Shown here: piece after piece, positions 1 to 33,654 of the stretch | Position numbering within the stretch: the first letter of the stretch is position 1 | How the letters are laid out: the number at the start of each line of letters is the position of its first letter | Source of the DNA: a virus | Taxonomy: Duplodnaviria > Caudoviricetes | DNA: 33,654 nt | Reading direction: 5' to 3' (one strand) | Virus record (IMG/VR): IMGVR_UViG_3300017780_000420 | Coordinates: 1-33,654 of that record | The notes under the pieces: generated by a model | Told to the model about the DNA's origin: nothing | Seen by the model: the letters and a program-made list of their open reading frames with translations, nothing else | Databases searched by the model: none | Program-made: the position numbers and the translations under genes

Positions 1-112
1 AAGAAATTGGGGTTTGAGGAACAAGCACGATTACTTGATGTTTTTCCTACTGGAGATTTGTTGTTTTTTGTAATGTCAAAAGACAAATGTAGATTTTTAG
101 GAGAAAGATATG
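1..112. repeat. Terminal direct repeat, left copy (circular overlap)
   Basis: Bases 1-112 are identical to 33543-33654. Confidence 0.97.
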
Positions 113-1141
113 GGAAAGTCGGCTTCTGCACCGCCACCACCTGATTACACGGGTGCGGCACAAGCAACTGCACAAGGCAACTTAGATGCGGCACGGGCTA
201 ATATTGCGGCTAACCGTGTAAATCAATTTACGCCTTATGGTTCACTTCAATATGAAGTTTCAGGTGAGGATAAGTTTGGCAATCCGATGTGGAAAGCTAC
301 TCAATCCCTTGCTCCCGACCAACAAAAACTATTAGATATTCAAAACCAATTAAGTATTGGTACTGGTCAGTTAGGCCAAAAAGGTCTTGGTTATGTAGAA
401 AACATGATTAACCAACCTTTCGATACTAGCAAATTAGTTTCTACAGGTTTTAATCCTAGTCAGTCATACCAAGATGCTTATATGCAACGCCTTGCCCCAC
501 AAATTCAGCAAGGGCGTGAAGCATTAAATGTTGATTTAGCTAACAGAGGTATTCCAATCGGTTCGGAAGCCTACAAACGGGCAATGCAAACCCAATCTCA
601 GCGTGAAAATGACCTACTTTTAGGTGCTACTACGCAAGGTTTTGGCGTTGGTCAACAAGCCCGTCAGCAAGGGTTTAATGAGTTAGCTTATCAGCGTAAT
701 GAACCTATTAATACGCTTAATGCGGTGCGTTCAGGGGCACAAGTACAAAGTCCTACATTTGTAAACCCTGCAATGCAAGCAAATACTGCTGGTGCTGATA
801 TTTTAGGTGCTACACAGATGGGCTATAACGCTAATTTAGCCGCATCTAACGCACAAAATGCCGCTAACAATCAAATGACACAAGGTTTATTTAGTCTTGG
901 CGGTGCTGGAATCATGGCTATGTCCGACATTCGCACTAAAGAAAACATTGAAGCCATTGGCGTAGCTGAAAACGGCTTGACTGTGTACAAGTACGAATAC
1001 AAACCTGAGTTTAAAGACCACGAATTAGCTGGATCAGGCGTTCACTACGGCTACATGGCTCAAGAGGTAGAGCAAGTCTATCCTTACGCAGTTAAAACCC
1101 TAAATGACGGCTATAAAGTCGTAGATTACGGACTACTATGA
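110..1141 (+). CDS. Putative ejection/DNA-transfer virion protein with C-terminal intramolecular chaperone (peptidase S74-like) domain
   Basis: MGKSASAPPPPDY N-terminus and Q/A/N-rich body, placed after nozzle and GNAT genes; C-terminal SDIRTKENI...G..VY.Y.Y...GYMAQEVE...VDY is the S74/ICA signature. Confidence 0.75.
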   Translation: MGKSASAPPPPDYTGAAQATAQGNLDAARANIAANRVNQFTPYGSLQYEVSGEDKFGNPMWKATQSLAPDQQKLLDIQNQLSIGTGQLGQKGLGYVENMINQPFDTSKLVSTGFNPSQSYQDAYMQRLAPQIQQGREALNVDLANRGIPIGSEAYKRAMQTQSQRENDLLLGATTQGFGVGQQARQQGFNELAYQRNEPINTLNAVRSGAQVQSPTFVNPAMQANTAGADILGATQMGYNANLAASNAQNAANNQMTQGLFSLGGAGIMAMSDIRTKENIEAIGVAENGLTVYKYEYKPEFKDHELAGSGVHYGYMAQEVEQVYPYAVKTLNDGYKVVDYGLL

Positions 1142-1461
1142 ATCCCTATATCCTAATGCCACAGCCAATCCAAGATGTTAGCGGATTGCAACCTGTGTTT
1201 CAAAATACTGGTCAACAACTAGCTAATCAGCAGGCGGCACTTGCACAACAGAATCAATTAGCTAATCAAGCAGGTCAAACGCAAAGTGGTGCTGGTATTA
1301 ATCAACTTGCAATGGCAATAATGTTGCGTAAAAAAGACCCTAAAAAACCTGATTATGATGGATGGCAAACTTCGGGTGATAACACTTATTTTGGCTCTAA
1401 CAGCAACGGCATGGGTGCTGGTGAAGGATATAGTGGTATGAACGCAGATATTGGACTTTAA
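1138..1461 (+). CDS. Hypothetical protein, probably virion-associated
   Basis: 107-aa Q-rich ORF with ATGA overlap to the preceding gene. Confidence 0.6.
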   Translation: MNPYILMPQPIQDVSGLQPVFQNTGQQLANQQAALAQQNQLANQAGQTQSGAGINQLAMAIMLRKKDPKKPDYDGWQTSGDNTYFGSNSNGMGAGEGYSGMNADIGL

Positions 1462-1463
1462 TT

Positions 1464-2885
1464 ATGGCTGATATTGGAACGCTAAACCCCGAACAAATGT
1501 TGCAACAGCAACAGATTTTACGCCAGCAAAAAATGGCTGAAATGCTTATGCAACAAGGTATGCAACAACCACAAGGTCAAATGATTAGTGGGCATTATGT
1601 TGCTCCTTCTATTACACAAAATCTTGCTGGTTTAGCCAATATGTATTTTGGTCAACGAGGAATTGAAAAAGCCGATCAAGCACAAATTGATTTGGCTAAA
1701 GCCATTCGCAATCAAGAAGGCGTAGCATTGGCTGATTACATGGGTCAATTGCAGGGCAAGCCTGCTGTACCTGAAAAAGTAACTGAACTGGCTGGGCCAT
1801 ACACAGGCAACATTCCTAAGCCCGTTGCTACCATAGAAGGAACTCCAGCAGTAGCAGGTAATCCAATGTTAGCTAACATGAATGCTTTGCAGAATCCTAA
1901 TTCACCTGCGTTCTTAAGACAACTTGCAATTAAAAAGATTACTGAAGGGCCAAAATATAAAGAAATTAGTCAATACAACGAAAAAACGGGCAATACCGAA
2001 AATTATCGTTATGACGAAAATTCGCCTAATCCAACAAGCACTATGCAATTTTTAGGCGTAAGTAAACCAGCAATTTCACCAAGTGACAGATTAACCTTTC
2101 AAGATAAAGGCATTGCAATACCAACCAATTACGGTGGCGGTAGCCCTATGGGTAATGCTCCAATGGGCGGTGGAAATATGCCTGTTGCTGGTAATGTTCC
2201 TGTTGTTGCTGGAAATGCACCTGTAGTCGGCAATCAACCAATTAGCAAACCTGCTACAACTGCTTCTACAAACGATTTAATTAAAACATACGGTTACGAT
2301 CCGTTTAAATTGCCAGCAATGCCACCACAACCAAGTGGTGAAGCGGCTAGAGAATGGCAAAAGAACGCTTATAAGCCATTAGAAGGTACTGCTGGTCAAA
2401 AAGTTGATGGTGCAAAGATGTACTACAACTCGCTTGAAAAATATAACAATTATGTTTCTACTTTAACTGCCGCTGATTTAGTAAACCCAAGCGTAAGATC
2501 AAGGCTTAATTCCCTGTACGCTACAGCTAAATTGACAGGTAAAGAAGCCAACAACTTAGGCGTATTAAACGGTGGTGACGAGCGTATTTTGGAAGAAGTA
2601 TTGCCTAATTACAAAGACATTACAGTAACTAAGAAAAATCTTGACAGAATTGTTCAAGATCAAAAAGAGTTTGCTAGTGGAATTATTGTTGAAGCATACG
2701 GCACACAGCAAAAAGTTGTTCCGCAAAATATGCGTAAGTTTGTTGTAGTTCCAAAAACTCAAGAAACTAAAGCAGATGTTGAAAGCAAAAATGCACCAGT
2801 TCAACGGGCTATTTTAAACGATGAGCCAATTGAAACTCGCAAAGGTAAATGGGTTTATTCTAAAACAGGAAAGGCAGTCGAATAA
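1464..2885 (+). CDS. Putative internal virion (ejection) protein
   Basis: 473-aa ORF, Q-rich N-terminus, position in podovirus ejection cluster; function inferred from synteny. Confidence 0.55.
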   Translation: MADIGTLNPEQMLQQQQILRQQKMAEMLMQQGMQQPQGQMISGHYVAPSITQNLAGLANMYFGQRGIEKADQAQIDLAKAIRNQEGVALADYMGQLQGKPAVPEKVTELAGPYTGNIPKPVATIEGTPAVAGNPMLANMNALQNPNSPAFLRQLAIKKITEGPKYKEISQYNEKTGNTENYRYDENSPNPTSTMQFLGVSKPAISPSDRLTFQDKGIAIPTNYGGGSPMGNAPMGGGNMPVAGNVPVVAGNAPVVGNQPISKPATTASTNDLIKTYGYDPFKLPAMPPQPSGEAAREWQKNAYKPLEGTAGQKVDGAKMYYNSLEKYNNYVSTLTAADLVNPSVRSRLNSLYATAKLTGKEANNLGVLNGGDERILEEVLPNYKDITVTKKNLDRIVQDQKEFASGIIVEAYGTQQKVVPQNMRKFVVVPKTQETKADVESKNAPVQRAILNDEPIETRKGKWVYSKTGKAVE

Positions 2886-4486
2886 TGGATGACTTGCTCC
2901 CATTACCAAAAGGTGCTGTAGCCGTTAATACTGGCGTTCCTTTGCCACAAGGTGCTGTTCCAATAAATGAAACCGCTTACGACCGTTTTATTAACAACAT
3001 ACAATTGCCTAAAATGGATGGCAATAGGGTTGTTGGCCCAATGCTTGCCGCTGGTACTGGCGAACTTATCAAAGGTGCTGGAGCATTAACTGAGTTAGCT
3101 TTTCCTGAAACTGGTCGCAACATAGCCCGTCTTGGCGATAAGATCACAAGCGAAGTTAAGGAGCAATACCCAGTATCAGGCACTACAGGTCAGATTGCAT
3201 CCTATTTAGTTCCTTATTCAGCGGCTCAAAAAGCCATTGGTGCAGTTAAAGCTATTCCTCAAATTGCTTCAAGAATTACAAACATTGGAAAGATTCCTAG
3301 TTTTGCATTAGCCGCTGGCGAACAATCAGCCATTGGTGCTGGTACTGGATATGCTTTAACCCCAAATATTGAAAACCGTGAAAATGCGGCATTGTTTGGT
3401 GCGGCTACTGGGCCAGTAGGTGAGTTAATAAAACCAGCCGCACAAGCATTGGGTTATTTAGGAAAACAAACTTTAGGATTATCTACAGGTGCAGGTGGTG
3501 ATGCTGTAGGTGAAGCGTTTAAAGCTGGATATACAAAAAACCCACAATTTTTAGCTAATTTACGTGGAGAAGCACCTGCAAGCGAAATATTAGAAGCCGC
3601 ACAAAGTGGCTTACAAACATTAAAAAACCAACGCAGACAGGCTTACCAGCAAGGTATTCAAACAACCAACAAAAACCAAGTATTTTTAGATTTCAAACCA
3701 ATTGAAACTACATTCCAAGATACGCTTAAAGATTTGACTGTTAAGGGCGTTGGTGGTGTAACCGCTTCACGGGTTGGAGAAAAGACTTTACGAGAAATTG
3801 ACGAAATCAAAAATGTAGTCGGTGAATGGAAAAGCAAGCCTGAATTGCACACCGCAGAAGGGTTAGATGCGTTAAAACGCAGGATTGATGACCTGTACAG
3901 CAATGATATGTCTAAAGAAGCCAAGTCGGTTCTTACTCAGACTAGGGGTCAGGTTAAAAATACCATTGTTAAACAAGACCCAAATTACGCTAAAACAATG
4001 CGTGATTATGAGCAATCTTTAGGTCTTGAGCGTGAACTTGAAACAGCATTAGGCTTAGGCGATAGAACATCAATTGATTCCGCTATTCGTAAATTACAGT
4101 CTTTGACCCGTAATAACGCAAATACTAGCTATCAATACCGCCAACAATTAGCTGACATTTTGAAGAAAGAAGCTGGCGTAGATTTAATGCCAGCACTATC
4201 AGGTCAAGCCTTAAACAGCGTAGCCCCAAGAGGTCTGCAAAAGCTAATGCCAAGTTTTACAGCAGGTAGTGCCGTAACGGGAGCATTAAATCTTGGTGCT
4301 GAAGGTTTGTTACCATTAGTCACGCTTCCATTGCAAAGCCCTAGAGTGGTTGGTGAGGGTGCATATATGGCAGGTAAAGCCGCTACACCATTTATTAATT
4401 TAGCAAACTCAGGCACACAAGAACAGCGTAATTTGGCTAAATTATTGATGATGAGAGCCACCCAACAAGGAGCAACAAATGAGTAG
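2885..4486 (+). CDS. Putative internal virion (ejection) protein
   Basis: 533-aa A/G-rich helical ORF coupled by TAATG; synteny. Confidence 0.55.
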   Translation: MDDLLPLPKGAVAVNTGVPLPQGAVPINETAYDRFINNIQLPKMDGNRVVGPMLAAGTGELIKGAGALTELAFPETGRNIARLGDKITSEVKEQYPVSGTTGQIASYLVPYSAAQKAIGAVKAIPQIASRITNIGKIPSFALAAGEQSAIGAGTGYALTPNIENRENAALFGAATGPVGELIKPAAQALGYLGKQTLGLSTGAGGDAVGEAFKAGYTKNPQFLANLRGEAPASEILEAAQSGLQTLKNQRRQAYQQGIQTTNKNQVFLDFKPIETTFQDTLKDLTVKGVGGVTASRVGEKTLREIDEIKNVVGEWKSKPELHTAEGLDALKRRIDDLYSNDMSKEAKSVLTQTRGQVKNTIVKQDPNYAKTMRDYEQSLGLERELETALGLGDRTSIDSAIRKLQSLTRNNANTSYQYRQQLADILKKEAGVDLMPALSGQALNSVAPRGLQKLMPSFTAGSAVTGALNLGAEGLLPLVTLPLQSPRVVGEGAYMAGKAATPFINLANSGTQEQRNLAKLLMMRATQQGATNE

Positions 4487-5480
4487 AAACGGATCGGGGG
4501 TCTATTCACTCCCAGCAGGTAATCCAGTAGTAACTGGAACAACTATTAGTTCTACATGGGCTAATAACACCCTTGCAGACATTTCAACAGCCCTTACAGG
4601 ATCATTGGCTTCTGACGGTCAAACTACCGCTACTGGCAACCTTAAAATGGGTAGCAACCGCATTACTGGTCTTGCTGACGGAATCGCAGTTACAGATGCC
4701 GCTACAGTTGGTCAAGTTCCTAGTGCGGCCTTATTCTTACTAAAAGCATCTAATTTATCTGATGTGGCTAACGCTACAACTGCTAGAGGTAATTTAACTG
4801 CCGCCAAATCAGGTGCTAATAGCGATATTACTTCCTTAACTGGTCTAACAACCCCCTTAACAGTAGCCCAAGGCGGTACAGGTTCAACTACATTAACCGC
4901 AAACAATGTTCTTTTAGGTAATGGTACTTCTGCACCCCAAGTTGTAGCACCAAGTACAACAGGAAATGTATTAACTTCTAATGGAACTACTTGGGTTTCT
5001 TCTGCTAACAATAAATTAACTAGCGGAACTGCACAGGCCTCTACAAGTGGGACAAGCATTGACTTTACAAGTATTCCTAGCTGGGTGAAGCGTATTACTG
5101 TAATGTTTAGCGGAGTTAGTCTTAGTGGAACTGCTAACTTTCTAATTCAATTAGGAGATTCGGGTGGATTTGAAACAACAGGATATGTAAGCACTTCAAT
5201 AGCTACTGATACTGGCGGTGGTTCGGGTGGTACAAACAGTACATCGGGTCTTATATATCTCGGTGCCGATGCTACTTGGTCACAAAACGCTTTAATAGTT
5301 ATTGCCAATATCTCAGGAAATAGTTGGGTTTCTAGCCATACTGGTAGCCCATCAACAACTAATATTATTGCAGGTGGTGGCTCTAAAACCCTCACAGATG
5401 TATTAGACCGTATTCGTATTACAACTACAAACGGTACAGATACATTTGATGCTGGTTCTATCAACATTCTTTACGAGTAA
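4479..5480 (+). CDS. Tail fibre protein
   Basis: MSRNGSGVYSLPAGNPVVTGTTISSTWAN anchor-type N-terminus, S/T/G-rich fibre motifs (SGANSDITSL, VAQGGTG, GNVLTSNGTTW). Confidence 0.75.
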   Translation: MSRNGSGVYSLPAGNPVVTGTTISSTWANNTLADISTALTGSLASDGQTTATGNLKMGSNRITGLADGIAVTDAATVGQVPSAALFLLKASNLSDVANATTARGNLTAAKSGANSDITSLTGLTTPLTVAQGGTGSTTLTANNVLLGNGTSAPQVVAPSTTGNVLTSNGTTWVSSANNKLTSGTAQASTSGTSIDFTSIPSWVKRITVMFSGVSLSGTANFLIQLGDSGGFETTGYVSTSIATDTGGGSGGTNSTSGLIYLGADATWSQNALIVIANISGNSWVSSHTGSPSTTNIIAGGGSKTLTDVLDRIRITTTNGTDTFDAGSINILYE

Positions 5481-5483
5481 TCT

Positions 5484-5693
5484 ATGTCTTTTGAAATTGA
5501 CCCAGTAAAGTATGGTCAACTTTGGGAAAAGGTTGACCAGTTAACCGCCAAAGTAGATAAGCTAGAAGAAGGCATGGAAGAATTGCTTGCTTTAGCCAAT
5601 AAAAGTCGGGGTGGATTTTGGGTTGGAATGATGGTGGTATCAGGCATTAGTTCCATCGTTGGCTTCATAGCACACTACTTCACAAGTAAATGA
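5484..5693 (+). CDS. Small coiled-coil membrane protein (lysis-associated)
   Basis: Coiled coil followed by one C-terminal hydrophobic helix, upstream of holin/endolysin. Confidence 0.6.
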   Translation: MSFEIDPVKYGQLWEKVDQLTAKVDKLEEGMEELLALANKSRGGFWVGMMVVSGISSIVGFIAHYFTSK

Positions 5694-5694
5694 T

Positions 5695-6144
5695 GTGGCA
5701 GACCCATTCGGATTATCTGAAGGTGTCAAAGGCCTTACAGGAAGCCTTGAAGCAAGTAGAACCGCAAGCAAAGGCTTATCTCAATCTATTGAAAACATAC
5801 AGCGAGATGGCCTTGATGTTGCTAACAAACAAGCCCAAGAAAGATTAAGGGCTAGGCGAGAAGCAGAGTTTAGGAAAGAAAAAGCATTAATCAAGGCTTT
5901 AGAGCATTGGAAGCATAAAAAGCAAATAAGTGACGAAGAAGCCAATTTAAAGATTAAGTTTATCAAGGCTCACGGTGCAAAAGAATGGGAAGCAGTCTTA
6001 AAAATTAAACTGGATATTGAAAATATGCAACGCAAAGACAACGAAGAATACCAGCACGATTTAAAGGCGGTAAGACGGGTGCAAATGTATTGTTTTGCTT
6101 TGGCGGCTGTAATTGCGTGGTACTTAACTTGGGGTATTAAATAA
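5695..6144 (+). CDS. Hypothetical membrane-anchored protein
   Basis: 149-aa ORF (GTG start) with C-terminal hydrophobic helix. Confidence 0.55.
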   Translation: MADPFGLSEGVKGLTGSLEASRTASKGLSQSIENIQRDGLDVANKQAQERLRARREAEFRKEKALIKALEHWKHKKQISDEEANLKIKFIKAHGAKEWEAVLKIKLDIENMQRKDNEEYQHDLKAVRRVQMYCFALAAVIAWYLTWGIK

Positions 6145-6554
6145 TGTTTCCATTAGGTGCGTTACTTGACATTGGTGGCAAGATACTAGATAAAGTATTT
6201 CCTGATCCTGCACAGGCAGAACAAGCCAAACTTAAATTGCTAGAAATGCAACAAAATGGCGAATTAGCCCAAATTAACGCTGATATTGCAGAGCAACAAG
6301 AACTCACTAAACGCCAGCAAGCGGATATGGCTAGTGATAGCTGGTTATCTAAAAACATTCGCCCCATGACCTTAATATTTATTTTGGTGTTTTATGTGGT
6401 ATTTGCCATGATGAGTGCTGGTGGCGTTGAAACAAACCAAAAGTATGTCGAACTGTTAGGCCAATGGGGGATGCTAATTATGTCCTTCTATTTTGGCGGT
6501 CGCACAATAGAAAAAATAATGGATATGAAGAATAAGAATGAAACTAAGTCCTAA
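6144..6554 (+). CDS. Holin (GTA 3TM holin-like)
   Basis: GKILDKVFPDP...SDSWLSKNIRP...SFYFGGR motifs with hydrophobic helices, directly before endolysin. Confidence 0.8.
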   Translation: MFPLGALLDIGGKILDKVFPDPAQAEQAKLKLLEMQQNGELAQINADIAEQQELTKRQQADMASDSWLSKNIRPMTLIFILVFYVVFAMMSAGGVETNQKYVELLGQWGMLIMSFYFGGRTIEKIMDMKNKNETKS

Positions 6555-6966
6555 TTTTTCGTTAGAAGAACTCACACACACCGATCACCGTCAGTTCGAT
6601 AATACCCCTAACGAATCTGAAAGAGCCAACCTAGAGCGTTTAGCGGCCTTCCTAGAGCAAGTTAAAACGGTATTGGGTGGCAAACCAATTATTGTCAATT
6701 CAGCGTTTCGTTCTAAGCAAGTAAATGATGCAGTAGGATCAAAAGATACATCACAGCATCGGATTGGTTGTGCGGCAGACATCCGTGTACCAAATATGAC
6801 CCCCGATGAAGTCGTTAAAGCTGTTATTGCATCGGGGATAGGATATGACCAACTTATTCGAGAATTTGACCGTTGGACACATATTAGTGTTCCTAGTGTT
6901 GCTGGGGGCAATCCTCGCAGACAGTCTTTAATTATTGATCGCCAAGGCGTTAGAAATTATGCCTAA
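6538..6966 (+). CDS. Endolysin, peptidase M15A family
   Basis: LSPNFSLEEL...NSAFRS..VN.AVG...SQH..G.AADI...W.HIS zinc-peptidase motifs. Confidence 0.88.
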   Translation: MKLSPNFSLEELTHTDHRQFDNTPNESERANLERLAAFLEQVKTVLGGKPIIVNSAFRSKQVNDAVGSKDTSQHRIGCAADIRVPNMTPDEVVKAVIASGIGYDQLIREFDRWTHISVPSVAGGNPRRQSLIIDRQGVRNYA

Positions 6967-7454
6967 CCATTATTAGTAAATTCTTTGTGAATTTTTTGCC
7001 GTTTTTCTTTAATTTTAATTTCTGCTTGATTTAAATCATCAAAAAATCCAATGTAAATTTCTTTGTTTTGGTGAACAATTCTTGCTCTCCATTTTTTCTT
7101 TTGTAAGCACCAACCAACACCTTTTACGCCTGAAGTATTGTTTTTCTTTTTCTTTGAATTGCAAGAATTTTCTGAAAGATTACAAATTCTTAAATTTTCA
7201 ATGCGGTTATCAAAAGAATTTCCATTGATATGGTCAATAGTGTTTTCTGTATTTCCATTGTGAAAAATCCAAATTAACCTATGGGCTCTATAAATCTTAT
7301 AATTAATGCAAATTTGATGATAGTGATGACTTTTTGTACCAGCTAACAAATTTTTAAGAGTTCCTTTTCTAAAACTTTTCCAATACAAATTACCATCTTT
7401 ATAATCAAATAACTGGTTTAAATATTCTTTAGTTAAGATATGATCTGTTTTCAT
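6963..7454 (-). CDS. Free-standing HNH homing endonuclease with AP2-like C-terminal domain
   Basis: AHRLIW...IDHINGNSFDNRIENLR plus NTSGVKGV...KWRARI...YIGFF; visibly more AT-rich than flanks. Confidence 0.88.
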   Translation of the reverse strand: MKTDHILTKEYLNQLFDYKDGNLYWKSFRKGTLKNLLAGTKSHHYHQICINYKIYRAHRLIWIFHNGNTENTIDHINGNSFDNRIENLRICNLSENSCNSKKKKNNTSGVKGVGWCLQKKKWRARIVHQNKEIYIGFFDDLNQAEIKIKEKRQKIHKEFTNNG

Positions 7455-7460
7455 AATTTA

Positions 7461-7469
7461 ATTATATCA
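7461..7469 (-). promoter_or_regulatory. Extended -10 promoter of the HNH gene
   Basis: Minus strand TGaTATAAT, 6 nt before the ATG at 7454. Confidence 0.6.
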
Positions 7470-7491
7470 CAACAGGTACAAGACCGTACGC

Positions 7492-7959
7492 TTAAAACTG
7501 AGTAATTGGATTTAACCGTTTACGGTCATACCGATAGGAAGGGTGAGAACCGCCTATAAGCGTGGCAAACTGAAATAACTCATCCTTATCCACCCAGCCC
7601 ACAATATCGCCCCCAGCATCGTCTAAAACGATTAGGATGTAAAAATCACAAGGACTTTTGCGGTGGTATTCGGTGACATACACATCACCTTCTTTATCGC
7701 GGGTAGATTTGACATCTATAGTCCTACCGCCAGCAGTCTTAAGATCGGCAGGGTTTTTCTTTTGATTAATGGAAAAGTCGGGCATTAAGTTTAAATATTT
7801 GGCTACCAAATACTCACCCTTAAACCCGTCTATATCCATTTCGTAAGGGTCTTGCTTGCTGACCTGCCTGTCAAAGTTAAACTGCATGGCGTTTTTCCTA
7901 CGCATAGTACCAAAATATTCGCATAGGAATAATTCATGCTTGGACAGGTCAACTCTCAC
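7492..7959 (-). CDS. Hypothetical protein, possible PD-(D/E)XK nuclease fold
   Basis: G..GE....YL...AD.....IDVKST pattern; start reassigned to GTG at 7959 (inside repeat copy, GAAAGG upstream) instead of TTG at 7986. Confidence 0.55.
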   Translation of the reverse strand: MRVDLSKHELFLCEYFGTMRRKNAMQFNFDRQVSKQDPYEMDIDGFKGEYLVAKYLNLMPDFSINQKKNPADLKTAGGRTIDVKSTRDKEGDVYVTEYHRKSPCDFYILIVLDDAGGDIVGWVDKDELFQFATLIGGSHPSYRYDRKRLNPITQF

Positions 7960-7972
7960 TCTTGTGCCTTTC

Positions 7973-8107
7973 TTAGTATCGCTCAAACCATTTTGTTGGC
8001 GTATTTTCTATGTGTGCTTCATTTTGAGAAAAGCTAATAAAAGGTTTATGCAATCCAATTTGTAAATGGTATGTTCCAAATCGCCAGTTGATTATTAAAT
8101 TACTCAT
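7973..8107 (-). CDS. Small hypothetical protein (44 aa, MSNLIINWRF...WFERY)
   Basis: Translated by hand; ATG overlaps upstream stop (ATGA) in the repeat. Confidence 0.6.
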   Translation of the reverse strand: MSNLIINWRFGTYHLQIGLHKPFISFSQNEAHIENTPTKWFERY

Positions 8108-8301
8108 TTCTCTTGTGTTTTTCCTCTGCAATCACAAATACTTGGTAGGCAAACCGTATCGTATGAACTACCACATTCTTTTGTGATTTTTTGAACAAAC
8201 ATAGCTACATCGTATCCTTCGGAATCTTCATCATTCCATTCAACATACGAAAATTGGTCAAATTCACCTTCTTTGCGATACCGCCATAATAAATTATTCA
8301 T
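8104..8301 (-). CDS. Small hypothetical protein ending RGKTQEK
   Basis: ORF track; ATGA coupling at both ends. Confidence 0.6.
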   Translation of the reverse strand: MNNLLWRYRKEGEFDQFSYVEWNDEDSEGYDVAMFVQKITKECGSSYDTVCLPSICDCRGKTQEK

Positions 8302-8393
8302 TTCTCTTGTGCCTTTCTTAACGCATACCCTAAATAAACTCCAACGGAATATGCCACTAAAACTAAAATTACAATTTGTATTGTGTCGTTCAT
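8298..8393 (-). CDS. Small membrane protein (31 aa) ending ALRKAQEK
   Basis: Translated by hand: MNDTIQIVILVLVAYSVGVYLGYALRKAQEK; ATGA coupling at both ends. Confidence 0.65.
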   Translation of the reverse strand: MNDTIQIVILVLVAYSVGVYLGYALRKAQEK

Positions 8394-8632
8394 TTCTCTT
8401 GTGCCTTTCTTAGTATTGCTCTAGCAAATTCGTATGTTGTTTCGCCCATCCACCCTATTGCACCAAAGCCATGTGCTATTTCCTGTATTTCATCATCTGT
8501 TAGTGTCTTTGCTGGATGGGTGTAGGTGTAAAGGGGCGTATCGTACTCTCCTGCCGTTTTAATGTATTCGTCAGGGTGAATAGCATCATAAAATTGGCCA
8601 TCCCTAAACATGGCATAAGCTACTGGCTTCAT
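8390..8632 (-). CDS. Hypothetical protein ending ARAILRKAQEK
   Basis: MKPVAY...PLY..P.KTLTDDEI...FARAIL pattern typical of small early phage proteins. Confidence 0.7.
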   Translation of the reverse strand: MKPVAYAMFRDGQFYDAIHPDEYIKTAGEYDTPLYTYTHPAKTLTDDEIQEIAHGFGAIGWMGETTYEFARAILRKAQEK

Positions 8633-8871
8633 ATTACATACCCGTGCATTAAGTAGTTAGTACCAAACACAATTACGCAGATCAAAATAGCTACTAAACC
8701 GCCCTGAATGAACTGGTTAATGCCTTTGATTAGCTTTTGCTTGCGTTCCCATTTTTCCAGCTTTTTATGCTCTTCAAGGTCACCCCAGCCCTTATCAATC
8801 ATGCGTTGGCGTTGCTCAAACTTGGCTTGAACTTGGTAATACTTTTCAGCATCTTTTTCGCTTTGTAACAT
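8629..8871 (-). CDS. Hypothetical membrane protein
   Basis: GGAG RBS, C-terminal hydrophobic helix. Confidence 0.65.
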   Translation of the reverse strand: MLQSEKDAEKYYQVQAKFEQRQRMIDKGWGDLEEHKKLEKWERKQKLIKGINQFIQGGLVAILICVIVFGTNYLMHGYVI

Positions 8872-8880
8872 GGCTATCTC

Positions 8881-9132
8881 CTATTGAAAAATACGGTAGC
8901 GTGGGTTGCAGGTAACTTCTACAGGTACATCACTCATAATGCCGTTAATCCTACGCTTGGCTGTAATAACTACAGGTCGTGTACCAGCTTCTTCACATTC
9001 TGTGATACCAAGTATGACCTGTTGGCGGCTCATGTGAAAAGCCTGTTTATCAGTTTCTAGGCTGACATTAGGTGGCTCAAAAGAACTACAAGCGGCTAGG
9101 GCTAATGGGGCTAAAAGTAATAGGTATTTCAT
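8881..9132 (-). CDS. Putative lipoprotein
   Basis: MKYLLLLAPLALAAC signal peptide with LAAC lipobox. Confidence 0.75.
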   Translation of the reverse strand: MKYLLLLAPLALAACSSFEPPNVSLETDKQAFHMSRQQVILGITECEEAGTRPVVITAKRRINGIMSDVPVEVTCNPRYRIFQ

Positions 9133-9133
9133 A

Positions 9134-9409
9134 TTAATCCTTAATAAAAAAGTGTTTTGGGTAACCGTTGCAATAATCGTCAGACTTCCATTCTTCAGCT
9201 TTGGCTAACGCATCTTCATAAGATTTAGCCCAACCTGATAATTGACCGTGCGGTGTAATTTGTTTTACTGAAAATGATGTGCCAAATGACGGCTCAATTT
9301 CGTATGTTGCCAAGCCGTTAAAAAAATCTTCGGCATGGGCGTATGCGGTGTGTGCTCCAGCATCTTCATTAGCGATACGGCTGTTGCGTTGTTCTGTAGT
9401 TTCTCTCAT
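9134..9409 (-). CDS. Hypothetical protein, first gene of leftward accessory operon
   Basis: AAGGAG RBS before ATG, promoter upstream. Confidence 0.7.
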   Translation of the reverse strand: MRETTEQRNSRIANEDAGAHTAYAHAEDFFNGLATYEIEPSFGTSFSVKQITPHGQLSGWAKSYEDALAKAEEWKSDDYCNGYPKHFFIKD

Positions 9410-9452
9410 TTAAATCTCCTTTATCTATCTCACTCGCCAATCGAGTAACACC

Positions 9453-9481
9453 AGTTTAGTTTAGAAAACTAAAGTAATCAA
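9453..9481 (-). promoter_or_regulatory. Leftward sigma70-like promoter with palindromic operator in the spacer
   Basis: TTGATT-17-TAAACT; spacer holds TTTAG-N4-CTAAA; short hairpin ACTCG/CGAGT just downstream. Confidence 0.65.
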
Positions 9482-9526
9482 GCGTTTTTAATTAGGAAAA
9501 ACCCTATGTTGTTGTAAAAAAGATAC

Positions 9527-9614
9527 AGGGCAGTATTTGGCAGTTACTAGCTGTTAGGTGGAAAGCCGCAAAAACCCTAACTTACTGCATCCTACTATGG
9601 CGGCTTAACGCCCT
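9527..9614 (-). ncRNA. Candidate pseudoknotted RNA
   Basis: Nested stems AGGGC/GCCCT, AGTA/TACT, GCAGT/ACTGC, GTTAGG/CCTAAC; apical loop GCGGCTT pairs with 5' AAGCCGC. Confidence 0.55.
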
Positions 9615-9623
9615 AAAAAAGTT

Positions 9624-9652
9624 GGGGTACTTGCTTCTTTACGCTTTCCCCC
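9624..9652 (-). ncRNA. Bulged-G (loop E/sarcin-ricin-like) hairpin
   Basis: GGGG-GAA-AGC...GCA-AGUA-CCCC. Confidence 0.5.
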
Positions 9653-9666
9653 GTTCCCGTGAAGGA

Positions 9667-10428
9667 TTAAAGATTGTTTTTGATCTGATAGACCCGTAAC
9701 AAATGCTGAAAGCACTCCCAACTCTTTTGAAGTTGGGGTTCTTCTACTTCTATTAATTTTACTTGATTAGTTGTTCCATTAACAAATACGATGGCACAGC
9801 GAGCAGAAGGCAAGCCTAGTCCTTCACGGTAGGCCGCTAACTGCATTTCATGCTCAAAATATACATCAACTTTATCAAGGTCGGTGTCTTTTGTTTTGAA
9901 ATCCACAATGAACCCAGTACCGTTGCCGTTAACTGGTTTAGCCATTAAATCGCATTTGCCACCAAACCCTAGATGATGCCCAAAAGAACGCTCTGCAAGC
10001 CACGGTTGCTCTCCAAACGCACTTTTAAGCGTACTATCAATCGCATCAAGATATGCTGGCTTTTCAGGCAAATACATCTGCTCAAAATAACCCTCAATAA
10101 TCGCATGAATTGCAGTACCCCGTTCTGCCGCTTCCCTGCCTGTAGCTTTACTATCCTGCATTACACGCTTTAGCCACTCATCTTCTGATTCCTGTAAACC
10201 TCTAGGAAGCGTTAATGCGGCTAAGAGGACTTGTTGTTGCTTCCATGTATCAAGACCTGCTTTTGATAGCTGTCCGTTAATTGTAGTAACACTTGGCAAA
10301 AGTCCTTCTTTTCGTGCATCCCGAAGCGTTGTTGGTCGCTCGCCAGTTTTGCCGATGGTTGTGTAGGCTGGAGTGCCGTCTTTGGTGTACCAATGACCAT
10401 TTTGTTCTACCTTTTCTTTAACTATCAT
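9667..10428 (-). CDS. PD-(D/E)XK exonuclease (Cas4/RecB-like recombination nuclease)
   Basis: LPSVTTI...RGTAIH...E...GGKCDL...IVDFKT...QLAAY motifs. Confidence 0.82.
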   Translation of the reverse strand: MIVKEKVEQNGHWYTKDGTPAYTTIGKTGERPTTLRDARKEGLLPSVTTINGQLSKAGLDTWKQQQVLLAALTLPRGLQESEDEWLKRVMQDSKATGREAAERGTAIHAIIEGYFEQMYLPEKPAYLDAIDSTLKSAFGEQPWLAERSFGHHLGFGGKCDLMAKPVNGNGTGFIVDFKTKDTDLDKVDVYFEHEMQLAAYREGLGLPSARCAIVFVNGTTNQVKLIEVEEPQLQKSWECFQHLLRVYQIKNNL

Positions 10429-10448
10429 TTCGTGCTTTCAATGTGGGT

Positions 10449-10531
10449 GGGGCTACTTACTCGAACATATATCTGTTTTACAGTTCTACGCATCCAGCAC
10501 AGATTTACTGGTTTACGATTGCTTTCGCCCC
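10449..10531 (-). ncRNA. Branched RNA closed by a bulged-G motif stem
   Basis: GGGGC-GAA-AGC...GUA-AGUA-GCCCC enclosing CCAGUA/UGCUGG, GAAC/GUUC and CUGU/ACAG stems. Confidence 0.5.
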
Positions 10532-10536
10532 ATAAA

Positions 10537-11151
10537 TCAAAATGGAATGTCGTTTAAGCTGTCATCTTCAATCTTAGGTGTTTCAGCATCCCGTGCCTTT
10601 TGACCACGCCATTCAGACGATTCTGTAATTTTTTCTTTGTAATACTTAGGTAAGCTGTCGTACTTAGATTGGTCAAATTCAGCCAACCAAAAATGCAAAC
10701 AAGGATTAATGCCTTGTGGCTGGGCATTACGCAAGGCTGACGGTACAGGGCTAATTCCGCTGATATTGGCGTATTTGCCATCTTCTGAATGGGTAATGTT
10801 GACCATGCAAAATTTGTCTAGCAGGTTACGCAAATCGAACTTCTTGCGATCTTCTGCGGTCATTTTTTTGTTAGACCATGATTCTAGGTCTTGACGCAAT
10901 CTAGCTTGGTCACCAAGACTAACTGTATAACGCTTAGACACAATCAAAGGTTTACCGTCATCTGTCTTTAATGGTTGGTCTTGATCGTCATTGCCATGCA
11001 ATTCCCAAGTCAATACAACCTTGTGCATGATTTTGGTTTCGCCAGCCCATTCAGTAGCTTGGTGGCCCAAGTCAATAACCGAATACAAACGGGCCATATG
11101 CAAGCCTGCTGGGGCTATTTTAAATTCTTTGCTGTTGTCTGAAATAATCAT
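10537..11151 (-). CDS. Putative single-stranded DNA-binding protein
   Basis: Acidic C-terminal tail EDDSLNDIPF; adjacent to exonuclease. Confidence 0.7.
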   Translation of the reverse strand: MIISDNSKEFKIAPAGLHMARLYSVIDLGHQATEWAGETKIMHKVVLTWELHGNDDQDQPLKTDDGKPLIVSKRYTVSLGDQARLRQDLESWSNKKMTAEDRKKFDLRNLLDKFCMVNITHSEDGKYANISGISPVPSALRNAQPQGINPCLHFWLAEFDQSKYDSLPKYYKEKITESSEWRGQKARDAETPKIEDDSLNDIPF

Positions 11152-11351
11152 TGCTTTGCTCCAAAAATAGTTGAATAGTCATTAAAGACTGCTGTTAAAA
11201 CGGGGTTTTTTCTTACTGGTGCAGGTAAGCCACACGCATAGCGTAGGTCACCTATTTCTTGTGCTGTAATAAATACCCCATCTTCGAGGTCTTTAAAGAT
11301 GCGTTCCAAATGTTGTTGGAAGCTGTGAAAGTCTTGATCTTGCTCACTCAT
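11148..11351 (-). CDS. Hypothetical protein
   Basis: Probable start ATG 11351 (MSEQD) after AGGAG RBS; ATGA overlap with next gene. Confidence 0.6.
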   Translation of the reverse strand: MSEQDQDFHSFQQHLERIFKDLEDGVFITAQEIGDLRYACGLPAPVRKNPVLTAVFNDYSTIFGAKQ

Positions 11352-11390
11352 ACGAGTTCTCCTAATTAACACGGCATATACCGTACTTAG

Positions 11391-11453
11391 ATATTAAGTT
11401 ATCTAAATTACATTGTCAAGGGTCTTGTAAAATATAAGTTAAACGATTAAGAT
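11391..11453. promoter_or_regulatory. Divergent promoter pair with operator-like palindrome
   Basis: Leftward TTGACA(11419-11414)-17-TAATAT; rightward TTGTAA(11425)-17-TAAGAT(11448-11453); TTAAG-N4-CTAAA at 11394-11407. Confidence 0.7.
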
Positions 11454-11459
11454 TGTTGT

Positions 11460-11699
11460 ATGAAAGATACTTTTACCTTATCACACGACCAATTCATTGA
11501 CCTTCTTGGGGGTACAAAAAAGGTAGCAAAGATGGCTAAAGTAAGCCAAGCGGCCGTTACCCATTGGCGTACAACCGATATTCCTGAAGGACAATTAATC
11601 CGTTTAGCGGCTGAATTAGAAAAACAATCGCATGGTTTAATTGGCAGGAAGTCGCTTTTTCCCCACAGTTATAAATTTATTTGGCCTGAATTAGATTGA
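11460..11699 (+). CDS. Cro/YdaS-like HTH transcriptional regulator
   Basis: LGGTKKVAKMAKVSQAAVTHW helix-turn-helix and IWPEL C-terminus. Confidence 0.8.
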   Translation: MKDTFTLSHDQFIDLLGGTKKVAKMAKVSQAAVTHWRTTDIPEGQLIRLAAELEKQSHGLIGRKSLFPHSYKFIWPELD

Positions 11700-11714
11700 T
11701 GTATACTTAAATTA

Positions 11715-11847
11715 TTGAGGAGTAGAACACTCGATAAACAAGGGTTTTAGAGGTGGCTTTGTGGGTTTACGAAATGAGGTAAAGAGGCATTTCGCAAGCC
11801 GTTCTATCACAGAGTTGCCCCTAAAACCCTTTTTTATTTTCTACTTC
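11715..11847 (+). ncRNA. P4 CI / P1 C4-like antisense or attenuator RNA
   Basis: Long stem 11740-11763/11808-11831, inner stem 11764-11776/11788-11800, 7-nt bulge GTTCTAT complementary to upstream loop GTAGAAC, followed by T-run. Confidence 0.6.
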
Positions 11848-11850
11848 CAA

Positions 11851-12030
11851 TCGTTCTTGGTTGGGGGCTCTAACGACATACCAGCGATCAAGACGAAAGT
11901 GTTACTGGGGGTAGTGGATGTAACAGCACAAAATAGGTGGCGAAGCTAGTGCCTATTCCACGAACGACTGGCGGGTTCTGTAACTCCGATGGAGCAGATT
12001 AAGGCGAATCTAGGTAGGCTAGGTTCGTTC
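11851..12030 (+). ncRNA. Candidate multi-hairpin structured RNA
   Basis: Five consecutive stems with G-U pairs favouring the + strand. Confidence 0.5.
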
Positions 12031-12043
12031 ACCGAAAGAGCAA

Positions 12044-12433
12044 ATGAATAAAGAAGAAGTTATAAAATTACTAGCAAATGTGCAAATAACTTCAAGAGAA
12101 GTTCAAGGTAATTACTGGAATCCAATTAAAATTCACGGCAGAAACATCAAACAATATGTTTTTTATGCTGAACGCCACGATTATAAAAAAACAACAAAAA
12201 TCTATAAAACTCTTGGTTGCACACATCAAGAATTATTACAACACATAGAAAAACAGTTTTTAGCTGGCATGAATTGGGAAAACCGCAATTTATGGCACAT
12301 AGACCACATAATTCCTATGGATACAGCAAAAACCATAGAAGATAACTATAAGTTAAATCACTTTACCAACTTACGACCCATGTGGGCTAAAGACAATTTG
12401 TCGAAAAAAAACAACATTACCCATTTAATATAA
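12044..12433 (+). CDS. HNH-family endonuclease
   Basis: LGCT..EL..HIEKQF..GM.WEN...WHIDHIIP...HFTNLRPMWAKDNLSK. Confidence 0.75.
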   Translation: MNKEEVIKLLANVQITSREVQGNYWNPIKIHGRNIKQYVFYAERHDYKKTTKIYKTLGCTHQELLQHIEKQFLAGMNWENRNLWHIDHIIPMDTAKTIEDNYKLNHFTNLRPMWAKDNLSKKNNITHLI

Positions 12434-12439
12434 AAAAAC

Positions 12440-12469
12440 TTGACACAGTTTAGAAAACTAAATCATACT
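12440..12469 (+). promoter_or_regulatory. Rightward sigma70-like promoter with operator in the spacer
   Basis: TTGACA-18-CATACT; spacer holds AGTTTAGAAAACTAAA, identical to 9458-9473. Confidence 0.7.
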
Positions 12470-12475
12470 CACGCT

Positions 12476-12574
12476 ATGGAAAATTTAATGTTGATTTTTT
12501 CTGTAGGAATATTCGCCATACTTGGTTTGGTGATGTTCTTTTTATTCATAATTCTTTATTGGGTGAAATCATGA
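12476..12574 (+). CDS. Small membrane protein (32 aa)
   Basis: MENLMLIFSVGIFAILGLVMFFLFIILYWVKS; ATGA overlap with next gene. Confidence 0.6.
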   Translation: MENLMLIFSVGIFAILGLVMFFLFIILYWVKS

Positions 12575-12849
12575 CTTGGAACTTGCGTTTAGTAAATTTG
12601 AGTAGTCCATACGAGGATTACTTTGAAATTCGTGAAGTGTATTACGACACAATGGGTAAGCCAATTGGACACGGTAATGCGTCTGTTGGTGGGGAAGATA
12701 GATTAGAAGTGGATCGCTACATTGAAATGTGTAAAGAAGCCCTTGATAAACCAATCTTAAAGTTTGCTGATGCTGAAAGATCAAACAAAACTCAGATGCT
12801 AGAAGATGAATGTGCGGCACTAAGGAAGCAGATTAATGAACTTCTCTGA
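12571..12849 (+). CDS. Hypothetical protein
   Basis: Probable start ATG 12571 (MTWNLRLV...IREVYYD..GKP). Confidence 0.65.
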   Translation: MTWNLRLVNLSSPYEDYFEIREVYYDTMGKPIGHGNASVGGEDRLEVDRYIEMCKEALDKPILKFADAERSNKTQMLEDECAALRKQINELL

Positions 12850-13219
12850 ATTTTATAGTTTATATCCCCGTAAACAGGGGCGTAGGGCGGCAGAAAAGTC
12901 TTGGGATAGGTTGACCCACAATGAGCAGGAAGATGCCTTTAACGCCCTTGCAAATCATCTTGAGTATTGGAAGCTAAAGCAGACGGAAAAGGACTATATT
13001 CCCCATCCTGCTACTTGGCTCAATCAAGGTCGCTGGGAAGATGAACTGGACATGGAAGTTAAAAAGGTCAAGAAACCTGAATTGCCGTGGTATTCCAGCG
13101 AAGAACTTACTAAGGCCAAAGCCCAAGAAGTAGGCTGTCCTGCTTACGCTGGTGAGGGTTGGCAACAATGGCGAGCAAGAATATCACAGAAGATAAAGCA
13201 ACTTGAAGAACAACTCTGA
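12836..13219 (+). CDS. Replication-initiator C-terminal-like protein
   Basis: F..FY..YPRK..R..A.K.W...YIPHPATWLNQGRWEDE motif normally found at the C-terminus of phage replisome organisers. Confidence 0.65.
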   Translation: MNFSEFYSLYPRKQGRRAAEKSWDRLTHNEQEDAFNALANHLEYWKLKQTEKDYIPHPATWLNQGRWEDELDMEVKKVKKPELPWYSSEELTKAKAQEVGCPAYAGEGWQQWRARISQKIKQLEEQL

Positions 13220-13352
13220 CGAATATTTAGCTTGGTGGTACATCGGTGTAGCAAAGAAACGAGGTTGGCCAGCAGTTGTTAAGTTGTTGGCCCAATACCC
13301 TGAAAAAGAAGAACGCATAAAACAATTGATAAAAAAGAAACTAGGAAAATGA
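13203..13352 (+). CDS. Small hypothetical protein (49 aa)
   Basis: TTG-started frame filling the gap, overlapping both neighbours. Confidence 0.45.
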   Translation: MKNNSDEYLAWWYIGVAKKRGWPAVVKLLAQYPEKEERIKQLIKKKLGK

Positions 13353-13678
13353 GAGAGATAGACCCCAATAAATGTATAGACTTCATATTAGAAAACGCAG
13401 GTAAATACGCACAAGCAAAAGGTGAGTTAGCCCAACTAGAAACATTTAAAAGCAGTTTGAAAGCCATTATGATGAAGAAATCTAATGAGCAAACTATTGG
13501 AGCACAAGAGCGTGAATCTTACGCCAGCCAAGAATACCAAGACCTTTGCAAGTCAATTGGTGTAGCTACAGAAAATGCTGAAAAGTTAAAGTGGGAACTA
13601 GAAGCCGCTAGACTTAGACACGCTACTTGGCAGACTTTAGAAGTATCAAACCGTACACAAGATCGGATATTAAAATGA
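13349..13678 (+). CDS. Hypothetical coiled-coil protein
   Basis: 109-aa ORF with AGGA RBS-like sequence and coupled stop/start. Confidence 0.65.
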   Translation: MREIDPNKCIDFILENAGKYAQAKGELAQLETFKSSLKAIMMKKSNEQTIGAQERESYASQEYQDLCKSIGVATENAEKLKWELEAARLRHATWQTLEVSNRTQDRILK

Positions 13679-13848
13679 GTAAACTAAAAATAACTGAAGA
13701 ATTTTTGATTCTTAAACTGTTTTGTAAAATGTATGAAGATGCAATGAACCGCAAAGACTATACACAAATGCTGGAACTAAGCGTTGATATTGCTGAAAGT
13801 GCTGAACAACTAGAACAGCAAACCGTAGATTTTATTAATGGCCACTAA
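13675..13848 (+). CDS. Small hypothetical protein
   Basis: Probable start ATG 13675 (MSKLKITEEF) by ATGA overlap. Confidence 0.55.
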   Translation: MSKLKITEEFLILKLFCKMYEDAMNRKDYTQMLELSVDIAESAEQLEQQTVDFINGH

Positions 13849-14116
13849 GCATGAGAAAGAAATTTACAGACGAATTGCTGAATTGGGATGTTCATTATGT
13901 AGGCATCAAGGCAATGAAGGAACGCCAGCAGAACTTCACCACATTAGACGAGGTAATATCCCTCGCACTCAAGCACCCGTCATTCCGCTTTGCCCCTACC
14001 ACCATAGAGGATCAAATACCAGTATTCACGGAATGGGTCGAAAACGCTTTGAAAGGGAGTACGCTATCACGGAAGAAGAACTACTTGAACAGACGGAGAA
14101 ACTAATTGAGTGCTAA
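13838..14116 (+). CDS. Ref-like / DUF968-like zinc-binding HNH nuclease
   Basis: LGCSLC...ELHHIR...VIPLCPYHHR...IH. Confidence 0.7.
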   Translation: MATKHEKEIYRRIAELGCSLCRHQGNEGTPAELHHIRRGNIPRTQAPVIPLCPYHHRGSNTSIHGMGRKRFEREYAITEEELLEQTEKLIEC

Positions 14117-14252
14117 TCTAATCATACTTACAGGGCTGATCTATGTTTACATTTGTGGAGAACAGTTTTTTAAGGGAGATATTGGATTGGGTTGTATGTA
14201 TGCTGGATATGCTTTTGCAAATTTTGGGGCTTACTTGATTGCTACCAAATGA
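14106..14252 (+). CDS. Small membrane protein (48 aa)
   Basis: TTG start; MSANLIILTGLIY...YAGYAFANFGAYLIATK, translated by hand. Confidence 0.55.
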   Translation: MSANLIILTGLIYVYICGEQFFKGDIGLGCMYAGYAFANFGAYLIATK

Positions 14253-14377
14253 GTTTTACCGTATATCGACACAACGGCATGAGGGAAACCCATTGGTTTA
14301 CTATTGACCAGCTAATACAATCAATGCTGGCAAACCCAAAAGACCGTTATCACCGAAACATTACAATAAATTCTTAA
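14249..14377 (+). CDS. Small hypothetical protein (42 aa)
   Basis: ATGA-coupled start MSFTVYRHNG. Confidence 0.45.
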   Translation: MSFTVYRHNGMRETHWFTIDQLIQSMLANPKDRYHRNITINS

Positions 14378-14381
14378 AACT

Positions 14382-14801
14382 TTACAAAAAATAAGTTTTT
14401 ATCGGTTCATGACTTTTAGAATCCACATTGCAAGCCCATTTAACCGCTTCTTCAGCCGTTAAACCCATTCGCATACAAACTTCTGCCGCCATAGAGCCTG
14501 AACCAATAGCCATAAATGCTCTTACCCGCTCCCACTCAAGGTCACTACCGCAAGAAAATAAACCATCGTTGGTTAGTTTTAAAAATGAACTATCAGACTT
14601 AAGTTTAGGTTTTGTTTTTACTTTTTTAGCAAGATATTCAACTACTTTTTCACCATCTACCCAGTTGCCAGCAACACCTAAATAACCGCCTTCTATTGCA
14701 AAAATCTTATCTTCAAAATATTTAATGCCTGTTTCGTCATCCGTAAATTGACTATCAGCCACTATTACTTTGTTAATCCAATCTCCAACAATAGTAGTCA
14801 T
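14382..14801 (-). CDS. Ntn-hydrolase (proteasome/HslV-like) protein
   Basis: MTTIV...ADSQ...KI...G.AG...AIGSG...A...G..A.EAV..A...D. Confidence 0.75.
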   Translation of the reverse strand: MTTIVGDWINKVIVADSQFTDDETGIKYFEDKIFAIEGGYLGVAGNWVDGEKVVEYLAKKVKTKPKLKSDSSFLKLTNDGLFSCGSDLEWERVRAFMAIGSGSMAAEVCMRMGLTAEEAVKWACNVDSKSHEPIKTYFL

Positions 14802-14803
14802 AA

Positions 14804-15763
14804 TTACACCTTATGCAGTTCGCCCCTAAAAAATACTAAACCTTCATCTTCATTGATAACCTGAACTAACTCAGGTGGCATTAAACGACTGTTTACATAG
14901 GTAAGGATTGCAAAACCTGCTCTCCAGTTAACGCTAGAATCTTCATGGTACATAAACTGGTCATCTTTTACTGCCGCCATCATTCCAGTATCAACACCAT
15001 ACATATCGCCAGTATAGTTACTCCACGGAGTACATTTCAACGAGTGCAGGTGGCCTGTTACCATTGACATACCGCCTTTAAGGATATTGTTGTACACCGC
15101 ATGAATACCGTTATGCCAGCGGTGTTTTATCATCGTATTGTCATTGACTACTACTGACCAGCTATATGACCAGCCGTACAAATGATCGGCAAGGCACATA
15201 CCTTTAACGCCTTCATATTGGGGTAAAACATTAGACAGCTTGCCATCAAAGCGTAAATCGTGATTACCTATTGTGCGGTGCAATATACATCCAGCAGGGC
15301 GTACTTTTTCTATGTCACCCAATCGGTTTTGGACTTCTTCTAATTCTTGTTGGACTGTTGGATGTTGTTGATAACCGATGCGGTTATGTTGACTGATCTG
15401 TGCAAAATCAAACAAATCGCCATTTAGGACTACCATGTTTGGCTTTAATTCTTTTACAAAATGCACAAAAGCACGGTGAGCAGTAGAGATGTAATTAGGG
15501 TTGTAATGGCAGTCAGACCCTACCATAATGATTCCATCTTTTAATTCATATTCACAGCGTATCTTGTTTTCAGGAATACTAAATCTTGGAACACCACGAT
15601 TGTTATTAGATTCAAGCATAATGTCGTACTTTTTTTCTATATTTTTCCTACGAGCATTAATGTTTCTAACATCAATATTTAATATTTTTGCCAAAGCCGT
15701 AGGGGATCGGTGTTCTTTAAATAATGCGATAAACTCTTGTTCACTACACGCTGGTTTGGTCAT
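14804..15763 (-). CDS. Calcineurin-like metallophosphoesterase with N-terminal HTH-like segment
   Basis: SDCH, NGDLFD, GNHD, H, GHLH motifs. Confidence 0.85.
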   Translation of the reverse strand: MTKPACSEQEFIALFKEHRSPTALAKILNIDVRNINARRKNIEKKYDIMLESNNNRGVPRFSIPENKIRCEYELKDGIIMVGSDCHYNPNYISTAHRAFVHFVKELKPNMVVLNGDLFDFAQISQHNRIGYQQHPTVQQELEEVQNRLGDIEKVRPAGCILHRTIGNHDLRFDGKLSNVLPQYEGVKGMCLADHLYGWSYSWSVVVNDNTMIKHRWHNGIHAVYNNILKGGMSMVTGHLHSLKCTPWSNYTGDMYGVDTGMMAAVKDDQFMYHEDSSVNWRAGFAILTYVNSRLMPPELVQVINEDEGLVFFRGELHKV

Positions 15764-15820
15764 TCCAAGCCTTTATAATGGTAAAGTTAGCCAATACTAA
15801 TCTATTTTAATTTAAAAACA

Positions 15821-16105
15821 ATGACATACGCACGAATAGATACAAACCACAAAGAAATAGTTAAGGCATTACGAGATGCTGGGGCTACTGTGGTATCACT
15901 TGCCGCAATGAAGCACGGATGCCCTGATCTTTTGGTTGGCTACGCTGGTGAAACCGTATTAATGGAAATTAAACGGGATGCCAAAGCCAAGTTCACACCT
16001 GACCAATTAGACTTTTTAGGTAAATGGAAAGGTGGTGCAATTAGTCGTGTAGATAGTGTTGAAGCCGCAATCAGAGCACTAGGTATTACAAGAAAAGTGT
16101 TATAA
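15821..16105 (+). CDS. VRR-NUC-like nuclease / resolvase
   Basis: D.N..EIV.ALR..G...G.PDLLVG...MEIK......TPDQ..F. Confidence 0.75.
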   Translation: MTYARIDTNHKEIVKALRDAGATVVSLAAMKHGCPDLLVGYAGETVLMEIKRDAKAKFTPDQLDFLGKWKGGAISRVDSVEAAIRALGITRKVL

Positions 16106-16127
16106 AATACACCAAAAGGAGCGTATT

Positions 16128-16487
16128 ATGGAAAAGTCGATGGCATTATTCCTAGCAACATTGCTACATTCGGGGACTAATACCCATTTTTTCCATTGGG
16201 CTACCAAGTCTTACGCCAAACACAAGGCACTTGGCCATTTTTACGAAGCCATTATTGAGCATACCGATGCCCTAGCCGAATGTTATTTTGGGTGCTACGG
16301 TCAGATTACTGAGTTCCCAGCTACCTATCACCAGCCAAAAGAGCCACTAGCTTACTTGCAATCACTCAAAGCGTTTGTTAAAGATGCCCGTCAAGACCTG
16401 CCGCAAGACCCTGAAATCTGCCAGCTGATTGACAATATCGCCCAAGAAATTGACACAACCATTTATTTACTTAAATTTAAGGCTTAA
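16128..16487 (+). CDS. Ferritin/Dps-like four-helix protein
   Basis: H..HW.T.SYA.H.AL..FYE......D.LAE...Y.L pattern; AAGGAG RBS. Confidence 0.7.
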   Translation: MEKSMALFLATLLHSGTNTHFFHWATKSYAKHKALGHFYEAIIEHTDALAECYFGCYGQITEFPATYHQPKEPLAYLQSLKAFVKDARQDLPQDPEICQLIDNIAQEIDTTIYLLKFKA

Positions 16488-16489
16488 TC

Positions 16490-16675
16490 ATGCCGTTAGA
16501 CAAATCAGGATCAGCCGAATCAGTCGGCAAAAACATCAAAGCTGAAGTTAAAGCTGGCAAGCCTAAAAAACAGGCACTTGCTATTGCTCTCAATACTGAG
16601 CGTGAATACGCCAAAGGTGAGCGTAAAGCTAAATTAGAAAATGCTTATGCTAAATACATTGAGGAAAAAGCATGA
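16490..16675 (+). CDS. Small basic hypothetical protein
   Basis: MPL.KS.S...VGKNI..E..AGKP.KQALAIAL motif common upstream of terminases. Confidence 0.7.
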   Translation: MPLDKSGSAESVGKNIKAEVKAGKPKKQALAIALNTEREYAKGERKAKLENAYAKYIEEKA

Positions 16676-16854
16676 GTGACGGTTTGTATTCCAATATTCA
16701 TAAAAAAAGGGCTAGGATCAAGGCTGGTTCAGGCGAAAAGATGGCTACAAAGGCTTCTGAAGGTCGCCCATCAGCACAAGACTTTAAAGATGCCGCTAAA
16801 ACTGCCAAGCCTACACGCAGAGAAACAATTGAATCCAAGATGAAGGATATGTAA
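16672..16854 (+). CDS. Small basic hypothetical protein
   Basis: GLY.NIH.KR.RI.AGSGEKM...P....FK.AAKTAK motif. Confidence 0.7.
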   Translation: MSDGLYSNIHKKRARIKAGSGEKMATKASEGRPSAQDFKDAAKTAKPTRRETIESKMKDM

Positions 16855-17021
16855 TGGTTAAGATGATCCCACCAACCCCTATGAGCCGCAAATATAAAAA
16901 AGAAGATGCAATGCTACGCCCTCATACTGAATCTACGCTAGAAAAGAACCAGCGTGAGCGTTTAGAGCGTAGAGCCGCTATTGCTGACAAACTTAAAGAC
17001 TTGGATAAAGAAGTCAAGTAA
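16854..17021 (+). CDS. Small hypothetical protein (55 aa)
   Basis: TAATG-coupled at both ends; translated by hand. Confidence 0.55.
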   Translation: MVKMIPPTPMSRKYKKEDAMLRPHTESTLEKNQRERLERRAAIADKLKDLDKEVK

Positions 17022-18067
17022 TGGCTACGCTGGCAGATTTGCTAAGAGGTGGATATACACCACCTACTACATCGGCACTTGCTGACCCGATCAAAGAGCA
17101 TTTTCGCACCCTGCCACAGCAATTAGAAACAAACCAACGGGCTATGGATAAAACTATGGCTGGCATGGATAAAACCGACATTATGGGTAGACCAAACCCT
17201 AATTACTACCCTGAAGCTATGCAAGAGTTCACACAGAACTATATGCCAGCAGTAATGGGAAGTACAACCGCTGTTCGCATGGCAAAAGCAATGGAAAACG
17301 CTATGTTGCCAATAGAAAAAGGTGGATTAGGTTTACCTGCTGGTAATACTGCCGCCCAAAGAGCAAAAGCTATGGGGTATGACACGCCCGTTTATCATGG
17401 AACTAATGCAGATATTGAAGCCTTCAATGTTAAAGGTAAAGGCAAGACTGCTGGTGCTGGTGCATTTTTAACAACCAATCCATTAACAGCGGAAACTTAT
17501 GTGTCAGCATCAGGCGGTGGAAACATACTTCCATTGTTGCTAAAAAAAGATGATTTTTTAACTGCCAACGCTAGAGGTAGAAACTGGGCTGACATCTATA
17601 CAAATGAACTAGCGGCAAAATCAGGCAAAACTCGATACACACCGCAAGAATTAGGATTAGACATCAATTCAGCAACTACTACTGATGAATTAGGAATTAT
17701 TGCAGATGAGTTAAGCAAAAAAGGTGCTGAGATTAAAAATGTTAAAGATTTAGGCCCTAATAGTCATGTAATGAGAGCAAAAGAATATTTATTAGAAAAG
17801 TATGGAATCGTTCCTGATGATACTTGGTCAAATGTAACTGGCAAACAATGGGATGAATCCCAAAAAGCCATGAAAAAGTTATACGAATCACAAAAAAGCG
17901 ATATTTATGCCGTACAAGACCCATCATTGATTAGATCAAGATTTGCCGCATTTGACCCTAAAAAAGCAAACAGTCCTGATTTACTGGCTGGAGCATTAGC
18001 TGTTCCTATGGTAGATGAAGATACCCGTAAGGCAACGCTAGAGAAATTGTTTAACGAGCAGAAATAG
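17021..18067 (+). CDS. ADP-ribosyltransferase-like (ART-PolyVal type) protein
   Basis: RAKAMGY...VYHGT..DI.AF...GAFLTTNP..A..Y...DP..IRSRFAAFDP. Confidence 0.6.
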   Translation: MATLADLLRGGYTPPTTSALADPIKEHFRTLPQQLETNQRAMDKTMAGMDKTDIMGRPNPNYYPEAMQEFTQNYMPAVMGSTTAVRMAKAMENAMLPIEKGGLGLPAGNTAAQRAKAMGYDTPVYHGTNADIEAFNVKGKGKTAGAGAFLTTNPLTAETYVSASGGGNILPLLLKKDDFLTANARGRNWADIYTNELAAKSGKTRYTPQELGLDINSATTTDELGIIADELSKKGAEIKNVKDLGPNSHVMRAKEYLLEKYGIVPDDTWSNVTGKQWDESQKAMKKLYESQKSDIYAVQDPSLIRSRFAAFDPKKANSPDLLAGALAVPMVDEDTRKATLEKLFNEQK

Positions 18068-18107
18068 CTTACAATTAACTTATCTTAATCAACCACTTGG
18101 ATAAGGT

Positions 18108-18401
18108 ATGGATTCTAAAGTAGATCAAACTAGAAAAAAGACAGGCGGTCGCTCTGTGGGTACGCCTAATAAGTCCACAGCACTCGCTAGAGAAGCGATC
18201 GCTAAGTTCGTGGATGGGAATAGCCACAAGTTACAAGAATGGCTTGATGACATCGCTACGAATGAAAAGTTAGGGCCAAAGGTAGCCTTTGATTGCTTTA
18301 TGCAAGTAGCTGAATACCATGTACCTAAACTAGCTAGAACAGAACAAGTCGGTGATGCTACCGCACCTATAACTCACATCTACAAATGGCAAGATGACTG
18401 A
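18108..18401 (+). CDS. terS: Terminase small subunit
   Basis: KTGGR..GTPNK motif, overlaps start of large subunit. Confidence 0.75.
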   Translation: MDSKVDQTRKKTGGRSVGTPNKSTALAREAIAKFVDGNSHKLQEWLDDIATNEKLGPKVAFDCFMQVAEYHVPKLARTEQVGDATAPITHIYKWQDD

Positions 18402-19737
18402 GGTAGTCCATGAGTTTGAATACAAGGCACGGACAGCATTTAAAGACTTCCATAACAGGAAACAACGCTGGGCTGTCCTAGTCTGTCACCGAAGGGCTGG
18501 CAAGACTGTAGCATCCATTAATGACCTGATACGCAGGGCAATTAAAGAAGAAAAGCCTGATGGTAGGTACTTTTACCTTTGCCCACTTTACTCGCAGGCA
18601 AAAAGCGTAGCATGGGACTACTTATTACGCTTCTCTGCTCCAGCATTAGCTAAAGCCAATCAGTCTGAATTATGGGTGCAACTACACAATGGGGCTAAGA
18701 TACGCTTGTTTGGTGCTGATTCTCCTGACAGCTTGCGTGGAAATTATATTGACGGCATCGTAATGGATGAATATGCCGATATGAAACCCCGTGTTTGGGG
18801 TGAGATCATTCGACCAGCACTTGCAGACAGGGGTGGGTATGCCGTGTTTATTGGAACACCCCGTGGACATAACAGCTTTTACGACATCTACAAAGGTGCT
18901 GAGAACAATCCCGATTGGTACAGCAAGACGCTCAGAGCAGACCAATCAGGGCTATTGCCACAGGCTGAACTAGAAGATGCCCAGCGTATGATGTCTGCCA
19001 ATCAATACGAAGCTGAGTTCCTTTGCTCATTTGAAGCGGCTATTCTCGGTGCGTTCTACGGTCAAGAGATGCGTAGAATCACGGACTTAGAGCGTATTAC
19101 TACGGTTGACTATGACCCAATGTTCCCTTGCCATACAGCTTGGGACTTGGGATTTAATGACAGCACTAGCATTTGGTGGTTTCAGGTGGTCTATGGTGAG
19201 ATACGGGTGCTAGATCACCACTCCAGCAATGGTCAATCCATACCTTATTATGTTGGTTTGTTATCTCAAAAAGAAGATGAATTTGGGTACAAATATGGAT
19301 ACCATTACCTGCCCCATGACGCTAGAGCAAAAACATTAGCTAGTGGCGGAAGAAGCATAATCGAGCAAATTTCTGCAAAAATTGACATAAAACACCTAAA
19401 AATTGTTCCAAACCTGTCAATTCAGGACGGAATACAAGCAACACGACTTGCATTAACACGCACTTGGTTTGATAATAGATGTGAAGAAGGAATTGAATGT
19501 TTGCGTCAATATCAACGAGAGTGGGATGATGATAAAAAGATATTTAGGGATCGCCCAAAGCACGATTGGACAAGCCACTCAGCAGATGCGTTCCGCTATC
19601 TCAGCATTGTATGGAAAGATGAGGACAGCCCTATCCTCAAAGATTCAAGAGTTAAAGGACTTCATGTCGGGCAAACGGATGTCACGCTGAACGAGATGTG
19701 GAAAGAAACCCCTAAAATTACAAACCGCAGGATATAA
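18394..19737 (+). CDS. terL: Terminase large subunit
   Basis: HRRAGKT Walker A, LRG...GIVMDE Walker B, GTP motif, AWDLG and HDWTSHSADAFRY nuclease motifs. Confidence 0.95.
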   Translation: MTEVVHEFEYKARTAFKDFHNRKQRWAVLVCHRRAGKTVASINDLIRRAIKEEKPDGRYFYLCPLYSQAKSVAWDYLLRFSAPALAKANQSELWVQLHNGAKIRLFGADSPDSLRGNYIDGIVMDEYADMKPRVWGEIIRPALADRGGYAVFIGTPRGHNSFYDIYKGAENNPDWYSKTLRADQSGLLPQAELEDAQRMMSANQYEAEFLCSFEAAILGAFYGQEMRRITDLERITTVDYDPMFPCHTAWDLGFNDSTSIWWFQVVYGEIRVLDHHSSNGQSIPYYVGLLSQKEDEFGYKYGYHYLPHDARAKTLASGGRSIIEQISAKIDIKHLKIVPNLSIQDGIQATRLALTRTWFDNRCEEGIECLRQYQREWDDDKKIFRDRPKHDWTSHSADAFRYLSIVWKDEDSPILKDSRVKGLHVGQTDVTLNEMWKETPKITNRRI

Positions 19738-19739
19738 AG

Positions 19740-21998
19740 ATGGAACATACATACCAAGATTGGTACAACTGCATTGCCAGCTACGAGCGTACATTCAAAG
19801 AATGGGAAGGTCGAGCCGACAAGATAGTTAAGCGTTACCGCGACGATTCACGCAGTCGCAACAATCCTAACGCTAAGTTCAATATCCTTTGGTCTAATGT
19901 CCAAACCATCACTCCTGCTGTATTCGCTCGATTACCAAGACCTGATGTAAGCCGCAGATTCCGTGATAACGACCCTATTGGTCGTGTAGCGTCAATGATG
20001 CTAGAACGAGCATTAGAGTACGAGATTGAGCATTATGGTGACTACGCTAGTGCCATGAAGCAGACTGTCCAAGACCGTTTATTAGGTGGTCGTGGTACAG
20101 CTTGGGTTCGTTATGAGCCACATATTGTCGGTGAAATGGGCGGCATGGCAGAAGATATGCCTGATGATGGCTTACAGGTTACCGAAGATATTGATGAAGC
20201 TGAAACCGAAGGCGGCATCTATCGTGAGAACCAAGAGCGTATTGAATATGAATGTGCTCCTGTAGATTATGTTCATTGGCGTGACTTTGGCTTAACCGTT
20301 GCCCGTACTTGGGAAGAAGTAACAGCAGTATGGCGTAAGGTTTACATGGGCAGACCAGCATTAGTTGAGCGTTTTGGTGAAGAACTAGGCGGTAAGATTC
20401 CGCTTGATACCAAGCCTGAAACATCCAAGACATTTAATGAAAAGATGGGCGAAGGTGCATCTGAAGCCGTTGTTTATGAGATTTGGGACAAAACAACTGG
20501 TCAAGTTATTTGGCTAAACAAATCAATGGGTAAGATTCTTGATACCCGTGATGATCCGCTACAGCTTGAGAACTTTTGGCCATGTCCAAAGCCAATGTTC
20601 TCTACATTAACAACTGACAGCCTAATCCCTGTACCTGACTTTGTTCTGTACCAAGACCAAGCAAGACAGCTAGACACGCTGGCAGATCGTATTGATGGAT
20701 TCATTCAAGCACTCAAGGTTCGGGGTGTATATGACGCATCTGAGCCATCCCTTGCCCGTTTATTCTCCGAAGGCGAGAACAACGCCTTGTTACCAGTTAA
20801 GAACTACGGTGCATTTAGCGAGAAGGGTGGACTTGTAGGGGCTATTAACCTTGTAGATATTCAACCTATTGCTCAAGGTCTAAACATGGCTTATCAAGCT
20901 ATGGAGCAGGTTAAAGGTCAAATATACGAAATTATGGGTATTGCTGACATCCAGCGTGGACAGACAGACCCTAACGAAACACTTGGTGCTCAAATCATTA
21001 AGTCCAACAACGCTTCAGGGCGTTTAAAGACTATGCAACACGATGTAGTGAACTTTGCTACAGCCCTATTGCAGATCAAAGCACAAATTATTTGCCAGCA
21101 TTTTACCGATGACACCATCGTTAAGATTAGTGGTGCAATGCAATTATCCCCACAAGATCAACAACTTATACCGCAAGCCCTTGCATTACTAAAGGATGAG
21201 CCAGCCAAGAACTTCCGTATTGAAGTGACTAGCGATTCGATGATTTATCAAGATGAACAACAGGAAAAGCAAGACCGCATGGAGTTCTTACAGGCTATGG
21301 GTGGATTCCTAAGCCAAGCATTACCAGCGGCAAATGCAAGTCCTGAACTAACACCTATGCTGATTGAGATGCTCAAGTTTGGTGTAACAGCGTTCAAGGC
21401 TGGTAAAGGTTTAGAGGGATTGATTGACGAAACAGCCGATAAGTTCCGTCAGCAACAAGCACAAATGGAAGGTCAACCCAAGCCACCAACCCCTGAAATG
21501 CAGAAGCTACAAATGCAAGCTCAGATGGAGCAAGCCAAAATGCAAAACGCTATGCAACTTGAGCAACAAAAGATGCAGATGCAAATGGAACTTGAAAAAG
21601 CTAAACAAGAATACCAAGCCCAAGAAAACCAGCTTAAATTCCAACTAGAAGAACAGCGTAATATGATGGATCGTGAGATGGAGATTAAGGTTGCTCAAAT
21701 GAAGATGAATACTGAACGCAATACTCAGGTCTTACTAGCACATATTAACAACGGTGCTAAGATCGAAGTTGCAAGAATTGGTGCTGATGAATCTACTGGT
21801 GAACAGGCTTACTTTACAGAGCAGGATATGGCTAAGTCTATGGAACACCCATTACAGCCTATTGCCGATGCTATTGGTCAAAGCAACCAACAGATGACAT
21901 TAGCATTAAGCGATTTGGTAAATACCATTAACGAAAACCACAATAGACCTAAACAAGTGGTACGGGGACAAGACGGTAAAATCATCGGGGTTCAATAA
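19740..21998 (+). CDS. Portal protein (P22-like, long C-terminal coiled coil)
   Basis: 752 aa directly after terL; Q-rich helical barrel region. Confidence 0.85.
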   Translation: MEHTYQDWYNCIASYERTFKEWEGRADKIVKRYRDDSRSRNNPNAKFNILWSNVQTITPAVFARLPRPDVSRRFRDNDPIGRVASMMLERALEYEIEHYGDYASAMKQTVQDRLLGGRGTAWVRYEPHIVGEMGGMAEDMPDDGLQVTEDIDEAETEGGIYRENQERIEYECAPVDYVHWRDFGLTVARTWEEVTAVWRKVYMGRPALVERFGEELGGKIPLDTKPETSKTFNEKMGEGASEAVVYEIWDKTTGQVIWLNKSMGKILDTRDDPLQLENFWPCPKPMFSTLTTDSLIPVPDFVLYQDQARQLDTLADRIDGFIQALKVRGVYDASEPSLARLFSEGENNALLPVKNYGAFSEKGGLVGAINLVDIQPIAQGLNMAYQAMEQVKGQIYEIMGIADIQRGQTDPNETLGAQIIKSNNASGRLKTMQHDVVNFATALLQIKAQIICQHFTDDTIVKISGAMQLSPQDQQLIPQALALLKDEPAKNFRIEVTSDSMIYQDEQQEKQDRMEFLQAMGGFLSQALPAANASPELTPMLIEMLKFGVTAFKAGKGLEGLIDETADKFRQQQAQMEGQPKPPTPEMQKLQMQAQMEQAKMQNAMQLEQQKMQMQMELEKAKQEYQAQENQLKFQLEEQRNMMDREMEIKVAQMKMNTERNTQVLLAHINNGAKIEVARIGADESTGEQAYFTEQDMAKSMEHPLQPIADAIGQSNQQMTLALSDLVNTINENHNRPKQVVRGQDGKIIGVQ

Positions 21999-24757
21999 TG
22001 GCTATAACAGTCAAGCATACTAAGGTTTCAACGATACCTGACGGGGATGATTCATCCGTTGTAAGACCAAGTGATTGGAACGCTGACCATCAATTAACAG
22101 GCACTATCCCTGTAGAGAATGGTGGTACAGGTGCTTCTACTCTTACAGGTTATGTAAAGGGCAATGGCACGGCTAACATGACAGCCGCATCAACTATTCC
22201 TAATACTGATGTAACTGGTTTAGGAACAATGTCTACCCAAAACAGTAATAACATATCTGTTACTGGTGGTTCAATGTCAGGAGTTACTGTAACAGGCTAC
22301 ATTCCTACTACAGAAAAAGGAGCAGCACTTGGAGTAGCTACGCTTGATGCAGGCGGTCAAGTGCCAGTTTCGCAACTTCCCCAAATGGGTGATTTAAATT
22401 ATCAAGGAACATGGAATGCCAGCACAAATACCCCTACTCTTACTTCGTCTGTTGGTACTAAGGGTTACTACTATGTTGTATCTGTTGCTGGTAGCACTAA
22501 TCTTAACGGGATTACAGATTGGCAAGTGGGCGACTGGGCTGTTTACAATGGTAGTATCTGGCAAAAAATAGATAACACCGATGCTGTAACTTCTGTCAAT
22601 GGTTATACAGGTACAGTCGTTTTAACTACTACGGATGTTACTGAAGGCACAAACCAATACTTTACAACTGCTCGAGCTAGAACTTCTGTAAGTGCTGGTA
22701 CAGGTATTAGTTATGATAGTGGCACAGGCGTAATTACTAACTCTAGCCCATCTTTGGGTGGCGATGTAGTAGGCCCAACAAGTGCTACAGATAATGCTAT
22801 TGCTCGTTATGACAGCACTACAGGCAAATTATTACAAAACAGCGTAGTTACTGTAGGTGATACGGGTGCAATATCAGGTGTAACAACATTAGCGGCATCA
22901 ACAAGCGTAACTACACCTATTGTTCAAGCTACTAATTCTGCTGGTTTAGCCCTTAAAAACTCTGCTGGCACTACTCAAATGAGTATGGGTGCAGGTGGTG
23001 GCGATAACCTAGCAATCAATGTAGCTACAAATATTAATGGTGCAAACGCACAAATAGACATTAGTCCTACTGGTACTGGTCATGTTCACATGAAGCCTAG
23101 TGGTACAGGTTCTATTGAAATTGCACCTATCAATGTAGGAACAATTGACAATATGACTATTGGTGCTACAACTGCTAGGGCAATTACAGGCACAACAGTT
23201 ACGGCTACTACTTTTGTAGGTTCAGGTGCAAGCCTTACATCTATCCCTAATTCTGCCCTTAATAATTCAGCTATCACAATCAATGGCACAAGCACAAGTC
23301 TTGGTGGTTCAATTAGTGTAGGTACGGTAACAAGCGTAACTGGCACAAGTCCAGTAGTTTCTAGCGGTGGCAATACCCCTGCTATATCCATTCCTGCGGC
23401 AACGGGTAGTGTAAACGGGTATTTAACAAGCACAGATTGGACAACATTTAATAACAAGGGTTCGGGTACAGTAACTTCTGTAGCTACAGGAACAGGTTTA
23501 TCAGGTGGCCCTATTACTGGTACAGGGACAATTAGCCTTGCTGATACTGCTGTAACTCCAGCGGCTTATACAAACGCAAATATTACTGTTGATGCACAAG
23601 GTCGTATTACTTCAGCTTCTAACGGAACTGCTGGCTCAGGGACAGTAACTTCAGTAGCGGCAACTGTACCTAGCGTTTTAAGCATTTCAGGTAGTCCAAT
23701 TACTACTAGCGGTACTTTAGCAATTGGCTATTCGGGTACAGCTTTACCTGTAGCTAATGGTGGTTCAGGTCAAACATCCTATACAGATGGTCAGCTATTA
23801 ATTGGTAATACAACAGGAAATACGCTTACTAAAGCCACTTTAACTGCTGGTGCTGGAATTTCTATTACCAATGGTTCAGGTGCTATTACGATTGCAAACA
23901 CAGCAATTACTTATTCCGCATCTTATTTAATTGTTGGTGGAGGCGGTGGCGGTGGATATTGGCTTGGTGGGGGCGGTGGTGCAGGCGGATTTTTATCAGG
24001 TACACAAACATTATTTGGTGGAACAACTTATTCTTTTGTTGTGGGTAGTGGCGGTTCAGGCTCAACAAGTGGCGGTGTAGGTTCTAACGGTTTAGATTCA
24101 ACAGGATTTGGTTTAACAGCTCTTGGTGGTGGATATGGTGGTAGTAATGCTATATCACCAACAACTCCTACATCGGGTGCTTCAGGTGGCGGAGTAGGTG
24201 GTAATTTAACAGGTGCAGGTGGTTCAGGAACAAGTGGTCAAGGATTTGCTGGTGGTACTGCGGCATTAGTACCCCCTGCTTATGGCGGTGGGGGTGGTGG
24301 TGGTGCAACAACCGTTGGAGGTAATGGTTCATCTTCAATATCAGGAAATGGCGGAACTGGAAATACATCAACATTAATTACAACAACACAAGCAACAACT
24401 AATTCTGTTGGAGAAGTTGTTTCGACTTCTGTTTATTTTTCTGGCGGTGGTGGTAGCGGTTCACAAACAAGTGGAGCATTATTTGGTGTTGGTGGCTCAG
24501 GTGGTGGTGGGGCTGGAGGTCTATCAAATACAAATAATGCCGTTGCTGGAGGCACAAATACTGGTGGCGGTGGTGGTGGCGGTGGTGGTAACGGAAGCGG
24601 AACTGCACAACGAGGGGCTAACGGTGGCTCGGGAGTAGTAATTATTTCTGTTCCTACTGCAATTTATTCAGGAACAACTACAGGCTCTCCAACAGTAGTT
24701 ACTAACGGCAGTAATACAGTAATAATTTTTAAATCTTCAGGGAGTTACACAGCATGA
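21998..24757 (+). CDS. Fibre-like virion protein with glycine-rich C-terminal domain
   Basis: GTVTSV repeats, YQGTWNASTNTPTL, ITVDAQGRITSA, poly-Gly domain ending GGSGVVII. Confidence 0.75.
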   Translation: MAITVKHTKVSTIPDGDDSSVVRPSDWNADHQLTGTIPVENGGTGASTLTGYVKGNGTANMTAASTIPNTDVTGLGTMSTQNSNNISVTGGSMSGVTVTGYIPTTEKGAALGVATLDAGGQVPVSQLPQMGDLNYQGTWNASTNTPTLTSSVGTKGYYYVVSVAGSTNLNGITDWQVGDWAVYNGSIWQKIDNTDAVTSVNGYTGTVVLTTTDVTEGTNQYFTTARARTSVSAGTGISYDSGTGVITNSSPSLGGDVVGPTSATDNAIARYDSTTGKLLQNSVVTVGDTGAISGVTTLAASTSVTTPIVQATNSAGLALKNSAGTTQMSMGAGGGDNLAINVATNINGANAQIDISPTGTGHVHMKPSGTGSIEIAPINVGTIDNMTIGATTARAITGTTVTATTFVGSGASLTSIPNSALNNSAITINGTSTSLGGSISVGTVTSVTGTSPVVSSGGNTPAISIPAATGSVNGYLTSTDWTTFNNKGSGTVTSVATGTGLSGGPITGTGTISLADTAVTPAAYTNANITVDAQGRITSASNGTAGSGTVTSVAATVPSVLSISGSPITTSGTLAIGYSGTALPVANGGSGQTSYTDGQLLIGNTTGNTLTKATLTAGAGISITNGSGAITIANTAITYSASYLIVGGGGGGGYWLGGGGGAGGFLSGTQTLFGGTTYSFVVGSGGSGSTSGGVGSNGLDSTGFGLTALGGGYGGSNAISPTTPTSGASGGGVGGNLTGAGGSGTSGQGFAGGTAALVPPAYGGGGGGGATTVGGNGSSSISGNGGTGNTSTLITTTQATTNSVGEVVSTSVYFSGGGGSGSQTSGALFGVGGSGGGGAGGLSNTNNAVAGGTNTGGGGGGGGGNGSGTAQRGANGGSGVVIISVPTAIYSGTTTGSPTVVTNGSNTVIIFKSSGSYTA

Positions 24758-25098
24758 GTCATTACGCAAAAGTCCTTGACAGCAAAGTTATCCAAGTTAT
24801 TGTTGCCGAACCTGAATTTTTTAATACATTTGTAGATACATCGGCAGGTACTTGGTTACAAACTTCTTACAATACATACGGTAATAAACACCCAAACAAT
24901 ACCCCTTTGCGTGGTAATTTTGCTGGACTTGGATATACATACGATTATGAAAATGATGTATTTTATGCACCACAACCGTTTCCTAGTTGGACACTAAATC
25001 AATCTACTTGGTTATGGGAAGCACCAACACCTTGTCCATCAGACAATAAATTTTACAGGTGGGATGAGTCCACTAAATCTTGGGTAGTAGTAGAGTAA
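24754..25098 (+). CDS. Hypothetical protein associated with glycine-rich fibres
   Basis: MSHYAKV...W.QTSYN...RGNFAG.GY.YD...F..PQPFPSW...W.AP.P.P...WDE; ATGA overlap. Confidence 0.7.
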   Translation: MSHYAKVLDSKVIQVIVAEPEFFNTFVDTSAGTWLQTSYNTYGNKHPNNTPLRGNFAGLGYTYDYENDVFYAPQPFPSWTLNQSTWLWEAPTPCPSDNKFYRWDESTKSWVVVE

Positions 25099-25580
25099 TG
25101 TTTTCTACAGCTTTCCAAGTCAATGCGTTTCAAAATAACGCTTTTCAGATTAGCGGAGTACCGCCTACACCAACTAGCAATCTTGGTGGCGGGGATGATG
25201 CGTCATGGACACCTGAAGAATTAAAGCGATTACGCAAGCTATCTGCAAAAATAGCTGAACGCCAACGCAGGTTAGAGCAATCCACCAAAGACGCTAACGC
25301 ATCACGCAGGCAAGCATTTAAAGATCAAATTGATCCTGTTGCAAAAGTTAAGCAATCTAAAGTACAATCAATTCAAGAGGTTAAAGCTGATATACCGTCA
25401 GTCGATACACAAGAATTACAGCGGTCTATAAGCTACCTTGAAAGACAACGGGATAACATCCTTGCGGCAGTAGCTTACAGAAACCAGCAAAGGCTCATAC
25501 AAGAGCAATTGTTATATATGGAAGCCAAACGCCTAGAGGAACTAGACGATGAGGAATCCGTATTAATACTTCTACACTAA
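25098..25580 (+). CDS. Hypothetical coiled-coil protein
   Basis: Probable start ATG 25098 (MFSTAFQVNAFQNNAFQ) by TAATG overlap. Confidence 0.6.
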   Translation: MFSTAFQVNAFQNNAFQISGVPPTPTSNLGGGDDASWTPEELKRLRKLSAKIAERQRRLEQSTKDANASRRQAFKDQIDPVAKVKQSKVQSIQEVKADIPSVDTQELQRSISYLERQRDNILAAVAYRNQQRLIQEQLLYMEAKRLEELDDEESVLILLH

Positions 25581-26470
25581 ATCCGCACACGGAATACAAA
25601 AAAGCCTACGAGCACCTACACGCTGGTCGTTTAGATGCAGGTTTTAGATTGTTTGAGTATCGCTGGCATCCTGAAATAATGGCTAATCAGCTTGAAGGTT
25701 ACGCAAAACCTTTAAAAATGCCTGTATGGAGAGGTGAAAGTCTACTTGGTAAGTCTATAACCATTGTTGCAGAGCAAGGTTTTGGCGATATTATCCAGTA
25801 CGCACGATTCCTACCATTTTTAAAAGTGATGGGTGCTAAAAAAGTAGTTTTATTGCAAAACGGCTCGCTTCACTTGCTATTTGGGCAAATGGATTGCATA
25901 GATCAATTTACAAATATGCCCGAAGAAGGCGTTGCCACAGAATCAGACTATTGGCTTGGCATAATTTCTCTGCCTTATTACATCAGCCTAGCCCCAGCCT
26001 ACGCAAAAGCCTTATTTCCAATATCTATTAAGAAAATAGTAGGCTCTGAAGGGTATTTAGACGCCATTCCTAGCAATATTCCCAAGAAAATAGGCGTTAA
26101 TTGGTCAACTTCCAAAGGGATTTTGCACTATATCCGCACCCTAAACCCTGAAATCATGTTGCAAGCTGTTGGTGATGATGCCTATTCTTTAAACATAGAA
26201 GAAGATAAGTTTTGGACACCCCTACCTAACGATGGCTGGAAGCAAGATTGGTCTAAAACTGCAAGCCATTTAAAGGCTCTCAAAGGCTTGGTTACTGTAG
26301 ATACTGGGATAGCCCACCTAGCTGGTGCTTTGGGCGTTAGAACCATCGTAATCATGCCTAGAAAAGAGTTTAAGTGTTGGCGTTGGAAGCACGGCACTTG
26401 GTACAACTCAATAGTTACTATTGAAGAAGATGAGATGGACAAAATACCCGAAATCATAAGGAGAATGTAA
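25562..26470 (+). CDS. Glycosyltransferase-like protein (GT-B/GT9-like, as in TPR-GT fusions); start uncertain
   Basis: W.GE.L.GK.I....EQGFGDIIQY.RF and VTVDTGIAHLAGALG...WRW motifs; frame open from 25553, first canonical start only at 25649. Confidence 0.7.
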   Translation: MNTSTLNPHTEYKKAYEHLHAGRLDAGFRLFEYRWHPEIMANQLEGYAKPLKMPVWRGESLLGKSITIVAEQGFGDIIQYARFLPFLKVMGAKKVVLLQNGSLHLLFGQMDCIDQFTNMPEEGVATESDYWLGIISLPYYISLAPAYAKALFPISIKKIVGSEGYLDAIPSNIPKKIGVNWSTSKGILHYIRTLNPEIMLQAVGDDAYSLNIEEDKFWTPLPNDGWKQDWSKTASHLKALKGLVTVDTGIAHLAGALGVRTIVIMPRKEFKCWRWKHGTWYNSIVTIEEDEMDKIPEIIRRM

Positions 26471-26868
26471 TGGCTTTAGTCAAAGTCACAGTTAAATGCC
26501 CACATTGCAAAGTGGATCACGAAGAATATGATGCAACGCAATATGATGATAAAGAGAAATACCTTGCTTATTGGAATATTCCGTTTGATACGCCACAAGC
26601 TGAAGAAGCGTGGCAAGCCAAGCTAAACATGACCCCAAAAGAAGCCCCAGTCGTAATGCCTGACATTGCTGGTCATATATCAATGGCTGACGGCACTTGG
26701 GTATCTAGCCGTTCTAAGCACCGTGAGAACCTAAAGCGTAATAACTGCATTGAAATTGGTAATGATGTGCCAACCGAACAAAAAAAGGTTGAATTTAGTC
26801 GCAAAGAACAAGAAGCCCGTAAGCGTCAAATTGCGGAAATTACATACGCCAAACTTAACTACAGATAA
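26470..26868 (+). CDS. Hypothetical protein of head module
   Basis: CPHC and I.SRS.HRE.LKRN.C.E.GND-type motifs, before scaffold. Confidence 0.65.
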   Translation: MALVKVTVKCPHCKVDHEEYDATQYDDKEKYLAYWNIPFDTPQAEEAWQAKLNMTPKEAPVVMPDIAGHISMADGTWVSSRSKHRENLKRNNCIEIGNDVPTEQKKVEFSRKEQEARKRQIAEITYAKLNYR

Positions 26869-26876
26869 GGATCACC

Positions 26877-27962
26877 ATGTCAGATGACCGTAGAGAATTG
26901 CTAGAAGCCGCATTAGACCAAGCCGAAGAAGGCACTTTAGAAGCACCAATCGAAAAGGAGATTGAAGTAAATGACGATCCAATCCAAGCCGAAGAAACCA
27001 GCGTTGAAGAAAGCAACGACCGTGACGAAAAAGGTCGCTACAAAAGTAGTAAGGAAGAAACCAGTAGCCAAGACGATACCGCTGAAGAACCTGAACTGGT
27101 GGCAGAAGCTACTGATGAGCCTGAAGAAGAAATAAAACGCCCTACTACTTGGAAAAAAGAGTATAGGGATGTTTGGGACAAGATGGCAGGTGGCAAACCG
27201 CTAGATAAAGAGGAATTTGCTAAGTTTGCGGAATATGCCAACCAGCGTGAAGCTGAATACAAGCGTGGAGTTTCTGCCTACAAGAATGAAGCAGACAACG
27301 CTAGGCAACTGACTGATGCTATTGGCCCATTTATTCCTGAACTACAAAAGCATGGTATTCACCCTGCCGCATGGATTAATAATTTGGGTAGAGCACATTA
27401 CACTTTAGCCAACGGAACTTACGAACAGAAGTTAAGTGCGTTTAATAGACTTGCACAAGATTATGGAATACAATTAAATCAAGATGCACTTCAGATGCCT
27501 GAACAGGCGTATGTAGATCCGTATCAGCAACAGTTAATGCAACAACTTCAAGCTACCCAGCAACAAGTTCAGCAATTATCTGCGATACGGGAGCAAGAAG
27601 AAAATGCTCGATTGAGTAATGAAATCAGTCGGGTAAGTAGTGACAGAGAGCGGTTTCCGCACTTTGATATGGTTAGGGAAGATATGGCTCAATTACTTGA
27701 GCGAGGTTTAGCCCAAGACTTAGAATCGGCTTATGCCAAAGCGGTGCGTATGAATGACGAAGCGTTTAAGCTAGAGCAGGAAAAACTCCTGAGATCAGCC
27801 AACACCCAAGCGTCTAAGGCACAGCAAGTAGCTAAAGCTAAAGCAACTGCTGTTAGTCCACGATCCGTTACTCCTAGCGGTCAAGTGTCTAAGACAGATG
27901 CAAAGGATAGACGATCCTTGCTGATGGCTAATTTAGCCGATGCAGAGGGTGGTCGGGTTTAA
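26877..27962 (+). CDS. Capsid scaffolding protein
   Basis: Acidic N-terminus with RDEKGRY, helical Q-rich body, directly before capsid gene. Confidence 0.75.
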   Translation: MSDDRRELLEAALDQAEEGTLEAPIEKEIEVNDDPIQAEETSVEESNDRDEKGRYKSSKEETSSQDDTAEEPELVAEATDEPEEEIKRPTTWKKEYRDVWDKMAGGKPLDKEEFAKFAEYANQREAEYKRGVSAYKNEADNARQLTDAIGPFIPELQKHGIHPAAWINNLGRAHYTLANGTYEQKLSAFNRLAQDYGIQLNQDALQMPEQAYVDPYQQQLMQQLQATQQQVQQLSAIREQEENARLSNEISRVSSDRERFPHFDMVREDMAQLLERGLAQDLESAYAKAVRMNDEAFKLEQEKLLRSANTQASKAQQVAKAKATAVSPRSVTPSGQVSKTDAKDRRSLLMANLADAEGGRV

Positions 27963-27985
27963 CTTAATTTAATAAAGGAAATATC

Positions 27986-29483
27986 ATGGCATTTGCTAAC
28001 TCAGCAATCACCGATATTATCGCTACTACCATTCAAAGCCGTAGCGGAGTATTGGCAGATAACTTGACACAAAACAACGCAATCCTACAAAGATTGAACT
28101 CAAAGGGTAATGTACGACCCTTCTCAGGCGGTAATGTAATCCTTAATGTTGGGGTCACTCTGAATTAAAACTCAGATGTGAGAATTCTCTCTGATTGACT
28201 TGGAACTCCCGAAGGGGACAACAAGGGGCAAGTTTAAATACAGCCTGAACGACTAAGCGAGAGAACACCTGTGAAGGTGAAGCGATAGTCTGCACTTGGA
28301 TATAACTTGAAGTAAATCAAGTCCAAGAGTTTGGCAGAAATGACCAAGCATGGTTAAGTTAGTGACCATTAACAATAGGCGAGGAGATCATGTACAATGA
28401 TCCAAACACTAACAATGCAAACAGTTATAGTGGGTTGACTTCTAGCCCCTTCATTAATTTGCAGTAAGCAAGTTTTTGTAGCAAATGGGATGAATTCGGT
28501 GGAAACCTTTGAATTTGAGGTGAGTTTAAAGATAATACCGAGCCAAGCTGTGTATGTAACCCGAAAGGGCTAGGGACACAGAAGGTGTAACGACTAGGGG
28601 TCGAGAGAAATCAGTAATGCCCCCACGAGCTTCCCACCCGAAAGGGATGATATAGTCTGAACAGTATGGTGACATACTGAAGTAGCGGATAAAGAGCCAC
28701 TACGATAACAAAATTGACGAAGTATTAAACATCACCCCTGATAGCCCTATCTCTGCGGCTCAGTTCAGCATTACGCAGTACGCTGATTCTGTGACAATGA
28801 GTGGTCTAGAAATGTTGCAAAACAGCTCAAAAGAGGCAATTATTGACCTCTTAGACGGCCGTATGCAAGTTTCTGAAGCCCGTTTGTTGAACCGTATCTC
28901 TACCGACCTTTATGGTGACGGTACAGGTAATGGCGGTAAAAACATTACTGGTTTAGCGGCCGCTATCAGCACTTCACCAACTTCAGGCACATACGGTGGT
29001 ATTAACCGTGCAAACTGGGAATTTTGGCGTAACCAAGCAACAACTGGTGCTGACACATCCGCTTTGATCCAAGCCGCAATGACTACAGCCGCTATCAAGT
29101 CCGTTCGTGGAACTGATAAGACTGATTTAATCATCGCTGGTAACACTTTGTATCAACGCTATGTTGCATCCTTACAAGCTATTCAGCGTATTGCTGGTGT
29201 AGAAGAAGGTGCGGCTGGCTTTGCATCATTGAAGTTCTACGGTGGCGGTATGTCTGCTGATGTGGTATTAGGTGGTGGTATTGGTGCTCAAGAAAACGCA
29301 TTGTATATGTATCTCTTGAATACTAATTACATCTTCTTCCGCCCACACAAAGAGCGTAATTTCGTACCTATCGGTGGCGAGCGTCAATCAATCAACCAAG
29401 ACGCTATTGTTAAGCTCTATGGTTGGGCTGGTAACTTGACTTGTTCAAATAGCCAACTACAAGGCGTGTTGACTGGTTCTTAA
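27986..29483 (+). CDS. Major capsid protein, join(27986..28143,28380..28435,28717..29483), 326 aa
   Basis: Joined exons total 981 nt with no internal stop: ...FSGGNVIL-EEIMYNDPNTNNANSYSG-YEVLNITPDSPISAAQF...; AAGGA RBS; follows scaffold. Confidence 0.9.
28144..28379 (+). mobile_element. Group I intron 1 (236 nt, no ORF)
   Basis: Exon ends in U pairing with G of IGS GGGGUCAC; P2 TCTGA/TCAGA; P3 TTCTCTC/GAGAGAA; P7 GACTA(28251)/TAGTC(28286); P8 CACC/GGTG; P9 hairpins; terminal G. Confidence 0.9.
28436..28716 (+). mobile_element. Group I intron 2 (281 nt, no ORF, IA-like P7 insertion)
   Basis: P1 GGGU/GCCC with U-G; P3 TGGGA/TCCCA; P4 TTCGGT/ACCGAG; P7 GACTA(28592)/TAGTC(28653); extra stem GGGGT/GCCCC; P8 CCC-GAAA-GGG; P9 CAGTATG-GTGA-CATACTG; terminal G. 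Confidence 0.92.
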
Positions 29484-29526
29484 TCGAATCTATTAACATA
29501 ACTTAACTTATAGAAAAGGAATTATC

Positions 29527-29823
29527 ATGGCATATTCAACCCTACCCATCGCAGGTGTAGATCTTGTAGATACACAAACCGCAACAGAATTAGCGGCTCA
29601 AGGCACTCCTGCTAACTTTGGCCCATTAGGTGCTCAGACTTTTGGTAACGATGGTTTGCGTTATGTATGGGCAGTAGCAGGTGCGGCTATTACAGCTTCA
29701 ACAGCTACTTGTTCAGTAAACGCATCAACCTTTGTTGCAACTGGTTCTGCTGGCACTTACTTATCACCAGCAGTCGCAATGGCTTCAGGCGATTATGGTT
29801 GGTTTAGTAAGGCTTCTGTTTGA
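29527..29823 (+). CDS. Putative capsid decoration (cement) protein
   Basis: 98-aa A/G/T-rich ORF right after capsid, strong RBS, YGWF C-terminal motif. Confidence 0.6.
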   Translation: MAYSTLPIAGVDLVDTQTATELAAQGTPANFGPLGAQTFGNDGLRYVWAVAGAAITASTATCSVNASTFVATGSAGTYLSPAVAMASGDYGWFSKASV

Positions 29824-29854
29824 TTAGCTTAAAACGCTAAAATGTAGTAAAAAC

Positions 29855-29889
29855 AAGGGGTTGGCTCAAAAGGCTGACCCCTTTTCTTT
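29855..29889 (+). terminator. Intrinsic terminator
   Basis: AAGGGGTTGGC-TCAAAAG-GCTGACCCCTT followed by T-rich run. Confidence 0.75.
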
Positions 29890-29925
29890 AACTTTTTTAC
29901 CTTAATACCTTGAGGAGATTTAAAA

Positions 29926-30573
29926 ATGGCACTACCTTCAGATGAAAGCAATGCAGATTCACGCTTACAAGTACGCTTTTACAGAAAACCCGTACACCAA
30001 GAGCAAGAATCAATGGATGCTGGCAGACCAATATACAAAGAGTTTGATTTTGTACATATTTGCGTAGCTGGCGATACCCTTACCGAAATCGACACTTTTG
30101 CACTTCAGCAACATAAGACCCGTTTCCCTATTCAATGGGCTAACTACATGAATAGACAGGGTGCAAGCGATGAGGAAGTAATTGGAACACCTGTATCAGA
30201 GTGGCCTTTGGTATCAAAAAGCCAAGCTGAAGAACTACGGGCAATGAAGTTCTACACGGTCGAATCCATTGCAAATGCTTCAGATCAACAGTTACAGCGT
30301 ATGGGAATGGCGGCAGGAATGTCACCTTATTCATTCCGTGACAAGGCAAAGGCATTTTTAAATCTAGCTACAAGTTCAGCAGAAACAGACAAGCGTGAGC
30401 AGGAAATTAACGCTTTGAAAGAAGAACTTGCCAAAAAAGACTTAGAAACTGCTAAAATAAAGGCAGAAACAGATGCGAAGCTGGCTCAAATGCAAGATCA
30501 AATGGCCGCTATACTTGCCGCTGTTGGTGAAAAGAAACCCCGTAAAAAAGCGGTAGCCACAGAGGAAGCCTAA
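29926..30573 (+). CDS. Hypothetical protein of head-completion region
   Basis: 215 aa, GAGGAG RBS, C-terminal coiled coil. Confidence 0.65.
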   Translation: MALPSDESNADSRLQVRFYRKPVHQEQESMDAGRPIYKEFDFVHICVAGDTLTEIDTFALQQHKTRFPIQWANYMNRQGASDEEVIGTPVSEWPLVSKSQAEELRAMKFYTVESIANASDQQLQRMGMAAGMSPYSFRDKAKAFLNLATSSAETDKREQEINALKEELAKKDLETAKIKAETDAKLAQMQDQMAAILAAVGEKKPRKKAVATEEA

Positions 30574-30574
30574 T

Positions 30575-31480
30575 ATGTCAGCAACAATGCTTGAACTTGT
30601 ACAACAAGTAACCAGCGAACTTAACTTAGCCGTACCTACTTATGTAGCAGGAAATACTAACCAAGATGTGCAACAGATTCTTGCGTTAATGAATCGTGCT
30701 GGGTACGATCTAATTAAAGAACACGACTGGCAGGCATTGGAGTTGGAATACAGGTTTTATACAAACGCAATAACCACGACCTGTGATACTACGAATGGTA
30801 CTTATCTATTAAATAACATTCCAAGTACCACAGGGCTGGACAGCAACTATTCCATTGTTGGTACAAATGTTCCACAAGATACTTATGTTGACGAAGTTAT
30901 TAACTCAACTAGCTTAACTACTACCCAATTATCTTCTGCAACATCTGTTGGTGGTTCGGTTACATTTAGCCGTACTATTTACCCATTGCCGCCTGATTAT
31001 GAAACTATTACTGATAACACGCATTGGGATAAGACAAAGCATTGGCAGATGCTTGGCCCTGTTGATGCACAACAATGGCAATGGCTTAAATCAGGTTATA
31101 TCTCAACAGGCCCTAGAGTTCGTTGGAGAATTTTGGGTAACAAGTTTGAGATTTGGCCACCATACAACACCCAAGAATATTTAGGATTTGAGTACCGCTC
31201 TAAAGGCTGGGTAAGAAGTGCGGCTGACGCTGTTAAAAACAGCTTTACTGCCGACACAGATACATCTGTATTGGATGACGCAATTATTGTATTGTTGACC
31301 AAACTTAAATATTTTCAAATTAAGTCTTTTGACACTACTGCATTGCAACAAGATTATTCCCGTTATTTAAGCATTGCCAAAGCTAACGATAAAGGCTCTG
31401 CTACCCTATCATTTGCACCTGCTCCAAGTGCCGTGCTTATTGGTTGGGCTAATATTCCTGATACTGGCTACGGTAGTTAA
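30575..31480 (+). CDS. Head-to-tail adaptor protein
   Basis: L.LVQ.V..EL...LALMNRAG...W..L and Y.LP.DY motifs; synteny before nozzle. Confidence 0.65.
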   Translation: MSATMLELVQQVTSELNLAVPTYVAGNTNQDVQQILALMNRAGYDLIKEHDWQALELEYRFYTNAITTTCDTTNGTYLLNNIPSTTGLDSNYSIVGTNVPQDTYVDEVINSTSLTTTQLSSATSVGGSVTFSRTIYPLPPDYETITDNTHWDKTKHWQMLGPVDAQQWQWLKSGYISTGPRVRWRILGNKFEIWPPYNTQEYLGFEYRSKGWVRSAADAVKNSFTADTDTSVLDDAIIVLLTKLKYFQIKSFDTTALQQDYSRYLSIAKANDKGSATLSFAPAPSAVLIGWANIPDTGYGS

Positions 31481-31482
31481 CC

Positions 31483-33255
31483 ATGCCTGTTCCAAAGAAG
31501 TTTACAGCTACCACTACTTCATTAGCTTCCCCAATTGGGGGCTGGAACGCTAGAGATTCATTGGCTGAAATGCAACCGTTAGATGCGGTGCAATTAGTTA
31601 ATTTCTTTCCTACCCCTACAGATATAACCCTTAGAAAGGGGTATTCACAAGCATCTATTGGGATCACGGGCGAAGTTCAAACTTTGATGAATTATGCTAA
31701 TTACGATGGCACTAATACGCTTTTTGCCGTTGCCAACGGGGTAATTTATAACGCATCAACTTCTACCGCAACTTCTGTATTTACAGGTTTAACTAACAGT
31801 AAATTCCAGCATTGCATGATTTCTACCGATGGTGGCAACTTTATTATTGCCGTAAACGGTCAAGATGCCGCAATGGTTTATGACGGTACAAGATGGTCTA
31901 AGATGGCTACCACAACTACCGCTCAAACAATCTCTACTATTACTAGGGGTGGAACGGGAAACCTAACAGCTACTTTAACTACTTCCGCACCACACGGACT
32001 TGTTACAGGCAACCGTGTTTCCATATCAGGGGCTACGGAAGCTAATTACAATGGTACTTATGTCATTACCGTAACGGGTGCTTCATCTTTTACCTACACA
32101 ATGGCTACCGCACCAGCGGCTAATGCTACTGTAGTTGGAACTTATACCGTTTTAGGCATTACAGGCGTAAACAGTAACACATTAGTTAATGTCAATATGT
32201 GCCAAAACAGACTGTTTTTTGTACAAAAAGACAGTATGACCTTTTGGTATCTACCTGTTGAATCTATTGGCGGTGCGGCATTAGACTTTCCGTTAGGATC
32301 AATTGCCCGTTCAGGTGGCTTTTTGCAAGCAATGGGTACTTGGACATTAGACGCAGGTTATGGCGTAGATGACTTATCTGCTTTTGTGACTAGCATGGGT
32401 GAAGTCATTGTTTACAAGGGTACAAACCCTAGTGATCCTAATGCTTGGAGCGAGGTCGGTGTATGGCAGATGGGTCAAACCTTTGCTAGACGCTGTTTCT
32501 TTAAGTTTGGCGGTGATTTACTGCTATTAACTCAAGACGGCCTTGTGCCAATGTCTGCCGCCCTGCAATCTTCACGCTTAGACCCAAGAATTAACCTAAC
32601 CGACAAGATTTATTACGCTGTAAGTCAAGCGGCTACTATTTATTACGCTTCATTTGGCTGGCAAATCACCTATTTTGCTAGTGAAAATATGCTGATCCTT
32701 AACATTCCTACTGGTACAGGATTTGAGCAGTATGTTATGCACACCATTACTAAGTCTTGGGCTAGATTTACTGGAATAAACGCACTTTGCTGGGAAGTAT
32801 CAGGAGATAACAAGATTTACTTTGGTGCTAATGGTTATGTAGGGCAGTTTTATACCCAGCCTTCTGATAATGGTTCTAACATTGTTGCAACAGCACAGCA
32901 AGCATATAGTTATTTTGAGAGCAGAGGGCAGTTAAAACGCTTTACCTTAGTACGCCCTATACTACAAACAGATAACGGTGTACCAACCGTTTTATGTGGT
33001 ATTAGCACCGATTTTGACACTCAACCATTAACAAATGAATTAGCTTTTAACCCTTCCACATTGGATGTTGGGGTTTGGGACACATCCTTGTGGGATGACG
33101 CTAATTGGGGTGGAACTTTAACCACCACTAAGTTTTGGCAAGGCGTTACTGGAACAGGTTTTGCTGGATCAATTAACATAAATGTTGCATCGCAAGGTAT
33201 TGAGTTTCATTGGGCATCAACTGATTATGTAATGGAAAAAGGTGGAGTGCTGTAG
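31483..33255 (+). CDS. Tail nozzle / packaged-DNA stabilisation protein
   Basis: P.GGWNARD N-terminus, beta-propeller-like composition, inserted TT.APHGL.TG.RV.ISG domain. Confidence 0.7.
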   Translation: MPVPKKFTATTTSLASPIGGWNARDSLAEMQPLDAVQLVNFFPTPTDITLRKGYSQASIGITGEVQTLMNYANYDGTNTLFAVANGVIYNASTSTATSVFTGLTNSKFQHCMISTDGGNFIIAVNGQDAAMVYDGTRWSKMATTTTAQTISTITRGGTGNLTATLTTSAPHGLVTGNRVSISGATEANYNGTYVITVTGASSFTYTMATAPAANATVVGTYTVLGITGVNSNTLVNVNMCQNRLFFVQKDSMTFWYLPVESIGGAALDFPLGSIARSGGFLQAMGTWTLDAGYGVDDLSAFVTSMGEVIVYKGTNPSDPNAWSEVGVWQMGQTFARRCFFKFGGDLLLLTQDGLVPMSAALQSSRLDPRINLTDKIYYAVSQAATIYYASFGWQITYFASENMLILNIPTGTGFEQYVMHTITKSWARFTGINALCWEVSGDNKIYFGANGYVGQFYTQPSDNGSNIVATAQQAYSYFESRGQLKRFTLVRPILQTDNGVPTVLCGISTDFDTQPLTNELAFNPSTLDVGVWDTSLWDDANWGGTLTTTKFWQGVTGTGFAGSININVASQGIEFHWASTDYVMEKGGVL

Positions 33256-33654
33256 TGCTATGTTTTGATAAAGACTTATTAGGGCCGCTTATTGCCCAAA
33301 AGTTAAACATGGTATGGACACCTGAAAATTCCACAACAATTGGATGGGTCAAGGATGGAATAGAAGCAGTAGTTTGGTATGAGGATTTTAATAAAAGGTC
33401 AGTAACTTGCCATATTTATCTTGAAAAAGGCTTAAATAAGCAATATTTACATACCATTTTTGATTATCCTTTTGTACAATTGGGGGTAGATAAGATTATT
33501 GCCCCAGTAGTAAGTAGTAACGACAAGTCGGTAGAGTTTGTCAAGAAATTGGGGTTTGAGGAACAAGCACGATTACTTGATGTTTTTCCTACTGGAGATT
33601 TGTTGTTTTTTGTAATGTCAAAAGACAAATGTAGATTTTTAGGAGAAAGATATG
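33255..33654 (+). CDS. GNAT acetyltransferase-like protein (143 aa, continues across the junction to TGA at 142-144)
   Basis: IFDYPFVQLGV.KI...V...N.KS..FVKKLGF.E.ARL motif; frame continuous through the overlap. Confidence 0.75.
   Translation, partial: MLCFDKDLLGPLIAQKLNMVWTPENSTTIGWVKDGIEAVVWYEDFNKRSVTCHIYLEKGLNKQYLHTIFDYPFVQLGVDKIIAPVVSSNDKSVEFVKKLGFEEQARLLDVFPTGDLLFFVMSKDKCRFLGERY
33543..33654. repeat. Terminal direct repeat, right copy
   Basis: Identical to 1-112. Confidence 0.97.

Follow-up and report, generated by a model that had tools for sequence, protein, structure and literature searches.

The window, meaning the whole stretch of 33,654 nucleotides that was analyzed, is a closed circular phage contig of ~33.5 kb with a 112-nt direct terminal repeat at positions 1-112 and 33543-33654. 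Its profile matches include terminase, portal, major head, and tail genes, and the metagenome runs that contain this region are mostly freshwater. There is one copy of the capsid gene in the window, and no nuclease gene adjoins it. As a preliminary description of the sequence had claimed, the capsid reading frame is broken twice, and removal of two inserts, here called introns A and B, joins exons of 158, 56, and 767 nt into a single open frame of 326 amino acids; the coordinates that it proposed for both inserts are exact (Table 1). No further group I intron was detected in the window by Rfam or by R1, a model of intron A. A promoter scan of the window returned 10 sites, compared with 7.0 ± 3.0 in shuffled sequences, and is uninformative.

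Table 1. Coordinates of the capsid locus, its introns, and the free-standing nuclease genes of the window
Feature	Position	Strand	Description
Free-standing HNH gene	6963-7454	-	Low GC; faces endolysin
Endonuclease VII-like gene	12044-12433	+	Free-standing; profile match
Probable scaffold gene, 361 aa	26877..27962	+	Upstream of capsid gene; named from its position; no family match
Major capsid exon 1, 158 nt (52 codons + CT)	27986..28143	+	phrog_9953 positions 4-52; AAAGGA ribosome-binding site just upstream
Intron A, 236 nt	28144..28379	+	Very probable group I intron, ORF-less
Intron A parts	P1 guide 28151-28155		P2; P3-P8 core; P9, P9.1, P9.2; terminal G; without P7.1 and without P5abc
Micro-exon, 56 nt	28380..28435	+	Residues 53-72; length not a multiple of 3
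Intron B, 281 nt	28436..28716	+	Very probable group I intron, ORF-less
Intron B parts	P1 guide 28445-28451; P3 28486-28636; P7 28592-28657		5-bp P10; P4, P5, P6; P7.1; P8, P9, P9.1; terminal G
Major capsid exon 3, 767 nt	28717..29483	+	Residues 72-326 and stop; holds empty intron site C after Ala301
Virion structural gene, 98 aa	29527..29823	+	Downstream of capsid gene
Terminator-like hairpin	29855-29883		After the 98-aa virion structural gene

Elsewhere in the window, a 348-aa gene ahead of the terminase genes (17021-18067, +) matches Pfam PF18760, the ADP-ribosyltransferase domain ART-PolyVal, with E = 1e-8. The virion module includes a glycosyltransferase family 9-like gene (25649-26470, +), and a metallophosphoesterase gene (14804-15763, -) lies on the strand opposite to that module. 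An Rfam Betaproteobacteria-1 RNA was found between two small genes at 11854-11976 (+), with a score of 93.1 bits and a cutoff of 49.4. A capsid gene 94% identical to that of the window occurs in a bin labeled Ca. Methylopumilus, and 4 other full or partial matches occur in bins of unrelated taxa. The RNA and this one bin label hint at a betaproteobacterial host.

Both exon junctions are unique, with no sliding possible; the last base is T in each 5' exon and G in each insert. Introns A and B have 6 to 10 stops per sense frame, and the longest stop-free run on either strand is no more than 58 codons. The joined protein was compared with its homologues; the preliminary description had proposed colinearity across VIL-EEIM and SYSG-YEVL as a check. 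Among the 120 homologues listed, all 77 of the 326-aa homologues cross both junctions without a gap (best identity, 93%). The first junction reads NVILEEIMY in 56 of the 77, with near variants in the others, and the second reads SYSGYEVLN in 74. The profile match to phrog_9953, an Mx8-like major head family of 329 positions, extends over its full length, with exon 1 (positions 4-52) and exon 3 (positions 72-328) at its two ends. The major virion protein of Myxococcus phage Mx8 shares 51.5% identity with a close homologue that lacks the introns. No solved structure was found among the sequence relatives of the capsid protein. The junction sites fall in near-invariant stretches, but 19 to 44% of windows along the protein are equally conserved, and this test is nondiscriminating.

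Retention of intron A is predicted to give a product of 60 aa, retention of intron B a product of 81 aa, and skipping of exon 2 a product of 60 aa. Because the window has a single capsid gene and unspliced or skipped RNA would yield only these 60- to 81-aa products, the full capsid protein requires the removal of both introns. This bears out the earlier claims that capsid production needs two splicing events and that skipping the 56-nt exon shifts the frame, although skipping itself is predicted to be rare from the specificity of the guides described below. The tails of the truncated products have no likeness to the tmRNA tag, whose ending, as generally known, was used for the comparison.

The Rfam group I model RF00028 matched both inserts, at 43.9 bits (E = 3.5e-8) for intron B and at 19.4 bits (E = 0.78) for intron A. 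The covariance model search that had been proposed as a check thus hit both inserts, but with scores under the gathering score of 50. The same score was reached by none of 25 relatives; it is a database threshold and not a defining trait of the group I class. Introns A and B each contain the group I core P3-P4-P6-P7-P8-P9 with the P3/P7 pseudoknot and the G-binding pair. The final U of each 5' exon pairs with a guide G in P1, and each intron has a terminal G. The description of both inserts as ORF-less group I introns preceded by U and ending in G agrees with these results, as no ORF is present and the guides and cores pair. Folding z-scores were -3.5 for intron A and -2.7 for intron B, and an unconstrained fold of intron A yielded P2, P3, P4, P5, P6, P8, P9, P9.1, and P9.2.

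Among 16 distinct variants of intron A, 99.2% of 968 cells were paired and 20 of 61 pairs had changed on both sides. None of 500 shuffles scored as high, and slid structures were 38 to 47% paired; the structure was drawn from the same, related sequences, and these controls therefore flatter the covariation somewhat. P1 and P7 are invariant across the variants and give no covariation signal. The helices of intron B also pair, including those of the P3/P7 core, and its copies, at 97% identity by column, are too alike for a covariation test. In the same intron A alignment, variants of P2, P6, P8, and P9.1 were seen by eye in mixed combinations, with P6 variants shared with the introns at a third site (site C, below), a pattern that resembles an exchange of modules among introns.

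The two introns are unlike each other. An extra helix, P7.1, between P7 and P3 is a mark of subgroup IA. Intron B has such a helix of 4 bp (28597-28623), which suggests that it is IA-like, and in intron A the 5' strand of P7 is followed by 3 nt and then by P3. P10, the pairing of the guide with the 3' exon, is frequent in group I introns though not universal; it has 5 pairs in register in intron B and is weak in intron A, where 3 pairs form only in a shifted register. Introns A and B have only ~20 nt in common, and model R1 does not match intron B. Each guide also fits its own exon: the intron A guide pairs with its own exon end at 7 of 8 positions and with the exon end of intron B at 2 of 8, and the intron B guide pairs with its own exon end at 6 of 7 positions and with the exon end of intron A at 2 of 7. 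Since each guide fits only its own splice site, exon skipping is predicted to be rare. Being unlike, A and B do not form a Twort-type pair, in which two highly similar introns flank a short exon. The inserts are very probably two working group I introns.

Junction reads in metatranscriptomes had been proposed as a further check. Five RNA runs and three DNA runs (X1, X2, and X7) were compared, all as contigs; X16 and X18 are lake metatranscriptomes. An RNA contig in X16 (record 11) joins position 28143 exactly to position 28380 and then reads through intron B. This contig has 17 differences from the window in exon 1 and then 5 differences and 1 gap, and both counts match only one of 16 loci, L086, the DNA of which carries introns A and B. 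All 3 substitutions listed in intron B of X16 are among the five of L086. A second X16 contig retains intron A with 6 differences, which is the count of L086 and also that of L095 and L104. Record 12 of X18 has the same exact 28143/28380 joint (flagged "between: not known") with 12 differences and two gaps, and its best fit is L101, which carries intron A. No exact intron A joint was listed in the DNA runs X1, X2, and X7, and exact joints with the difference patterns of A-bearing genomes were found in 2 of the 5 RNA runs. These joints have depths of 3.8 and 5.2 and lie on unstranded contigs of relatives matched by difference counts, from libraries that may hold DNA, and a DNA allele with a precise loss of intron A could possibly yield them too. 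Taken together, the RNA contigs of close relatives indicate that intron A is likely spliced in the lake. For intron B, X16 has one exact joint, at a depth of 3.3, and X18 has a loose end of 11 nt. The metatranscriptome check thus gave indirect support for splicing of intron A, but the RNA evidence for intron B is weak because in X7 DNA an allele that lacks the intron has the same bases, GGGT, before site B. Joints in X15, X17, and X19 were rejected as splicing: intron sequence is present, and the joints have other letters, which fit intron-less alleles.

The introns are rare among relatives. All of the best 80 of 584 IMG/VR relatives lack both introns, in a search with a tool that favors unbroken matches, and intron carriers make up a few per cent of ~620 stretches for the capsid gene. 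Scans of IMG/VR for the intron junctions gave 24 matches for intron A, of which 23 are true (L103 is false) and 21 are measurable, at 236 to 246 nt. The same scans gave 13 matches for intron B, of which 11 could be parsed, at 280 to 282 nt, and 5 contigs carry both. A third ORF-less intron of 237 to 239 nt, intron C, follows Ala301 in 8 contigs (L085, L087, L091, L093, L096, L097, L099, and L101); it has the core of intron A with a different guide and without P2. L091 and L099 carry all three introns. This 1-kb gene exists in nature as alleles with no intron, A, B, A+B, A+C, and A+B+C. The copies measured at sites A, B, and C (21, 11, and 6, respectively) are all ORF-less and 236 to 282 nt long, and none carries an endonuclease. 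Nor was an endonuclease-bearing donor found at site B, where only short inserts were seen among the 13 matches in IMG/VR and 11 in JGI metagenomes; among the JGI junction matches, L355 resembles the record of the window itself, and several are repeats of contigs in IMG/VR. A search with intron A returned 2 uncultured records, and with intron B the only matches were to the last 70 nt of introns, mostly in phages of Gram-positive hosts. No cultured phage carrying these introns was found in that search.

Exon sequence next to the introns is matched to their guides. Among 98 distinct alleles from 110 loci, the silent codons that fit the guide were present in 17 of 17 alleles with intron A and in 6 of 81 without it, in 9 of 9 with intron B and in 4 of 89 without it, and in 6 of 6 with intron C and in 7 of 92 without it. 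This pattern fits selection for splicing, or it may reflect carry-over of the flanks with the introns.

On a quickly built tree of 98 capsid alleles from which the site flanks were removed, intron presence is scattered. The distribution needs 11 changes for A, 8 for B, and 5 for C; the capsid gene is itself recombinant, so these counts are rough, and gain and loss are indistinguishable. Copies of intron B are 96.5% alike in hosts that are 84.5% alike (9 alleles), and copies of intron A are 80% alike in hosts that are 82% alike (14 alleles). Since copies of B are more alike than their hosts and copies of A are not, B appears to have spread recently and A to be older. Across the whole gene, the window differs from L086 at 95 sites, of which only 1 is in coding nt 145-262. 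Between L086 and L044, its sister without introns, there are 52 differences, 45 of them within nt 87-304. This clustering shows that intron A, the micro-exon, and intron B moved together as one patch. Carriers of intron B also share their 3' flank, with z values of 4.6 and 2.6 in two of 32 windows; around intron A, no window above a z of 3 marked a conversion tract.

The relatives of intron A form a large family. A motif from its core gave ~600 matches in IMG/VR, with 125 loci seen in 13 of 64 parts. Flanks were assigned with a PHROG scan of 129 of the 137 flanking frames of the first 80 loci and then by similarity to those pieces. By this assignment, 86 of 117 distinct matches lie within 200 nt of a capsid exon, 38 of them with capsid exons on both sides; 8 lie in tape measure genes, 3 in ribonucleotide reductases, and 20 had no assignment. 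A second scan of those 20 added 3 capsid, 1 tape measure, and 1 portal gene. When the matches were clustered at 90%, 73 of 104 lay at capsid exons. The neighboring capsid genes belong to five profile families (phrog_9953, 283 [P22-like], 1357, 267, and SU10-like). When 89 of 115 frames were scanned for a control motif from intron B, its matches were spread over polymerase, helicase, terminase, portal, tape measure, reductase, and capsid genes. In 37 records, all 32 matches to model R1 (in 21 records) fell in one stretch of no more than 2 kb per record, including 7 records with multiple matches. The family of intron A, as judged with a capsid-derived motif, thus sits mostly in capsid genes, in about three quarters of the copies examined; the motif was taken from a capsid intron and the R1 records were chosen for it, and the excess is accordingly not an unbiased one. 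Endonuclease-like ORFs lie beside A-type cores in L156, L168, L171, L176, L185, L189, and L190. No published account of a capsid-biased group I intron family was found in the mainly open-access literature.

We consider it probable that A and B are two unrelated ORF-less group I introns that would self-splice independently and at almost no cost from the late mRNA, and that they are likely passengers spread by DNA recombination between co-infecting phages. Each intron would fold on the late mRNA. In keeping with established group I chemistry, an external guanosine would attack at the U.G pair in P1, and the 5' exon would then attack after the terminal G, ligating the exons. Because the two guides differ and the cores are unlike, the two reactions are expected to be independent and retention of the micro-exon to be favored. 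Engineered tandem introns with differing splice-site elements keep their exon similarly, as described in PMC10136302, which also mentions skipping between unlike introns in Coxiella. Each intron may first have arrived by endonuclease homing; since then it would have lost its endonuclease, or it would now be spread through ordinary recombination or through a nuclease that acts from elsewhere. Their rarity and scattered distribution make the introns look like tolerated passengers.

A different route, which we regard as unlikely, is that the family of intron A colonizes its sites at the RNA level, by reverse splicing into abundant capsid mRNA, a change of guide, and fixation through cDNA and recombination. 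Such a route would explain why the family clusters in capsid genes: 86 of 117 A-core matches are at capsid exons of five profile families, compared with the mixed genes of the B-type motif, R1 matches are confined to one short stretch in every record, and intron C combines the core of A with another guide and no P2. Related introns at two places in one gene are described in PMC3984707 as the best circumstantial sign of reverse splicing. However, the same source, in the part available, describes the pathway as being without direct experimental support, no reverse transcriptase was found among the 18 of 87 window ORFs scanned, and a motif derived from a capsid intron leans the sample toward capsid genes. 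Ordinary homing would suffice for the members in capsid genes that have endonucleases (L156, L171, and L190), and the shared 3' flank of intron B resembles DNA conversion. A broader version, conceivable though in our judgment doubtful, places intron A in a lineage of small group I ribozymes that is undescribed and specialized on capsid genes, with hundreds of copies in aquatic phages. Having no endonuclease of its own, this lineage would reach new sites by reverse splicing into the late mRNA that is most abundant and by retuning its guide. If this were true, capsid genes with two or three sister introns and differing guides would be a natural record of, and a test bed for, transposition by the long-proposed RNA route, and the view that group I introns of phages favor genes of nucleotide and DNA metabolism would be overturned.

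It is improbable that the introns are instead kept to tune capsid output, for example, through dependence on GTP and Mg2+ or through exon skipping into a short product. The short products of unspliced or skipped RNA, the partly spliced-looking RNA contig, and purifying selection on intron structure agree with such a role, and sensing is named as an unproven hypothesis in PMC11878797. However, structural selection is expected for any intron in an essential gene, the specific guides predict that skipping is rare, and the truncated tails are unlike tmRNA tags. The introns are also optional in the population, being absent from the best 80 relatives and scattered among the few carriers, which argues against a needed control role.

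Passenger introns spread by recombination are also a better account than collaborative homing, in which a free-standing phage endonuclease would cut intron-less capsid genes and so spread the ORF-less introns, a reading that we hold to be very improbable. The mechanism is known: PMC3984707 describes a group I intron lacking an ORF and mobilized with a free-standing endonuclease. The window has two free-standing nuclease genes (Table 1), and intron B, whose carriers share their 3' flank, seems to have spread recently. Both genes lie away from the capsid gene, however, and neither tracks the introns. The HNH gene was matched in 1 of 13 intron-bearing records and in 3 of 12 intron-less records, and the endonuclease VII-like gene in none of the same 25 relatives, some of which are fragments. 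Among 37 loci, no cluster of nuclease-like ORFs, compared by eye from their sequence starts, lies within 2.5 kb of an intron-bearing capsid gene, and no nuclease that tracks the introns was found among these flanking ORFs or with the window's two nucleases in the 25 relatives. HNH-like genes were seen by eye 1 to 2 kb downstream of intron-less capsid genes, in two clusters of 3 loci each (L006:5022-5519, -, and L012:3294-3815, -). Collaborative homing thus shares with the window an ORF-less mobile phage intron but differs in that the window has no partner nuclease adjacent to or tracking the introns.

The idea that the inserts are dead or misassembled and the capsid gene a pseudogene, for which the two Rfam scores under the cutoff might speak, is refuted by the recurrence of the inserts at an identical nucleotide in dozens of independent contigs, by their presence in contigs from three DNA runs, by exons that are intact in 30 of 30 intron-bearing loci parsed, by compensatory changes, and by exact RNA joints.

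Self-splicing introns in capsid genes are already known, and the preliminary description overstated the surprise of finding them there. The capsid gene of mycobacteriophage LittleE has an 819-bp intron with an endonuclease, and its splicing was shown by RT-PCR and protein sequencing. BAKA and Optimus have a short related intron, ORF-less and 265 nt long, in a tail gene, and a capsid intron is also cited from Tuc2009 (PMC3706429; PMC2504315). LittleE resembles the window in having a group I intron in the major capsid gene with U before it and G at its end, and BAKA resembles it in having a short ORF-less intron in a structural gene, although one other than the capsid gene. In contrast to the one intron per gene described in these accounts, the window, a 33.5-kb freshwater phage, has two unlike ORF-less introns 56 nt apart, and its relatives have up to three. 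A multi-intron gene with a short exon is also published, namely, orf142 of Staphylococcus phage Twort (Landthaler and Shub 1999), which has three introns, a 23-nt exon, and exon skipping, as described in PMC10136302. Like the window, it has several group I introns and a short exon between two of them, but introns 2 and 3 of Twort, both of subgroup IA2, are highly similar and skip the exon, whereas A and B share ~20 nt, have different guides, and are predicted to include it.

Two larger groups of phages were also compared. The Delta and Zeta groups of crAss-like phages have group I introns in major capsid genes, with one gene in five fragments (PMC7886860). These are large gut phages in which the introns were found via endonuclease domains and many other genes are affected, whereas the window introns have no ORF and occurred in the capsid gene alone among the records searched. 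Jug jumbo phages (360 to 402 kb) have ~18 short group I introns each, the interrupted genes named being terL, nrdD, and polymerase, with splicing supported by metatranscriptomes (PMC12880540). They share with the window short group I introns in essential phage genes, and the accessible part of that account names no capsid intron for them. The locus by itself would not surprise a specialist; what merits pursuit is the capsid bias of the family of intron A and the way in which ORF-less copies have spread. A 2025 paper still describes as mysterious the tendency of phage group I introns to occupy genes for nucleotide and DNA metabolism (PMC12350094). With about three quarters of the family at capsid exons, intron A offers a counterexample that merits a census. 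The natural allele series in one 1-kb gene also makes the cost, the splicing order, and the route of spread of ORF-less introns directly testable.

Because introns of this kind score under the Rfam cutoff, such capsid genes are filed as fragments. In GenBank MW202674 (L345, 1691-3206), the annotation splits a P22-like coat gene into two CDSs and places a spurious small ORF in the gap, which holds an A-type core and is scored at 124 bits by model R1. Capsid-based virus surveys will miss or truncate capsid genes that are split in this way. Additional break points, near residues 21, 28, 58, 61, 84, 126, 146, 260, and 277, occur in more distant genes of this capsid family (L119, L125, L140, L163, L249, L277, L285, L286, and L329); L249 and L285 have long inserts that may include an endonuclease.
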